Shown here one piece after another: positions 1-64,000 of a stretch of DNA of 64,000 bases. Location of the stretch: NCBI GenBank assembly GCA_951406725.2, contig OX597814.1, positions 76,136,001 to 76,200,000 of the forward strand, given 5' to 3'. The first letter of the stretch is position 1; the number at the start of each line of letters is the position of its first letter. The position numbers and the translations under genes were made by a program. Below the pieces are notes generated by a model, which was not told where the DNA came from, did not search any database, and worked only from the letters and a program-made list of their open reading frames with translations. The DNA is from Octopus vulgaris. Taxonomy: Eukaryota.

Positions 1-320
1 TTGACTGTTATTAAGACAAAAGAGCAATTAGAATGACCGTTAAATAAGGGGAAAAAACCAAAGGGGTGGAAGGAAAAAGTAAAGAAATATAAATGCTCAT
101 AGCAAACGCTTCCTCCCCTTTGGTTTTTTCCCCTTATTTAACAGCCATTCTAATTGCTCTTTTGTCTTAATAACTGTCAATTACATAGTAATTTCCCTTG
201 TTTAACGGTCATTTTCATAGCATATTTTGATTGCCTCAATAACTGACAAGATGGCAGAACAGGTTTCCACCCCGACATCCGAAACTTGGAGTCTTATTAT
301 GGCAACCAAATAATTGTCAC
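1..320 (+). mobile_element. Non-coding PLE-like unit with inverted segment and hammerhead motif (truncated by window edge)
   Basis: 1-66 and 115-180 are a near-perfect inverted repeat (about 3 mismatches); an HHR-like motif follows at 238-298, then (TA)n. Confidence 0.55.
238..298 (+). ncRNA. Type I hammerhead ribozyme motif, core slightly decayed
   Basis: Stem I AATAA/TTATT, core CTGACAA (CUGANGA with G>A), stem II GATG..CATC, GAAA, stem III ACT-tgg-AGT, GUC cleavage triplet at 291-293. Confidence 0.6.
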
Positions 321-433
321 ATATTATATTATATATATATAAAATATATATATATATATATTGTCAATGTTGTCTCGGTTGTAGACTGTTTTGCAGAAGG
401 CTAACAGAATATTATTGAATTCCCATTTTCTAG

Positions 434-512
434 ACTTCAGGTGGAATGTTATCCAGTCCAACAGACTTTCAGTTTTTAGTCAATGGTGAAATCACCAGTT
501 ATGATATCAAGG
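434..512 (+). other. Candidate exon of unknown gene
   Basis: cccattttctag acceptor, G/gtgagg donor, open frame TSGGMLSSPTDFQFLVNGEITSYDIK; no recognised homology. Confidence 0.2.
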
Positions 513-1088
513 GTGAGGTCAATGATTGATCTTACATCTATATAAAAAGCTGAGAATATATCCCCAAGCGTATATCAACCACTTATATACTTAAAGAACA
601 TATTCAAGTAGCAGATATTCAAGTATTCATGTATTACATATGCTTTCATAAAGAAAGCATGTCTAATACTTGAATCTTCAGTTCACTTCACCCACTAGTA
701 TGGGTAACACCTTGAATAAAGCTGAATAGGATTGTCAACCTTTAGATGAATGTGTATTGCAATTGATTTAATATAAATCAACTAAGTACACATAACTGTT
801 ATATCAAAGGACATTAGGATACTTATCTAGCAGAAATATATTTCAGAATGAAATTTTGGAGATGTATAACTCTCCAGTCTTCTTTATGATGTCATGATTA
901 TATGCTTTGCATGCTGCATGAAGTCTAATGAAGTGAACTCAGGATTTACCTCTCAAATAAAGTAGTTTCATTGTTCATCTTAAATGATTTTGAAGATTCC
1001 CCATCATTCAATGTGGTTAGCCAGATCTGGATTGTATCAGAGTACTCACAAGGTGTCTGCCTGGATTTCAAGTCCCTATTCCTTTACA

Positions 1089-1092
<4 letters not shown>

Positions 1093-1172
<80 letters not shown>
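1093..1172. repeat. (CA)n(TA)n microsatellite
   Basis: Direct reading. Confidence 0.98.
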
Positions 1173-2440
1173 GTAAACATATACACAGTACTTAAAAGGA
1201 ATTTTGAGAGAAAAGATAGAAATTAACAAATTTAAAGTGTAGTAAGAAAATAACATTCACAGAAGGATAGAATATATATATATGTAATATATATTACATA
1301 TATGTATATGTGTGTGTATATATATATATATATATTTATATGTGTGTATGTATGTATGCATGGAAGGTGGACGTTAAATGGATGGTGGTGATGATGATAG
1401 ATAGAATTGTATATATAAGCGAATAAACATACATGTCAGAAGGAAAGAGAGAATGTGTATTTATGTGTGAGCATGTGTATGTTTATCTTGATAGTAAGCC
1501 ACTATTTAAACATGCTTTATAATTAAATAGTGAATACATAGTGGATATATTACACAGACACACAGACACACACACATACACACACTCTCTCATATACATA
1601 CACACCATTTATTTGTGGATTCATATATGACATATATTTACAGCACTTAACCACAGACACAGATGCATAAATACACATGTGTATGCCCATGCACACACAA
1701 CATCTCCAAACACACATACTCATGCAATTGTTAGTACTGCTGAGAACATAAGACTTGCTTCAATGAAGCATATCCAGATAATTCTTCCTTTAAGCTAGCT
1801 GTAACAGTTTGATAGAAGAGCTGTTTATTCCACAGTCTACAGTTGCATGAATCTATTTAGTGAATGACATTATTTTGAAAGCACGTTTCCTCTCTTGATA
1901 GAATGCAAGTTATCTAAACATGGTGGCTGATTCAATAACAGAAACTGCCGCAGATAAAAATTTCATTGTGGAAGTAAATGGATCATTTCAATAGTTAGAA
2001 ATGTGGAGAAAATCCTAATAACAATGATTTCTGACACAGATGCATGGCCACACGTTTTGAAGATGTGTATAGTTAATTAAATTAACCCCAGTTTTTCACT
2101 GTTACTTTATTCTATCAACTCCATGATAAGTAAGGGATGAAAAGTAAAGGATTTGAACCCAAAATGTATAGTACTGTAATTGAATAATGCTATACATTTT
2201 GTCTCTATATTTCATCTCACTTTAAGGGATAATATAAACAAGCAGAATATACATTTAAGCCTTTTTTTTTTCTCTCTTCCACCCAGGAGAAAAGCACAAA
2301 AATCAAACTCTCTGCCTTTTGCATGTAGGAAGCTTACAAAATACACAACAGAGATAAACATCCAATCTTTTGCTTAAATCTGAAAATTGTAAATTCAAAA
2401 AGGGAGTAATATGTAATACATTTAACCAGAGCAAGATAGT

Positions 2441-2577
2441 AGAAGAAGAAGAAGAAGAAGAAGAAGAAGAAGAAGAAGAAGAAGAAGAAGAAGAAGAAGA
2501 AGAAGAAGAAGAAGAAGAAGAAGAAGAAGAAGAAGAAGAAGAAGAAGAAGAAAAAGAAAAAGAAGAAGAAGAAGAGG
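2441..2577. repeat. (GAA)n microsatellite
   Basis: Direct reading; source of the poly-E/S/L pseudo-ORFs. Confidence 0.98.
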
Positions 2578-2778
2578 AGCGCTTAGAGAGAGCGCAAACC
2601 TCTGCCAAGGCAACACCAACGCCCTCTTGATGATTTTTAAAATTAGAATATCTGAAATAAACTCGACTGTTCCCACAAACGAGAATACTAAAAATGAACC
2701 CAACCACTCTCAAAAATTAAGTAAAAAAAAACAGAAAAATAATCTTGAATCCTTGACCAGTACCTGATTGATCCCAAG
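2577..2778 (+). mobile_element. Helentron-associated (HINE/DINE-like) non-autonomous element, 5' part
   Basis: gagcgcttagagagagcgcaaacctctgccaagg start; CCTCTGCC is complementary to GGCAGAGG at 3594-3601. Confidence 0.5.
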
Positions 2779-3040
2779 GGTAGTCATGGAATGTGAAGGT
2801 GATTGTGTGAGCAGTGTTTGTAATGTAGTGTGTGTGTCATCTGCAGTGGGAACAGGGACAGTTTTCTCTGTGAAAGCCTTTTTTAGTCTATCCACTGATA
2901 TAGTGTCCTTATGGCCATTAAGGTCTATAGTGAAAAATTTATCCGTGCATGAAAGAAAATGGAAAGGACTTGCATACGGTGTTATTAACAGAGGTTTAAC
3001 AACATCATTGCTCACAAAAAAACGTGAGTCCAAGAAGTAA
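2779..3040 (-). pseudogene. Ty3/Gypsy integrase C-terminal (GPY/F) relic
   Basis: KPLLITPYASPFHFLSCTDKFFTIDLNGHKDTISVDRLKKA resembles the Gypsy PxYxGPF..SIDRLKP motif. Confidence 0.75.
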
Positions 3041-3439
3041 GGCTTCCTTCAAGGCAGAGCTAGAAATGCAATTGTCAAGTAGGTAAGAGGTTTTAAACAG
3101 GAGCGATACATTCAAAATTGGTAAAACTAAAAATTGTCAAGGATAAATTAGATTTATTATTGTTACTGAATATGTTAGTGTTATTTAATTTCTGAACAGT
3201 TTTACTGCCATTTGTTTATGTAGTCTGATTTCTTTATCCATCAGTTCCTACTAAGATAGAGATGTGAATAAAATTAATAATAAAGAAATGAAAATAAATC
3301 TTTGGAAACAGCAATGCCATCATAACTTACGTGGAAACCATGAGCATACTTTCAAGGGAGATATTCAGAGAAAGACTTGAAAGTCAACATAAGATCATAA
3401 TACTCCATGTAAAGTAAAGTAAATATAACAAATAATTAA

Positions 3440-3603
3440 GAATTCTTGTCTGGTACCAAATTGATCCCAAAATCTAATGCCAGTCACAAGGCACATCCCT
3501 GAAAGTTTCATCTGAATCCATCCAGCAGTACTTGAGATATCTTGTCCACCGACAAACAAACATGACTGCAAAGAATACCTCCACCTTTGCTAAGGCAGAG
3601 GTA
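3440..3603 (+). mobile_element. HINE/DINE-like element, 3' part
   Basis: aaagtttcatctgaatccatccagcag..gacaaacaaac..acctccacctttgctaaggcagaggt terminal hairpin. Confidence 0.55.
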
Positions 3604-3641
3604 TTAATAATAACAATAAAAGTTCAACGATGTAAACATCA

Positions 3642-3691
<50 letters not shown>

Positions 3692-3700
3692 ATTATTATA

Positions 3701-3748
<48 letters not shown>

Positions 3749-4494
3749 TTGCTATCAGTAATTAAAAACAGAACAAGGTGAATTGGTTCTTTCCATAGCC
3801 AAGGTCAGCACTCTCATTGATCAATAGTAGTAGTAAATACATTTGACATCTGCTGACTACAAGGGTGTGATGCTTCTTTTGTCCCCATTCCCACAGGAAT
3901 GCAAAGCCCCATTGTTGATCTCCTTCTCACCATCTGCAAAACCTATTTACATACATAGGAATTTGGTCTATTCATCAAGCTGCTTCTCTTTCTCCTACTA
4001 TCCCCTCCAACCCTCACATATTTATGATTATCTCAAGTACAAGACAAAAGGCAAAACTAAACAACATTTAATAATACCACACAGTAGTAGGTGCAAAGAT
4101 GTCATCTCAAGACAGTTACAATACCAGTAGGAGCACTTGGAATAATAAAAAAAAATGGAACTGAGAATTATTTAAGAATGATCCCTGGATTACCATCCAT
4201 GCAGGAAGTGCAAAAGATTGTATTAACTGGTCCATCACACCTATTGAGTAAAGTATTGTCACTGTGAATGTTTTCCTTTTTTGCCCTTTATTTTCTTTGT
4301 TTACTTTTATATTTAATATTTTTTCCTTTTTCTCTCTGTCTTTCTGCCTCATTTTTCTATCACATGACTTTGTAAATGAACAACCTGGTGTGATTATTTT
4401 AATGGCCTGCAAATGTATACAGTGCGTTTCTCTGCCCTAGGTGTCAGGAAGGCTCTCAGCTAGAAAAGGAAACAGAATTGAAAGATGATAATGA

Positions 4495-4528
4495 AAGTGA
4501 TGATGATGATAATAATAATATTAATAAC

Positions 4529-4593
<65 letters not shown>

Positions 4594-4608
4594 TAATAAT
4601 AATAATTA
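4495..4608. repeat. (AAT)n microsatellite
   Basis: Direct reading. Confidence 0.97.
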
Positions 4609-4609
4609 A

Positions 4610-4890
4610 CGGAACCTATAACAAAACCAAGCAAAAGATAGTTGATTTAGGAGTTACACACACACTACTATGCAACACCCCTCCAAAAACATACAAGAAT
4701 AAACTCATACTGTAAATACCCAACAAAATGAACAAAACCCACAACATGTGCCATAGAAGGCTAATACCCAACAGAAGAACACAATTTGCGCTACACAAAC
4801 AACACAATATAAAAACTAATACAATAGAAGACTCAAGGTGCAACAAATGAGGCAATAGAAAATTGCTTGAAACTTTCAGATGTTAAAAAA
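4610..4890 (+). mobile_element. 3' end and UTR of an R4/Dong-like LINE
   Basis: LGVTHTL motif resembles the RLE terminal LLGTAHIL; AC-rich UTR and end resemble 15000-15299. Confidence 0.45.
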
Positions 4891-5039
4891 TAACAGTGGT
4901 CAAGACGATGGTGACAAACGTTACCTTATTTCAGTTTATGAGAGACAGGAGTTTCTGAAGGACTCTGGCTGTAACAGCAAAAATGAAGCTAGACCTTTAA
5001 GGGAAGGCCTCTCACTCAGCAGTGGGTCAGTAAAGATGG

Positions 5040-7297
5040 AGACTGACCACAGCTGTCATCCTAATACAGCATAAGCAGATAATAGAGCAAGGAGGAGGGA
5101 GTGGGCCAGCAAAGAAAACAGGATAGTGATACAGTGCTACTTAGAAAGTGAACCTAAAAGAATGGGCTATAGAAAACAGATGTTAACACTTTGGGTAGAG
5201 AAGGGAATTTTAAAGTGACATAACAGAGATTGGTTGATCAAGCTAATGCTATTAGGAGAAGAAAGTGGAACACAGAATTGGAGGTAGAAGAGATCACAAA
5301 AGAACTGGAAAAGAAAGATCAAGCAATGGTAAAGACAAACAACAACATATGAGCTTAAACAGTGCATCATAGCATTAACAGGCAATCTCTCCAGATATTA
5401 GAAAAGAATAGATTAGTATCAACAGAATAGATTATTTGAGACAGACCAGAGGAAATTTTATAACCAAATAAATAGTGGAGAACAAAGTACTGAAGATGAG
5501 AAACCTAATGCAGAGGAAGCTAGAAAGTTCTGGAGTAATATTTGGGATAAACCAGTTAATCATAATGGAGATGCAGTATGGTGAAAGCAAGTGAGGGAAC
5601 AAGTAGTGAGTGAGAAGTAACCAGATCTAAGATTAACTAGTGGATTAATGAGTAAAGTGTTAGGAAAAATGCTGAATTGGAAGGGTCCAGGACCATATTT
5701 AATTCAAGGGTACTGGCTAAAGAAATTCAGAAGTTTATATGGGAGGCTGAGGGAACAACTTCAGGATTGCCTTAATAGATGACTAGAGGGAGGACAATAC
5801 TCATTATGAAGGATAAGAGCAAGGGTAATACAGCCAGCAACTATAGATCAATCACCTGCTTACCATTAGTGTGGAAGCTGTTAACAGGAATGCTTTCAGA
5901 AAGCATTTATGAGCAACTTGACAACCAGAATTTACTACCAGAAAAACATAAAGGTATCCTGATGGCCAGACATTAAAATCATTGAAAGGAGGAGAGAGTT
6001 ATAAGTATCTAGGAGTATTAGAATCTGACAGAGTACTAACTACAGAAACAAAAACGAAAATTGAGAAGGGGTACATCAGCAGGGTGAGTAAGCTAATGAA
6101 GTCAAAGCTAAGTGGTCCAAATCTAGTGAAGGCTGTAAATACTTGGACAGTATCATTACTTAGATACTCAGCAGCTTTTGTAGATTGGACAAAAACTGAA
6201 TTAGCAAAGCTAGACAGAAGAACTAGGAAGGAATTCAATATGAATGGAATACTCCATCCGAGGGCAGGAGTAGCAAGATTATACCTACCTAGAAAGGAAG
6301 GTGGAAGAGGGTTAATATCAGTAGAAGTCCGTGTGGAATTAGTTAGAGTAGATACAGACTCCAATGTAGTTAATAGTGATGAAAGTTTATTAAAAGCTGC
6401 TAGAGTCACAGCAAGACATAGAGAAACCAAAACACCAAATGGAGTTAAAAACCAGAAAAAAGAACAGAAATTACCTGACTGACAGGAGAAGACATTGCAT
6501 AGTAGATTCTCAAAAATAGTTTCAGCAAATAGTCGTAGTGAGACAGGGTTATGGCTGCAGAAAGAAAAGCTGAAGAGGGAGACAGAATTTTGTTAGCAGC
6601 TGCACAAAATCAAGCATTAAGGACTAATTGGATAAAAGCCAAGATAGACAAAAACCAAGTAGATTTCCAATGTTGATTATGCAAATCAAAAGAGGAAAGC
6701 ATTACTCACATAGTAAGTAAATGCATCATGCTGGCACAAAAAGAATACAAGAAAAGACATGACAGTCTAGGGGAAGCAATCACTGGGAGCTATGTAGAAA
6801 GCTAGGATTTGAACATACTTATAAATGGTATGAACATGAACCTAGTAAAATACTAGAAAGTAAGAAATACAAGATGTTGCAGGGCTTTAATATTCAGATT
6901 GACAGAGTAATAGAAGCTAAAAGGCTTGATTTGGTAGTAGTAGATAAAGAGAATAGAAAGTGCCAGATAATTGACTTTACAATCCCAAATGATGAAAAAA
7001 TTAATATGAGAAGTATAGAAAAAATAGCAAAGTACCAGGACCTAGCTATTGAATTACAGAGACTGGAAAGTGCAGGTAAAATGTATCTCAGTAGTTATAG
7101 GTATACTGGGAACTATCCCTAAAGATCTGAACAGATGAACAGAGGAAATAGGTATAATACCCAGTTTAGTACAGCTGCAGGAAACTGTTATTATGGACAG
7201 CAAGGATACTTAGGAGAGTTCTTGGCATCTAAGGCTACTCGTTGTAGCCCGATGTTAGGATTCTTTTCTTTTCCGACATTCTAATTTGTTGAGTGTA
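5040..7297 (+). mobile_element. R4/Dong-clade non-LTR retrotransposon (RT + CCHC knuckle + restriction-like endonuclease), decayed, RT core deleted
   Basis: NYRSITCLPLVWKLLTG; YKYLGV; RLYLPRKEGGRGLISVE; C-x2-C..THIVS..RHD; RLDLVVVDKENRKCQIIDFTIP; ends at (TAA)n. Confidence 0.9.
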
Positions 7298-7307
7298 TAA
7301 TAATAAT

Positions 7308-7344
<37 letters not shown>

Positions 7345-7419
7345 GCAGCAACAACAACAACAATAATAATAATAATAGTAATAATAATAATAATAATATT
7401 AATAATAATAATAATAATA

Positions 7420-7464
<45 letters not shown>

Positions 7465-7576
7465 TCTGAACTCAGAATGTAAAAACTATAAAGCCTTTTT
7501 TCCAGCACCCTAATGATTTCGCAAACTTGCCGACTTAATAATAATAATAACAACAACAATAATAATAATAATAATG
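7298..7576. repeat. Interrupted (AAT)n microsatellite
   Basis: Direct reading. Confidence 0.95.
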
Positions 7577-7745
7577 ATTTCAAATTTTGACAGAAGGTCA
7601 GTGTTTTCTGATAGGAGGAGGAAGTTGATTAAATCAATCCTGGGTACTTGACTGGTATTTATTTTATTGACCTTGAAAGAATGAAAGGTAAAGTCAACCT
7701 GAGAAGAATTTGAACTCAAAACATAAAGACAGAGAAAATGCTGCA
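7577..7745 (-). mobile_element. tRNA-SINE family A (Nin-domain-like), decayed
   Basis: Homologous to 9850-10071 and 38743-38958. Confidence 0.75.
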
Positions 7746-8390
7746 ATAATATTTAATAATAAACCACACTGACTTTGAACAAAGACAATAAATTTCTCAA
7801 TGCTGGAGATGTAAGGATTTCATGTGACATTCTCCAGAGTGACTCTCTATCACCACTCATCTTTTACCTTCACTGATATTAATACAGCAATTTGCTCTTT
7901 GTACATACTTAACATGCGTGTCACACTTATTGTTGAAAGAAATGTTGCTGATAAGTAAATCTCTTGTAATTCCTGGAAGGGATTTGAAACCACCACCTAT
8001 GTGCTGTATTGCTACTTCTCAACACCCATGCCTACTGAGCCACCAAAGTAGCAATGACCTTAATGAGAAAATTAAGATACTTAAATTTGATGCATGTGTT
8101 GAGCAAGGGAGAGAGGAAGTGAGAGGGAAAGAGAGATAGAGAGTGAGAGGGAGTGGCTGATAGGTATTTGAATTCCTTTCTATGATTGAACTGAAATTGA
8201 CCCCTAGTTATGAAAGGCCCAAGCACACTCACACACATATTTTAGGTCTTCTACCCATTTGAATTCAGTCATACACCAGATAACATGTTAAATCTTATGT
8301 CCCGAAATTTAAATTTTGAATTTGTTTTAATTATAAAATTACACCTCAGCTAAAAAAAACATCTTTTGGCTTTCGAATATAACCTTTTCT

Positions 8391-8916
8391 TTCTCTTTCT
8401 ATATTTTTTAAGTTACAATTTCTCTAATTTGGTCAGGATTTTTCCAGTTTCTTTTTTCTTGTATCAAGTAACGGACAAAAGCATTTCTTAAAAAATTTAA
8501 ATTCATAGAACCAAACAAAATCAAAAATATCAATTCTAATTTTTCTATTTCCTTAATACTAACAAGAGCATAGTATGAGAGAGATTTGGCTGTTATTCAT
8601 AGCAAATTGAACAACCACACAGAGTTGTTCAATTGGCTCATTTGTTGATGTGTATATGTAAATAAAAACTAAAACACACACACACACACATACACACATA
8701 TATATGAATGTATATGTGCGTGTGCAGTGATAAGAGTTGCGTGGTGGAAATAAACAACTTTCTCTTTCTATACTTTTTGTTAAGTTAGAATTTCTTTGTT
8801 TTGATCAGGATTTTTCCAATTTCTTTTTTCTTGTATCAAGCAATTGATGAAAGCATTAAAAAAAAATTAAATTCATAGAGCCATACAAAATCAAAAATAT
8901 TAATTCTATTTTTTCC
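8391..8916. repeat. Diverged ~160-bp direct repeat (8391-8551, 8760-8916)
   Basis: Shared ttctctttctata..caggatttttcca..cttgtatcaag..aaattcataga..caaaatcaaaaatat. Confidence 0.85.
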
Positions 8917-9082
8917 CTTTATTACCATATCTTATATACTGTGTTCTTGATTATTAGGCGAGTATTTCAGAAATATTTTCACCTTTTAAACAAAAAATCT
9001 CTAATATGATTATATATGTTTATCAACTGAAACTCTCTGAATCATTTTGGAGATTTATTGTTTTAATAGCAGGTTTTAAAAT

Positions 9083-9410
9083 ATGGATAATTGCATGAGG
9101 GACGCAGCACGAGAGCATCAGCATAGAAGGGGAGAATGGTTGCACAAGGAACAGTGGGAGGAAATAAGGAATCAAAATCACATGCGGATGAGACAGAGAA
9201 GAAACAAAATAAGCCAAGAGAAGAGGGAGCATATCCTACAGCATGGGGGGGGGGGGGGGGTAAGAAATCAGGAAAGGATAGAACAAATGAGCCAGGACCA
9301 AAGAGAAGTGTATTTTCAAAATAAGAGAGATATAGATCAACGGAATCAAGAATTCATGAGTCAAGAGCAAAAGCAGCTGTACTTAGAAAATATGAGAAAC
9401 ACAGCTGGAT
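9083..9410 (+). pseudogene. Repeat-containing ORF relic resembling STPR-like N-terminal repeats of Helitron RepHel proteins
   Basis: Imperfect ~22-aa repeats ISQEKREHILQ / MSQDQREVYFQNKR / MSQEQKQLYLENMR. Confidence 0.4.
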
Positions 9411-9469
9411 CTCTCTCAGCATATCAGCAAACCACAAAATCGCACCAGCTGGTATCACCTCCAAGCCCA

Positions 9470-9700
9470 TCATATGTGTGTGTGTGTGTATATTTATCTG
9501 TGTTTGTGATTGTGCCTGTGTTTGTCCCCACCACCACCATTGCTTGAGAACTGATGTTGGTATGTTTGCATCCCTATAACTTAGCTGTTCAGTAGAAGAG
9601 ACTGATAGAATAAGCATCAGGCTTACAGGGAATAAGTCCCAAGTAGTGCTCCAGCATGGCCACCATCAAATGACTGAAACAAGTAAAAGAATAAAAGAAT
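9470..9700 (+). mobile_element. tRNA-SINE family B, 3' half
   Basis: Matches 40990-41213 including the ctccagcatggc..tcaaatgactgaaacaagtaaaag tail. Confidence 0.85.
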
Positions 9701-9849
9701 ACAAGAAAAACGTTCCATACGTTTGAATATGTCCAATGTATTTTAAAGCTAAATAGTAATTCTGTTTATGTTTGCGTAACAGATATTTTGGTTGGATTAT
9801 ATAGTTGTCGGTTTTGCACTTCTTTCTATACTCTGTAACTGCTGCAATA

Positions 9850-10071
9850 TACTTTTCCACTATAGACACAAGTCCTGATTTTTTTTTGGTTGGTGGGGGA
9901 GGGCCAGTTGAATAGATTGACCCCTGTACGCAACTGGTACTTAATTTATCGACCCTGAAAGAATGAAAGGCAAAGTTGACCTCAGCAGAATTTGAACTCA
10001 GAACATAAAGACTGACGAAATGCTGCTTAGCATTTCGCCCGACATGCTGATGATTCTGCCAGCTTGCCATC
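9850..10071 (-). mobile_element. tRNA-SINE family A (Nin-domain-like)
   Basis: Reverse strand: A box agctggcagaa, B box gagttcaaattc, Nin-like gcctttcattctttcagggtcgataaattaagtaccag. Confidence 0.85.
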
Positions 10072-10221
10072 TTTAACTGTCACAATATAGAAACATTTGT
10101 CATGGCACCGTCATACAATTTACAGACGCTAATATTTTTTATATTCATCAGGTGTCTTTAGGAAGTAGAACCTGGGTTTTACTTTCTAAAGTATTTTTCG
10201 ATCTTTTTATTATTATTATTA

Positions 10222-10272
<51 letters not shown>

Positions 10273-10557
10273 TCACTGCCTGGAATCAAACTCGGGATCT
10301 TGGGGTTAGTAACCCGTGCTCTTAACCACAACGCCATATGCCCATGGGCAATTGTGGAGTGAATTTTAAGGCTTATAAATCTAATATTTTCCTATCCTTC
10401 CTTAATACCGGTTCCCATATGCTATTCATATCTGCACTCGGTCTGCTTAGGAGGTTGTTGTGTCCTAACATATGTGCTGCTTCTTTTAGTTTTCGTATTT
10501 TCCAGTGGTGTTCTCTGTCTATTATTTTAACTTCATCCTACAGGGGGAGGTGGTCTC

Positions 10558-10947
10558 AACACTTCACAAATATCTCCTCTGGGAAAACCACCAATAGAAG
10601 AGAATATGACCAAAAACTGCGTGTACTCCATCCCATGCAGCTGCGGTAGGTTATACAAAGGCAAAACATGCCACTCCTTCAAAATAAGGGTAGACAAACA
10701 TCACAAAGCTGTGACATGAGGACATATTGATAAATCGGGTATAGCTGATCATGTATGGAAAAATGGAGACCACTTCTCCCTGTGGGATGAAATCAAAATA
10801 ATAAGAGAACACCACTGGAAACTACGAAAACTGAAAGAAGCAGCACATATGCTAGGACACAACAACCTCCTAAGCAGACTGAGTGCAAATATGAATAGCA
10901 TATGGGAACCGGTATTAAGGAAGGATAGGAAAATATTAGATTTGTAA
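10558..10947 (+). pseudogene. PLE GIY-YIG endonuclease relic
   Basis: NCVYSIPCSCGRLYKGKT..KSGIADHVWKNGDH..WKLRKLKEAAHM..MNSIWEPVL, with a stop and frameshift. Confidence 0.85.
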
Positions 10948-10976
10948 GCCCTAAAATTCAATCCATATTTGCCCAT

Positions 10977-11048
10977 GGACATATGGTGTAGTGGTTAAGA
11001 GTGCAAGCTACTAACACCAAGATTCTGAGTTTGATTCCAGGCAGTAAT
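10977..11048 (+). other. tRNA-like Pol III promoter module inside the PLE 3' region
   Basis: A box TGGTGTAGTGG, B box GAGTTTGATTCC; second copy in the inverted arm at 10270-10345. Confidence 0.65.
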
Positions 11049-11130
11049 GAATAATAATAATAATAATGATAACAACAACAAGATCGAAAAATACCTTAGG
11101 AATGAGAACCTAGGTTTGAAATTTCCCCAA

Positions 11131-11176
11131 GATACCTGATGAAGGCTGGAGGGCATATCAGCCAAAACGTTGTGTT
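11131..11176 (+). ncRNA. Minimal type I hammerhead ribozyme motif (GAAA>AAAA)
   Basis: GATAC/GTGTT stem I, CTGATGAA, GGCTG/CAGCC stem II, palindromic ACGT stem III, GUU site. Confidence 0.7.
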
Positions 11177-11290
11177 AACAACAAATAAGATGAGGTTAAA
11201 TGTAAATAATGTAAATAATATACATAATTCCTCATCTCTTAAATATAGAACTGTATTTTTTATATTGTCTGTGAATTTTTCATGGGCCTA

Positions 11291-12560
11291 GCTAATACCT
11301 CTCTTGAAATTGCTCAATGATGTACAATATGGCTATAAAATGTTTGATAAGAGTATAAATCATCTCTTTTATATGGATGATTTAAAGCTCTTTGCAAAAA
11401 ATGACTAACAACTACAGGGCTTACTAGCAATTGTTAAACAATTCAGTGATGTCATCAGGATGCAATTTGGCCTCAATAAATATGCTAAAGCTACCTTTAT
11501 CAAAGGAAAAATGACAGAAACATCCAATGTTAATCTTGACCAGCAGAATGCCATACAGGAGTTATAACCAGTGGAGAGCTACAAATACCTAGGGGTATTT
11601 AAAAGTAATGAAATCAAACATTCAATGATGAGGGAAAGGATCAGAAGAGAATGTTATCAAAAGGTAAGGGCAAGACAGAGCTGAATGCAAGAAATAGGAT
11701 TGAAGCGATCAATACTTTATCCATACCACTTGTGACTTACAATTTCAATATCATTAACTGGTCAATTACTGAAATATGTAATCTTGACAGAAAAATACGA
11801 AAAATGCTGACAATGTAACAATTTTACCTGCCAAGAAAAGAGGGTGGCCATGGACTTTTACAACTGGAATTAACAATGAAGATTGCCACAATTGGCCTAA
11901 ACACCAAACTGAAAAACTCTAATGACTGAATGTTAAAACTTGTCTTAAAGCATGGAAACAAAAAAGCATCATACCCAGTAACAAAATAGGCAAAGGAATA
12001 TCTAAGTGAATTCTAAATGCAACAAATCTCAGAATTGGACATACTGGAAACAAGCACAGAAAACACTAAGTATATGAAAACTTGTGCTAAAACTGCTGCC
12101 TTAGATATTCTTAGTGATAAATGGCAAGAAAAATCTCTTAATGGCAAATACCCAAAGAGAGCTAATAATGCTGATGTTGACAAAACCCTTACTCATCAAT
12201 GGTTAGTGTCTTCTGACTTAAAATCAGAAACAGAAGGGTTTATCATAGCAGCCCAGTATCAATGCCTACCTACAAGGAGCTACCAGGCCAACATATTAAA
12301 GAATGGCAGTAGCCCAACGTGTCATGTATATAAACGACAAAATGAAACCATTGATCATATTGTCTCCATATGCAGTCTTCTTGTGCCTACAGAGTATCTC
12401 AACAGGCATAATAGAGCAGCACAGTATATTCACTGGGTAATTTGCAAAAACCTGGACCTGCCCCATCATAAAAACTGGTGGGAACTCAAACCACCTCCAG
12501 TGCTTGAAAATGATCACATCTCACTCCTCTGGAACTTCACCATTCAAACTGACAGAAAGA
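11291..12560 (+). mobile_element. R4/Dong-clade LINE fragment (RT 3' half, zinc knuckle, start of RLE)
   Basis: INHLFYMDDLKLFAK; YKYLGV; SETEGFIIAAQ; ETIDHIVSIC..RHNRAAQYIHW; LLWNFTIQTDR. Confidence 0.9.
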
Positions 12561-13450
12561 GGCTTGCAATACGCAAAAATATACCCTTATAAGATATGGA
12601 TTCTTAATACTGAAAAAGAAGAGAAGGTGGAGGGGATTAATAAGTGCAAAGGAGGTTGTATAATTAAACAGAACAAGTCTAGGGTTGTATATAAGGTACA
12701 AACGAAACAGGAAAAAATAACAAGGAAACAGGAAAAATGTTGCAAAACAGTTAGTCAAACTTTGAAGAAAAGAAGTTTCATTCAGTGTTTCTTCAAAGAA
12801 ACAAAACAAGTAAGGAACAGCAATGTCATCTGGCTATGGTTAAAGAAAGGATTACTAAAGAGAGAGTTAGAAGGATTGATTTTAGCCACTCAAGAACACG
12901 CTATGAGAATATTCTGGATTAAGAGAATGATAGATGAGAAGGACTGGTCACCCAAATACTGAATGTGCCTTGTATCAGAATTCTAGTTTAAAATGAATAC
13001 AGAAGAGCATAGGCATGTTAAAACAGTGGCAATAATTCTCTGGTACTTTTACAAGTGGTTTGATCTTTCATGTACAGGAAAGGGTTATGACCTTTCTATG
13101 AGAATAGAAATGAAAGTCTTTGAAAATGATGAAGTGAGGTTGTTATAGGATTTTCCATACAAAACGAAAGGTGAATGGAGCACATACTAGATATTGTAGT
13201 CAAGAAATTGATGTGGAATGACTATCTGATACCCAAGCCAACAAAAAAGAACAAAATTAGAATATTATAGTGACTTGAATAATGGAGTTCTCAGAGAAGT
13301 TGACAAGATCAAGATCTTGCCAATTATCTTTGGGACTGTGAGAATTGTGAAGAATTTGAGAATAAACCTTGGAATGGTTGACTGTCTTAATATAGGAGTA
13401 GGTGCATAGCAGATATTTGGATCAAGAAGAATTATTTAGAAAGTCTTTGA
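12560..13450 (+). mobile_element. Older, different R4/Dong-like fragment
   Basis: WLWLKKGLLKRELEGLILATQEHAMR followed by a decayed RLE region. Confidence 0.65.
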
Positions 13451-13624
13451 TATAAAGAAAAGACAGATATAAACTGTTTGGAAGAACCTTGATAAGAAAA
13501 GGGACAAAAATGCCTCACATTGTAGACCATACAATAGGATACATAAATAAAAAATATGAACAATTACAAACCCTAAATGGGAAAATAAACAAAAAAGTTA
13601 TAGAGCAATGTAAATCATCTCTTA

Positions 13625-14155
13625 ATCATCATTTAACATCCGCTTTCCATGCTAGCATGGGTTGGACGATTTGACTGAGGGCTGGCAAATCAGATGGCTG
13701 CACCAGGCTCCAATCTTGATCTAGCAGAGTTTCTACAGCTGGATGCCCTTCCTAATGCCAACCACTCCGAGAGTGTAGTGGGTGCTTTTACGTGCCACCA
13801 GCACGTATTTTTCCTTCTAAAACTACTTGACTGGTACTTATATTGTTCCCAAAAGGATGAAAGGCAAAGTTGATTTCTGCAGGATTTGAATTCAGAATGT
13901 AAAGAATTGGAAGAGATACCACTCAGCATTTTGTCTGATATGCTAACAATTCTGTCAGCTCCCCACCCAAATGATAATGATGGTGACGATGATAACGATA
14001 ATAATAATAATCATCATCATCATCGTTTAACGTATGGTTTCCATCCTAGCATGGGTTGGACGATTTTGACTGAGGGCTGGCAAACCAGATGGCTGCACCA
14101 GGCTCCAATCTTGATCTGGCAGAGTTTCTATAGCTGGATGCCCTTCCTAACACCA
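13625..14155 (-). mobile_element. Two RTE 3' tails (13625-13805, 14010-14155) with a SINE A piece between
   Basis: Near-identical to the 49309-49500 tail ending in (GAT)n. Confidence 0.8.
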
Positions 14156-14179
14156 ATATTAATTACAATAATAATAATA

Positions 14180-14395
14180 ATCCTTTCAACTATAGGCATA
14201 AAGTTTGAAATTTTGGTGGAAAGGGATAGCTGATTACATTGACCCAGTGCTCAACTCACACTCATTTTATCGACACCACCCCGCTCCAAGGAAGAAAGGC
14301 AAAATTAACTGCAACAGAATTTGAACTCAGAACATAAGATTGACAAAATGCAGCTAAGCATTTTTCTCAGCATGCTAACAGTTCTACTAGCTCCC
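14180..14395 (-). mobile_element. tRNA-SINE family A
   Basis: Homology to 9850-10071. Confidence 0.75.
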
Positions 14396-14424
14396 CAAAC
14401 CAATACTACTACTACTACTACTAC

Positions 14425-14478
<54 letters not shown>

Positions 14479-14489
14479 TAATAATAATG

Positions 14490-14527
<38 letters not shown>

Positions 14528-14589
14528 GTAGTTATATCTACTGGACAATATGTAAACACTACAACATTAAAACTAACAATAAATGGTAT

Positions 14590-15299
14590 AAACATGTGCC
14601 AAACAAGGTACAAGACAGTGACCAGGCCACAATCATCTGGGATACACTGGTTCAAACCAACAAAGAAATAAAAGCTAATCATCCAGACATAATAATCAAG
14701 GATTGGGGAAAAAAACACCTGCTTACTGATAGACATTGCAGTCCCGTCTGATCAAAATATTGTCCAAAAAGAAGTAGAGAAATTTTCAAAGTACAAAAAC
14801 CTTGAAATTGAAGTATTTAAGACATAGGGCATAAAGGTGGAAACAATACCAATAATAATTGGAGCATTGGGTATAATAAAAAAAGACATATGAATAAAAA
14901 TGTTGAAGCTACACTGGGATCCTCAACACTACACACTGTCCTAAAAATAGCCCTCCTAGTACCAGCCTACATCCTATGCAAAACACTATCCATTCAGTAA
15001 TATAACCTAAACAAAACAATCCACAAACACAAGACACATTTCATATAGCACTTATCCAATGAAATAAACTTCCACCAGCAACCCTAAAACTAACAAATTA
15101 CACACTCAACACACAATACAAACAATAATACAACAAAAGACTGCACCACACCTCAAGAGAAAAAAATCTGATACAATACAATACCAGGAAGAGTTTGCAC
15201 ACTCACAACAGAAAAGAACATACATTGCTGCACACACCCCAGCAACATAGAAGTGTAGTAAGTGATGCAGTAGAAATTTTCCTGAAACTACTAAATGTT
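14590..15299 (+). mobile_element. R4/Dong RLE domain and 3' UTR
   Basis: IWDTLVQTNKEIKANHPDIIIKD..LIDIAVP..ETIPIIIGALG; preceded by (TAA)n, ends in (GAA)n. Confidence 0.85.
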
Positions 15300-15500
15300 G
15301 AAGAAGAAGAAGAAGAAGAAGAAGAAGAAGAAGAAGAAGAAGAAGAAGAAGAAGAAGAAGAAGAAGAAGAAGAAGAAGAAGAAGAAGAAGAAGAAGAAGA
15401 AGAAGAAGAAGAAGAAGAAGAAGAAGAAGAAGAAGAAGAAGAAGAAGAAGAAGAAGAAGAAGAAGAAGAAGAAGAAGAAGAAGAAGAAGAAGAAGAAGAA
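15300..15500. repeat. Perfect (GAA)67 tract
   Basis: Direct reading, 201 bp. Confidence 0.98.
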
Positions 15501-16230
15501 TGGCAAGTATGTGGCCCATAGCAAACAAGCTGATGTCAACCAGAAACACACACACCAATAGTTACGAAGCTCAGGGCTAAAAGCAGAGAGTGAAGGTTTC
15601 ATATTAGTTGCTCAAGACCAAAGCTTATTAACCTGGAACTACCAAGCCAATGTGATAAAAAAATGGAGCTGACCCAAAATGTCGATCATGTAACATTGAG
15701 ATTGAATCTATAGACCACCTAATCTCAGGGTGTAGTCTTAGCACCTGTAGAATATAAAGCAAGACATGACAGAGTCGGCCAGTATTTACACTAGACAATA
15801 TGTCAGCATTATAAAATCAAAACCGCTGACAAATGGTATAAACACCATCCTGAAGCTGTGACTGAGGGAGAAAATGTGTCGATTCTATGGGACTTCCCCA
15901 TACATACCAACAAAACTATAAAAGCTAATAAACCAGATATTATTATAAAAGATCAGACGAAAAAGGTGTGTTTATTAATTAACATGAGTATTCTTTGCGA
16001 TCACAATATAGCGGCAAAAGAATTTGACAAGATCAGTAAATATAAAGACTTGCTAATAGAAATTGAAAAAAATGTGGCATCTCAAGGTGACTACTGTACC
16101 AGTGATTGTAGGATCTCTAGGAATGATAAAAAAAAGTACTGAAAATGATACCAGGCTTACCATCCCTACAGGAGGTGCAAAACATTGTGTTAACTGGAAC
16201 AGCTCATGTACTGAGAAGAGCATTATCGCT
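15501..16230 (+). mobile_element. 5'-truncated R4/Dong LINE (zinc knuckle + RLE)
   Basis: LKAESEGFILVAQDQ; KCRSC..ESIDHLISGC; RHDRVGQYLH; ILWDFPIHTNKTIKANKPDIII; VPVIVGSLG. Confidence 0.9.
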
Positions 16231-16499
16231 GTGAAAACAACATCCATTCATGAATTTATTTATTTATTAATTTTTTAAATACATATTTTACCTGTGAATT
16301 TGCATGTGTAATCTGGGAATGTATTTGTACCTACCCTTACCTATGGTCATAAATCTTGCATAATGACCAAAAGAATACTATCACGACTAAAAGTGGCTGT
16401 GGTGGGGTTTCCTCTGAAAGGTCTTCAGAGTAACGTCCCTTAATAGAGTGCATAGCTCAGAGATCAGAGATACTCCAAATGAGTCACTACTTCTCTGAA

Positions 16500-16740
16500 T
16501 TGAGAGATCCCAGTTTCAATACTGTACAAATGTGGTAAGAATGTCTTGGAAAAGAATCACTGGATAGGTTTTATGAGCAAAACCATCCAGCAGGTGACCT
16601 AGGAGTAGATAATGAACAAGATGGGTGGATAATATCCTTGAGTTTGGTTGGTCTCACTTGAGAGCAATTGGACAGGACCTGATAGAATGCATGCTTTGGG
16701 ACTCTACCCTCACAACACTCCCCAGAATAAATGAGCAAAG
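16500..16740 (+). mobile_element. RTE LINE 3' relic
   Basis: Decayed PSSR*PRSR..TRWVDNI resembles the RTE GRPRxRW motif. Confidence 0.5.
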
Positions 16741-17049
16741 ATGAGATGGGATGAAATTTAAACATAAGGCTAGTAATATCAAGGAGAGGGATTTAGTTGA
16801 TACCATCAATCAGCACCACTCACTGCTTCACTGGTTCTCTATTTCTTTTGAAAAGGTTTTATGTATATTCAAAGTAAAAATATAATTAAATTAACTAAAA
16901 CTGAATGGACACTTGAAAATAGAGAGGCAAACAAATGAATACATACATATATTATCTGTTTAATAACCTTTGCACAAAAAAATAATTCTCTTTATATCTA
17001 CAAGTTGTTATTTTGAATATTATTATTACTACTATAGTGCTCATCTCTA

Positions 17050-17308
17050 TAAGTTAATTTAAATTGTTTTTATTGTGAATTTTGTGTTTTTGAGTTCTTT
17101 CGTAAAGATTTTTTACAGAATAAAAGAGAAAAACAAAAATAAAAAACAGTGAAATTCTAAAATTTTCGTCTTCTGTATTTCTTCCCTGAGTTGTGGTGCC
17201 GGCGGTGGAAGTCTTGGCGGTGTTACTGCTGCTGCTGTTGTTGTTGTTGTTGGTGGTGGTGGTAGTGGTGGTACCACTAATGCATTTGTATGAAGAAGAC
17301 AATGAAAC
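17050..17308 (-). other. Candidate terminal exon of a host gene
   Basis: aatctcaacag/G acceptor, GC-richer unique sequence with ACC/AAC/AGC repeats, AATAAA at 17074-17069. Confidence 0.35.
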
Positions 17309-18784
17309 CTGTTGAGATTTTTGATAAACAAAATTTTATCCTTTCCATACACAAAAACAAATGTCGTTATTATAAATGACAAAATGTCAATAGAGTTTTG
17401 AATGTCATTGTTCTTGATGTCATTGTAACAGTTGATAAAGTGTAGCTTGCCATGTTACAGACATCTTATGTCTTTCATCCCCCAACTGTTCATTACCTTT
17501 ATGCTACATATTCCTCATCCAGAATCAGCACAACAATGTATGATAACAGTATACTTTTTGAATTACAAGTATAATCCACTCAATGGGATTCTTTCAGCTT
17601 CTATCTTCCCTATTTCACTTATAAAATAGTGGTCAACCCAAAGTTATAAAAAATAACTTTCTCTGAAGGTGACACATTGTGAGATTGAACCTGGGACTTT
17701 ATGGTTGCAAACTGAACCTCTTAATCATTCATTCACACAGTGTACTTACTCCCCTTGTAGTATATGAGGGGTTAATCTTTAAGTGTATATGAAGTCAATC
17801 TTTTATAATTCCAGTCACATCAATGATGTTCCAGCAGTGACCATATTGTCTTTTTATTTCTGACATTGTATTTCTAGGACTATAGTACCAAATGTGTCAT
17901 TCCCTTTGTGATTTGAGGGAGATTTGCTGCTATTTCTAGCAAGGCGAATGATCATTAAATTAATGCTAATGGTGCTGTTGTTGTTGTTGTTTGGCCTCAA
18001 GCCAGACTTGATTGAGGGGGTCTATCATGAAAACAGTAATCTAGCCTTAAACCATTCTCACTTTCTTTTTAAACAGATGATGCGGACACTGTCATTTTTG
18101 TTATTGATGATGATGGCAACAGTGATAACAAAGATGATGATGATGATGGTGATGACGATAATGATGGCAATGACAATGACAACAACGACAATGATGATGA
18201 AAGCACCACTGTCAATGATAATAATGATAATGAGAAGAGTGGCAATAACACTGATGGTATTGTGTTGAGTAACATCTGTCAGTGCTACTCCTTCAGGCCT
18301 TTTGAATTAATTTGGTAAATCCAACTTTAAGAATGTTGATGAGCTGCATTAAAAATACAAAAACCTGAGTTCAAAACTGGCCTGAGGAAGATTAAACCCA
18401 GGGCAGTCAACAATGATGGCAGAATTGACTGATTAGAACAGTGTCCAACCTACAAAACTTTGAAAAGTGGCAGTAATAATTCAGAAAATTAAGAAATTAA
18501 ATCACACATGCACTCCTACTATCTCTCCTTTCTGGTTGTTTATATTTTGCCCCATTTCATTTCTCAACATCATATTTCCAAATTAATCCAGTTTTTATTA
18601 ATAAGTTTTTATTAATATTTTTTAAATATTTTTTAAAATTACCAAATAAATAAAATTTATGTCTCCTACTTAGATTTGGGCACTACATGCTATAATAGTT
18701 TGCAGATCTAAAAATGCTAACTTCTTGTAATGATATCAAAATTGGGTCAGACATTGCAGTAAGTTTAGGTCAAGGGTTATAACA

Positions 18785-18825
<41 letters not shown>

Positions 18826-19746
18826 CACACACAAACACACAAAATCAATTACAGACTGGACACATTTTTTTATATTTTGGCAAGTCAGAGACAATTTAAT
18901 AACTTTTATTATGCTGAAATACCAAAGTATTTTTGTGAGTTCTATCTTTAAAATAATTGCCTTTGAAATGATGAATTTTCTTTTAATTCAATCTCAAATG
19001 ATTGAATTATAAAAGGCATCATTGTTATTTCTTCATTGCTGCTGTTATTGCCACAAATAGTAGTGGTGGTGGTAATTGTGTTACTGATGTGGTGATGGCA
19101 GGGTGATGACGGTTGGTGATACAAACAAGTATGAGTATGATGGTGATTACTGATTATATAGATTATGTTTTAACAGAGTATTTCTATATATAAATTCAAT
19201 CAAGTGTGTTTTGTCCTGTTTCATTCAATAAGCCCTATTTCCCAATATGTCAGACAATCAAGCCGAGCCACCTTCAGGTTCCTACTTTCCAGTCTTAATT
19301 TACTTCTGCAAGACATATAAACTTTATGATGACATCTTTGATTTTTAAATCTATTTCCAAGTCTCAGACATATAAATAATGGTTAACTGGTTTGCTATGC
19401 AGTAAATTCCACTCAATCCTTCGAAATTATTTCAATCACAAATGCCATTCTCACGCACATCACATACATACATACATACATACATACATACATACATACG
19501 CACATACGCACATACATATGTACATATGTATGTATGTACATATGTACACACACACATACATACATACATAAGTGTAAAATTAATAACATAGATTTGGAAA
19601 ATCTTTTCTTTTTTTTGTTTTTTATATTTACTTTTTGGTATATGCGTGAGAGTGTGAGTATATATTAATATGAACAATTACATACATTCATACATACATG
19701 TATATATATGAACACACACACACATATATATGAATGTATATGCATA

Positions 19747-19788
<42 letters not shown>

Positions 19789-19864
19789 TATGCATATATA
19801 TATATATGTATGTATGTATGTATATATATACACACACACACACACACACTCATATGCGCATGCA

Positions 19865-20030
19865 ACAGGCCTCTTTCAGTTTCCATCTACCAAATCCACT
19901 CACAAGGCTTTGGTCAGCCCAGAGCTATAGTAGTAAATACTTGTCCAAGGTGCAGCTTAGTGAGACTGAATCCAAGACCATATAGTTGGAAAGCAAGCTT
20001 CTTAACCACATAGCTATGGTTGTACCTATT

Positions 20031-20065
<35 letters not shown>

Positions 20066-20230
20066 TTAACATCTGTTTTCCATGCTGGCATGGGTTGGAT
20101 AGTTTGACAGGAACTGGGAAGCTGAAGGGCTGCACCAGGCTCCAGTTTTCTGTTTTGGCATGGTTGGGTGCTTTCTATGTGGCACCAGTATGAGTGTTAT
20201 TTACATGATACCAGCACAGGTGATTTTTAT
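19865..20230 (-). mobile_element. SINE B 5' half (19865-20015) and RTE 3' tail (20030-20230)
   Basis: Homology to 40801-40960 and 49309-49500. Confidence 0.75.
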
Positions 20231-21989
20231 GCAAGATGTTGTGCCATCACACACAGTAGCTACTGTATGCAATTGATTAAATGAAAAGTTCCTAGAAAGA
20301 TGTATGGATTATAATAGATCTGCAGCTATACTGATCTAAATTATGTTTAACAACATTTTTACCCAGTTCATTTCAGCAACTTGTTGCACAATTTCATTTT
20401 GGCACATTCTTCACTAGGAACACAACTCTATATCTAAGTCTGATGTTATTTGAGCAGACATAATTCATATATTACCATTTTATCTCATTGACATTCAGAA
20501 CTATGTTGGACAGTATAACAGTAACTCACTCTCTCATTCACCACACTTTTACAACTTCTGCATGATTGCTTGTTACACTTTTTTTTTTCTTACGTATTCC
20601 TTCTTCTTATTTCATGTAATATTTTCTCATGCATGTATTTTTGCCCATAATGAACTCTGTCTTGTTTTGATACTACAAACTGAACATTATGTTTACTCAC
20701 CTTACTTACATTCAGACATATTAAAGTATTTACTCACTTTTACTGCTTTCTCTATGCATGTACATATCTGCTGTTCACTATCAAACATTTTACTGATTAC
20801 ATTTCTATGTTCTACTGCACGTTTCATTTTGGCATTAACATGTAGGCATATCTTTACTGATCAAGTTTAATTGCTCGTCAGCAATTGAAAATCAACAGAT
20901 TGCTATCTAGTAAGTATATAGAAATCCTGTTTCACGTGAAATTTTAAATTACAATGAAATAAAATCTAACTGAACTATTTCTACTGTGGAGTCAGTTTAT
21001 TCATGATTCTACAAACTCAATTAATTGAATTAAAAATTGTTATTGTTAAATTGTATGTTCTGAATACAGTGTAGAGAGAGAGATGGCTTTAAGCCAGGTG
21101 TTGAGAGGTTAAAGTATGCTAGAGGAACTGGCACATGTCTTGCTACAGTGGAAATACATGGTTATGTTGCATTATTTAGGAGCAGGAGGGAGTAGGTAGA
21201 AAGAAGGAACAAATGTGGGAGACAAGACATCAGTACATACTCTCAAGGTTCAAGAAGATGGATATAAGAGGCAATACAAACTGAGGAAGGAGAGGGGTGA
21301 GTAGATAAGTTCATAGGTGTGAGGGAGGAGTGTAGAGGTTAATGTAGTGATTGATGTACAATGATTGAGATGTGATCTAAATATCAGTATGGCAGGGAGA
21401 AGGTAAAAGAAATAGGTAAGGAAAGAGTAGATAAGAGGAAATAGAGGAAGGGTGAAGAGGAGCAGTATAATAAATCTGTAGATAGAATAGAAAATAGAGA
21501 AATGATGGGTAAGCTGGGGAAGTGGGGAAAAAGAAAGAGAGGTGCACAGGGATAGAGATGGCAGTTAGAGTGAGTTGTGGTGGCTTTAGAGAGTGAGAGA
21601 CCAAGAGAAGTGTAAGTGTTGATGACAGATATGAGAAGATGTTACAAAAATAGGTATAGCAGTCCTAAAAGGTAGCTCAAAGGTGAGGAAGAGATACCTG
21701 AAGAAGGGGTCAAGGGTGAACTATAGAAAATAAAATGGAAGAGATGATATTGAAAATGTGGGATGGATCTTGGAGGAAGGAAGTATTTTTAGGGAAAGAA
21801 GGAGGAAACTAGTAGCACAAAGGGGAAAAAATATGTGCAGATTCTGCTGTCATATGATTACAACAGCTGAATAGTGTTATTGTTAGAAGAGTGATGGAGA
21901 GAGGGCTGTTTGAAAGAAGGGACAGGTTAGGTGCAGAGGCAAGGCTCACAGATGCAAACTTAATACTTTTAGGACCTTATTTTAAACAT

Positions 21990-22470
21990 GATGGATAGGA
22001 CTTATCAAGCATAAAGTGCCAATCATCTCCACTGTAAGGCTCAACATCTTGAGATCAGTCTTCACTACTTCATCCATATCTTCCTGGGTCTCTCTCTTCC
22101 ACAATTATCATACATTTTAAGCAATCAGCACTTAATCAGCACTTCTTTATACACCTGTCAACATCTAGACACTTCACATGATCACACTAACACAGCTTTC
22201 TCTCTTGTGTACTATATCTGATTCTTTTCATGCCCAGTTTTTCTTTCAGCACATTTGCACATTGTCATACATGCACACTGATGTTATACATCCATCAGAA
22301 TACACTAGCTTCATTCTTTTCTAGTGTTTGCATATCCTCTGCATTCAGGACCCATGACACACTATTATGAACCCTTGCTATTTGTACACAAGTATTGTAC
22401 AATCTACCTTTCAGAGGTGTATGGAGAAGAACTCAGAATCTGTTGAGATCTTTGACAAAAATTTTTATTC
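21990..22470 (-). mobile_element. RTE LINE C-terminal relic
   Basis: Homologous to 49912-50420 (GRERPRKIW). Confidence 0.7.
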
Positions 22471-23339
22471 TTCCTGAAAACAATTTTTATTCTTCTATGA
22501 ACAACAAAACATCAAGAAAGTTTGAATGCTATTGTTCTTGGATAATTGTTGTAGCTGTCAAAAAGTTAGCTGCTGGTCATTGTGTTACTATCACCAATCT
22601 TTCATTGTGATTGTTGTCAGCTTAGGTCGGCTGCTGTTCATAATCTCTGTTGGCTGTCTCCTATGGTGTCTGCCAATGTTCTTTCCAAGCTCTCCCTCAA
22701 TTAGTCAAGGTGTGCTGAATTTATCCTGATGGTCAGGCTCAGTAAGATGAAATCATTGCCGGAGCATGAAGTTATGATTGGCTTTTTATCATATGGGTCC
22801 AGCAAATCATGACATCGGGTGTAGTGATCTGACTGCTGAATATTTCTACTACAGAGATAATAATTCTGTGAATTTTCTCTATCCTGTTCATATTCTACCA
22901 ACTGTACTTTCTAACATCCCCCTCCACTGCTAATTTGGTCAACTAGACAACAGAAGTTATCTGCTACATCTAGAAAAACTCTTGGGAACTTAAGAGAATT
23001 TATTCCTAGTGTGTACTTAGTGTTTATTGTTCTTGCACATTTGCCATGTGCAAAGGCTAATTTTTCTGCACCTCATGTGTATTCATAGCTTTTACTGAGT
23101 ATACCATAAGGGATTTCTACCTACATAATGAGCTGGGCTATTTTACACATACACACACATATTTTTGTTGTTTTTGTAAAATCTCAGAAAATAATTAAAA
23201 ATTCACATTTTTTATCAAATTATTTTGTTATATCTATCCAACTGTAAAAATTTTAAATATTTCATTAACTTTTTGTTATCTCTTATGATAATAACTTGAT
23301 AAAAGGGTATATATTTTGCCAAAAACACACACAAACACA

Positions 23340-23380
<41 letters not shown>

Positions 23381-23792
23381 TCTCTCTATCTCTTTCTCTC
23401 TGACACATACACACACATATATATTAAATAAAGTATAGAAAACATATATGGTATTTTATACATTATAAAACACATGTTTTGGAAAATTACTGCCAGAGTT
23501 ACACAATTTCTTGTTGAAACAATATTAAATTTTGTTGATTTGCCTATTCAATGTTTAACAAAAATTACAATGAGTGGTGTTAAATGTTCAATATGGAGAG
23601 ATGCCAAATGACTACTGAAAACTGGGCTGCTATTGGTCAAGGTATGTCACATGTTACTATTAGAAATGGAATTGAGATTTCAGTGACATCAAATCCATCA
23701 AGAATTTCTTGGATCACACAGCTGGACAAGAAGTTGCTGTCTGGATAGTCTTCAAAATTACTTGAGCAACATTGAATTGATGGCCAACACTA

Positions 23793-23826
<34 letters not shown>

Positions 23827-24642
23827 ATGTGTGTGTGTGTGTGCATGTGTGTTTGTGTGTGTGTGTGTGTGTACATGTATATGTATACTAACTGCATGAG
23901 TGTATGGATGTGTGTGGCTGATGTGCATATGTGTATATCTGCTATGAGTATGATGGGAGGAGCATAGGTGATTGTGTGTGTGTGTATGTGTATGGGTAGG
24001 TGGGTGGTTGCATGAACATGCAAGCTGGCATATGGGTTAAGGCTGGCGGCATTAGCTTGCTGGTGCACATATACGTTTGCTAGGGTGTATGTAGATATAG
24101 GTGCGTGTGTGTGTATCAGCCATGTGAGTGCTTGTATGCTCAAATAGCGGGTATGTGTGTCAACTGTGTATATCAGATGCATGTTTATCAATTGTGTGTG
24201 TGTGTGTGTGCATGTAAATATGTATACATTTGTATCTGCCATATGTGCATGTGTGTACATGCATATTTGGGGTGCATTTATGGATGTGTGTATGTGCGTA
24301 TGGATGTTTGGTGAACACGAGTATGTACATTTCTGAATTTATATGTCTATGTATTAATGTGTTCATGTTTATCTGGATGAGTGTGTGTACATCCATACAA
24401 CATCTTGTATGTGTATATGTGTCTACGCAGATATTTGTGTGCATATGGGCACAACTAGTGAATGCTAATACAGGGACAACAGAGTCATTTGTGACGTGGA
24501 GCAGGGTTAACAAGACTCGGAGTTGGATTAAGGTTCGGCAGTATTAGGGAGAGAAAGAAAGAGAAGAGCATACATATATAGAGGTGTGTGTGTCTGTCTG
24601 TCTGTGTGTGTGTAAGTGTGCATGCATGCACACACATCTATG

Positions 24643-24858
24643 TATGTGGGGGTGCTAAAAAGTTCCTGGCTTTAAGGGTATTGTGAAAGGCCTGGTTGGA
24701 GGTCCAACCTTCTGAGTTCTTTTACAGGGCTTAGTAAACTGAAGGACCACTGCAATAAGTGTGTGAATCTGAGAGGAGAACATGTTGAATAAAATCATAA
24801 CTGATTCTCCTGTATTCTCTTTTACCCAAAGCCAGGATCTTTTCAGCTCTCCCTCATA
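24643..24858 (+). mobile_element. Mariner-derived non-autonomous element
   Basis: TIRs ggggtgctaaaaagttcctggcttt / aaagccaggatcttttcagctctccc, TA flanks, transposase end GLSKLKDHCNKCVNLRGEHVE*. Confidence 0.8.
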
Positions 24859-25002
24859 TATGAAGATGATTGTAGGAGGTTAGAGAACATGCAAAGGCTG
24901 GAAATCAGCCTGTGGTCTGCAGAGGCATTGGTGTTTAGGTACCCTACCCTTGGTTATGGGACAGTCAGCATTAAGGTGCAGCCAATATTAAGGTGGTATT
25001 TA

Positions 25003-25203
25003 AGGCAGTGAACTGGTAGAAGCATTAGCATGCCAGACAAAATACTTAGTAGCATTTCATCTGTCTTTACATTCTGAATTCAAATTCTACCGAGGTCAAC
25101 TTTGCCTTTAGTCCTTTCACAGTCTATAAACACTGGGGTCAATGTAAGCAACTTAGCCCCATCCTTTGAAATTGCTGGCTTTGTGCCAAAACTTGAAACC
25201 AAT
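25003..25203 (+). mobile_element. tRNA-SINE family A
   Basis: aggcagtgaactggtagaa..ctgaattcaaattc..aggtcaactttgcc. Confidence 0.75.
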
Positions 25204-25484
25204 ATCAAAGTGGTGTATCTGGGTTGTTGTCAGCCATATATATGTGTATATGTATGTGGAGGTATGTATGTGTATGTGACTCTCTGGCTTGACACCATAT
25301 GATAGTATAACCTTACCTGGAACTAGGATGTTTGGCAACAGGAAGGGCATCATGTCATAGCAAAACTGCCTCAGAAAATTCCATCTGACCCATGCAAGCA
25401 TCGAAAAATGAACATTTTTACACACACACACACACACATATTAATAGACATGCATATATACACATAAGTATGTATACACACTTG

Positions 25485-26975
25485 CACACATGTCAAATTA
25501 TTAGGCAGCTCAGTATTTTCGCACTAACAGTATTTATTCATTCAAATCCAGATATTTTCCCACTGCATGATGATAACACCCATCTGGATGTACTGAACCA
25601 AAATAAATCTGATCCACTCATATATAAAGAAACAACGGCCATTTTTGTTAATAGGCATCATTTTTACTGTCCTAAATTATTAGTTAGGTCTAATAAAAAT
25701 GATAATTATGCAAAAACAAATGTTTATTTAATGCAACAATTAATTTTCAACAACAAATACGATAATAACGGACTTTATAATGGACATAATAATATGCTTG
25801 AATGGAAATAATACAAGAAATATGATATCATAAAGTTCTTAATGATGGATGCATGATCTCCACATGAGAGAACATCCCTGACACATTTATCCACTGAAGT
25901 TGTCAAGGTAACTATTTCATCTGGTGTAATACTGTCAGCAACAGCCACAATAGCTTCCCAGAGCACATCTTTCATTGAAAACTACCATCCATCTTGATAT
26001 ATCTTCCTCTTCAGAACACTTCATAGATATTCAATCGGGTTTATGCCGGGTGAACACACTGGTAGCTTCATCAAATGGTGTCCTGAGAAGCCTAATTGCT
26101 GTAGGTGTTCCAGAAATTTCTTAGCTACATGGGAGCATACATTATCTTACATGAATACTAGCGTTCTCTTTAATGAAACTTTCTGCTTCTACAACCAACT
26201 TATCTCCAATGATGCCAGCCCAAATCATGATTCTGTCTCCCCTTTGTTGGCGTCTCAAACAATGAGGATGATTTCGCTAATTGCAACCCATCCTTCACTC
26301 CACCCATCTGGTCCATCTAGGGTAGCACAGCATTCATAAGGAAAGAGGACTTTTGAAAAATCTATCTTCATGTAGTCTTCTGCCCATTTGATTCTATTTT
26401 GTTTATGAACAGACTTCAGAGGGATCCTTGTAACAGGTTTTACGTTCTTGGCTACCTGCTTCAGAAGAAGACACCTGGTAGATTTTGAAATGTCTTCCAT
26501 ACCACAAAGTTTAAACACTCTCTCAGCTAGTCAGACACGTATTCTTTGCAACTTTCCTTGTTATATGTGACAGGATACTCCTGGAAACAACCCTCAATTT
26601 ACCCTTGTCAGCCTTTGAATGGACTGCAGAAGACTCCACAAATTTCTTCACAGTTCGATGATCTCTTCCCAGGATCTTTGATATTTCCAATGTCATTTTT
26701 GCTTTTCCAAGCCCTGAGACGATGGTGGTCTTCTCATTTCATGTTTTTGACCCATAATAGCACTTTTATTAGGTACTTGCCTAATCATTTAGGACGGTAA
26801 AATTGTTGCTGTTTCACGAAAATAGCCGCCATTTGTTTACATGGATCCAACTTATTTTGCTACAGTATGCGTAGGCAGATGTTGCCATCATTCAGTGAAA
26901 AAATATGTGGATTCAAACAAATAAATACTCTGTTATTTCAAAAAACAGAGCCGCCTGATAGTTTGACATGCAGTG
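25485..26975 (-). mobile_element. Tc1-like DNA transposon with both TIRs, decayed transposase
   Basis: TIR catgtcaaattattaggcagctc / gagccgcctgatagtttgacatg; KWAEDYMKIDFSKVLF..ATLDGPDGW; KDVLWEAI. Confidence 0.85.
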
Positions 26976-27039
26976 TATATCTATATAAGTGTATATAAAT
27001 TATATTCTTATATACATTTATGTATATGCACCCATATAT

Positions 27040-27250
27040 AACATTGGTTTCAAATTTTGGCACAAGGCCAGCAATTTCATGGGAGGAGCAACCCCAGTGT
27101 TCAAAAAATTTGGTACTTATTTTATTGACTGTAAAAGGCTACAAGACAAAGTTGAGCCCACCAGAATTTGAACTCAAAATGTAAAGACAGACAAAATGCC
27201 ACTTAGCATTTTGCCCAGTGTGCTGGCAATTCTGCCAGCTTGCCACCTTA
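27040..27250 (-). mobile_element. tRNA-SINE family A
   Basis: Homology to 9850-10071. Confidence 0.8.
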
Positions 27251-27706
27251 CACCTACATAGAATATTGCACATATCAACATACACATATATGCAAATATC
27301 TACACATTCATATAGCTCATCTCTACATTAATGCTAATATATACGAGTAAAAGTTACATTCATATACTTCCACATAATTATGTACATATAATTTATGCAC
27401 ATAAGCTTATTCATTTACACAAATGAACTACCCTCATACTTGCACCTATAGATATTACAGTCACATTTTCTAAATGACCATCAATTTCTAGACGTACATG
27501 ACTCAGTTCTAGGCTTCATTCTTCCATTTCGTTAGAGTTACTACTACTGCTACTACTACTACTCACACACACAATATTTATACATATATACACACATATT
27601 TATACATACATATATTCACACATATAAATATATATGTAAATATGTGGGTATAAATAAAGTTATGTCTATCAGTTGGCCTATCTAACTACCTATCTTACAT
27701 ACATAC

Positions 27707-27739
<33 letters not shown>

Positions 27740-27745
27740 TGTATG

Positions 27746-27779
<34 letters not shown>

Positions 27780-27793
27780 TGTATGTATGTATG

Positions 27794-27838
<45 letters not shown>

Positions 27839-27841
<3 letters not shown>

Positions 27842-28414
27842 GATGCTAAGCTAAGATTTTCTCATTTTTTTTATCTTTCGTACATTCATTCGCTATTAAC
27901 ATTTTAAATGTATTACTTACAAACAGCTAGTTTCCATGAGCTAACCATTGAAAATGCCCCCTCAAAAATATAATTTTACCTCTCATGTAATTTCGTTAAG
28001 ATAATAACTCGTTTCTCAGTCTGTTTAATTTCATTATTGTTACCATTATTTTCGTTCCTACTTACTATTTCCCCAAACTAAACTCACTTCCGGTTGCAGT
28101 TTATCTATTTAAAAACTCTCATCTCATGTATTTCCCTTCCATTCCAGTTCTTCGCCAAATGATGCTGTGATGTTAAGCTAAGATTTTCTGGGGTTTTTTT
28201 GTCTTTTGTACATTCATTCGCCATTAGCACTTTAAATGTATTACTTACTAACAGCTAGTTTTCATGAGCTAACCATTGAAAATGTCCCCTCAACAAAAAT
28301 TTAATTTTACCTCTCATGTAATTTTGTTAAGATAATTACTTGTTTCTTGGTCTGTTTAATATCATTATTGTTACCATTATTTTAGTCCCTCTTACTATGT
28401 CTCCAAACTAAACT
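27839..28414. repeat. Tandem ~327-bp duplication (27839-28084, 28166-28414), possibly LTR-derived
   Basis: Both copies start tgtgatg(c/t)taagctaagattttct and end ccaaactaaact. Confidence 0.85.
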
Positions 28415-31400
28415 TTGCTTGATCACGGTGCGCCTGCCCTTTCCTGCCCCACCACCAATACTGGATATCTCTATCTTCCCACCATCTACATCGGATATCT
28501 CTCCTCCCACCACCATTACCTGTTGTCTATTCTCCCAACCCCTCCTCCTCACTGGGCTGTTCTCTATATATTACCTGCACTCTTTCTCTCTCCTGGGACA
28601 AATGCAACCAGCCTAGCTGCTCATCCATCCACCTACTTAACCTGCTATCTTTCATTTCGTTCTGTCTAGAAATTTGTCACCACCATTACCAGATATCTCT
28701 TTCTCAATTCCCCCTTCTCACTGGTGCTATTCCCTATATTACCTGCACTCTCTCTTTCTCTATCTCTCTCCCTCTCTTTCTCTATCTCTCTACTGGGACA
28801 AACGCAGCCAGGTTATCTGCCCACCTACCTAACTGAGTATCTTTCATTTCATTTTCATTCTATCTAGAAACATGCCAACAAGTATCCAAAAATTTTCCTT
28901 GGCCTTATCAAGTGAAGGAGAAAGCTATTCAGCTGTCCATGTGTACTTGTTCCTGTGTGTGGGTGAGCTTGTATGTATGTAGGGATGAGCTTGTTTCCTC
29001 TCTCTGTCTGAACCCTCCCCTGTAGGTGGTACCCTCCATCATACCTGCAATCTCCCTCTTCCTTGACAAACGCAATCAGTTTTAGCTGACTTCTTCCTAA
29101 TCTAACATTGAACATTGGAATATCCTTATTTCTGCTATACTGCTTAAATCTACATCATTCGATGATCATAGTGCTTATGCTTACAATGCTGCTAACATCG
29201 GCTCCTACCTCCAGTAGGGGCAACAATCTTAATATGCTTGAATGTTTGAATGTTGTCAGGTCGGAAGAGAGAACAGATGAAGCATGCCTAAAAAACGAAC
29301 ACCACAACAATCCTCTTCTTTTCAGGTGCTGTATAGCATATCTCCTCCCAAAGCCCCACCCCACATTCCCTTCCCAGTTTTCAGAGTTGGTACTGTCAAT
29401 GTTGGCACACTGAAAGGTAGGTCTGGTGAGATTGTAGAGATGCTTGAGAGAAGATGGGTTGATGTATGCTGCAGACAAGAAGTAAGATGGAGAGGAGCTT
29501 CAGCTAGGGTCCTCACAGGCAAGGCACATAGGTATAAAGTCTTCTGGCAAGGTAACATGGATGGCATAGGGGTGTAGGCATACTCCTTGCAGAGAAATTG
29601 GTGGATAAGGTCATAGAGGTTGTTAGAGTATGTCATAGAGTGCTTAAGCTCAGGCTAGTCCTGCAGAATAGCACAGCTACTATTATCTCTGCCTACGCCC
29701 CACATGCAGGGCTACCAAATGAACAGAAGGACCACTTTTATGATACCCTTCTACAGGCTACCTCAAAGATAAGTGGCATGACCTCATCTTTGTGGCTGGA
29801 GATTTTAATGGGCATGTTGGGCAGAAATCTGGTATCTTCACTGGTATACACAGGGGCCATGGTATTGGTTCCTGGAATGGCGAGGGAACTAGGCTACTGG
29901 AATTCTGTGATGCATGTAACCTTTTAATCTGCAACACTTAGTTCAAGAAGCCAGAAAGCCACCTGATAATCTATCAATCAGGGGACTCTGCGAGCCAGAT
30001 TGATTTCATCCTCACCAGACAGTGGGACGCAGGGTTGCTCTTAAATACAAAGACCCTCCCAGGTGAGGAATGCACCTCCCAGCATAGACTAGTTATTAGT
30101 GACTTTCGACTCCGACCAGCAGGATGCCTAGAAGCAGACTAATCCAGAAGAGAAGGATTTGGAAGCTAAAGAATCCTTCACATGGTTAGAGATTTAGGGA
30201 CATCTTCATCAAGAAATTTGATGAGAGGAAGGAAGAACTACAGAACTCAGACATAGAAGGTAGCTGGAAATTCTTACAGGACAGCTTACTGAGTGCCATA
30301 GACCAAGTCTGCGGATGGTGCAAAGTCTCTACCAGACCTAGAGTAATGTGGTGGTGGAATAATATGGTTGACAAAGCCATCAGAGCAAAGAATCAGGCCT
30401 GGAAAGCCTGGAAGGGTGGGAGTAGCAGGGAACTGTACCAGATAGCCAAAGGGGAGGCTGGGTGACAGGTATACATAACCAAGGGCAAAGCAGAAAAGAA
30501 GAAGTTTGCCAATGTCCAGCGACGTAAGGACCAAAGAACTGAAGTATTCCGGATTGCAAGACAGTGTGTGAGAGAAAATTATGATGTCACAGAAGAGAAA
30601 TGTATCCGCATGGATGATGGTGCACTTGCTTTTAATGATTTGGAAAAGAAAGTGGCTTGGGGGTGTCATCATGAAAGACTGTTGAACGTGGAGAATGAGT
30701 GGGAGGAGGAGAGCTTACCAAGTGTTGATCCAGTAGAGGGACCAGCTATCTGAATAGATAACACCCTGGTAGATAAAGCAATTAAGAATTAAAAAAAGCC
30801 TCTGGCCTATCAGGAATCACCACTGTGATGCTTAAAACATCTGGTGGTGTGGGCTATGGCCTAGTCACCCGTATTGTAAACTAGGTAGTTCATGATGGAG
30901 TCATACCCAATGACTGGCGTAGCAGTACCATAGTCAACTGCTACAAAGGTAAAGGTGATGCTTTAGATAGAAATAACTACAGGTGTATCAAACTGCTGGA
31001 TCAGGTGATGAAGGTCACAGAGAGAGTCATAGCCCTTCTCATTAAGGAGAGAGTCCACTTAGATGAGAAGCAGTTCAGTTTTATGTCAGGTAGAAGCACC
31101 ACTGATGCTATATCCCTGGTACGGCAACTGCAGGAGAAATACCTAGCCAAAGATAAACCCCTATATTTGGCTTTTGTAGACTTGGAAAAAGCCTTTGACA
31201 GGGTTCCCCGATCCCTTATCTGGTGGGCAACGTGGAAACTGGAGATTGACGTATTGTTAATAAGGGTTGTACAGGCCCTATACAGAGATGCCATCAGTAG
31301 AGTTAAGATTGGAAATGAGTATAGTGAAGAATTCCAGGTAGAAGTAGGAGTCCACCAAGAATCAGCCCTCAGCCCCCTCTTACTCATCAGGCAATAACAG

Positions 31401-32020
31401 TGACAATAACAGAGGAATTTAAGACAGGTTGCCCTTGGGAACTCCTCTATTCTGATGATCTGGCCCTCATAGCAGAATCACTACCAGAACTAGAGAAGAA
31501 ATTTCAGGTGTGGAAGCGAGGTTTAGAATCAAAGGGCCTTAGAGTCAATGTTGCAAAGACCAAAGTTCTAGTAAGTAGGAAGGCAAACACATCACACACC
31601 CCTGCAGGTAGGTGGCCCTTCTCGATCTGTAGAAAAGGTATAGGTAGAGATGTTTGCATTGGTATGATCATGTACTGCTGATGGACGAGGAGAGCTGTGT
31701 AAAGAAGTGCCACTCCCAAACAGTGGAAGGAATCTGGGGTAGAGGGAGACCCAGGAGGACATGGGATGAGGTGGTGAATCATGACCTTCAAACATTGAGC
31801 CTCACAGAGGCAATGACAAAAGACTGAGACCTTTGGAGGTATGCTGTGACTGAGAAGACCCAGCAAATAAAGTGAGTCCACTGCTGTAACCTACACCAGT
31901 GTTGCATAACCAGTCCACTCAAAAGTACCTTGGATTGTAGGGTGGCCTGTCATGCTTGAGGAGACTTACTGAGTCAAGTACATCATAAGCAATATCAAAA
32001 TGAAATCAAATGGAAATTTG
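28415..32020 (+). mobile_element. Near-full-length RTE LINE (APE endonuclease + RT), disabled, with internal deletion
   Basis: RVGTVNVGTL; QEVRW; IISAYAP; AGDFNGHVG; AFVDLEKAFDRVP; GVHQESALSP; LLYSDDL; GRGRPRRTWDEV. Confidence 0.92.
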
Positions 32021-32429
32021 TGTGGTATATGTGCATTGATGTGTGTGCATGTGTGTATATGTATGCATGTGTGTGTATGTATGCATGTGTGTGTGTGTAT
32101 ATCTACATATGTGTATGTATGTGTGTGTGTTTATAGAAATGAAATAAAATATAAGAAAATAAGGTTGATAAATATAAAAAAACGGGGGAGAGGGTATGAG
32201 ATGTAAAAAACTTTTTTACAAAAATTAGCAGAGGCAAGATAAAAAAGAAAACAATAAAAATTAAAGGGATAAAATAGAAATTAATACAATTATAAAAAAT
32301 AGCGCGATTAAAAAGTTAAACAATATGATGGAAAGAAAATGATAAAAAAAGATAAAAAATCGAGACGGGGTTAACATTGTAAAAAAGTAAATGGGTATAA
32401 GGGAGGATAATGTAGGATGAGCTAAAATT

Positions 32430-33110
32430 AAAATGAAATGTTGCTTTTTTTACGGAGTTTGTAGAGACAGTCATTAAGAGTCCAAAAGGGATTAGTGTTT
32501 GTAGACTGAAAATGTAACGCTGTTCCAGGTGGAGTCACGAGTGTGTGGATCCATGGTGTAGGGCGAGGCCAAAGACGGAGATATTAGAAGAGGCGTGATT
32601 GGCCAAGTGGAAATGACAGGTGACGGGGGTGTTTGTGCATAGCTGAACGTCTCTTAGATGTTCGATGAACCGATCGGCCACCCGGCGGCCAGTTTGACCT
32701 ACGTAGAGTTTATTACAGAGATTGCATCTAATGCAATTGATAAGGCTTGGAAAGGTGCAGGAGAAGGAGTTAGTAATGTGGAGAGTGTACTGGTTGGAAC
32801 CAATGAGGGAGGTGGTGTTGATGATGGAAGGGCAGGTGTGGCAGTGACATCTAGTGCAAGGGAAGGATTTGGGTGGGGCTGGGGGGAAGAGGAGAAGATG
32901 CTACAGACCAGTAGATCATGTAGGTTTCAGGCGCATTTAAAGGAGGATAAGGGTGGGTTGGGGAAAATGGGGTGGGTGGTGAGATCTAGCTGGAGACGAT
33001 GGAAGGCCCATATGATCCTCTGATGAAGGGATAATGTGGAGGGGTGGAAAAGAAGGGGAAATGGGGTGCAGTTAGGGGATTGGTGTTGGGAAGGAAAGAG
33101 AGCGGTGGTA
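32430..33110 (-). mobile_element. Penelope-like element fragment (linker + GIY-YIG)
   Basis: HRLQLDLTTHPIFPNPP; CNLCNKLYVGQTGRRVADRFIEHLRD..HF..LEQRYIFSLQTL. Confidence 0.85.
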
Positions 33111-33555
33111 CGATATATATATATGAGATATATATATATATGCACGTACACTTGTGTGTATAAATGCACATGTATACACATATATATGTATATATATCTA
33201 CCTGTGTATATGCACACACATACACACACATTCATACACAAAATACATCTAATAGTATACCAGTATACCATAGTAGTTGTTGCAGCAGTAGTAAAATTAT
33301 TGTTGGTTTTAGCAATAAAATACCACAATACATCACTTCCACCACACTGGTTGTCATAGATCTAACACTAGTTAATCATATTAACTCTTCTACAAATATT
33401 GCAGTCATTTCAGTTAATACCATTCAGTGACAATCTTATATGTTAAAAAGAGTTACCTTGAAATTCTCGTTTAGGCTCACCATTACAAAATATCTCTAGT
33501 TGGCATTTTAGCTATATATTCCTTGCTCAATATTCATATATATATATATATATAT

Positions 33556-34090
33556 ACAGGGTGATTGGGCTAAATTTGACGATTTTCTTATGTGTCCTTT
33601 TTCAGGAATTGTTTGATGAATTGGTGAATGGTCAATGACATTGAAGAGCATACAGATTAAAGATGCAGTTGAGAAAAAGCTACCTGACATGGAGGACTGG
33701 AAGCTATGTGAATTTTGGAAAAGAGCTACCTGTATCATGATGATTTATGTCAGGTATCAAAACGCCAACATATGAATCATGCTCAGTGCTCTGTGGGCAC
33801 TGTAAAGGCTGTAAGACATGACATGGACAGCTGCATCAGAGACTACAAAGCCATGGCCATCAGGAAGGGACACAGCAGATGTTCTGTGTTTGCAGGCCAG
33901 AATTCATCCAACACATGATGAACAGGGCCTTAGGTTCAATTCAATCAGCTATAAGAAGCTGATGGATATTCTAGTTAATTCCTGGCTGTAAAGAGTTGTT
34001 GCAGGATGTCCATATGTGTGGCAGCAGGATTCAGCTTCTTGCCATAACTCCAGAAAGAGCCAAAAGTGCTTGTCAACATGGCCATTCTAA
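33556..34090 (+). mobile_element. IS630-Tc1-mariner (maT-like) relic
   Basis: TA-CAGGGTG terminus; PYVWQQDSASCHNSRKSQK. Confidence 0.7.
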
Positions 34091-34439
34091 TTTTTGACTA
34101 AGTAACAATGTACTTGTACACAAACAAAACTAACATAATTCTACCACAGCTGACATCAATCCTTGGGAAGTAATTCTTCTGTCCTGGAAAAAGTTGTAAT
34201 TTTTCAATTTCATTATGTATCCAGCATAAAAAAAGGTTATACACTTTCAGTCCCATGTCAGAGGAGTCCTTGAAATTGTCAAGGGCATTAACCAGTGTGA
34301 AACCACCATTAGCATTTTGACCAGTTATAAGTCATAATCAGTAATATACTGCTCAATAATAAAAAAATATCTATTTGTATATCAGTCTGTCTACTTATCT
34401 ATCAACCTATTTATCTCTGTGTGTATGTGTGTGTGTGCG

Positions 34440-34513
<74 letters not shown>

Positions 34514-34544
34514 CATACATATATATATATATGTATATATGCAT

Positions 34545-35025
34545 ATATGGGTACAGGACGTCACCAACTGTAAATAACATGAAGAATGAAAACAAACAAG
34601 TTAAATATGCTAACAAAAAGAGAAAAATTGGAAAAGTGGACAAGTAACACAAAAAACAATGCTTCATCAATTGTCAGCTGTCTATCTACTCCTCGTTTCA
34701 AGCATTCAACGACAATATGAGTCTTTAAAGACAGTTGTTCCCATAACTTCCAAAATAAATTTTGGGTTTATGGAGGGTAAAAGTTGGGAACAAAAATAGG
34801 ACAGTAGCAACATATAAGGAAACTGAATGAAAACAAACATGGAGTGTCTCGTTAGACAAGAACGAGGGGAATGCTCGAAATGAGGAGTATATAGGCAGGT
34901 GACAACTAAGGAAGGGTCGTTCTTTGTGTTACTTGTTCTTTTATCCATTTCTTTTCTCTTGTTTGCATTTTTAACTGTTTGCATACTTCATGTTGTTTAC
35001 AGTTGGTGACGTCCTATACCCATAT
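34545..35025. mobile_element. Non-coding PLE-like unit with ~160-bp inverted ends
   Basis: 34545-34705 is inverted at 34871-35025; homologous to 36760-37085. Confidence 0.7.
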
Positions 35026-35044
35026 ATACATATATATATATATA

Positions 35045-35108
<64 letters not shown>

Positions 35109-35318
35109 GAGTAAATAATTTCTTTAATGGTTTTTAAAAAAAAACCAACAATTATTTACTGGTAGCTTTCGGCATGTAAATATAACCATTAATGGTAGGA
35201 ACTTCTATAAAGTTCAGTATATATATATATTGTATATAAATAAAAGGGGCAGGCAACAGGTTGCTTAGCCATTTGTAGAAAATAGAAATAAACATTCTAT
35301 GACTGCTATTTCTAATTT

Positions 35319-35375
<57 letters not shown>

Positions 35376-36283
35376 TGATATATCTGTCCAAACGAAGTGA
35401 TATAGTCGCCACTATTTCAGCCTCGCCTCTTTTTGCATATTCTGTATAATTCATTATTATCGATATATATTTAAGATCTATCTCCTTACAGGGTATAGAA
35501 TATCTTCGAGGTTCTTCCTCTCCCCTTTCACATTGATACCTTCCATGATAGATAGATAGATAGATAGATAGACTAGATAGATAGATATTGATCATTCCTA
35601 CAGGGCTGATAGAATTCCATCTTCGATAGACCTCTTCCCTTCCTACCTCCTGGCCATGCATACTTAAGCTAGTAACCTGCCCACTATTCACTTTGCGTTG
35701 TCCTAAACGAGTGATCCCAAGATAGATCTTTGAACTTTAATTCATCCCGTATCTCTATCTATTATTTATTATTTATTATTTATTATTATTCTGATCCCCT
35801 AGTCGCCACTCTGTTTACTTCGCCTCGCCTCGTTTTGCATATCGTATAATTCATTAGTTATCGAGATATTTAAGATCTATCTCCCACAGGGCTGATAGAA
35901 TTGGGCCCGGCGCCCCCCACCACCCCACCACCAATACCGTATCTTTTTTGCTCCAACTATACCGGATGTCGTTTCTCCCACCACCATTATAGGTGTCTAC
36001 TCTTTAACCCCTCATGCTATTTCACCATGCATACCCTCTTGATATCCTACGCTCTTGCCTAGAACCTTCCTAACCATCCCTCCATTGCCCTATATTTACC
36101 CCCCAAAAGCACCATCCGAACATGGCATGCCCCTCTCACCTGCAGGTGGACGAAAAACCACAACCGAGTGTGGTTGGGGCATCCAGCTGTAGAAACACGC
36201 GACTAGACTGAGTGGGGCACCCAGCCCAGACCGGCGAACCAACGCGGAAAACGACGAAATGAATGATGATGATGATATAGAAG

Positions 36284-36387
<104 letters not shown>

Positions 36388-36410
36388 GTGTGTAAATATA
36401 TATATATATT

Positions 36411-36447
<37 letters not shown>

Positions 36448-36759
36448 TATTTATGTTATTATCTAATTGAATGCCATGCAGCCATTTCCAAGTTTATCTT
36501 AACCTTTTTGATGCAACACTACTCTGTACTGTTTTTCTCCTCAATCCTTCTCTACTTCCCCTTTTCTCCCCTTCACCATTTTCTATCTCTCTCTCCCTCT
36601 CCCCTCTTTCTCTTTCTCTCTCTCTCTCTTATTGCTCACATGTGACCATCGACCATCTTCCTTTTCCCGCAAGACATCATAAGCACTGGACCTCTTCTAC
36701 CTCTCTCTTCAATCTTTTCTCTTTTCAAAGAGAATATTTCTCCCAGCATTCATTATTTT

Positions 36760-37085
36760 TTCCACGTTCTGGTCAAGAAGACCCTCCATGTTTATTTTCG
36801 TTTGGTTTCCTTATATGTCAGCCCTGTCCTGTTTTTTTTCCCAACTTTGATCCTTCATAAATCCAAAATTTTATTTTGGAAGTTATGGGAGCAACTGTCT
36901 TCGAAGACTCATATTGTCATTGAATGCTCGAAATGAAGAGTAGATAGACAGCTGACAGCTGATGAAGGGTCGTTCTTTGTGTTACTTGCTTTGTTTCCCA
37001 TTTTTCTGTCTTGTTGTTTGCATACTTAACTCATTTGCTTTTGTAGTCCATGTTGTTTACAGCTGGTGATGTCCTGTACCCATAT
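36760..37085 (+). mobile_element. Second copy of the 34545 family, with GAAA and CTGATGA motifs
   Basis: Reverse complement of 34545-34870. Confidence 0.75.
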
Positions 37086-37144
37086 ATGCATATACACACA
37101 GACACACACACACAGACACACACACATATATATATATACACACA

Positions 37145-37209
<65 letters not shown>

Positions 37210-37244
37210 ACATATATATATATAAACAAAGTATAATTTCAAGT

Positions 37245-37289
<45 letters not shown>

Positions 37290-37308
37290 CTGCATTTCAA
37301 ATCCTCTT

Positions 37309-37364
<56 letters not shown>

Positions 37365-37458
37365 GTATGTATGTATGTATGTACATATGTATATGTATAT
37401 ATTATTTATATTATTTAATTCAACACCACACATCCATTTCCAAGTAAGTTTATATATA

Positions 37459-37617
<159 letters not shown>

Positions 37618-38190
37618 GAGCTTCTTTCAGTTTTCTTCTACAATATTCACTCATAAGACTTGGGCCTGCTCACATCTATTGCACATTACTCTAACACAAG
37701 GTCACATTCAGGAGCAAATATTTCAAGTAGTAGAGTTTTACATAATTTTATTAGTTACTAATTTATGGACTTAATCCTATTTCAGTCCATGCTATCATGT
37801 TCCCAACAATTAAAACAACATTCTGCGTGAATACTAAATATAAATCTTTTTCCAAGAAGAAAAATAGAAAGAAAGAAGGAGTGAAAGAAAGAAGAGGGAT
37901 GAAAAGGAGAATTAAGTGATTAAGCATTAAACATTGGAAGGGTAAGACGTGAGATCAGATAAAATAAAAGAGAAGGAAAACCAGCAGGCAGGCTAAATTT
38001 ATGTCCAACTTAGACTTATTTGTGTAATGGAGTTTCAGGTGTGTGTGGAAGGGGGTTTCAGCCTTGATCAAATGTTTTCATGTGATTTTGCAATAGAAAT
38101 AATTTACATTTAATTAAACTAATCTGGTTTAATCTTGATACACACTAACTTAACAGCAGATATATAAATGCAGCAACTTTCATTTATTAA

Positions 38191-38704
38191 TCTATAAATA
38201 TAAAACTGTAGTTGTGTGAGTGTCTGTCCCCTTCGATTTAGATTCCTAACTACTCCCACATTTTGCGGTGCAGTTTAACCAAATTTGGGTATCTTATATG
38301 TCGTGATTCATATCGAGCCCGTCTGAGTATTAGCGCGCGTCTACGATGAGTCTACGATTTTAAAAATGATTTAACATCATTTTTTATTCCATTTTAATTC
38401 ATAATTTTTCGTGTGTCGATGGCGGCGGAGTTGGCGTCCATGGTCACACCTGCACCTGTTTGCTTCTCCCCCTTCTTCCCTCCCTCGTGAAGCTGTGGGG
38501 AAGGGAGTGTAAGGAAATCAACGTCGTAAAGCGTTGTCAAGGAGACCAGCGTTCTTTTAGAACAACGACTTCATGGCTTGAAGACACCAAAACAGAAATG
38601 GCTAAGAAAGCCCAAATTGGCATCTATAAGGGAAGTAACTCTCTAAAAATGCTTATATAGTTATTTCTCTTACAAACCCGAGCAATGCCGGGCGATACTG
38701 CTAG
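38191..38704 (+). mobile_element. Complete 514-bp non-autonomous Helitron
   Basis: A/TC 5' end, CCCGAGCAATGCCGGG hairpin at 38677-38692, CTAG/T 3' end, CpG-rich. Confidence 0.9.
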
Positions 38705-38742
38705 TGTAACATAAACATTAAGTATTAGTACTAAGGACTCTA

Positions 38743-38958
38743 AGGCGGAGAGCTGGCAGAATCGTTAACACACCAGTGAAATGCTTAGCAACATTTCTTC
38801 TAGCTTATTATGTTCTGAGTTCAAATTTTCCTAAGTTTGACTTTGTGTTTCATCTTTTTGGACTTGATAAACAAGTACCACTTGTGCACAGGAGTTGATG
38901 TAATCAACAGCCCTTCCCCAAACTTTTCAGACTTTGTGCCTATAGTAGAAAGGATTAT
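38743..38958 (+). mobile_element. tRNA-SINE family A
   Basis: aggcggagagctggcagaatcgtt..gagttcaaatt. Confidence 0.85.
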
Positions 38959-39750
38959 TTGGAACTCTTCATAACAAAATAGTAACACTATTTCTGCATA
39001 ATAATTAATAATCTACAATAATATCTATGAAGCAATACCTCATTTATTGATTTTTCCATTTTATTGATATTTTTTAATCAAATTATAAAATAAACATTTA
39101 ATAGTTAATTGTGCCAAATAAATGTTAAACATTCATCTTGATTGCTTTTAAAATTCAATTACTGCATTACACATTGATCATGTGCATATGTGTTTGTTTA
39201 TTCATTCAGTTATTCAGTTAGCATATTGACTTGTTCAAGCATGTTGTATTCACAATCTTAATGCTGTTCTTTTGTTTTAAAAACTTTTGAATTAATTCAT
39301 TCTTCCAATGAACCAGACTGAAAGAAAAGTATAGCAGTCAATTGATAATATACACAAACATAAAACAACTTTACAAACAAAATACAAGATCATAAATGAA
39401 CAACACAAAGCTAGAAAGGTGATTAAAGATTTAACTTCAAAATTTTTCTTTGGGTCAATTAATTGTATCTACAATTTTAATGGATGAAGGAAAATATCAG
39501 AATGGAATTAAAAGTGCCCACTACTTGCAATCTTCAAAGGTATGCAATAAATAAATGTTCAACTTTATTCCTCACAGAGAAAAGCGTTCGTCAACTTCAG
39601 TAACTGATCTCAAATATTATGACTAAATATGCCTATTAGGTGAGCTGTAATTTATGCTAAAACTTTATCTATTTTTAAGATGCTTCAAGATAACAATAAC
39701 AACAACTGCAAAGAAACATTTACTACAAGAAATGCATGGTATTATATATA

Positions 39751-40634
39751 TAGAATCGTGGTACAACAATGCACCAATATTTACTGGAAATAACAATCGA
39801 TAATATACACTGTATATATTAGCAAAGATGTATATGGGCAGTGAACATAAGAAATTTCATCTTACCTGTATGAGGAACATCAGATAAATGTCCAACCCAG
39901 ATGTGGATAATCTAGGACCTAGGTTTCAAACTCTTCAAGATACATTTGTTAATGTAAACTTGATTAGTTCTCTTCAGCTAGATTTACCGGAACAAAATTT
40001 CAGATGTTGCCTCATCAATGCCAGTAAATTCACTTGAACATCTAGTTGCTAACAAAAGCGAGAACAGTGAAAAAGTTTTCAAAGAAAAGATTTTAAATTG
40101 TGCAATACAAGAGTATTGTTTTCCAGTAAAATAAAGCACCATTTGGTTAAAATATAAATATAAATATAGAATGGTTGCACAACAATGCACCAATATTTAC
40201 TGGAAATAGCAGTCAATAATACATGATGCTATAATAAAGCTTAACTGAATATACTGGCAAAGATGTGTGTAGGCAGCGAACATAAGAAATTTCATCTTAA
40301 CTGTATGAAGAACATCAGATAAATGTCCAACCCAAATATGGATAATCTAGGACCTAGGTTTCAAACTCTTCAAGATATGTTTGTTCACGTAAACTTGATT
40401 AGTTCTCTTCAGCTAGATTTACCAGAACAATTTGCCACATCTATACCAGTATACTCACTTGAATGCCTAACTGCTAAAAGAAGCAAGAAAAGTGAAAGTT
40501 TCCAAAGAAAAATTTTAAAAACTGCAATACAGGAGTATTGTTTTCTAGTAAAATAAAGCAGCATATGGTTAAAGTATAAATTTAAATATAGAATGATGGT
40601 ACAACAATGCACCAATATTTACTTGAAATTGCAG

Positions 40635-40635
<1 letters not shown>
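39751..40635. repeat. Tandem ~420-bp duplication (2.1 copies)
   Basis: tagaat..caacaatgcaccaatatttact at 39751, 40167 and 40589. Confidence 0.9.
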
Positions 40636-40727
<92 letters not shown>

Positions 40728-40800
40728 TTATATATATATATATATATAAATATATATATAAATATATATATATATAAAGGTGCATGAGTGGCTGTGTGTA

Positions 40801-41213
40801 GGCGCATGAGTGGCTGTGTGGTAAGTAGCTTGCTAACCAACCACATGGTTGCGGGTTCAGTCCCACTGCGTGGCATCTTGGGCAAGTGTCTTCTGCTATA
40901 GCCCTGGGCCAACCAATGCCTTGTGAGTGGATTTGGTAGACGGAAACTGAAAGAAGCCTGTCGTATATATGTATATATATATGTGTGTGTGTGTGTGTTT
41001 GTGTGTCTGTGTTTGTCCCCCTAGCATTGCTTGACAACCGATGCTGGTGTGTTTACGTCCCCGTTACTTAGTGGTTCGGCAAAAGAGACCGATAGAATAA
41101 GTACTGGGCTTACAAAGAATAAGTCCCGGGGTCGATTTGATCGACTAAAGGTGGTGCTCCAGCATGGCCGCAGTCAAATGACTGAAACAAGTAAAAGAGT
41201 AAAGAGTAAAGAG
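40801..41213 (+). mobile_element. Full-length tRNA-SINE family B (CORE-like) with internal (TA)(TG) tract
   Basis: A box tggctgtgtgg, B box gggttcagtcc, ttgggcaagt core, (AGTAAAG)n tail; 5' 21 nt duplicated at 40779-40800. Confidence 0.9.
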
Positions 41214-41230
41214 TATATATATATGTGTGT

Positions 41231-42522
41231 GTGCTGAAACAACTGCTCAACCACTCAAATATGGAAGTGATATATCTCAACTTTGGAAAGGCCTTTGATA
41301 AAGTCGTTCATGGAATGATATGTCACAAACTGCGTGATCTTGGCATAGTTGGAAAATTGGGAGAATGGCTTCATGACTTTCTGAAGGATAGAAGTCAGGT
41401 GGTAGTAGCCAATAACACGCAAATAGTGAGCGGTGTTCCGCAAGGCACTGTTTTGGAACCACTGCTGTTCATAATGGCCCTCTCAGACATGCCCTCAGCC
41501 ACACAGAGAGCCACAATCACAAGTTATGCAGATAATACAAAAGTTTCACAGGTAATACGGAACCCTGAAGATACTATGCACCTGAAATGTGAGCTGGACA
41601 AAATATACAAGTGGGCTGAAAAGAATAGCATGCAGTTCAATGCTGAAAAGTTTCAAGCTTTATGCTATCAGCATGCAAAACTAAATGCTATACCCAATAA
41701 ATACACTGGACCTGGAGGGATTGCAATCCCAGAGGCACAATCAGTGCGAGACCTAGGTATTTACATGAGTAATGATGCAACCTTTCATGTGCATGTTGCT
41801 AAATTGGCAATGAAATGTAGGCGGCTGACTGGATGGATTCTTAGAGCTTTTAGAACAAGAGACCAGGAAACCATGATGGTCCTCTGGAGGACACTTGTCC
41901 TAAGCCACTTTGACTATTGCTCTCAGCTATGGTCACCAACCAATGTCAAATTAATCTCAGAACTGGAGGCAATCCAACGAAGCTACACAAAGCCTCTGTG
42001 CAGCGCATAAGCTATTGGGAAAGACTCAAGAGATTAAGACTCTATTCCTTAGAGCGTAGACGAGAAAGATATGCCATAATATACATCTGGAAGATCCTGG
42101 AAGGACTTGTCCCAAACTTTGGCATCGAGAGTTACACAAATACTAGAATTGGGCGCCACTGCATAGTGCCAAGGACTCCAAATTTGCCATCAAAATGTTG
42201 GACAAGATACTGTGATAGCCTAGGCTTCAGAGGTCCACAGCTCTTCAATATCCTCCCGAAGGACCTGAAAGACCTGCATGGGGTGGATGCAGATGTCTTT
42301 AAAATAAAGCTTGATCTCTTCCTTTCAAGTGTCCCAGATGAACAGACTTCATGACAGGAGGTGCAGATGAGGGCAGTTGCATCAAACTCTCTCATGCAGC
42401 AAATGTCAATTGCTAAAAAGCAATCGTGAAGTAAAATTATGTAGCAACACCAAATGGTGGTGCCCCAGCATGGCCACAGCTCGTGAGCTGAAACTAGATA
42501 AAATTTAAAAAATAAAATAAAA
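41231..42522 (+). mobile_element. 5'-truncated CR1-group LINE (RT and 3' end)
   Basis: IYLNFGKAFDKV; SGVPQGTVLEPLLF; YADNTK; RDLGI; DYCSQLWSP; YSLERRRER. Confidence 0.92.
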
Positions 42523-42538
42523 TATATGTATATATATG

Positions 42539-42595
<57 letters not shown>

Positions 42596-42637
42596 TTTTC
42601 TCTCCTTTTTTTTTCTCTCCTTGTTTTTTCTGTGTAC

Positions 42638-42674
42638 CTTTCTGTAGAAGAGCGTAGGCTCAAAACATAAAAGA
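42638..42674 (+). ncRNA. Minimal hammerhead-like motif, decayed variant core
   Basis: CTTT/AAAG stem I, CTGTAGAA, GAGC-gtag-GCTC stem II, AAAACATA (from GAAACGTA). Confidence 0.4.
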
Positions 42675-42760
42675 CTTTTTCTATTCCTGAATGTTATACT
42701 AATACATCTGTTTGTTTTGTACACCACCTGTCTTCGTCTTTTGTTTTTTTCGTAAACTTT

Positions 42761-42791
<31 letters not shown>

Positions 42792-42809
42792 GATAGATAG
42801 ATAGATAGA

Positions 42810-42849
<40 letters not shown>

Positions 42850-43054
42850 TATATAGATATAGATATATAGATATATATATATAACAATACTGGGAGGATA
42901 AGAAATGGAACGAAGTGACGAATCGAAACGAACCCGACGCGAAAGCGCTGTCAGACAATAGTGTAATAAATAAAATATATGCATACATACAAACATATAT
43001 GTACGTACCTACATCTACATGTATATATACATGCATATATAAATATATATACGT

Positions 43055-43600
43055 GAGTACAGGACACCACAACTAGATGTAGAACTCAAGGAGAAACGAA
43101 AACGGAAAAGCCATTTTTTTACAACAGAAAAACAGAAACGTGAAACTGGACAAGAAACGAAAACGGGAAAAACATTTTTTTACAACAGAAAAAAAGAGTA
43201 CAGGACATGTTACACAAGGAAAAATCCCCAATCATCAGCTGTTGCTAGTAGACGCAAGCGTGTTTCGAAGGCAAGACAGGACACGACTCGTCAAAACTAG
43301 GCCTTCCTGCGAGAGAATTAAAATAAAATTGCCTCGCAGAGGGGTAAAACAAGCACGAAAAAAAGTAACACAAACAGGACGTAACAATAAAACTGCACAA
43401 TAAAATACATGATAAAAATACATGTACAAGAAAATACAAAACGAGAAATAAAAAATGAGAAATAAAAAGAAAATACAATATGAGAAATCAAAATAAACAA
43501 GAAAACAAACGAGAAAAACAAATGAAAAGGCCTTTTTTCTGGCTTAGACGGAAGATGTTCTAGCAGCGCATGGAAGCATGACTTTACAGTTTGAAAGCAG
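43055..43600 (-). mobile_element. Non-coding PLE-like unit distantly related to the 34545 family
   Basis: Same terminal gtcctgtac and same GAAAC..CAGCTGATGA layout. Confidence 0.55.
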
Positions 43601-44064
43601 CGTGCAAAAGGAAGTGGTTTTGGCTAGCAGTGAGGAGGAGTGAGGTATATATATATATAGATATTCCAACCCATGCTTGCATGGAAAGCTGATGTTAAAT
43701 GATGATGATAATGATGATGATGATGTATGTATATATCTGTATATGTATATCTATACCTATCTATCTATATATATGTATACAATTTTGTATGTAACACAAT
43801 TTTTAATCTTCGGATTTTTAAATATGCTAAGCCACTGGTTTTAATTGATTAACATCAATTTCAACCCTTATTATTTAATTTTATGTATGTATGTATGTAT
43901 GTATGTATGTATTTTTCCTTGGGGCTGGCCATGTTGGAGCAAATATCAGAATTAATCAGCTGAAATTTGCTTTGATGATCCGGTTTCTGACTGAAGATTA
44001 AAGGCTTTGAATGACCTGTCTGTTTTCTGTGTTCGTCTCTTTATATATAAATTTTTATTCCTAA

Positions 44065-44121
<57 letters not shown>

Positions 44122-44123
44122 TA

Positions 44124-44300
44124 TACAGGCTGCAGTGAATATAATGTTGTCTAAATTATACAAAAATGAAAACAACAATAACATCACATTTTAACAGATA
44201 TATATACCAAAATTACATAAAAAATATCTTGAAATATTAGAGAGTAAATACATTCAATAAAATTGCTATTGGTGACTTCAGACGACTTCAGAATCTCCTG
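44124..44300 (-). mobile_element. Tc1/maT 3' end
   Basis: RRF*SRL..FIE-like C terminus and TA-CAGG terminus. Confidence 0.55.
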
Positions 44301-44309
44301 ATGACTTCA

Positions 44310-44940
44310 AATCAACAGATCAAGGTGTTATTGCAGTACTTAAAGTATATCATCTGCAGTGTATATTTGATCATGAATGTTATTCAATAAGGATGCCCAA
44401 CACTAAAACTCTGGAAATTATTCAATGTTTTGCTTGCAGCTAAAATAATAAAAGGAGCTCAGAACAAAGTTACTAAGAATGAAAGGAAAAAACATATGCA
44501 AAAAATCCTTCTGTCGATTTATTGCAGTTTTGACAGGTATAAAGAACCAGAAGAAATTGTTTGAAATGAAACAGAAACAATCACTGATAATGGTTATAAA
44601 TTACACCTTAGTTATTTCTATGAATGACATAAATAATCTTTCAATCAGACAACAATGAACTCACAGCTGAAGATCACATTGAAGTTAAAAAGCATGATCA
44701 AAGGACTGAAGAGACTCTTACAATGGAAACTCCTGTTTATTCTTTCACTCTTAAAGAGCTCGGCTGAATTTTTACACACATTCAAAAACAAACTGAAACA
44801 TTCGAGTTGTAGGATTTAAATTTCAAGAGGAGTAGAAAAATTAATAAAGATCTAAATGTATCTCATGTCTGTTATCATGAAAGTTATATAGAAAAGACCA
44901 TTGCAGATGCAAGCAACTCTTGATACATTTATAAATGCAT
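44310..44940 (+). pseudogene. Tigger/pogo transposase relic
   Basis: DQGVIAVLKVYHL; WKLFNVL; ELTAED; FTLKEL; QATLDTF. Confidence 0.75.
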
Positions 44941-45109
44941 TTTTCTACTTGGTTCAAGTGAGCCAAATATAAGCAGCAAAGTCTCATCCAAAGGGGGATC
45001 CAGAACGAATGGTAAAGAAACATCAAGGGACATATAAAATAAACTAGTGCGATTTCATTGTTTATTTGTTTATTATTTCCAAATGATTTATTTGATATGT
45101 ACAGTCATG

Positions 45110-45459
45110 ACTGGGTGTTTAAGAACTTGCTTCTCTGCCATGTAGTCTTGAGTTCAGTTCCACTGCACAGCACTTTTGGCAAGTCTGATAAAGAGAGACA
45201 ATAGGGTAGCACCATTAGTAGGAGAGGTTGGGAATGTAAAAGGGGAGAGTGAAGTGTAGTGTCACAATAAAACAGGGGACGCTAAGCTAAAAGAAGTTAA
45301 GAGAAATTTGTAAAAGTCAAGTTACTTGTTAAGAGAAGTTCACACCAACACATTGTACTTCAGCAAGTGTGTTCTACTATAATCTCAGGCCAACCATAGC
45401 TCTGAGTGGATTTGATGGACAGAAACTGAAAGCAGCTTGTCATATATATGTTTATTATA

Positions 45460-45534
<75 letters not shown>

Positions 45535-45830
45535 CTATCTATCTATCTATCTATCTATCTACATATATATATATATATATATATTCTTTTTTATCTGAAG
45601 AAATTGACCCTAGGACTTATTCTTTATATATATAAGCCTGATACTTATTCTATTGGCCTTTTTTGCTGAACAGTTATGAGGACATAAACACATTAACATC
45701 AGTTGTCAAGTGATGGTGGGAGGACAAACACTGACACAAATGCACACACACACACATACAACAGGCTTCTTTCAGTTTCTGTTGACCAAACCCACTCATA
45801 AATCTTTGGTTAGTCCAAGGCTAAAGTAGA
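45110..45830. mobile_element. Two oppositely oriented decayed SINE B copies (45110-45440 plus, 45610-45830 minus)
   Basis: Homology to 40801-41213; the first is split by a 177-bp insert. Confidence 0.7.
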
Positions 45831-45832
45831 AG

Positions 45833-46101
45833 TGTTGTAGGGAATTAGGTATAATAGTACACCCCTCCCACGTGATGAGTGGAATGAAACAGCCACTATA
45901 AATAAGGTGATGTCAGCTGGTATCGAAAGAGTACATAGAGTATGTGTAAACTGTGTTGATAGTTATGTCTGTGCTGATATGGTAATTACACTGTAATATT
46001 GAGTGGATGTTATAACGATCCAAACTTTTGAGGATAATAATACTGTACTACTGGGGTGGGGGGCTTATACAGTTCCAGAAAGAAATATTCTATTGACAAC
46101 T
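45833..46101 (+). mobile_element. Possible solo LTR
   Basis: TGTTGT..ACAAC(T) ends, internal TATAAATA. Confidence 0.4.
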
Positions 46102-46104
46102 GTG

Positions 46105-46420
46105 TCACTGTGGCTTTGAACTGGTTGATCACTCTCCTTATTCTCCTGATTTGCCCTCATCTGACTATCGTCTGTTCCCCAGCATAAAACAACACTTGGT
46201 TGGATACCAGTATCACAGTGATGGTGACATCATATCTATTTTCGATGACTGTTTTGACCAACAGGGTGAATGCTACTTCACCAATGGGATTCAAGCACTG
46301 CAACACTGATAGAAGAAGTGTGGGGGTTACAAAAGGGACTATGTTGAGAAAAAAACTCATTTGGTCACATTCCATGAGAGTATCTTAGTCAACCAATGAA
46401 CTTTGCAGCTGACCTTCGTA
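46105..46420 (+). mobile_element. Mariner (DD34D) 3' end
   Basis: GFELVDHSPYSPDLPSSDYRLF..NGIQAL..DYVE followed by a TIR ending cgta. Confidence 0.88.
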
Positions 46421-47203
46421 CTATGATCTTCAGTCAACAGGCTACAAAAAGAATGCTTAATAACTCAAGATGTTTATAGAATATATCTTGTGTATACATG
46501 CACACTCATTATTTTGTATCATAGACATATAAAATGCTCTCACATAAAAGACACTTTTTAACTGTACAATAAAGAAAGAAAGGGAAAGAAAAGTTATACA
46601 CTCATAATATAGACAAATATTTACGTGTTAGTCTATATAAATACTTCCCAAAGAAAACTCTTCAAATTGGAAAATGTATTATAATATCATAGAGTCATTG
46701 GCACAGCAACTCAAGAGATGATAACAACATAGATATAGCTAACAAGAGAGTAATTTAGTGATGAGAAAGTTCTGCAATTAACTGTATTATCTGAAGAATA
46801 GATCAGTAAGCAAAATATAGGAGATAATTTAGTGCCATAATTCGATATTCTCTTATTCAATATCTATTCATTTCTCTTTGAGAAGATATCCGACAGTTAT
46901 TGACTGCCCAAACTCTTGAATCTGTTAATATAAATGTACAAAACCTATGGAGTGTAATTGAGACAGTTTTTCTTGAAATTGCAATCATTCATACCCAGAT
47001 TTGTTTTGATTGAGTAGTTGTGTACAAATGGTACTTTGTGGCTGATTTACAGAAAGCTGGGCTATCTGCTTACTTTCCTATTTTCAAAAGTAAGTAAAAA
47101 TTGATTCTTTGATATTCTACACACACACACACCACACACATAATTGCACATACACACAGATCTGTATACATTTATATATGTTTGTATGATTGTGTATAGA
47201 AGA

Positions 47204-47451
47204 ATATATTAATCAATGAAATTCTAACAGTCTGATTTTCATGTTTTATTATTTACAATTTTTACAATTTTACAATATTATAATAATTGTGGAATATGAC
47301 TGTCGCTACTACTACATAAACCTGATGATTGCATAATGCATGAAAGTACTAGTTTTATCACAATAAATATATAATATTCTATTGTTATAATAATGTAAAA
47401 TTGTAAAAATTTCAAATAATAAAACATGAAAATCAGACTGTGTTTCATTGA

Positions 47452-47460
<9 letters not shown>
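47204..47460 (+). mobile_element. Foldback non-coding unit (~80-bp inverted arms) enclosing a hammerhead motif
   Basis: 47204-47288 inverted at 47381-47460. Confidence 0.8.
47316..47358 (+). ncRNA. Minimal type I hammerhead ribozyme motif with intact CUGAUGA and GAAA
   Basis: AAAC/GTTT stem I, CTGATGA, TGCA-taa-TGCA stem II, GAAA, palindromic AGTACT, CUA site at 47349-47351. Confidence 0.7.
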
Positions 47461-47485
<25 letters not shown>

Positions 47486-47487
<2 letters not shown>

Positions 47488-47845
47488 CGCAGGAGTGGCT
47501 GTGTGGTAAGTAGCTTGCTAACCAACCACATGGTTCCAGGTTCAGTCCCACTGCGTGGCATCTTGGGCAAGTGTCTTCTGCTATAGCCCCAGGCCGACCA
47601 ATGCCTTGTGAGTGGATTTGGTAGACGGAAACTGAAAGAAGCCTGTCGTATATATATATATGTGTGTGTGTGTGTTTGTGTGTCTGTGTTTACGTCCCCG
47701 TCACTTAGCGGTTCGGCAAAAAGAGACCGATAGAATAAGTACTGGGCTTTCAAAAGAATAAGTCCCGGGGTCGAGTTGCTCGACTAAAGGCGGTGCTCCA
47801 GCACGGCCGCAGTCAAATGACTGAAACAAGTAAAAGAGTAAAGAG
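47486..47845 (+). mobile_element. Young SINE B copy with a small internal deletion
   Basis: Near-identical to 40801-41213; deletion between TGTGTTT repeats; inserted in (TA)n. Confidence 0.92.
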
Positions 47846-48184
47846 TATATAAATATATATACACACACACACACACACATTTACATATATTTGGCACGTC
47901 TGTGTGGTCATGAAACTTGCTTCCCAGCCATGTGGTCTCAGAATGAGGCACCTTCTAGTTTGTTGTGTGTGCCTGATGATTGTAAATGAGCATTACTGTC
48001 ATACAAGTGATGTTTGTTTCTATGTCTGGCCATGAGGAAATATTACTTTGCTTGGAAATTGGTGAGGGTTCATGACAGGAAGGGCATTCAGCTGTAAAAA
48101 GAAACTTGCCTCAAAAAACATGGAAAGTGGATATTAAATGATGAATGATAAATGAAGACGACAATGATAATGATGAAGACATAT

Positions 48185-48450
48185 GATGGACTCTCCCATT
48201 GAAGATGTTGTATGAGTGTTCAGTGTTTGCTGAATGTCCTGCACAAATGATTTGTTTGTAGTGATCAAATGTATGTGCTGCACATTAGCGTACTCCTGCT
48301 ATCAATTTGATATTGCCAGTACAGGTTCACAAGTGTGCCACGTGTCAGATGTCAAAATGATCACAAAACATTGTGAATTGAAAGTGCTTTGCTCAAGAAC
48401 ACAATGCATCGCTCATTCCAGGAATCGAACCCATGATCTAGTAAACATGA
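48185..48450 (-). mobile_element. tRNA-SINE family C (second copy 54120-54400)
   Basis: B box ggttcgattcc on the minus strand, ttgctcaagaacac core, shared gtgatcaaatg..cattagc. Confidence 0.65.
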
Positions 48451-49075
48451 GTGCAACATCCAGTACAAATGAAGAACATAGTTGTTTGTATCACTTTTAT
48501 TCCTTGGTTTACAGTTGTTTCAATAATGTATGGCTGACAAATCATGCAAGAGTTATGATACTGTCATATCAATTATGAATGATCCTCAGTCACCTCATAA
48601 CCTTTGAGAAAAAATAAAAATATGATTACAAACTAGATGAATTCACTGTACGTATAGACGAACAGATGGTTTAGTGGAAAATGTTTGAGGAGTAAGCATT
48701 AGAAGTAGAAAAGAAGATGAGGTAAAATGACAGTTTAATTGTATCTCTTTACAAGATCATTTCTTAAGTTAAATTCATTAATCAGTCTGTATATTTAGAT
48801 AGTTGTCTGGTCCAGGTTTGTGTACTGTGGCACAGGCAGAATAATAAATTAGGTGGGAATGCTTGTGTTAAATTGCTTCAAAGAAGATTTTAACTATTTC
48901 AAAGGTAAGAATAAACAACAGAGAGCTATGGGTGTACAAGCTGGAAAGTGTGATAAGAGCTGTAGCAATAATAAAGGCACAACTGGTGTATGTCTACATA
49001 CATGTAAATATGTGTGTGTGTGTGTAAATATATAGTTGGATAGATAGATAGATAGATATAGATATAGATAGATGT

Positions 49076-49238
49076 ATATTTTGTTGTGTCTAGGGAGAGT
49101 CATTAACATACCAGTTCGATTTCCACTCATTTATTTATGTAATAAATGAATAAGTAAATGAGTGGAGATCAAACTAGTGATTGTGTTAATTAATAAGGCA
49201 TTAAAACAGAATGACACTCCCCAGACACAACAAAATAT
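49076..49238. mobile_element. Palindromic MITE
   Basis: TIR atattttgttgtgtctagggagagtcatt / aatgacactccccagacacaacaaaatat plus inner palindrome. Confidence 0.8.
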
Positions 49239-49308
49239 GCCTCAACACACGAATTCCCATAAAGAATCTTGCAAACCAGATACAAAAACGAAGTGTGTGT
49301 GTGTGAAA

Positions 49309-50425
49309 CATCATCATCATCATCGTTTAACGTCTGCTTTCCATGCTAGAATGAGTTGAACGATTTGACTGAGGACTGGCGAACCAAATGGCTGCACCAG
49401 GCTCCAATCTGATCTGGCAGAGTTTCTACAGCTGGATGCCTTTCCTAACGCCAACCACTCCGAGAGTGTAATGGGTGCTTTTACGTGTCACCGGCATGGG
49501 AGCCAGTCACGCGGTACTGGCAACGTCCATGCTCAAATGGTGTTCTTTTACGTGCCACCTGCACAGGAGCCAGTCCAGCAGCACTGGCAACGACCTCACT
49601 CAAATGTTTTTTCACGTGCCAGTAAGGCGATGCTGGTAATGACCATGCTCGAATGGTGCTTTTTACGTGCCACAGGCATGGAAGCCAGTCAGCTGCTCTG
49701 ACAACGATCATGTTCGGATGGTGTTCTTAGTGCTCCACTGGCACGGGTGCCAGTCATCGAATTTGATTTCACTTGCCTCAACAGGTCTTCACAAGCAGAG
49801 TTTAGTGTCTTGCTTCAACAGGTCTTTGCAAGCAGAGTTTAGTGACCAATGAAGGAAAGGTATGCATAAGTGGGCTGGTTACATCCCTGGCATAGGTTAC
49901 AGGTTGTGGTCTCACTTGGCTTGCCTGGTCTTCTCTAGCACTGCATATTTCCAAAGGTTTCGGTCGCTAGTCATTGCCTCGGTGAGGCCTAATGTTCGAA
50001 GGTCGTGCTTCACCACCTCATCCCAGGTCTTCCTGGGTCTACCTCTTCCACAGGTTCCCTCAACCGCTAGGGTGTGGCACTTTTTCAAACAACTATCCTC
50101 ATCCATTCTCGCCACATGACCATACCAGTGCAGTCGTCTCTCTTGCACACCACATCTTCTTAGGTCCAACTTTTCTCTCAAGGTACTTACACTCTGTTGA
50201 GTATGCACACTGACGTTACAATCCATCGGAGCATACTGGCTTCATTCCTTGAGAGCTTACACATCCTCAGCAGTCATGGCCCATGTTTCACTGCCATGTA
50301 GCATGGGTGTTTGTACACATGCATCATACAGTCTACCTTTTACTCTGAGCGAGAGGCCCTTTGTCACCAGCAGAGGTAAGAGCTCTCTGAACTTTGCCCA
50401 GGCTATTATTATTCTAGCAACTACA
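49309..50425 (-). mobile_element. 5'-truncated RTE LINE with complete 3' UTR and (GAT)n tail
   Basis: VQERRLHWYGHVARM..GRGRPRKTWDEVVKHDL. Confidence 0.92.
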
Positions 50426-50429
50426 CTTA

Positions 50430-50942
50430 TCGTTTTGGAAAATTTTTTTCAGAATCATAATCTCCATATTTTTCTGCATATTTTTTTTTAAAAATTGTGA
50501 AAAAAGTTAAAAATGAAGGAAACGGGGAGGTATTTTTAAAATGTTAATTTTTGCAAATTTTTTGCAGATTAGTATTCCCCATAGCCGAAAAGTGGGGTTT
50601 GTGTCAGAAAAAAAGAAAAAATGTTTTAAAAATGGTGGTTTTTGGGTAGAAGTCTTGCCTACTTTTCTACTATAGGCACAATTCCTGAAATTTTTTGGAG
50701 GAGAGGTCCAGTCAATTAGGTTGACCCCAGTACACAACTGGTACTTAATTTATCGGCCCCAAAAGGATGAAAGGCAAAGTCGACCTCAACAGAATTTGAA
50801 CTCAAAACATAAAGACAGATGAAATACTGCTAAGCATTTCGCCCGGAGTGCTAACAATTCTGCCAGCTTGCCGCCTTTAACCGTCACAATATAGAAACAT
50901 TTCTCATGGCACCAGCATGAATTTTTCATGGGTCCAGCCAGT
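50430..50942 (+). mobile_element. Helitron-like 3' region containing a SINE A copy (50660-50877, minus)
   Basis: CATGAA-ttt-TTCATG hairpin then ccag/t end; same SINE flank as at 10072-10109. Confidence 0.55.
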
Positions 50943-51134
50943 GTATATAATTATATTGAGGGAGCTAAGGCAAAAACAACCTGTCTCCAGCATGCTTGAA
51001 GTGCCAATACATATATACATTATTATTAATTTAATGTATTAATTACCTATAAATTTTTATAGCATGCTTGATAAAAATCATTAATGTGATTTTAATCCTT
51101 ATATTCTTATATATATATATATACATGCATACAT

Positions 51135-53760
51135 ACAAAAGAAAAGTATTTCAGGCTGCAAGTTCGTCAGTGGGACTTAAATCACATAAGTTCAATGACT
51201 GGTTCTCAGACAGATCAGCAGAAATTCATGATCTGCTTTTAGAAAAACAAAACTTAGGCAATACAATTCTTTCTCAGAATCCCAACTCAAATGAAGCTTA
51301 CAGAAAGTTGAAAAGGAAAGTGCAGGCAAACGTCTATTTGCTGTTCTCACTGGAGATTTTGGGCCATATATCTCCTTAACATAAGAGTACAAACCTTTAG
51401 CACCATTTCTATCAGCTACTTCTTGTGCCCTTTTGTTCTATCATTCCACCATTCCTGTTTAATTTTCGTAGGAGCATCCTGCACTAAGGAAAATTAAAAA
51501 GGAATGGTAGAATGATAGAGCAAAAGGGGCACAAGAAGCAGCTGATAGAAATGATACCAAGGGTTTGTACTCTTATGTTAAGGAGATATATGGCCCCAAA
51601 TTTTCTTCAATAGCTCCAGTGAGAGAAGCAACTGGATGTTTGCTTCTGACACTGCTTCTATTCATAAGTGCTGGGTAGAACATTTTTCCGCACTTTTGAA
51701 TAGATCATCAACCACTGACATGAGGACGATAGAAAAAATCGAACACTTTCCAGTTATAGAAAAGATGGCATTTGAACCAACTCTAAATGACATTTATTTA
51801 GCTGTGAATAAGCTGAGTAACAATAAGTCTGATGGAATCTGTGCAGAAGTCTTGAAATATGGGGGTGACAAAATGTTTGAACTCTTAAATATGTTAATTT
51901 GTCACTGTTCGAGAACTGAGAAAGTGCCTCAAGACTGGATTTATGCCATTTTAGTCTCCTTGTATAATCAGGGCCAAAGGATCTGTGTGGTAATTTTCGT
52001 GGGATTTCTCTTTTGTCTGTGGTTGGAAAGGTGCCTGCTTGCATTTTGTTAGAACGTTTAAATACCTTTATAGTTCCAAATATAGCATCTGAGTCTCAGT
52101 GTAATTTTCGTTCCTCCAGGAGCACAACTGATTGTATGTTTACTGTCAGACAATTACAAGAAAAGTGCATTGAATAGGATCTTGCTCTATACCATTGCTT
52201 TGTTGATTTGAGCAAAGCATTTGAGATTGTTATCAAAATGTTCTGTGGCTAATTCTAAGGAAAATAGGTTACCCAGAAAAATTTGTAAACACAATCAGGG
52301 CTTTGCATCAAGATATAAAAGCTAGAGTTAACTTTGGTGGCAGGCTCTCTGAATCTTTTGCCGCGGAAAATGGAGTAAAGCAAGGAGACCTTGTTGCACC
52401 CACCCTCTTTGCGATATACTTTGCTGTTGTGTTGTCACATGCTTTTCAAAACTCTGAGGAGGGTATTTACATAAAATATCAAACAACAGGGAACGTTTTT
52501 AATCTGGCCAGACTGAAATTCAATATGAGGTTTTTACTTCACTCATTTGGGAACATTTGTACACTGACAATTGTGATCTTGTCAGTCATTCTGAAACAGG
52601 TGTGCAATCTCTTGTATCTGCATATAACTTGGCTTGTGATGATTTTGGCTTAACCTTCAACTTGAAAAAAGCAGTTGTAATGCATCAACCTGTGTGTAGT
52701 GCTGTTTGTAACCCCCACTAAAATTTTTGTTAAGGGTAAGTTACTTGAGGTTGTTGCTTCATTCATCTACCTTGGCAGCTCTGTTCAAAATGATGGAAAT
52801 CTTGAAACAAAAATACAGCTGTGAATTCAAAGGGCAGCAAAAGCATTTGGTGGCTTGGAGTCACACATTTGGTGCCAGCGACATATAAATAAGGATACTA
52901 AGCTGACACTTTACAAATCATTTGTTTTACCATCCCTGTTGTATTTCTGTGAAACTTGAACTTATTATAAAAGGCATTTTAAATTGTTAGAACAATTCCA
53001 CCAACAATGCCTTCATTGCATCTTAAAAATTAAATGGAGTTCTTTTACTCCAAATACAGATGTCCTTGCATCTGCAGACATCACCACAATTAAAGCTATG
53101 ATTTTGAGGAACCAAATGAGATGGTGTGGCCATATTGTTTGAATGGCAGATGAACGCATGCCGAAACAGTTATTTTATGGAGAGTTTGCAGAGGGGAAAT
53201 GCTATCAGTAAACCTTAAAAAAGGTTTAAGAATGGCATAAGGACTACTATGAAGTCACTTGGAAAGGATCCAGAAGACATAGAAACCCTTGCTTCAGATT
53301 GAGTTGGATGGCGAACAAAATGTGGAGTGGAGTGAAAGCATTTGAAGAGGCCAGGATAATGCATGTAAGACTCAAAAGAGATCTAAGGAAAAATGTAATG
53401 ATTGAGAAGGTGAATGACAATGACCTTTTTGTGACAGACCATGCCTGTCTTTTACTGGGCTCAGATCTCATCTGTGAACCCATGGAAAAAAGAACCTCCA
53501 CCAACTATTCTGCCTATACGTCTTTGCATACCTTTGAATGCAGTGTATGCCAGAAAGTTTGCGAATCCAACGGAGGCCTCAAAAGACATTTTAAGATCCA
53601 CAAAGATCAGAACTTATCTGTAGCTCTTTATGGTCCAAATCAGATGTGCAATCTGTGTGGGTGTCGTTTCAGAACATTGTCTGGTTTAAAAAGCCACATC
53701 AGATGCCATGATGATGCTACGGTGTAGGTACAGGAGGTGGTCAAACTCTACATAAGGAGT
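51135..53760 (+). mobile_element. 5'-truncated RTE-BovB-like LINE with C-terminal C2H2 fingers
   Basis: VPQDW; NFRGISLLS; VRQLQEK; FVDLSKAF; GVKQGDLVAPTLF; WCGHIV; CSVC..HFKIH; CNLC..HIRCH. Confidence 0.92.
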
Positions 53761-53799
53761 AGACAACCACCATATACATACATACATATACAAACATGT

Positions 53800-54114
53800 A
53801 TATAAATACATATTGAAAGTAAAAGAAATGAAACTAATATATGTAGATACATAATGAAAGTAATTGAAATTGAAACCATGTAATAGTGAAAGTATTAATA
53901 GAGATGTTATTGTTTCACTTTCGAAACATGATACAGAAACAGTGTAAGAGATGAGATTGCTCCAGGCTCGCATTAGGCAAGAAGTGAAAAATTTTTTTGA
54001 TCCATAACACTGCATATACCCTAAGTAAGGCATGTGTAAAATTTGAATGAAATCTGTTGAGTTATTCTCAAGTTTTAGTGATGCAGACAGACATTCTCAG
54101 TTTTATTTATATAG
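53800..54114 (-). mobile_element. Helitron 5' fragment
   Basis: Minus strand begins ctatataaataaaactgagaatgtctgtctg, similar to the 38191 start. Confidence 0.6.
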
Positions 54115-55179
54115 GTATCACGTGAACTCTCCTGTCATGAACAACAGATAAGGGGTCTACCATTTCTTGGTGAACAACCCGAACAGATAATTTGTTAATT
54201 GTGATCAAATGTTTGAGTTATACATTAGCACACTCCAACCATCAAATTAACATTGCCAAAACAAGTGCATGATGTGCCACACATCAGATGCCAAAGGGAA
54301 ACTGGAGCAATATGAGATGAAGTGTTTTGCCCAGGAACACAATACACTACCTGATTTGTGAACTGAAACCAGTATCTCACAATCATGAATACAATATCCA
54401 CCACCACTATAGAAATCTTCCGCATAGAAATCTATGTAATCCCATGAATGGAAGAGTGAACTTTTGATGATTATCACACATATACAAACAAGCACATATT
54501 TATACATGCATAAACATTTTTATATTGTCAAACAATATATTATTGGTTATGGTAAGTAACTGGTCAGAATGTAACCATTAGATTCTTGCCAATTATTGTC
54601 ACTGGACCATACTGATGTTTCCTCAGACATACTGACTGGAAGTGCATAGTCTCTTTAGTGCTGAAGTTATTCCAGGCAACAAAATTTAGTGAAAATTTTT
54701 TTAGGAGGTTGAAGAATTAATACAAAAACAGAAACAAAAAAAAAAGGAAAGAGATATTAATGTTAGCAATAATGGCAAAGATAATGATCTTGATAAAAGG
54801 AGAAATATTGATTGTTATTAATGACAATGAAGGATGAAAACATTAATAAATAGGTTAAATCTAGGTAATAACTTGAAGAGGCATATGTATACACACACAC
54901 ATACATGCTCACAGCAACATACATATATATGTATGCATATTTCTTTACACACACACGTGTGTGTGTATTTATGTTCAGTTATAATAAAAAAACAATTACT
55001 CTATACTTTTGTAGAGTACAAATTTATTCTTCTTAAACAATATGAAAGACATTGACTGTACGTGTTGAGGTTGAGATGGAAACTGAGAGTAGCTACTTTG
55101 AGGAAACTATTGTCTCCTAGTCATAATCTAGTTGATATATTTTGATTTTTTAAAATACTATTGTTTTGAATGGGATACC

Positions 55180-55505
55180 ATGTTTTGTTGTGTCTAGGGA
55201 AAATCATTATGCCAATATTATTAACACACACAGTGGTTCAAATCCACAATTGTTTGTTTAGCTTGGTTTAACAGCAAGTCTTTTATTTTGCTTGTTTTTG
55301 TCAAAGCTCTTTAATTAATTGCAAATAGTAACAAAAGAACCTTGACAAAAACATAACAAATGACTTACTGTTTAACCAAATTAAACAAATAATGAATTAA
55401 TTAATTGGATATTTAACCAACTGACTAATAATAAAGGAGTGGAATTGAACCAGTGTGTGTGTTAGTAATAATGACAAACTGACTCTTCCAAGACATAGCA
55501 AACAT
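55180..55505. mobile_element. Palindromic MITE, longer member of the 49076 family
   Basis: Same ttttgttgtgtctaggga terminus, extended foldback. Confidence 0.7.
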
Positions 55506-55638
55506 TTTTCAACACTCGAATTTACATAAAGAATTTTGCAAGCCAGATACAAAAATGAAATGTTTTCTTTTTCTTTTATGCTAACTGTCAAATTTACCCT
55601 GAACATTCTATCTCTCTCTCTCTCTTTATATATATATA

Positions 55639-57190
55639 AACTGAGCCACAAAAGAAACGTCGCACACATACTAAACAGGAAAACTGGTTTATTAACAGAC
55701 TACCATAACATTGATTGAAGAGTGCTAATTAAGAAACCGTTCTTTCCTAATGATAAAACATCATTTCCTGAAACATGTTTGATGTCATATGGTATCACAT
55801 GATGACGGAGTGTCCTGGATCCAAAGAGATGAACTCAGTTTCTCGTGTGACCGCAGTTAGCATTGATTACTGCAGGCATCTTCTGTGCATTGAATGCACC
55901 AAATGATTGATGAAGGCCATGGAAATAGTGAGTTGTGCCAAAGTTGTCAGCTTTGTATGGATGTTATTTAGCCTTCTTTGGATTTCATCCCACAGGTGCT
56001 CTATGGGGTTCATGTATGGACTTAGAGCAGACCATGGCAGTGTCTGAATATTGTGCTGTTGGAGGAAGTCTGTTGTCAATCTGGCAGTATGGACATGAGC
56101 ATTATGTTGGAACACGTGATTTCAATGACAGGCAAAATATGACACAATGTAAGGCCTCAACACTTGGTTGATGTAGCAAACAGGAGTTACTCCATTGCCC
56201 TGGCCTTGACTGATGTTTTGGAAGGCCACTGATCCCATAGGTATCATTCCCTCAGTCGCTTAATTGTCCGAATACTGCTATTCAAGTCATTAGCAATGCC
56301 CCATGGACATTGACCAGCATGGAGACGTCTGATAGCTTGCTCCCTTTGATTTCATGTCAGTCCTGGCATGCTTGCTGCATTCAAGGAATGACTAACAGGC
56401 TGGTAAATTAAAAATCAGGTAGTGTATTGTGTTCCTGGGCAAAACACTTCATCTCATATTGCTCCAGCTTCCCTTTGGCATCTGATGTGTGGCACATCAT
56501 GCACTTGTTTGGGCAATGTTAATTTGATGGTTGGAGTGTGCTAATGTATAACTCAAACATTTGATCACAATTAACAAATTTGTATGCTCTGTTTTCCCCT
56601 TGAATCTCTCTCCACCACATAGCTATCCAGATGATGGTCACCCCTTCTTCTCCAAAGCTTAGCTCTGTCATCTGTCACAGAAATGCAATATTGACTTGCA
56701 TCAGAGAAAACAACAGTCCTCCACTGCTGATATTGCCAGTTTTGACGTTTTGAGCCCACTGCGTTGTGCCCATCAATGACGATTAGTGAGGACAGAGCCC
56801 CAAGCTGGATGTCAATAAGACAGATTGAAAGATCTCAGCTAGCTGCGAACAGTCTCTGCACAAATGGTTCTGTGTGAGTCTTTATGGCCTGCCTAGATGA
56901 TTCCATTGCCCTCCAGAACAGGTCCTGCAAGTGCAGGTGGTGAACTTGACATGCTGTTGTGACCCTATGTGGACAATTATCCATGCTGTTTGTAGCATTG
57001 TATCATTCCCTCAGTCACTTAATTGTCCGAATACTGCTATTCAAGTCATTAGCAATGCCCCATGGACATTGACCAGCATGGCGACATCTGATAGCTTGCT
57101 CCCTTTGATTTCATGTCAGTCCTGGCATGCTTGCTGCATTCGGGGAATGACTGACAGGCTGGTAAATTTGGGTGCCTTTTATACCCAATG
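55639..57190 (-). mobile_element. Tc1-like (DD34E) transposon, rearranged
   Basis: WRTVVFSDAS; FQHNAHVHTA; PWSALSPYMNPIEHLWD. Confidence 0.88.
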
Positions 57191-57219
57191 AGTCAACATC
57201 TTGCATGTGCATCATGCTT

Positions 57220-57745
57220 TTCATAAAGCAACTACAACAGCAACAAGAAAACCAACAGTTGCTGGAATTAATGTTGAAGAAGTCTGAAAATACTTCAAGT
57301 TCATACTCGCCAGACAGTGTAGCAAATTCAATTGAAGAATTCAGCTATAATTCAGAAGAGATTACCTTCTCTGCATATTTTCGAAGATATGAAGAAATCT
57401 TCAAAGAAGAGAGTAAAAGTTGGTCCAACAAGAAAAAAAGAACAACTACTTTTAAGAACACTATCAACTGCCAAACACGAAAAATACAGTAATTTTATTG
57501 TCAAAGAAGCTAGGTGAGATTTGTTTTGATGAAACAATATTTTATTGAAAATTTTCAGTAAAAGAACTTCTCAGTTCAACACTGGCTGGCAATATTTAAA
57601 TTTGGTCAAAGATGAAGATTTCTTCACCTATGCCAAAGTGGTTAACAGAGTGATTGTCAGAAATTCAAATTGAATGAGTTGACCCCAGACATGTTCATGT
57701 GTTTAATTTTTGTTCAAGGGCTTACTGCAAACAAAGATGCAGATC
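57220..57745 (+). pseudogene. Gypsy gag-like relic
   Basis: SIEEFSYN..TFSAYFRRYEEIF..LLLRTL..KFKLNELTPDMFMCLIFVQGL. Confidence 0.75.
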
Positions 57746-57747
57746 TA

Positions 57748-57915
57748 CGTTATTTACATTTGACAGATATTTGTCCTCATCTTGTTTGTTGTTAACACAA
57801 TGCTTTAGCTGATGTACTCTCAAGCCTTTGTCAGGTGTCTTGGGGAAATTTTGAACCTGGGTTCTCATTCCTAAGGTATTTTTCAATATTATTAATATTA
57901 TTATTATTCACTGAC
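57748..57915 (-). mobile_element. 3' tail of the 10146 PLE family with decayed HHR
   Basis: Reverse complement of 11050-11220. Confidence 0.85.
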
Positions 57916-58539
57916 CATTATCAGATAGCATCACCTCTGTTTTCATGGGAGAATTTTACATCTGTGGTGTCGATAGGATGGAATTTAAAGATGGAATGAT
58001 TTTGTGGAGAGCTAAGTGTATTTGGAAGGAGAGTTGGAGGTGTTTAGATAGATAGTGGGAGGAGAAAATAGATTTCAGGGTTAGGGTTGATAACAAGGCT
58101 AGTGATAGTAGTAGAGGCAGAAGGTGGGAGGAAGGGTGGTTTAAGTAGTATGTGAGTGAAGACCTTTGTGATAATTTGTATAAAAGCTATAGAGTTAAAG
58201 GCTGAGATAGTGAAAAGTGCTTGTTATTGAGGGAAATGAGTTGACTAGTTCAATAGCTAAGCGGGGTGAGGAGGTGGTCAAAAGTAGTTGTTAGTGGGAC
58301 AAAGGAATTGGGTTGGTAGTTTTCAAAGGGGTGGTGTCTTGTAAAGTACTGTTTGAGGTTTGGGAAAGTAGAAGTGGTTGATTTGAAAGTTTGGAAGAGA
58401 TTTGAGATGTGTGTATGGGAAGGAATAAGATGGGGGCAGAGGTTAGTATTTATTAAGTCATAGGTTGCAAGGCTGACTTTGTTTTAGATTAAGGTTTTTT
58501 TGAGTATATAAACTTATTATAGGATTATACAGATTTAGC

Positions 58540-60520
58540 AAAGTGCATGAAAGTTGAGTAGTATCTGTGTTTACAAGAATAAATAACATCAGAGAATCTA
58601 TTGAGTAATGAGGAGTTGTAAAGGTGAAGAATGGTTAATGATTCTTTTAGACATAACTTACACTTACCGATATTTGCATTGTATGGAGAAGCTTCACTTA
58701 CTATGAACCAGGATATGTGTATGGAATATTTTGCAATTGAGATTGTGTATGTACGTTGCTAAGGAGGTAGACAGTTTCGAGTTCGGATTAATGAAAGAGT
58801 TCATGTGTGCATGGTAGCAGTACTTGAAATCTACGATGACACCAATATATACTCTTGTTTGGTGGGAGTTGGGTGTTACCATAGTACTTATAGATCATGT
58901 TTTTGTGCAGACAGGAGCCTGCAAGAGGGTAAAATTTAGATGCACAGCAGTTGCAAGTTTTTCTATTTGCTCCGTGGTTGGGGCTTACTGCTAGTGAGGA
59001 TGAGCTTGGTTGGTTTGTTGTTAGTGGGGTGAAAACCTAAAGTGTAATTTGTATTTGTAAGGGACTGGGAGGTGGTATTGGAGCTAGTATCTGTTGTCAC
59101 ATAGGTAGGATTGTAGGATGTTGGCTTGAGTTTAGTATTATTTGAGGTAGGATTGTGTTATTGCTAGTATGTGGACTAACTTGGGGTGCAGTGTGAGAAT
59201 TTAAGTGTTCAGAGGACTGGTGTTGAAGTTTGCATTTGTTCAAGCAGGTGATTATGAATACTAAAGTGGAGTAGATTTTCAGATGATTTGTTAAAGATGG
59301 GATAGTATTTATGCTGTGGTAGAAAATTAAATTTTAAAATTTTAAAGAAGAGTTTAGGAAGAGATTTAACTTGGAGAGAGAAGGGTAGTACAAACCTTAA
59401 GATTTTCCCAGCCTAGAGTGTTTAGAATGTGTGGTTGTAGTGGGCTGATCAGGAGTAGGGGCACTTGTAGTTGTTACAGGCTTGGGGTGGCCAGCAGTGT
59501 GATGTGTAGAGGTGTTGGATTGGTGTAACATGGAAGTAGTTTTTAGTTTTAAGCTTAGTGTTGGGAAAGTAATAGATTTTTTTTGCAGAAGCCACTTATT
59601 TGGAGGGCTTGATTATAATAAGGGGCATGAGTGTTAAAAATTTCTTTGTTAGTGGATAAGTTAAGAGGACATTTATGTATTGTAAAGATAGGATGGATTT
59701 ATGGAAAGGGTGGTATAAACATCTAAGAAATTGGCCACCTTAGTGTCAGTTTCGAATGAAATACTTTAGTTGTAGTTTTTAAAGAATTTGTGTAGGGCTT
59801 TCTTAGTGCATTCAATCAACAGTTGAGATAATCCAGTTGCTGAAAAGAGTGTGTCATCCCTGTATAGTCCACTGGATAGCTTGGGGAAACATTGTTTAGT
59901 TTGGGAAAGAAGGAATAGGTCCACAAGGTCGGTGACCTGGGCTGAGTTCAATGAACCCATGATTATATCGAAGTAATCCGTAGATGAGTTGCAGGTCCAA
60001 TTATTATCCTTAAAGTGAATCAGAGTTTTCCTCACAGCTAGAATGATACTGATATCCAATCGGGAGATGGGAGCATATTTTTAGGCAAGGTTTTAAGAGA
60101 ATTGGTGATATTGATGAGTAATAATTTGAGATGTCAAACTGAAGGAAATGGGTGTTTTGTTTATCATGAAGAGAGTGGGAGCTTAACATTAGTTCTAAAA
60201 AGGGGTAGAATATGGTCAATAATGCATTTACTAATTCAACTTTAAGTCAGATTTTGTGGGACAGACAAGGTGAATGGAAAGCTTAGAGTTGGGCTTGTGG
60301 TCCTTCAGGATGAAATGGGAGGGTTAAGTGTATATGACTCAGTTCTATTTAGATCAGCAATGAGCTTACAATGGATGTTATTAATCTCCTTAAGAGCATT
60401 TCTATGTGCATGTTTATAATTCGTGTTTAGTTACTTTCATATGAGATTAGTATGTTTCCAAGGGAAGGGAGTAAAGATTGCCAGTTTTTCAGAGAAGACA
60501 TGCAGGTGTGATGAATTTCG
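58540..60520 (-). mobile_element. Penelope-like element, Neptune-type (RT + GIY-YIG), decayed
   Basis: FLQFDISNYYSSIS; FDIIMGS; GLYRDD; CNC..PLAGSCL; VYIG; STSLATYIH; KCKLCLKE. Confidence 0.85.
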
Positions 60521-60539
60521 CAAGATTTCACCTATTGCA

Positions 60540-60800
60540 ACATTCCGAGTTCAAATTCTGCAATCAACTTTACCTTTCATTATTTCAGGGTCGATAAATT
60601 AAGCACCAGCAAAACACAGGGGCTGATGTCATCAACTAGTCTCCTCCCCTCAAATGTCAAGCCTTGTGCCTTTAGCAGAAAGGATTATTATTATTATACC
60701 AAGGTCAATGTTGCCTTTCATCCTTTTGGGGGTCAGTGAAATAAGTACCAGTCATGCACTGGAGTTGATGTAAGCCCCATGCCTATAGTAGAAAGGTTTA
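60540..60800 (+). mobile_element. Two partial SINE A copies
   Basis: gagttcaaattc..gggtcgataaattaagcaccag; gcctttcatccttttgggggtc. Confidence 0.8.
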
Positions 60801-61109
60801 TTATTATTATTGGTGCTATTATTACTATTACTATCATCACTATTCTGATCCTTTCTTCATTTTTGACAAACTGGAATGCATGAATATCCTTCACTGGGAA
60901 TATTTCTTCATTTTTACATTTCTCTGATGCTGGGAGAGGATTGCAGTGACTGGTGAAAATCAGGTATAAAGATGGGGTGGGGGAGAAAGCAGTGATACAA
61001 TCATGGTGTACGAAGAGAAACATAGTTTAGAAGATGTAGTTCTTGAGGTAGGGTGTCTGAAAAGTTGGTTATATGTTGGTTGGAGGGACACAATGCTTCA
61101 AACATATTT

Positions 61110-61260
61110 TGTTGACATGAGCAAGTCTTCTCTAGAATCTCAGTCCATCATTTCTTCCTCTTCCACAGGTACCATTCACTTTCAGTGATAGGCACTTCTG
61201 TATACAGCTGTCTTTACTCATGTCCAAACTAATGCAGGCCTCTCCTGCACGCTATGCCCA
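61110..61260 (-). mobile_element. RTE C-terminal relic
   Basis: VQER..KDSCIQKCLSLKVNGTCGRGR. Confidence 0.65.
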
Positions 61261-61634
61261 ACACAATTGAGCTTTGTCAGTCACAGTTCAAATATAGCAG
61301 TTTATTCTTACTCAAATATTTCTCATTATCTAGGAAGATTGCATCTGTGGTGCCTCTTCCAGGAGTAAAAGTGGCTTGCCTTGAATCTTCTACATCCAAG
61401 TTTCAATTAATGCTCTACTTTCTAGCCTGCACTTTCACATTTCAAGATGGTTAAGCAAGTAACACCAATGAACAAATGAAGAGAATGTTTCATGTCAGCA
61501 TTTGTATCACCTTTAAATCTTTTTATCCCACCAGATTTGTAGGTGGAAAGACATTCCAACTTATTTTTCAATTATGTGCCCTTCCTATCTTGTCTTTGTT
61601 GAGAGCACTGATCAAATGAATCTGTTTCTCTTAC

Positions 61635-61678
61635 CTTGATACTGTTACTAACAAATCTGCATCACACTTCAAAATGGT
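61635..61678 (-). other. Candidate 44-bp exon
   Basis: ctgatcctttcag acceptor, AAG/gtaaga donor, single open frame TILKCDADLLVTVS. Confidence 0.35.
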
Positions 61679-62599
61679 CTGAAAGGATCAGAGCCAAACT
61701 GAATAGTTTGCATATCATCCAGTTTCAGTGACGTCATCACTTTCTGCTTCTCTCTTCCTGATTTTATACCTGCTGGATCACAACTTGTCTCTTGGTATCG
61801 TCAACACTGTACCTTCCCTAAATTTCAACTGCTGACCTCAGTAGTAATTGCAATGAGCCCCTTGTGTAACAGAACTGAACTTTTTCCTAATACACTTTTC
61901 CTCAGTGATTTGAACTCATAGCAACGCCATCTTGTGAGTGTGCATGTTTAACCTATGCAAATTTTTATTTTACACAAGACGACCCCATACTATACCTTCC
62001 CCAATAATTCTGTATAAATATAAATCCTTTTGTATGCCATGTCCAAGGAAGGACAACTGCTTTACTGATATCTATTGAAGCAAAAATGTATCTCTTAATT
62101 GTTCACCCCAGACTATTCTTGTAAATTTTAAATTCCACTTTGGAACTAATTTCAATAGCCACTAAAGTTTTAACTTCACTGGAAGCACAACGATAAACCA
62201 AGAATTTCTCATATTTATCTTTGAGCTTCATGCCACTCATAATCTTTAAACTAGGTCATTCATTTTTATTCTTCACTATTCTCAGTACTGGTGGAGACCC
62301 TCTCCTTCCAGCTTTCACATCCTAGACCAGTGGTTCCCAACCATTCTTTCCCTATGGACTCCTTTGATTCCTATTTAACTTGGGTGGACTCTTCATAACT
62401 ATTTGACTTTTTTCAAATTAAATGTTATTAGGAATTGTACCAAAAAAAAAAAAAATTCTGTGTATTGTAGAAAGTTGAGAATCAATTCTAGACATTGTTG
62501 GGTCACTGAAGAGCAGACAGTTGCCTATGTGCTTGGAATACAAAGGTACATAAAATATTATCCTCAATCCAAAGCAAAAAGTATACATGCCTGTATTTT

Positions 62600-62900
62600 A
62601 TACCTTTGATAAAATACCAAGACAGCCGGAGATGATCATCAAAAAGTTTTGAGTGTCCATGAGGCTTACCCCCAGTCTGGGTCTCACTAAAGAGAACCAT
62701 CTTTGGGAGCCAGTTACCTGGCATCTGAATCACATGGCCAACCCAGCAGAGAAAGTAACAAAGGATGCAGGCCTCAAGAGATACTTCCAAAATAGCAGAA
62801 CGAATACACCTATGGTAGTGGAGCATCATCATTAAGGATGGGCTGAGTACAGAAATTAAGTTTTTCACATGTTATGCACTGTCCCACTCAACTGGTTGTT
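62600..62900 (-). mobile_element. RTE-BovB C-terminal relic
   Basis: WVGHVIQMPGNWLPKMVLFSE. Confidence 0.7.
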
Positions 62901-63341
62901 AATCAGAAGGCATGAAAGTCCATGTGTGATGCTGGAGTGGAGAGCACTTTGAAACTCAACACAGAAGACTACATAAGATGTTACCAATCCACTGTGGCTG
63001 TTACAGAATCTTGCCAGTCACATCCACTCCCATGAAAAAAGATGTACTGAAGGATGAATATCCTGGATCAATGCTGTCATAAATTTACACACCAGAACAC
63101 TTCAAAATGTTAAAACTATCTTATCTGTAGCAACAGATTTTCTCTGAGAAACAATGCTTATTAGAATTCTATTACACACAATTCATTTGTTTCCCTGGTT
63201 TTATTTCTGAACTTTCTCACCACTAGTTTTTAATGTAGAGAGAAGACTTTACGCAAGAATTCAGACATCAGCTAAGTAATCATGTTACATACATGGATGC
63301 AGGTCAGAGTAATTTGTTTACATATGTGGGTTTCCACATAC

Positions 63342-63489
63342 TTGTACACCACAGGTATAAAATTCTGTATCGTTTTTCATATTACTTCCCTGGAACACTT
63401 GAGCTTCGTGAAACCCACTTTCTAAATATTCGTGCTGCCTCAACAATTAGTTATAAACTAGGCATATACATGTACACAAACACCAGTTG
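63342..63489 (-). other. Candidate exon
   Basis: catttctttag acceptor, CAA/gtatgt donor, ATG at 63380 giving MKNDTEFYTCGVQ. Confidence 0.2.
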
Positions 63490-64000
63490 CTAAAGAAATG
63501 TAACCTTTGTGCATGTGCATCAAGGGTCATGAAAGTGTTTGGGCCAGTTTATAGCAAAAGAGGAATCTATGTATTTATGGAAACCTTCATATACATCTAA
63601 ACATTGCTGTTTTGCATTGATTACATAAGTATCACTGTGCAGCACTCAAAAAAGTACGAGAGATCTGTGGCCATTTTTATATGCAAAATGACATGGGAAA
63701 TCAATTTCTGGCCTTCTTTTTGTTGAATTAGGCATGGTTTCTACAGAATTGTCACTGTATACCCTTTTTGTCATTATTATTAAATAAAATTCTCTATTAC
63801 ATTGTAAAATGGTTTTCAACCCAGGCCAATCTTAGTAACACCTACAATGTGATTCGAAGCTTGTGTTTAATGTTATTTTTTATCTTTCAGATCTTATTTG
63901 TTTTCAACAAGGAGTGCAAAAATGATCCAGATTCTATTATATCTGTGGGGAATTGACTTTTGCAAAAGAAAGTGTAGTGCTCAATGCCATATCAAGAAAA

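Follow-up and report, generated by a model that had tools for sequence, protein, structure and literature searches.

The insertion at positions 10133-11266 of the 64-kb stretch of Octopus vulgaris DNA analysed here, referred to below as the window, consists of two tail-out arms of one Penelope/Poseidon-type element inside one target site duplication (TSD). Both copies of the 13-bp TSD, TATTTTTTATATT, at 10133-10145 (+) and 11254-11266 (+), are exact, and neither strand of the window has a third, in agreement with the first-pass annotation of this DNA. The arms meet head-to-head at 10557/10558 and both point outwards. The left, inverted arm (minus strand) comprises, from the TSD inwards, a 3' part with the ORF start region that ends within the hammerhead just past CUGAUG(A) (10145-10206, 82% to the family unit by blastn), an (AAT)n run of about 21 units (10207-10268, by TRF), a tRNA-derived head (10269-10349) with changes in both its A box (10326-10336) and B box (10282-10292), and the final ~185 nt of GIY-YIG coding sequence (stop 10373-10375) with a 23-nt spacer (10350-10557). 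Its positions 10258-10557 are 96.7% identical to the family unit. The sequence shared by the two arms starts 229 nt ahead of the head, with 88.8% identity between 10237-10557 and 10766-11081, so that the recurrence of the module in an inverted arm, as originally proposed, holds except that the left arm breaks off within the hammerhead.

The right arm (plus strand) opens with a 5'-truncated relic of a GIY-YIG endonuclease (10558-10947), recognised in translation (VYSIPCSCG..YKG), with a premature stop at 10717-10719 and a final TAA at 10945-10947; it received no Pfam call. It is followed by a 23-nt spacer (10948-10970), the 3' half of which resembles a decayed fold-back of the head and hairpins with it, and by the tRNA-Arg-like head that starts the pseudo-LTR (10971-11048; A box 10984-10994, B box 11028-11038 with C>T at 11032), delimited by its best tRNA match and by the pile-up of copy 5' ends. 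The first base of the head, 10971, lies 23 nt past the stop, and its tRNA-like position 1, 10977, lies 29 nt past it, close to the 30 bp given in the first-pass annotation for a tRNA-like unit behind the GIY-YIG relic. Further downstream are an (AAT/AAC)n run (11049-11081, seen in the sequence), the length of which varies between copies, and, upstream of the hammerhead, the ATG (11102-11104) of the 835-aa ORF of the family, assigned because the frame is open through RT and EN in the consensus and its N-terminal peptide aligns to protein P0009. The minimal type I hammerhead (11131-11176) was fitted manually, with the architecture described in the available text of PMC4209133. The ~32-nt PLE tail between two 3'-end sites (11223-11254), delimited by the distribution of copy ends and by its continuation into the ORF, is coding (ORF nt ~125-160), and the first four bases of the right TSD also match the ORF continuation. 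The first TTTT run after the head is at 11256, within the right TSD; the succession of (AAT)n, hammerhead and TTTT-free tail described earlier is thus present in full.

Two CpG sites of the consensus are mutated in the window copy, by C>T in the B box (11032) and by G12>A in the hammerhead core (11164), and this copy is therefore likely dead for both promoter and ribozyme. The 3' part of the module had been reported to recur near 57748-57915, and an independent headless copy, extending from the end of (AAT)n to the first 3'-end site (90%) and with a decayed hammerhead core, indeed lies at 57743-57908 (-). Among other repeats of the window, six copies of the dispersed family D20 (7665, 9947, 13841, 14276, 27123, 50751) include one just upstream of the left TSD. 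The region 11330-12590 (+), starting directly behind the right TSD, contains the decayed RT/C-terminal region of a non-LTR retrotransposon with a CxxC..HxxxxC knuckle, which we take to be Dong/R4-like. A 169-nt inverted pair (54189-54357/56412-56580, 99% complementary, 2 kb apart) encloses a minus-strand, Tc1/mariner-like transposase fragment (WPALSPYMNPIEHLW-like).

The genome searched comprised 2.8 Gb in 227 contigs. The family unit was built by walking upstream through long copies, and positions below are counted from the initial G of the head as +0. The unit measures 2,664 nt from head to head and consists of the head, (AAT)n, an ATG at +133, the hammerhead and tail inside the ORF, RT, and GIY-YIG. 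In the consensus there is a single ORF of 835 aa, the stop of which lies 23 nt ahead of the next head. A two-codon upstream ORF (ATG GCG TAG) at +11 to +19 precedes the main ATG and overlaps with the A box. The RT of one copy matches RVT_1 (E 1.4e-10); the Pfam GIY-YIG model gave no match, and the EN motif aligns to P0087 and P0009. For the 835-aa protein, identity to P0002 is 75%, to P0009 56-57%, and to the Anolis PLE protein P0087 37%, pairwise values by which its RT is a candidate member of the Penelope/Poseidon clade; no CxxC linker was seen, unlike in the control PLE family. Since the N-terminal peptide over the hammerhead (TPDxG..PKRCVNN) is kept in P0009, coding through the ribozyme is old.

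The pseudo-LTR adjoins the ORF start in 28 of 30 ORF-start loci and runs directly into it in about 26, while one locus (L416) shows the order EN, pseudo-LTR, ORF, pseudo-LTR. The module therefore consists of the pseudo-LTR and the initial ~160 nt of the ORF: it is not a separate SINE but part of an EN+ Penelope-like element, of which hammerhead and tail are coding parts. Further features of EN+ PLEs were found as well, namely an ORF with RT and C-terminal GIY-YIG, pseudo-LTRs from partial tandems, inverted 5' arms, and an optional tail of 30-40 nt; 65 of the 129 insertions are tail-out pairs. Copies diverge by ~4.5% outside CpG and by 16-28% at CpG. A genome search with the Anolis protein recovered the head-bearing family at 30/30 loci and no headless sister family, and a scan of metagenome contigs for relatives yielded one 12-residue match among 47 candidates. 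A query linked to EN (41 matches, 30 loci) is biased to EN-linked copies and was left out of the structure counts.

In six loci (L423, 4289-5333 of G000:C29:8133000-8142000, and L234, L238, L239, L249, L250), several of them on contig 29, the ORF start (~+408) is rejoined to ~+120 at short microhomology. The joint gives a headless, hammerhead-bearing unit of ~280 nt, tandem in L423, which looks like a retrozyme-like deletion derivative of the head-bearing PLE. Another tRNA-headed SINE family (L144-L170, ~335 nt each; 9,058 candidates, some copies 98% alike) is inserted into copies of the head-bearing PLE.

The tRNA-like unit of the first-pass annotation stands as a head with A and B boxes built into a PLE family and falls as a tRNA fold, as ARAGORN returned no tRNA for the window, for 60 loci, or, at -ps 80/90, for the family consensus. 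Rfam detected neither tRNA nor hammerhead, and head and hammerhead were therefore identified by fitting them by hand and by comparison. When the head was compared with 35 tRNA sequences from 30 loci of the genome, it was most similar to tRNA-Arg TCG/TCT (scores 62-57, z ~7; next Ala, 57), and tRNA-Arg is thus its candidate parent, as the best match in a set that covers only seven isotypes. The family consensus contains A and B boxes that we take to be canonical, the A box 13 nt behind +0. In tail-anchored heads the A box is intact in 25/40, the B box in 22/40, and both in 12/40; with mutation rates of 0.065 in the A box, 0.035 in the B box, and 0.057 elsewhere, the boxes are not clearly less mutated. 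Every head match continues into (AAT)n, and 15 of the 17 arms ending in (AAT)n have a partner arm, so that no independent SINE composed of head and (AAT)n was seen. As to the traits of tRNA-derived SINEs, a 5' head with A and B boxes is present and a cloverleaf is not, the (AAT)n run is internal and does not end the copies, and the 3' ends lie in coding sequence. A distinct non-autonomous lineage is not what we find either, as the same module is the pseudo-LTR of an autonomous element. At one locus (L176), tRNA-Cys genes and variants of them are clustered within 3 kb.

In the hammerhead of the window, stem I (11131-35/11172-76) encloses the core CUGAUGA (11136-42), followed by an extra A, and stem II (11144-48/11159-63); a palindromic ACGU replaces stem III, and the cut is predicted after 11171 (+202/203). 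The consensus fits the CUGANGA/GAAA/UH core with 5-bp stems I and II, and the window copy departs from it at G12. The core is intact in 38/75 short copies and in 16/44 ORF-linked copies, and the sole common non-CpG core variant is at the free position 7. The motif is an ordinary PLE hammerhead of predicted cleavage activity that does not set the copy ends. Non-coding tandem monomers bounded by cuts, as in retrozymes and Sm-alpha, were not found: the ends are off the cut site, and a tandem partner accompanies 1 of 76 head-starting arms.

That solo copies begin at the tRNA-like head, a point raised in the first-pass annotation, is borne out by several counts. In a search with the head only, 22 of 29 non-self matches start at 10964-10980. 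The first 66 matches of a head 20-mer on contig 1, taken regardless of context and with one locus (L097) counted twice, include 49 that start between -13 and +13, nine that start later, and eight that start earlier and extend at least 14 nt into the PLE body. For the first 73 matches of a tail 20-mer, 16 of the 23 arms reaching +15 start between -8 and +14 and the other seven at -176 or earlier; when partner arms and random stretches were added (130 arms), 31 of 44 unselected head-reaching arms started between -14 and +14. The density of starts at the head is 0.024 ends per nt vs. 0.002-0.009 in 11 other intervals. Genome-wide, a 20-mer from the sequence immediately before the head has 919 exact matches, one from the head 5,148, and one from the tail 6,545, so that the head exceeds the upstream sequence ~5.6-fold, while exact retention of the 20-mers is similar (upstream 23/52, head 25/50; head 16/56 in another set). 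Retention of 0.29-0.50 suggests ~10,000-18,000 heads and 2,000 upstream-bearing arms. A copy was present in 3/20 arbitrary 10-kb stretches.

Longer copies contribute to the same edge. Six of 30 ORF-start copies reach the head: three start at -2, +4, and +9 (one of them the query), and three extend to -56, -295, and -423 or beyond, which indicates that RNAs starting further upstream exist. In 5 of 12 hand-picked stretches a copy starts at +2 to +9 and runs 418-1,197 nt into the ORF (one again the query). Starts at -5 to -13 are mostly short fold-backs of the head. The 5' ends that seem to cluster at +81 and +241 are artefacts of aligning repeats, and identical junctions at L111 and L114, considered as propagation of a solo copy, look like segmental duplication. 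In seven loci (L239, L274, L275, L350; L088, L299, L341) 5' ends join the (AAT)n tails of two other repeat families, which suggests that cDNA ends anneal to (AAT)n runs.

No TTTT occurs in the 2,664-nt unit, which contains 30 AAAA runs. Shuffling of mononucleotides leads to an expectation of 4.6 (P 0.008) and shuffling of dinucleotides to one of 2.6 (P 0.06); for the ORF, synonymous permutation predicts 2.95 (P 0.025). Scattered fragments, one of which was a duplicate, gave 10 runs in 2,414 nt but made too small a control. In their place we took a second, low-copy PLE family of this genome (L352-L381, 60 candidates), which is Neptune-like, with a CxxC linker and no tRNA head, and is followed by (TA/TG)n. 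It has nine TTTT in 1,863 nt, where its own codons predict 9.4. With one control family, of more T-rich codons, and with most of the gap due to codon use, the deficit is suggestive only.

Since most copies begin at a tRNA-derived start signal, transcription by Pol III is likely, and the best joint reading, to which we lend a fair measure of belief, is that the RNA would start at the head, probably by Pol III. The likelihoods that we attach to it and to three other readings overlap slightly. The foremost of these, unlikely in our opinion, regards the head as a passive SINE relic and the templates as long Pol II or read-through RNAs, with a hairpin at the head start that stops or folds back RT. 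It draws on a hairpin over -13 to +27, which is the strongest 40-nt segment within the last 700 nt (-13.4 kcal/mol), counts against a Pol III start, and could itself cause breaks. The fold-back sequence at many starts, the RNAs that exceeded one unit (L416, L417), and RNA-seq that shows read-through only also favour it, as does the inverted partner found in 47 of the 76 head-starting arms; yet 28 of these arms are without a partner by an automatic rule that misclassed some (the remaining one is tandem). The observed peak at -1 to +9 is moreover not where a stall would be expected, namely at the foot of the stem on its 3' side (~+15-25). Starts at -1/0 mostly show fold-back sequence and not true upstream sequence, which was found in only three loci between -14 and -25. 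The hairpin of the window copy is no better than those of shuffles (z -0.34), and the absence of TTTT would remain unexplained by it.

The second alternative, which we consider improbable, also has the RNA start at the head, in this case from a Pol II internal promoter, with the tRNA-like boxes incidental or serving positioning only. Penelope of D. virilis has a TATA-less internal promoter in its pseudo-LTR according to the available part of PMC2377424, a capped RNA suits the need for a protein, and the 5' end of stem I has an AG with pyrimidines ahead of it, at the place where the D. virilis intron ends in the portion of PMC4209133 at hand. Against it stand the canonical A box 13 nt behind the start with a canonical B box after it, the unit without TTTT, and the finding of no GT..AG joint among the 15 listed of 57 joints. 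The RNA-seq data, namely about 6% of each of three runs of one study, compared with one copy, gave 11,731, 8,988, and 8,221 reads equally from both strands, of which 368, 288, and 295 run 5' past the head into inverted-head sequence. No pile-up of starts or ends and no discrete RNA was seen in these libraries, the type of which would hardly show one. The reads show longer read-through RNAs of genomic copies and are silent on the polymerase. RNA editing was rejected as the source of A>G and T>C mismatches, since most of them coincide with CpG positions at which the reference copy differs from the consensus.

Initiation at the head by Pol III, the reading that we favour, has to be considered together with the 3' ends. 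These form two clusters among 212 arms, at 250-263 and at 284-298, the two end sites being 30-35 nt apart, and a minor class lies in (AAT)n. Because the sites lie at ~+256-262 and ~+287-296 and not at the cut at +202/203, the ends fit the PLE tail formed by internal RT initiation, and by analogy with Poseidon_Ac such initiation, not termination or cleavage, is the likely origin of the ~290-nt copy length. A direct repeat of at least 10 nt flanks 26/65 tail-out pairs, 2/62 single arms, and 0/129 shuffled boundary controls. As many as 25 of 63 tail ends run at least 3 nt on into the ORF start vs. 3.3% by chance, a value that the ATT target preference of the enzyme could inflate. The self-cleaving, SINE-like RNA of ~280 nt envisaged in the first-pass annotation is not supported by these results, since the tail continues into the ORF with no TTTT terminator and the copy 3' ends are not at the hammerhead cut.

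The relationship of short and ORF-linked copies bears on the same question. Variants 69A and 171A are equally frequent in the two groups (15/46 ORF-linked vs. 35/95 short, and 9/46 vs. 22/78), and non-CpG divergence is alike (4.4 vs. 4.6%). Shared variants and age argue for common masters; no separate SINE lineage is seen. The loop variant 183A occurs in 13/76 short copies, 8/44 upstream pseudo-LTRs, and 0/45 ORF-linked 3' copies (P 0.002 before correction for 29 sites and selection), a weak hint that the short copies are closer to upstream than to downstream pseudo-LTRs. The weakest alternative, namely that solo copies are a self-propagating, self-cleaving SINE of ~280 nt borrowing the PLE enzyme, can point to this distribution, to most copies running head-to-tail for ~260-290 nt with the promoter, to the boxes and hammerhead cores that are intact in part of them, and to the 9/105 arms that start near the predicted cut (+200 to +212; post hoc P ~0.005, several junctions being microhomologous to the head), but we give it little credit in view of the shared variants and divergence, the tail ends continuing into the ORF, the lack of a stand-alone head-(AAT)n SINE among the copies seen, and the ends of solo copies at the very initiation sites past which Poseidon_Ac RNA must extend, as stated in the available text of PMC11167929.

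Under the Pol III reading, the RNA would begin at about +0, 13 nt ahead of the A box, and continue into the ORF. The PLE protein would cut both target strands ~11-13 nt apart, and cDNA would begin inside the RNA at ~+258 or ~+290, as in Poseidon_Ac in vitro. Run-off to the 5' end of the RNA would yield the abundant SINE-looking copies of ~260 and ~290 nt, whereas longer RNAs, on which cDNA is initiated in the pseudo-LTR that follows downstream, would yield the minority of EN- or RT-bearing copies, that of the window included. Two cDNAs, one per cut strand, may then join head-to-head between the TSDs by microhomology or by fold-back at the GCCC/GGGC start. The head itself probably arrived as a tRNA-derived, SINE-like insert. 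The translation of an uncapped RNA is a difficulty for this reading. A bolder version, which we offer as doubtful, is that a captured tRNA promoter would let Pol III make the whole 2.7-kb RNA, ORF included, that TTTT would have been purged from the coding sequence, that the 835-aa protein would be translated cap-independently, and that the 5' end of this RNA would give rise to ten thousand or more SINE-looking copies by internal RT initiation.

If true, Pol III initiation on a PLE, perhaps with transcription of its full length, would break the Pol II-only rule and provide a natural translated Pol III RNA, and one promoter would yield both the LINE-like and the SINE-like parts of the family. 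SINE-looking repeats could then arise as run-off copies of the 5' end of an autonomous element, which affects SINE counts in such genomes, and their sharp 5' edge would be a genomic readout of the internal-initiation model for PLEs. TRNA-derived SINEs named OK, OR1, and OR2 were reportedly described in octopus by Ohshima and Okada in 1994. Set side by side by description only, they resemble the present short copies in being tRNA-derived, of high copy number, and likely from the same animal group. The short copies may thus already be catalogued as a SINE (by Ohshima and Okada, or in Repbase/Dfam) without the link to a PLE.

The hammerhead, tail, inverted arms, and TSD are known PLE anatomy, as far as the accessible portions of the relevant reports go (PMC4209133, PMC8557442, PMC6765202, PMC7761336, PMC2377424). 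The new element of the finding is a tRNA-type head in the pseudo-LTR of an autonomous PLE, with copies starting there. A search of full-text literature found no PLE with a tRNA-type promoter, and octopus repeat papers give SINE and Penelope classes with no link between them in the parts available (PMC13282606, PMC8967140, PMC4758252, PMC3531059). According to the sections at hand of a review (PMC10886601), Pol II serves the autonomous retrotransposons, and promoters for Pol III occur only in short non-coding riders.

One close counterpart is Poseidon_Ac of the green anole (PMC11167929, in its available text), which shares with the octopus family an ORF with RT and C-terminal GIY-YIG, partial tandems, a hammerhead over the ORF start, two 3'-end sites giving a tail of 30-40 nt, and AT-rich targets. 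In vitro, its enzyme cuts both strands at AT-rich DNA and starts cDNA at two sites within the ORF start; RNA beyond these sites is needed and hammerhead cleavage is not. Unlike in Poseidon_Ac as described there, the pseudo-LTR of the octopus family opens with a tRNA-derived head bearing A and B boxes, which is also where most copies start, and TTTT is absent. The Anolis protein P0087 used for comparison is an Anolis PLE protein that we do not equate with Poseidon_Ac. The octopus hammerhead resembles the minimal type I hammerheads of metazoan PLEs, as described in the portion of PMC4209133 seen, in the short stem I, the unpaired base between A9 and G10.1, the G10.1-C11.1 pair, the palindrome in place of stem III, and opposite-strand copies 100-700 bp apart, but its stem II has 5 bp vs. 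7-8 bp there.

Small-RNA-derived Pol III promoters within a terminal repeat, with a proposed origin by SINE insertion, are also found in the TRIMp3 elements Cassandra, Helenus, and Ajax (PMC10886601, available part). TRIMp3 are short, non-autonomous LTR elements, the autonomous partners of which are argued in the same source to need Pol II, whereas the promoter-type head of the octopus family sits in the repeat of an autonomous, protein-coding PLE. The schistosome Sm-alpha and Sj-alpha likewise combine a Pol III-type promoter with a type I hammerhead behind it; in the accessible text of PMC6765202 they are non-coding tandem repeats excised by a canonical hammerhead, while the octopus hammerhead is minimal and coding, and the copies of its family end elsewhere.

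Follow-up and report, generated by a model that had tools for sequence, protein, structure and literature searches.

A predicted scrambled hammerhead fold with a split CUGAUGA block in non-coding repeats of Octopus vulgaris

Two repeat copies and their predicted fold

The window, by which we mean the whole 64-kb stretch of Octopus vulgaris DNA analyzed here (from a 2.8-Gb assembly), was AT-rich and microsatellite-rich. Two sites in the window, F1 of family A and F2 of family B, contained the same arrangement of strands built from different bases, and each site lay in a repeat copy with no credible open reading frame (Table 1). The F2 site was covered by contigs from four RNA runs, although such contigs cannot show RNA ends or strand and were given no weight in either direction. 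Elsewhere in the window, a 266-codon open stretch at about 41210-42000 (+) resembled a fragment of a non-LTR retrotransposon reverse transcriptase (RT). A long near-perfect inverted repeat at 51409-51548, with weak matches to several miRNA families, was probably a MITE-like hairpin. A match of locus L158 at 42592-42855 was considered as a Naiad and rejected as flanking repeat.

Table 1. Coordinates of the predicted folds, their strands, and the surrounding repeat copies in the window
Feature	Position	Strand	Basis or remark
F1 (family A), predicted split-core hammerhead fold	36849..36971	+	strand positions, folding, descriptor, alignment
F1 Pd5'	36849-54	+	
F1 Pe hairpin	36855-88	+	
F1 II5' (Pa 5' strand, GAGCA)	36889-36893	+	
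F1 Ix5' (Pb 5' strand, CTGTCT)	36895-36900	+	
F1 III3'	36909-12	+	
F1 predicted cleavage triplet AUA	36911-13	+	
F1 H17 = A	36913	+	predicted cut 36913/36914
F1 I3' (Pc 5' strand, TTGTCA)	36914-36919	+	
F1 II3' (Pa 3' strand, TGCTC)	36925-36929	+	
F1 GAAA	36930-33	+	
F1 III5'	36933-36	+	
F1 Ix3' (Pb 3' strand, AGACAG)	36946-36951	+	
F1 I5' (Pc 3' strand, TGACAG)	36953-36958	+	
F1 CUGAUGA (CTGATGA)	36959-36965	+	
F1 Pd3'	36966-71	+	
Whole F1 repeat copy	36422..37091	+	about one 707-nt unit, non-coding; 3' end fixed, adjoins (TA)/(CA) microsatellite
F2 (family B), predicted split-core hammerhead fold	43226..43344	-	strand positions, folding, alignment
F2 Pd5'	43344-41	-	
F2 Pe	43339-07	-	
F2 II5'	43306-01	-	
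F2 Ix5'	43300-296	-	
F2 III3'	43285-81	-	
F2 predicted cleavage triplet GUC	43282-80	-	
F2 H17 = C	43280	-	predicted cut 43280/43279
F2 I3'	43279-76	-	
F2 II3'	43272-67	-	
F2 GAAA	43266-63	-	
F2 Ix3'	43249-45	-	
F2 I5'	43242-39	-	
F2 CUGAUGA	43238-32	-	
F2 Pd3'	43229-26	-	
Whole F2 repeat copy	42874..43633	-	5'-truncated, unit 870-881 nt, non-coding
Second F1-family copy	34515..34871	-	decayed, core is TTGATGA
Inverted 5' partner of the decayed copy	34870..35044	+	homology begins 7-8 nt 3' of predicted cut

The original prediction had placed three helices (Pa, Pb, and Pc) and a final CTGATGA at F1, and a second family with the same order and other bases at 43306-43232 (-). Every one of these strands, and the second family, was found where it had been placed. 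The extent given for F1 (36889..36965) held the core strands but was too short; the prediction had left out stem III and the Pd/Pe junction, whose two helices begin upstream of that extent, and the motifs spanned about 36849-36971 and 43344-43226. Nor had it placed the sites in mobile elements.

Using hammerhead numbering as in PMC10085705, we assigned Pa to stem II because its 3' strand ended at the C preceding GAAA, and Pc to stem I because its 3' strand directly preceded CUGAUGA. Stem III was formed by the bases after GAA and the strand just before the Pc 5' strand (TCAT:ATGA in F1; CGTGT:ACACG in F2). These assignments gave the block order S-G-C, with a linker of 2-5 nt between stems I and II. 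Pb was an interaction helix between the free ends of stems I and II, designated Ix, which ran into stem III via an asymmetric internal loop. Block C was split, because stem II had its 5' strand at the front of the motif and not after CUGAUGA. The strand after CUGAUGA paired upstream with Pd, and the Pe hairpin followed Pd and ended directly before G10.1; thus, A9 and G10.1 were bridged by two helices. Taken together, sequence and covariation established the predicted strand order as II5' - Ix - (III3' NUH I3') - (II3' GAAA III5') - Ix' - (I5' CUGAUGA) - Pd', and placed Pd and the hairpin Pe between A9 and G10.1. We infer that Pd and Pe would form a four-way junction that rejoins A9 to G10.1. 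Nested folding, which cannot represent pseudoknots, recovered Pd in both window copies, as well as Pe and stem II in F2.

TCGAAGA and TTGACGA, which had been proposed as core words, turned out to be one side of the variable internal loop; they were rejected as a CUGAnGA box because no stem II followed and the segment varied or shortened between families. GTA or GTC after GAAA was not the cleavage triplet. Among loci L061-L150, the internal loop between Ix and stem III was AGUA/GAA-like in families A, D, and E, contained tandem GA in families B and C, and was a 3-nt bulge in the L093/L101/L102 subfamily. We take the AGUA/GAA-like and tandem-GA loops to resemble loop-E and kink-turn motifs.

The core (C3-A9, G12-A15.1, and U16.1-H17) was intact in both window copies, each of which had CUGAnGA, GAAA, UH, and the A15.1-U16.1 pair. 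As insertions, both have decayed, and their function may be impaired: the nested minimum-energy fold of F1 tied up part of CUGAUGA in an extended Pd, and F2 had a shortened stem I and, at the junction, TT instead of A. The F2 subfamily (L031-L060; window 43231-43226) had TTGGGG after CUGAUGA, compared to AGGGG in sister subfamilies, which loosened the junction; it was still amplified, with many copies that were 93-97% identical.

Copy number, covariation, and class placement

Genome-wide, the pattern TCGAAA-N12-30-CARCTGATGA had 6,884 matches, compared to 26 for the reversed control pattern; within the window alone, the bare GAAA..CTGATGA pattern was not significant (4 versus 1.5 expected). 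F1 and F2 belonged to dispersed repeat families with 3,070 and 1,177 first-look candidates, respectively, and the 40 scored for each showed 92-100% identity. On contig C1, 97 pattern matches from 90 loci revealed at least five families with different stems. A structural descriptor of the split-core fold identified 86 distinct matches in 698 kb of motif-selected loci and none in each of three shuffles. Ix was at least 4 bp in 70 of the 86 matches, Pd and Pe were both present in 65, and the junction was gap free in 26, several of which were in a weak wrong register. An Rfam scan yielded 148 matches at E<=5, and none were to a hammerhead or other ribozyme family; the miRNA/snoRNA matches were microsatellite driven.

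Covariation was counted in 33 hand-picked intact copies from about six families, which were aligned with MAFFT by sequence only. The copies were chosen on the words CTGATGA, which was invariant, and GAAA, which was present in 33/33. The split model paired 86.3% of cells, compared to 71.5+/-0.9% for shuffled controls and 40-44% for slid controls. Double-sided changes were found in 16/23 pairs and in all five counted helices (II, 3/5; III, 4/5; I, 2/4; Pd, 4/5; Pe, 3/4), and these counts overstate the number of independent events because the families are related. Six of the 33 rows (C-type) were misregistered, and Ix was left out of the count because of a register shift. A second alignment (A2), in which the S block was misregistered between families, was also left out. 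Hence, the covariation that had been predicted across families was found by counting for Pa and Pc and by inspection, outside the counted set, for Pb.

The alignment also bore on the placement of stem II. The upstream strand was 84% paired, whereas a rival stem II, built with the strand that follows CUGAUGA, was 72% paired, dominated by G-U, and broken at its fifth (last) pair in 27/33 copies. Instead, the strand after CUGAUGA covaried with Pd upstream of it (AGGGUC:GACCCU, CGGGG:CCCCG, and UGAGAA:UUCUCA).

Stems I, II, and III therefore flanked a hammerhead core and covaried, and the block order was S-G-C rather than the circular orders CGS, GSC, or SCG of types I, II, and III. In the accessible part of Eckert et al. 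2023 (PMC10085705), type SGC is a non-circular hammerhead that was found in metatranscriptomes and cleaves in vitro. The octopus motifs shared with types SGC and CSG the cyclic order S-G-C, a short I-to-II linker, an interaction helix that links the remaining strands of stems I and II, and the full core consensus. They differed from these types in that block C was interrupted at A9/G10.1, Pd and Pe were added, and Ix was joined to stem III on both strands; an uninterrupted block C would have II5' within 1-2 nt after CUGAnGA, but it was the upstream II5' that covaried. The same source knows of no insertion longer than 1-2 nt between A9 and G10.1, and its six-type scheme assumes an unbroken block C; the core insertions in the consulted part of Perreault 2011 are also of 1-2 nt only. 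The PK hammerhead (Zhan et al. 2024, PMC11300833, as far as accessible) is similar in that it has a non-standard pseudoknotted helix II and keeps hammerhead chemistry, and different in that it has pistol-like connectivity and lacks the S-G-C order and a Pd/Pe-type junction.

Our literature search, which covered few subscription papers, returned no description of a split block C or permuted hammerhead in Naiads and no tested precedent for a hammerhead with helices between A9 and G10.1. Judged from sequence, the predicted fold is real, covarying, and of hammerhead type; it is outside types I to III, is not strictly SGC, and is a new hammerhead variant. This agrees with the original suggestion of a permuted or interleaved hammerhead; the order found was S-G-C, and block C was split.

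Host elements and Naiad tails

The repeat copies had a fixed 3' end next to (TA)n, variable 5' truncation, and frequent partial partners in inverted or tandem arrangement, a layout known from both Penelope-like elements and non-LTR retrozymes. In five loci where both ends were present, the unit lengths were of 707 nt (F1), 870 and 881 nt (F2), 925 nt, and 756 nt; the tandems were mostly partial. Like non-LTR retrozymes (bioRxiv 10.64898/2026.07.22.740005; PMC6765202; accessible parts), the repeats consisted of non-coding tandem units of some hundred nucleotides with one hammerhead each. Non-LTR retrozymes are regarded as non-autonomous derivatives of Penelope-like elements (PLEs), and dimer-dependent cleavage has been proposed for PLE hammerheads in the same sources. 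In contrast to these elements, which are defined by a type I hammerhead, the repeats contained no type I hammerhead; their fold was non-circularly permuted and had a long stem III, and for these two reasons type I descriptors would miss it.

The repeats also resembled the Naiad clade of PLEs (PMC8557442, accessible part) in their (TA)n insertion bias, partial tandems, and inverted 5'-truncated partners. These features are not diagnostic of Naiads because other PLE clades share them. F1 and F2 differed from Naiads in that they lacked the Naiad ORF (N-terminal GIY-YIG, CxC motif, and C-terminal RT) and were unlike family C in sequence.

Family C provided a link to an RT. Its motif was on the same strand as, and 0.7-2.3 kb downstream of, RT remnants in 20/50 loci (12/30 close and 8/20 distant), but A-, B-, D-, and E-type motifs were in this position in 0/50 loci. 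The RT remnant matched Pfam RVT_1 with E=2e-4 and 21.5 bits, which is below the curated cut-off of 29.6 bits. No endonuclease was recognized between the family C RT remnant and the motif, and the two extended copies were 5'-truncated before any N-terminal domain. Loci L153 and L156, which were about 1 Mb apart on contig C14, shared a remnant that we take, by likeness, to be a Tc1/mariner-like transposase, together with nested family C and E copies, which suggests a segmental duplication.

By eye, the Naiad_Ovul and Naiad_Obim consensus sequences had ends nearly identical to family C in the part of supplement S5 of PMC8557442 that was compared. In the accessible text of that paper, Craig et al. 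2021 reported no canonical hammerhead in Naiads and noted that some carry a catalytic core that fits no descriptor; the annotations include 10 "HHR_core" and 8 "HHR_half_core" occurrences, left unexplained there. The split-core fold, with Pd and Pe, could be parsed by eye in Naiad_Bfor (ctenophore), three Acropora Naiads (Amil/Aacu/Anas) and Naiad-2_Movir (cnidarians), Naiad_Plae (acanthocephalan), and Naiad_EuTe (crustacean) (S5). The stem sequences differed in each of these Naiads. Thus, the fold appeared by eye to recur in Naiads of five phyla, within the part of the 54 tails that was compared. No such fold was recognized by eye in the Naiad_Ppla and Naiad_Dcar consensus sequences, which were read whole.

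Other Naiad tails had related arrangements, as judged by eye in the same material. Three nematode Naiads parsed as intact hammerheads of type CSG, for which only two examples, both metagenomic, are known, and two spider Naiads had the S-G-C order with imperfect parts and an apparently intact block. In the Naiad_Smim tail (S5), which followed the S-G-C order, a long hairpin separated I3' from II3', and a 7-nt strand just before its GAAA was complementary to the CUGACGA box, a possible off-switch.

5' junctions, predicted self-cutting, and wider meaning

The 5' junctions of the copies were mapped by homology start at distinct loci among the first 100 rows listed of 482 and of 258, with 15-18 nt upstream of the predicted cut visible. 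Among the matches listed, and with 3 nt of TA microhomology allowed, (TA)n junctions were at or 3' of the predicted cut in 30/32 F1 copies and 36/40 family B copies (66/72 together). The edge tracked each family's own cut offset (15 nt in F1 versus 12-13 nt in family B). None of the 72 junctions fell 6-10 nt upstream of the cut; two fell at -5, both in copies with internal deletions. Only 8/72 of the junctions listed were within -3..+1 of the cut; most were 5-11 nt downstream, with modes at +6 (family B) and +9/+10 (F1), and most of the junctions sat where the II3' strand ends, a place that offers T/A microhomology. Junctions were common 3' of GAAA as well. Of 94 copies chosen without regard to (TA)n, about 19 started <=15 nt before GAAA and about 8 within the 35 nt beyond (by eye). 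The step, located at the cut particular to each family, is consistent with an RT running toward a cut 5' end, followed by microhomology joining to the target. RT stalling plus microhomology could play a part, and so could the absence of TA dinucleotides upstream of the family B cut.

We consider it likely that F1 and F2 are high-copy non-coding tandem repeats whose RNA forms a scrambled split-block hammerhead and cuts itself during Penelope/Naiad-type retrotransposition. The Pd/Pe junction would hold A9 against G10.1, a role normally played by the backbone, and standard hammerhead chemistry would cut 3' of AUA (F1) or GUC (F2). Self-cutting would set the 5' ends of templates and perhaps free unit-length RNAs. 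A PLE RT, plausibly of Naiad type, would prime internally at the (TA)n-linked 3' end and copy back; short copies would arise when the RT runs off the cut 5' end, and intact and partly tandem copies when it reads through an uncut or re-ligated ribozyme. In the consulted part of a study of an Anolis PLE (PMC11167929), internal priming was shown, the RT used mainly uncut RNA as its substrate, and none of the RNA-seq reads had an end at the cut.

The least certain step is the pairing of units. We lean slightly toward a dimer in which two units pair head to tail and the CUGAUGA of each cuts the other, since in some families Ix runs into III as a nearly unbroken rod. The ends of this rod must reach opposite sides of the core; by simple geometry, two antiparallel rods could close into a symmetric dimer at any rod length, and in the octopus families a GA-rich loop could bend the rod. 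Such a bend, with Ix turned back along the core by the asymmetric GA-rich loop, would permit a strictly monomeric fold, which we regard as unlikely though well worth considering. The AGUA/GAA-type loop kept in families A, D, and E and the tandem GA pairs in families B and C would suit it, and the SGC RNAs of Eckert et al. cleaved as single transcripts (PMC10085705, accessible part). However, the Ix-III bulge was 1 nt in Naiad_EuTe (10+5 bp) and 3 nt in Naiad_Plae by eye in the tails compared, which would make the rod too straight to turn back, and Eckert et al. note a large distance between these helix ends in the crystal structure.

The junction data could also be read without cleavage, as an RT stalling in a conserved, hammerhead-derived structure to which the Naiad protein would bind or by which its RT would be positioned. 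The junction peak at the end of the II3' strand instead of exactly at the cut, the frequent junctions further 3', and the intact ribozyme kept in most copies are in keeping with this reading, as is the finding that hammerhead cleavage was dispensable for the Anolis PLE in vitro (PMC11167929, consulted part). We think it improbable, because CUGAUGA, GAAA, and NUH with the A15.1-U16.1 pair recurred across phyla (by eye in the tails compared), junctions were absent from positions 6-10 nt upstream of the cut and those at -5 came from internally deleted copies, and the I3' strand still had junctions even though it has no partner after the RT passes I5'.

An ordinary type-SGC hammerhead, with block C intact, the G-rich strand after CUGAUGA as stem II, and Pa/Pd/Pe as an off-state switch fold, has little probability in our judgment: that class is experimentally validated (PMC10085705, accessible part), the downstream GGG can form four pairs with II3' in families A and B (53 of the descriptor matches also passed a loose intact-block SGC rule), and an apparently intact block occurs with the S-G-C order in the spider Naiads, but the pairing requires two G-U pairs and one additional nucleotide after A9, is the poorer of the two pairings in the alignment, loses its strand to covariation with Pd, and cannot be drawn between that strand and II3' in the Acropora, Plae, and EuTe Naiads (by eye in the tails compared). 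The switchable ribozyme that had been suggested was not supported as the main reading.

If the self-cutting split-core reading is true, the junction pattern would be evidence of a rare kind, drawn from genomes, that the 5' ends of RT templates are defined by PLE ribozyme cleavage. More tentatively, and with somewhat more doubt than confidence, we propose that the fold is a seventh hammerhead topology, in which a four-way junction re-closes a CUGAUGA block that has been opened at A9/G10.1, and in which a domain-swapped dimer counts tandem units. The same fold would be the missing ribozyme of Naiads from comb jellies to octopus, and the SGC, CSG, and split-core Naiad tails would be circular permutations of one ancestral fold, which would explain the origin of non-circular hammerheads. 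If this is true, the assumption of an uninterruptible CUGAnGA block would be broken, current ribozyme descriptors would miss a whole class, and a helical junction at A9/G10.1 would be a new handle for ribozyme structure and engineering. Non-circularly permuted hammerheads would move from environmental RNA to animal genomes, in thousands of copies. It would also answer the apparent lack of a hammerhead in Naiads, which dominate many invertebrate genomes, when other PLEs have one.
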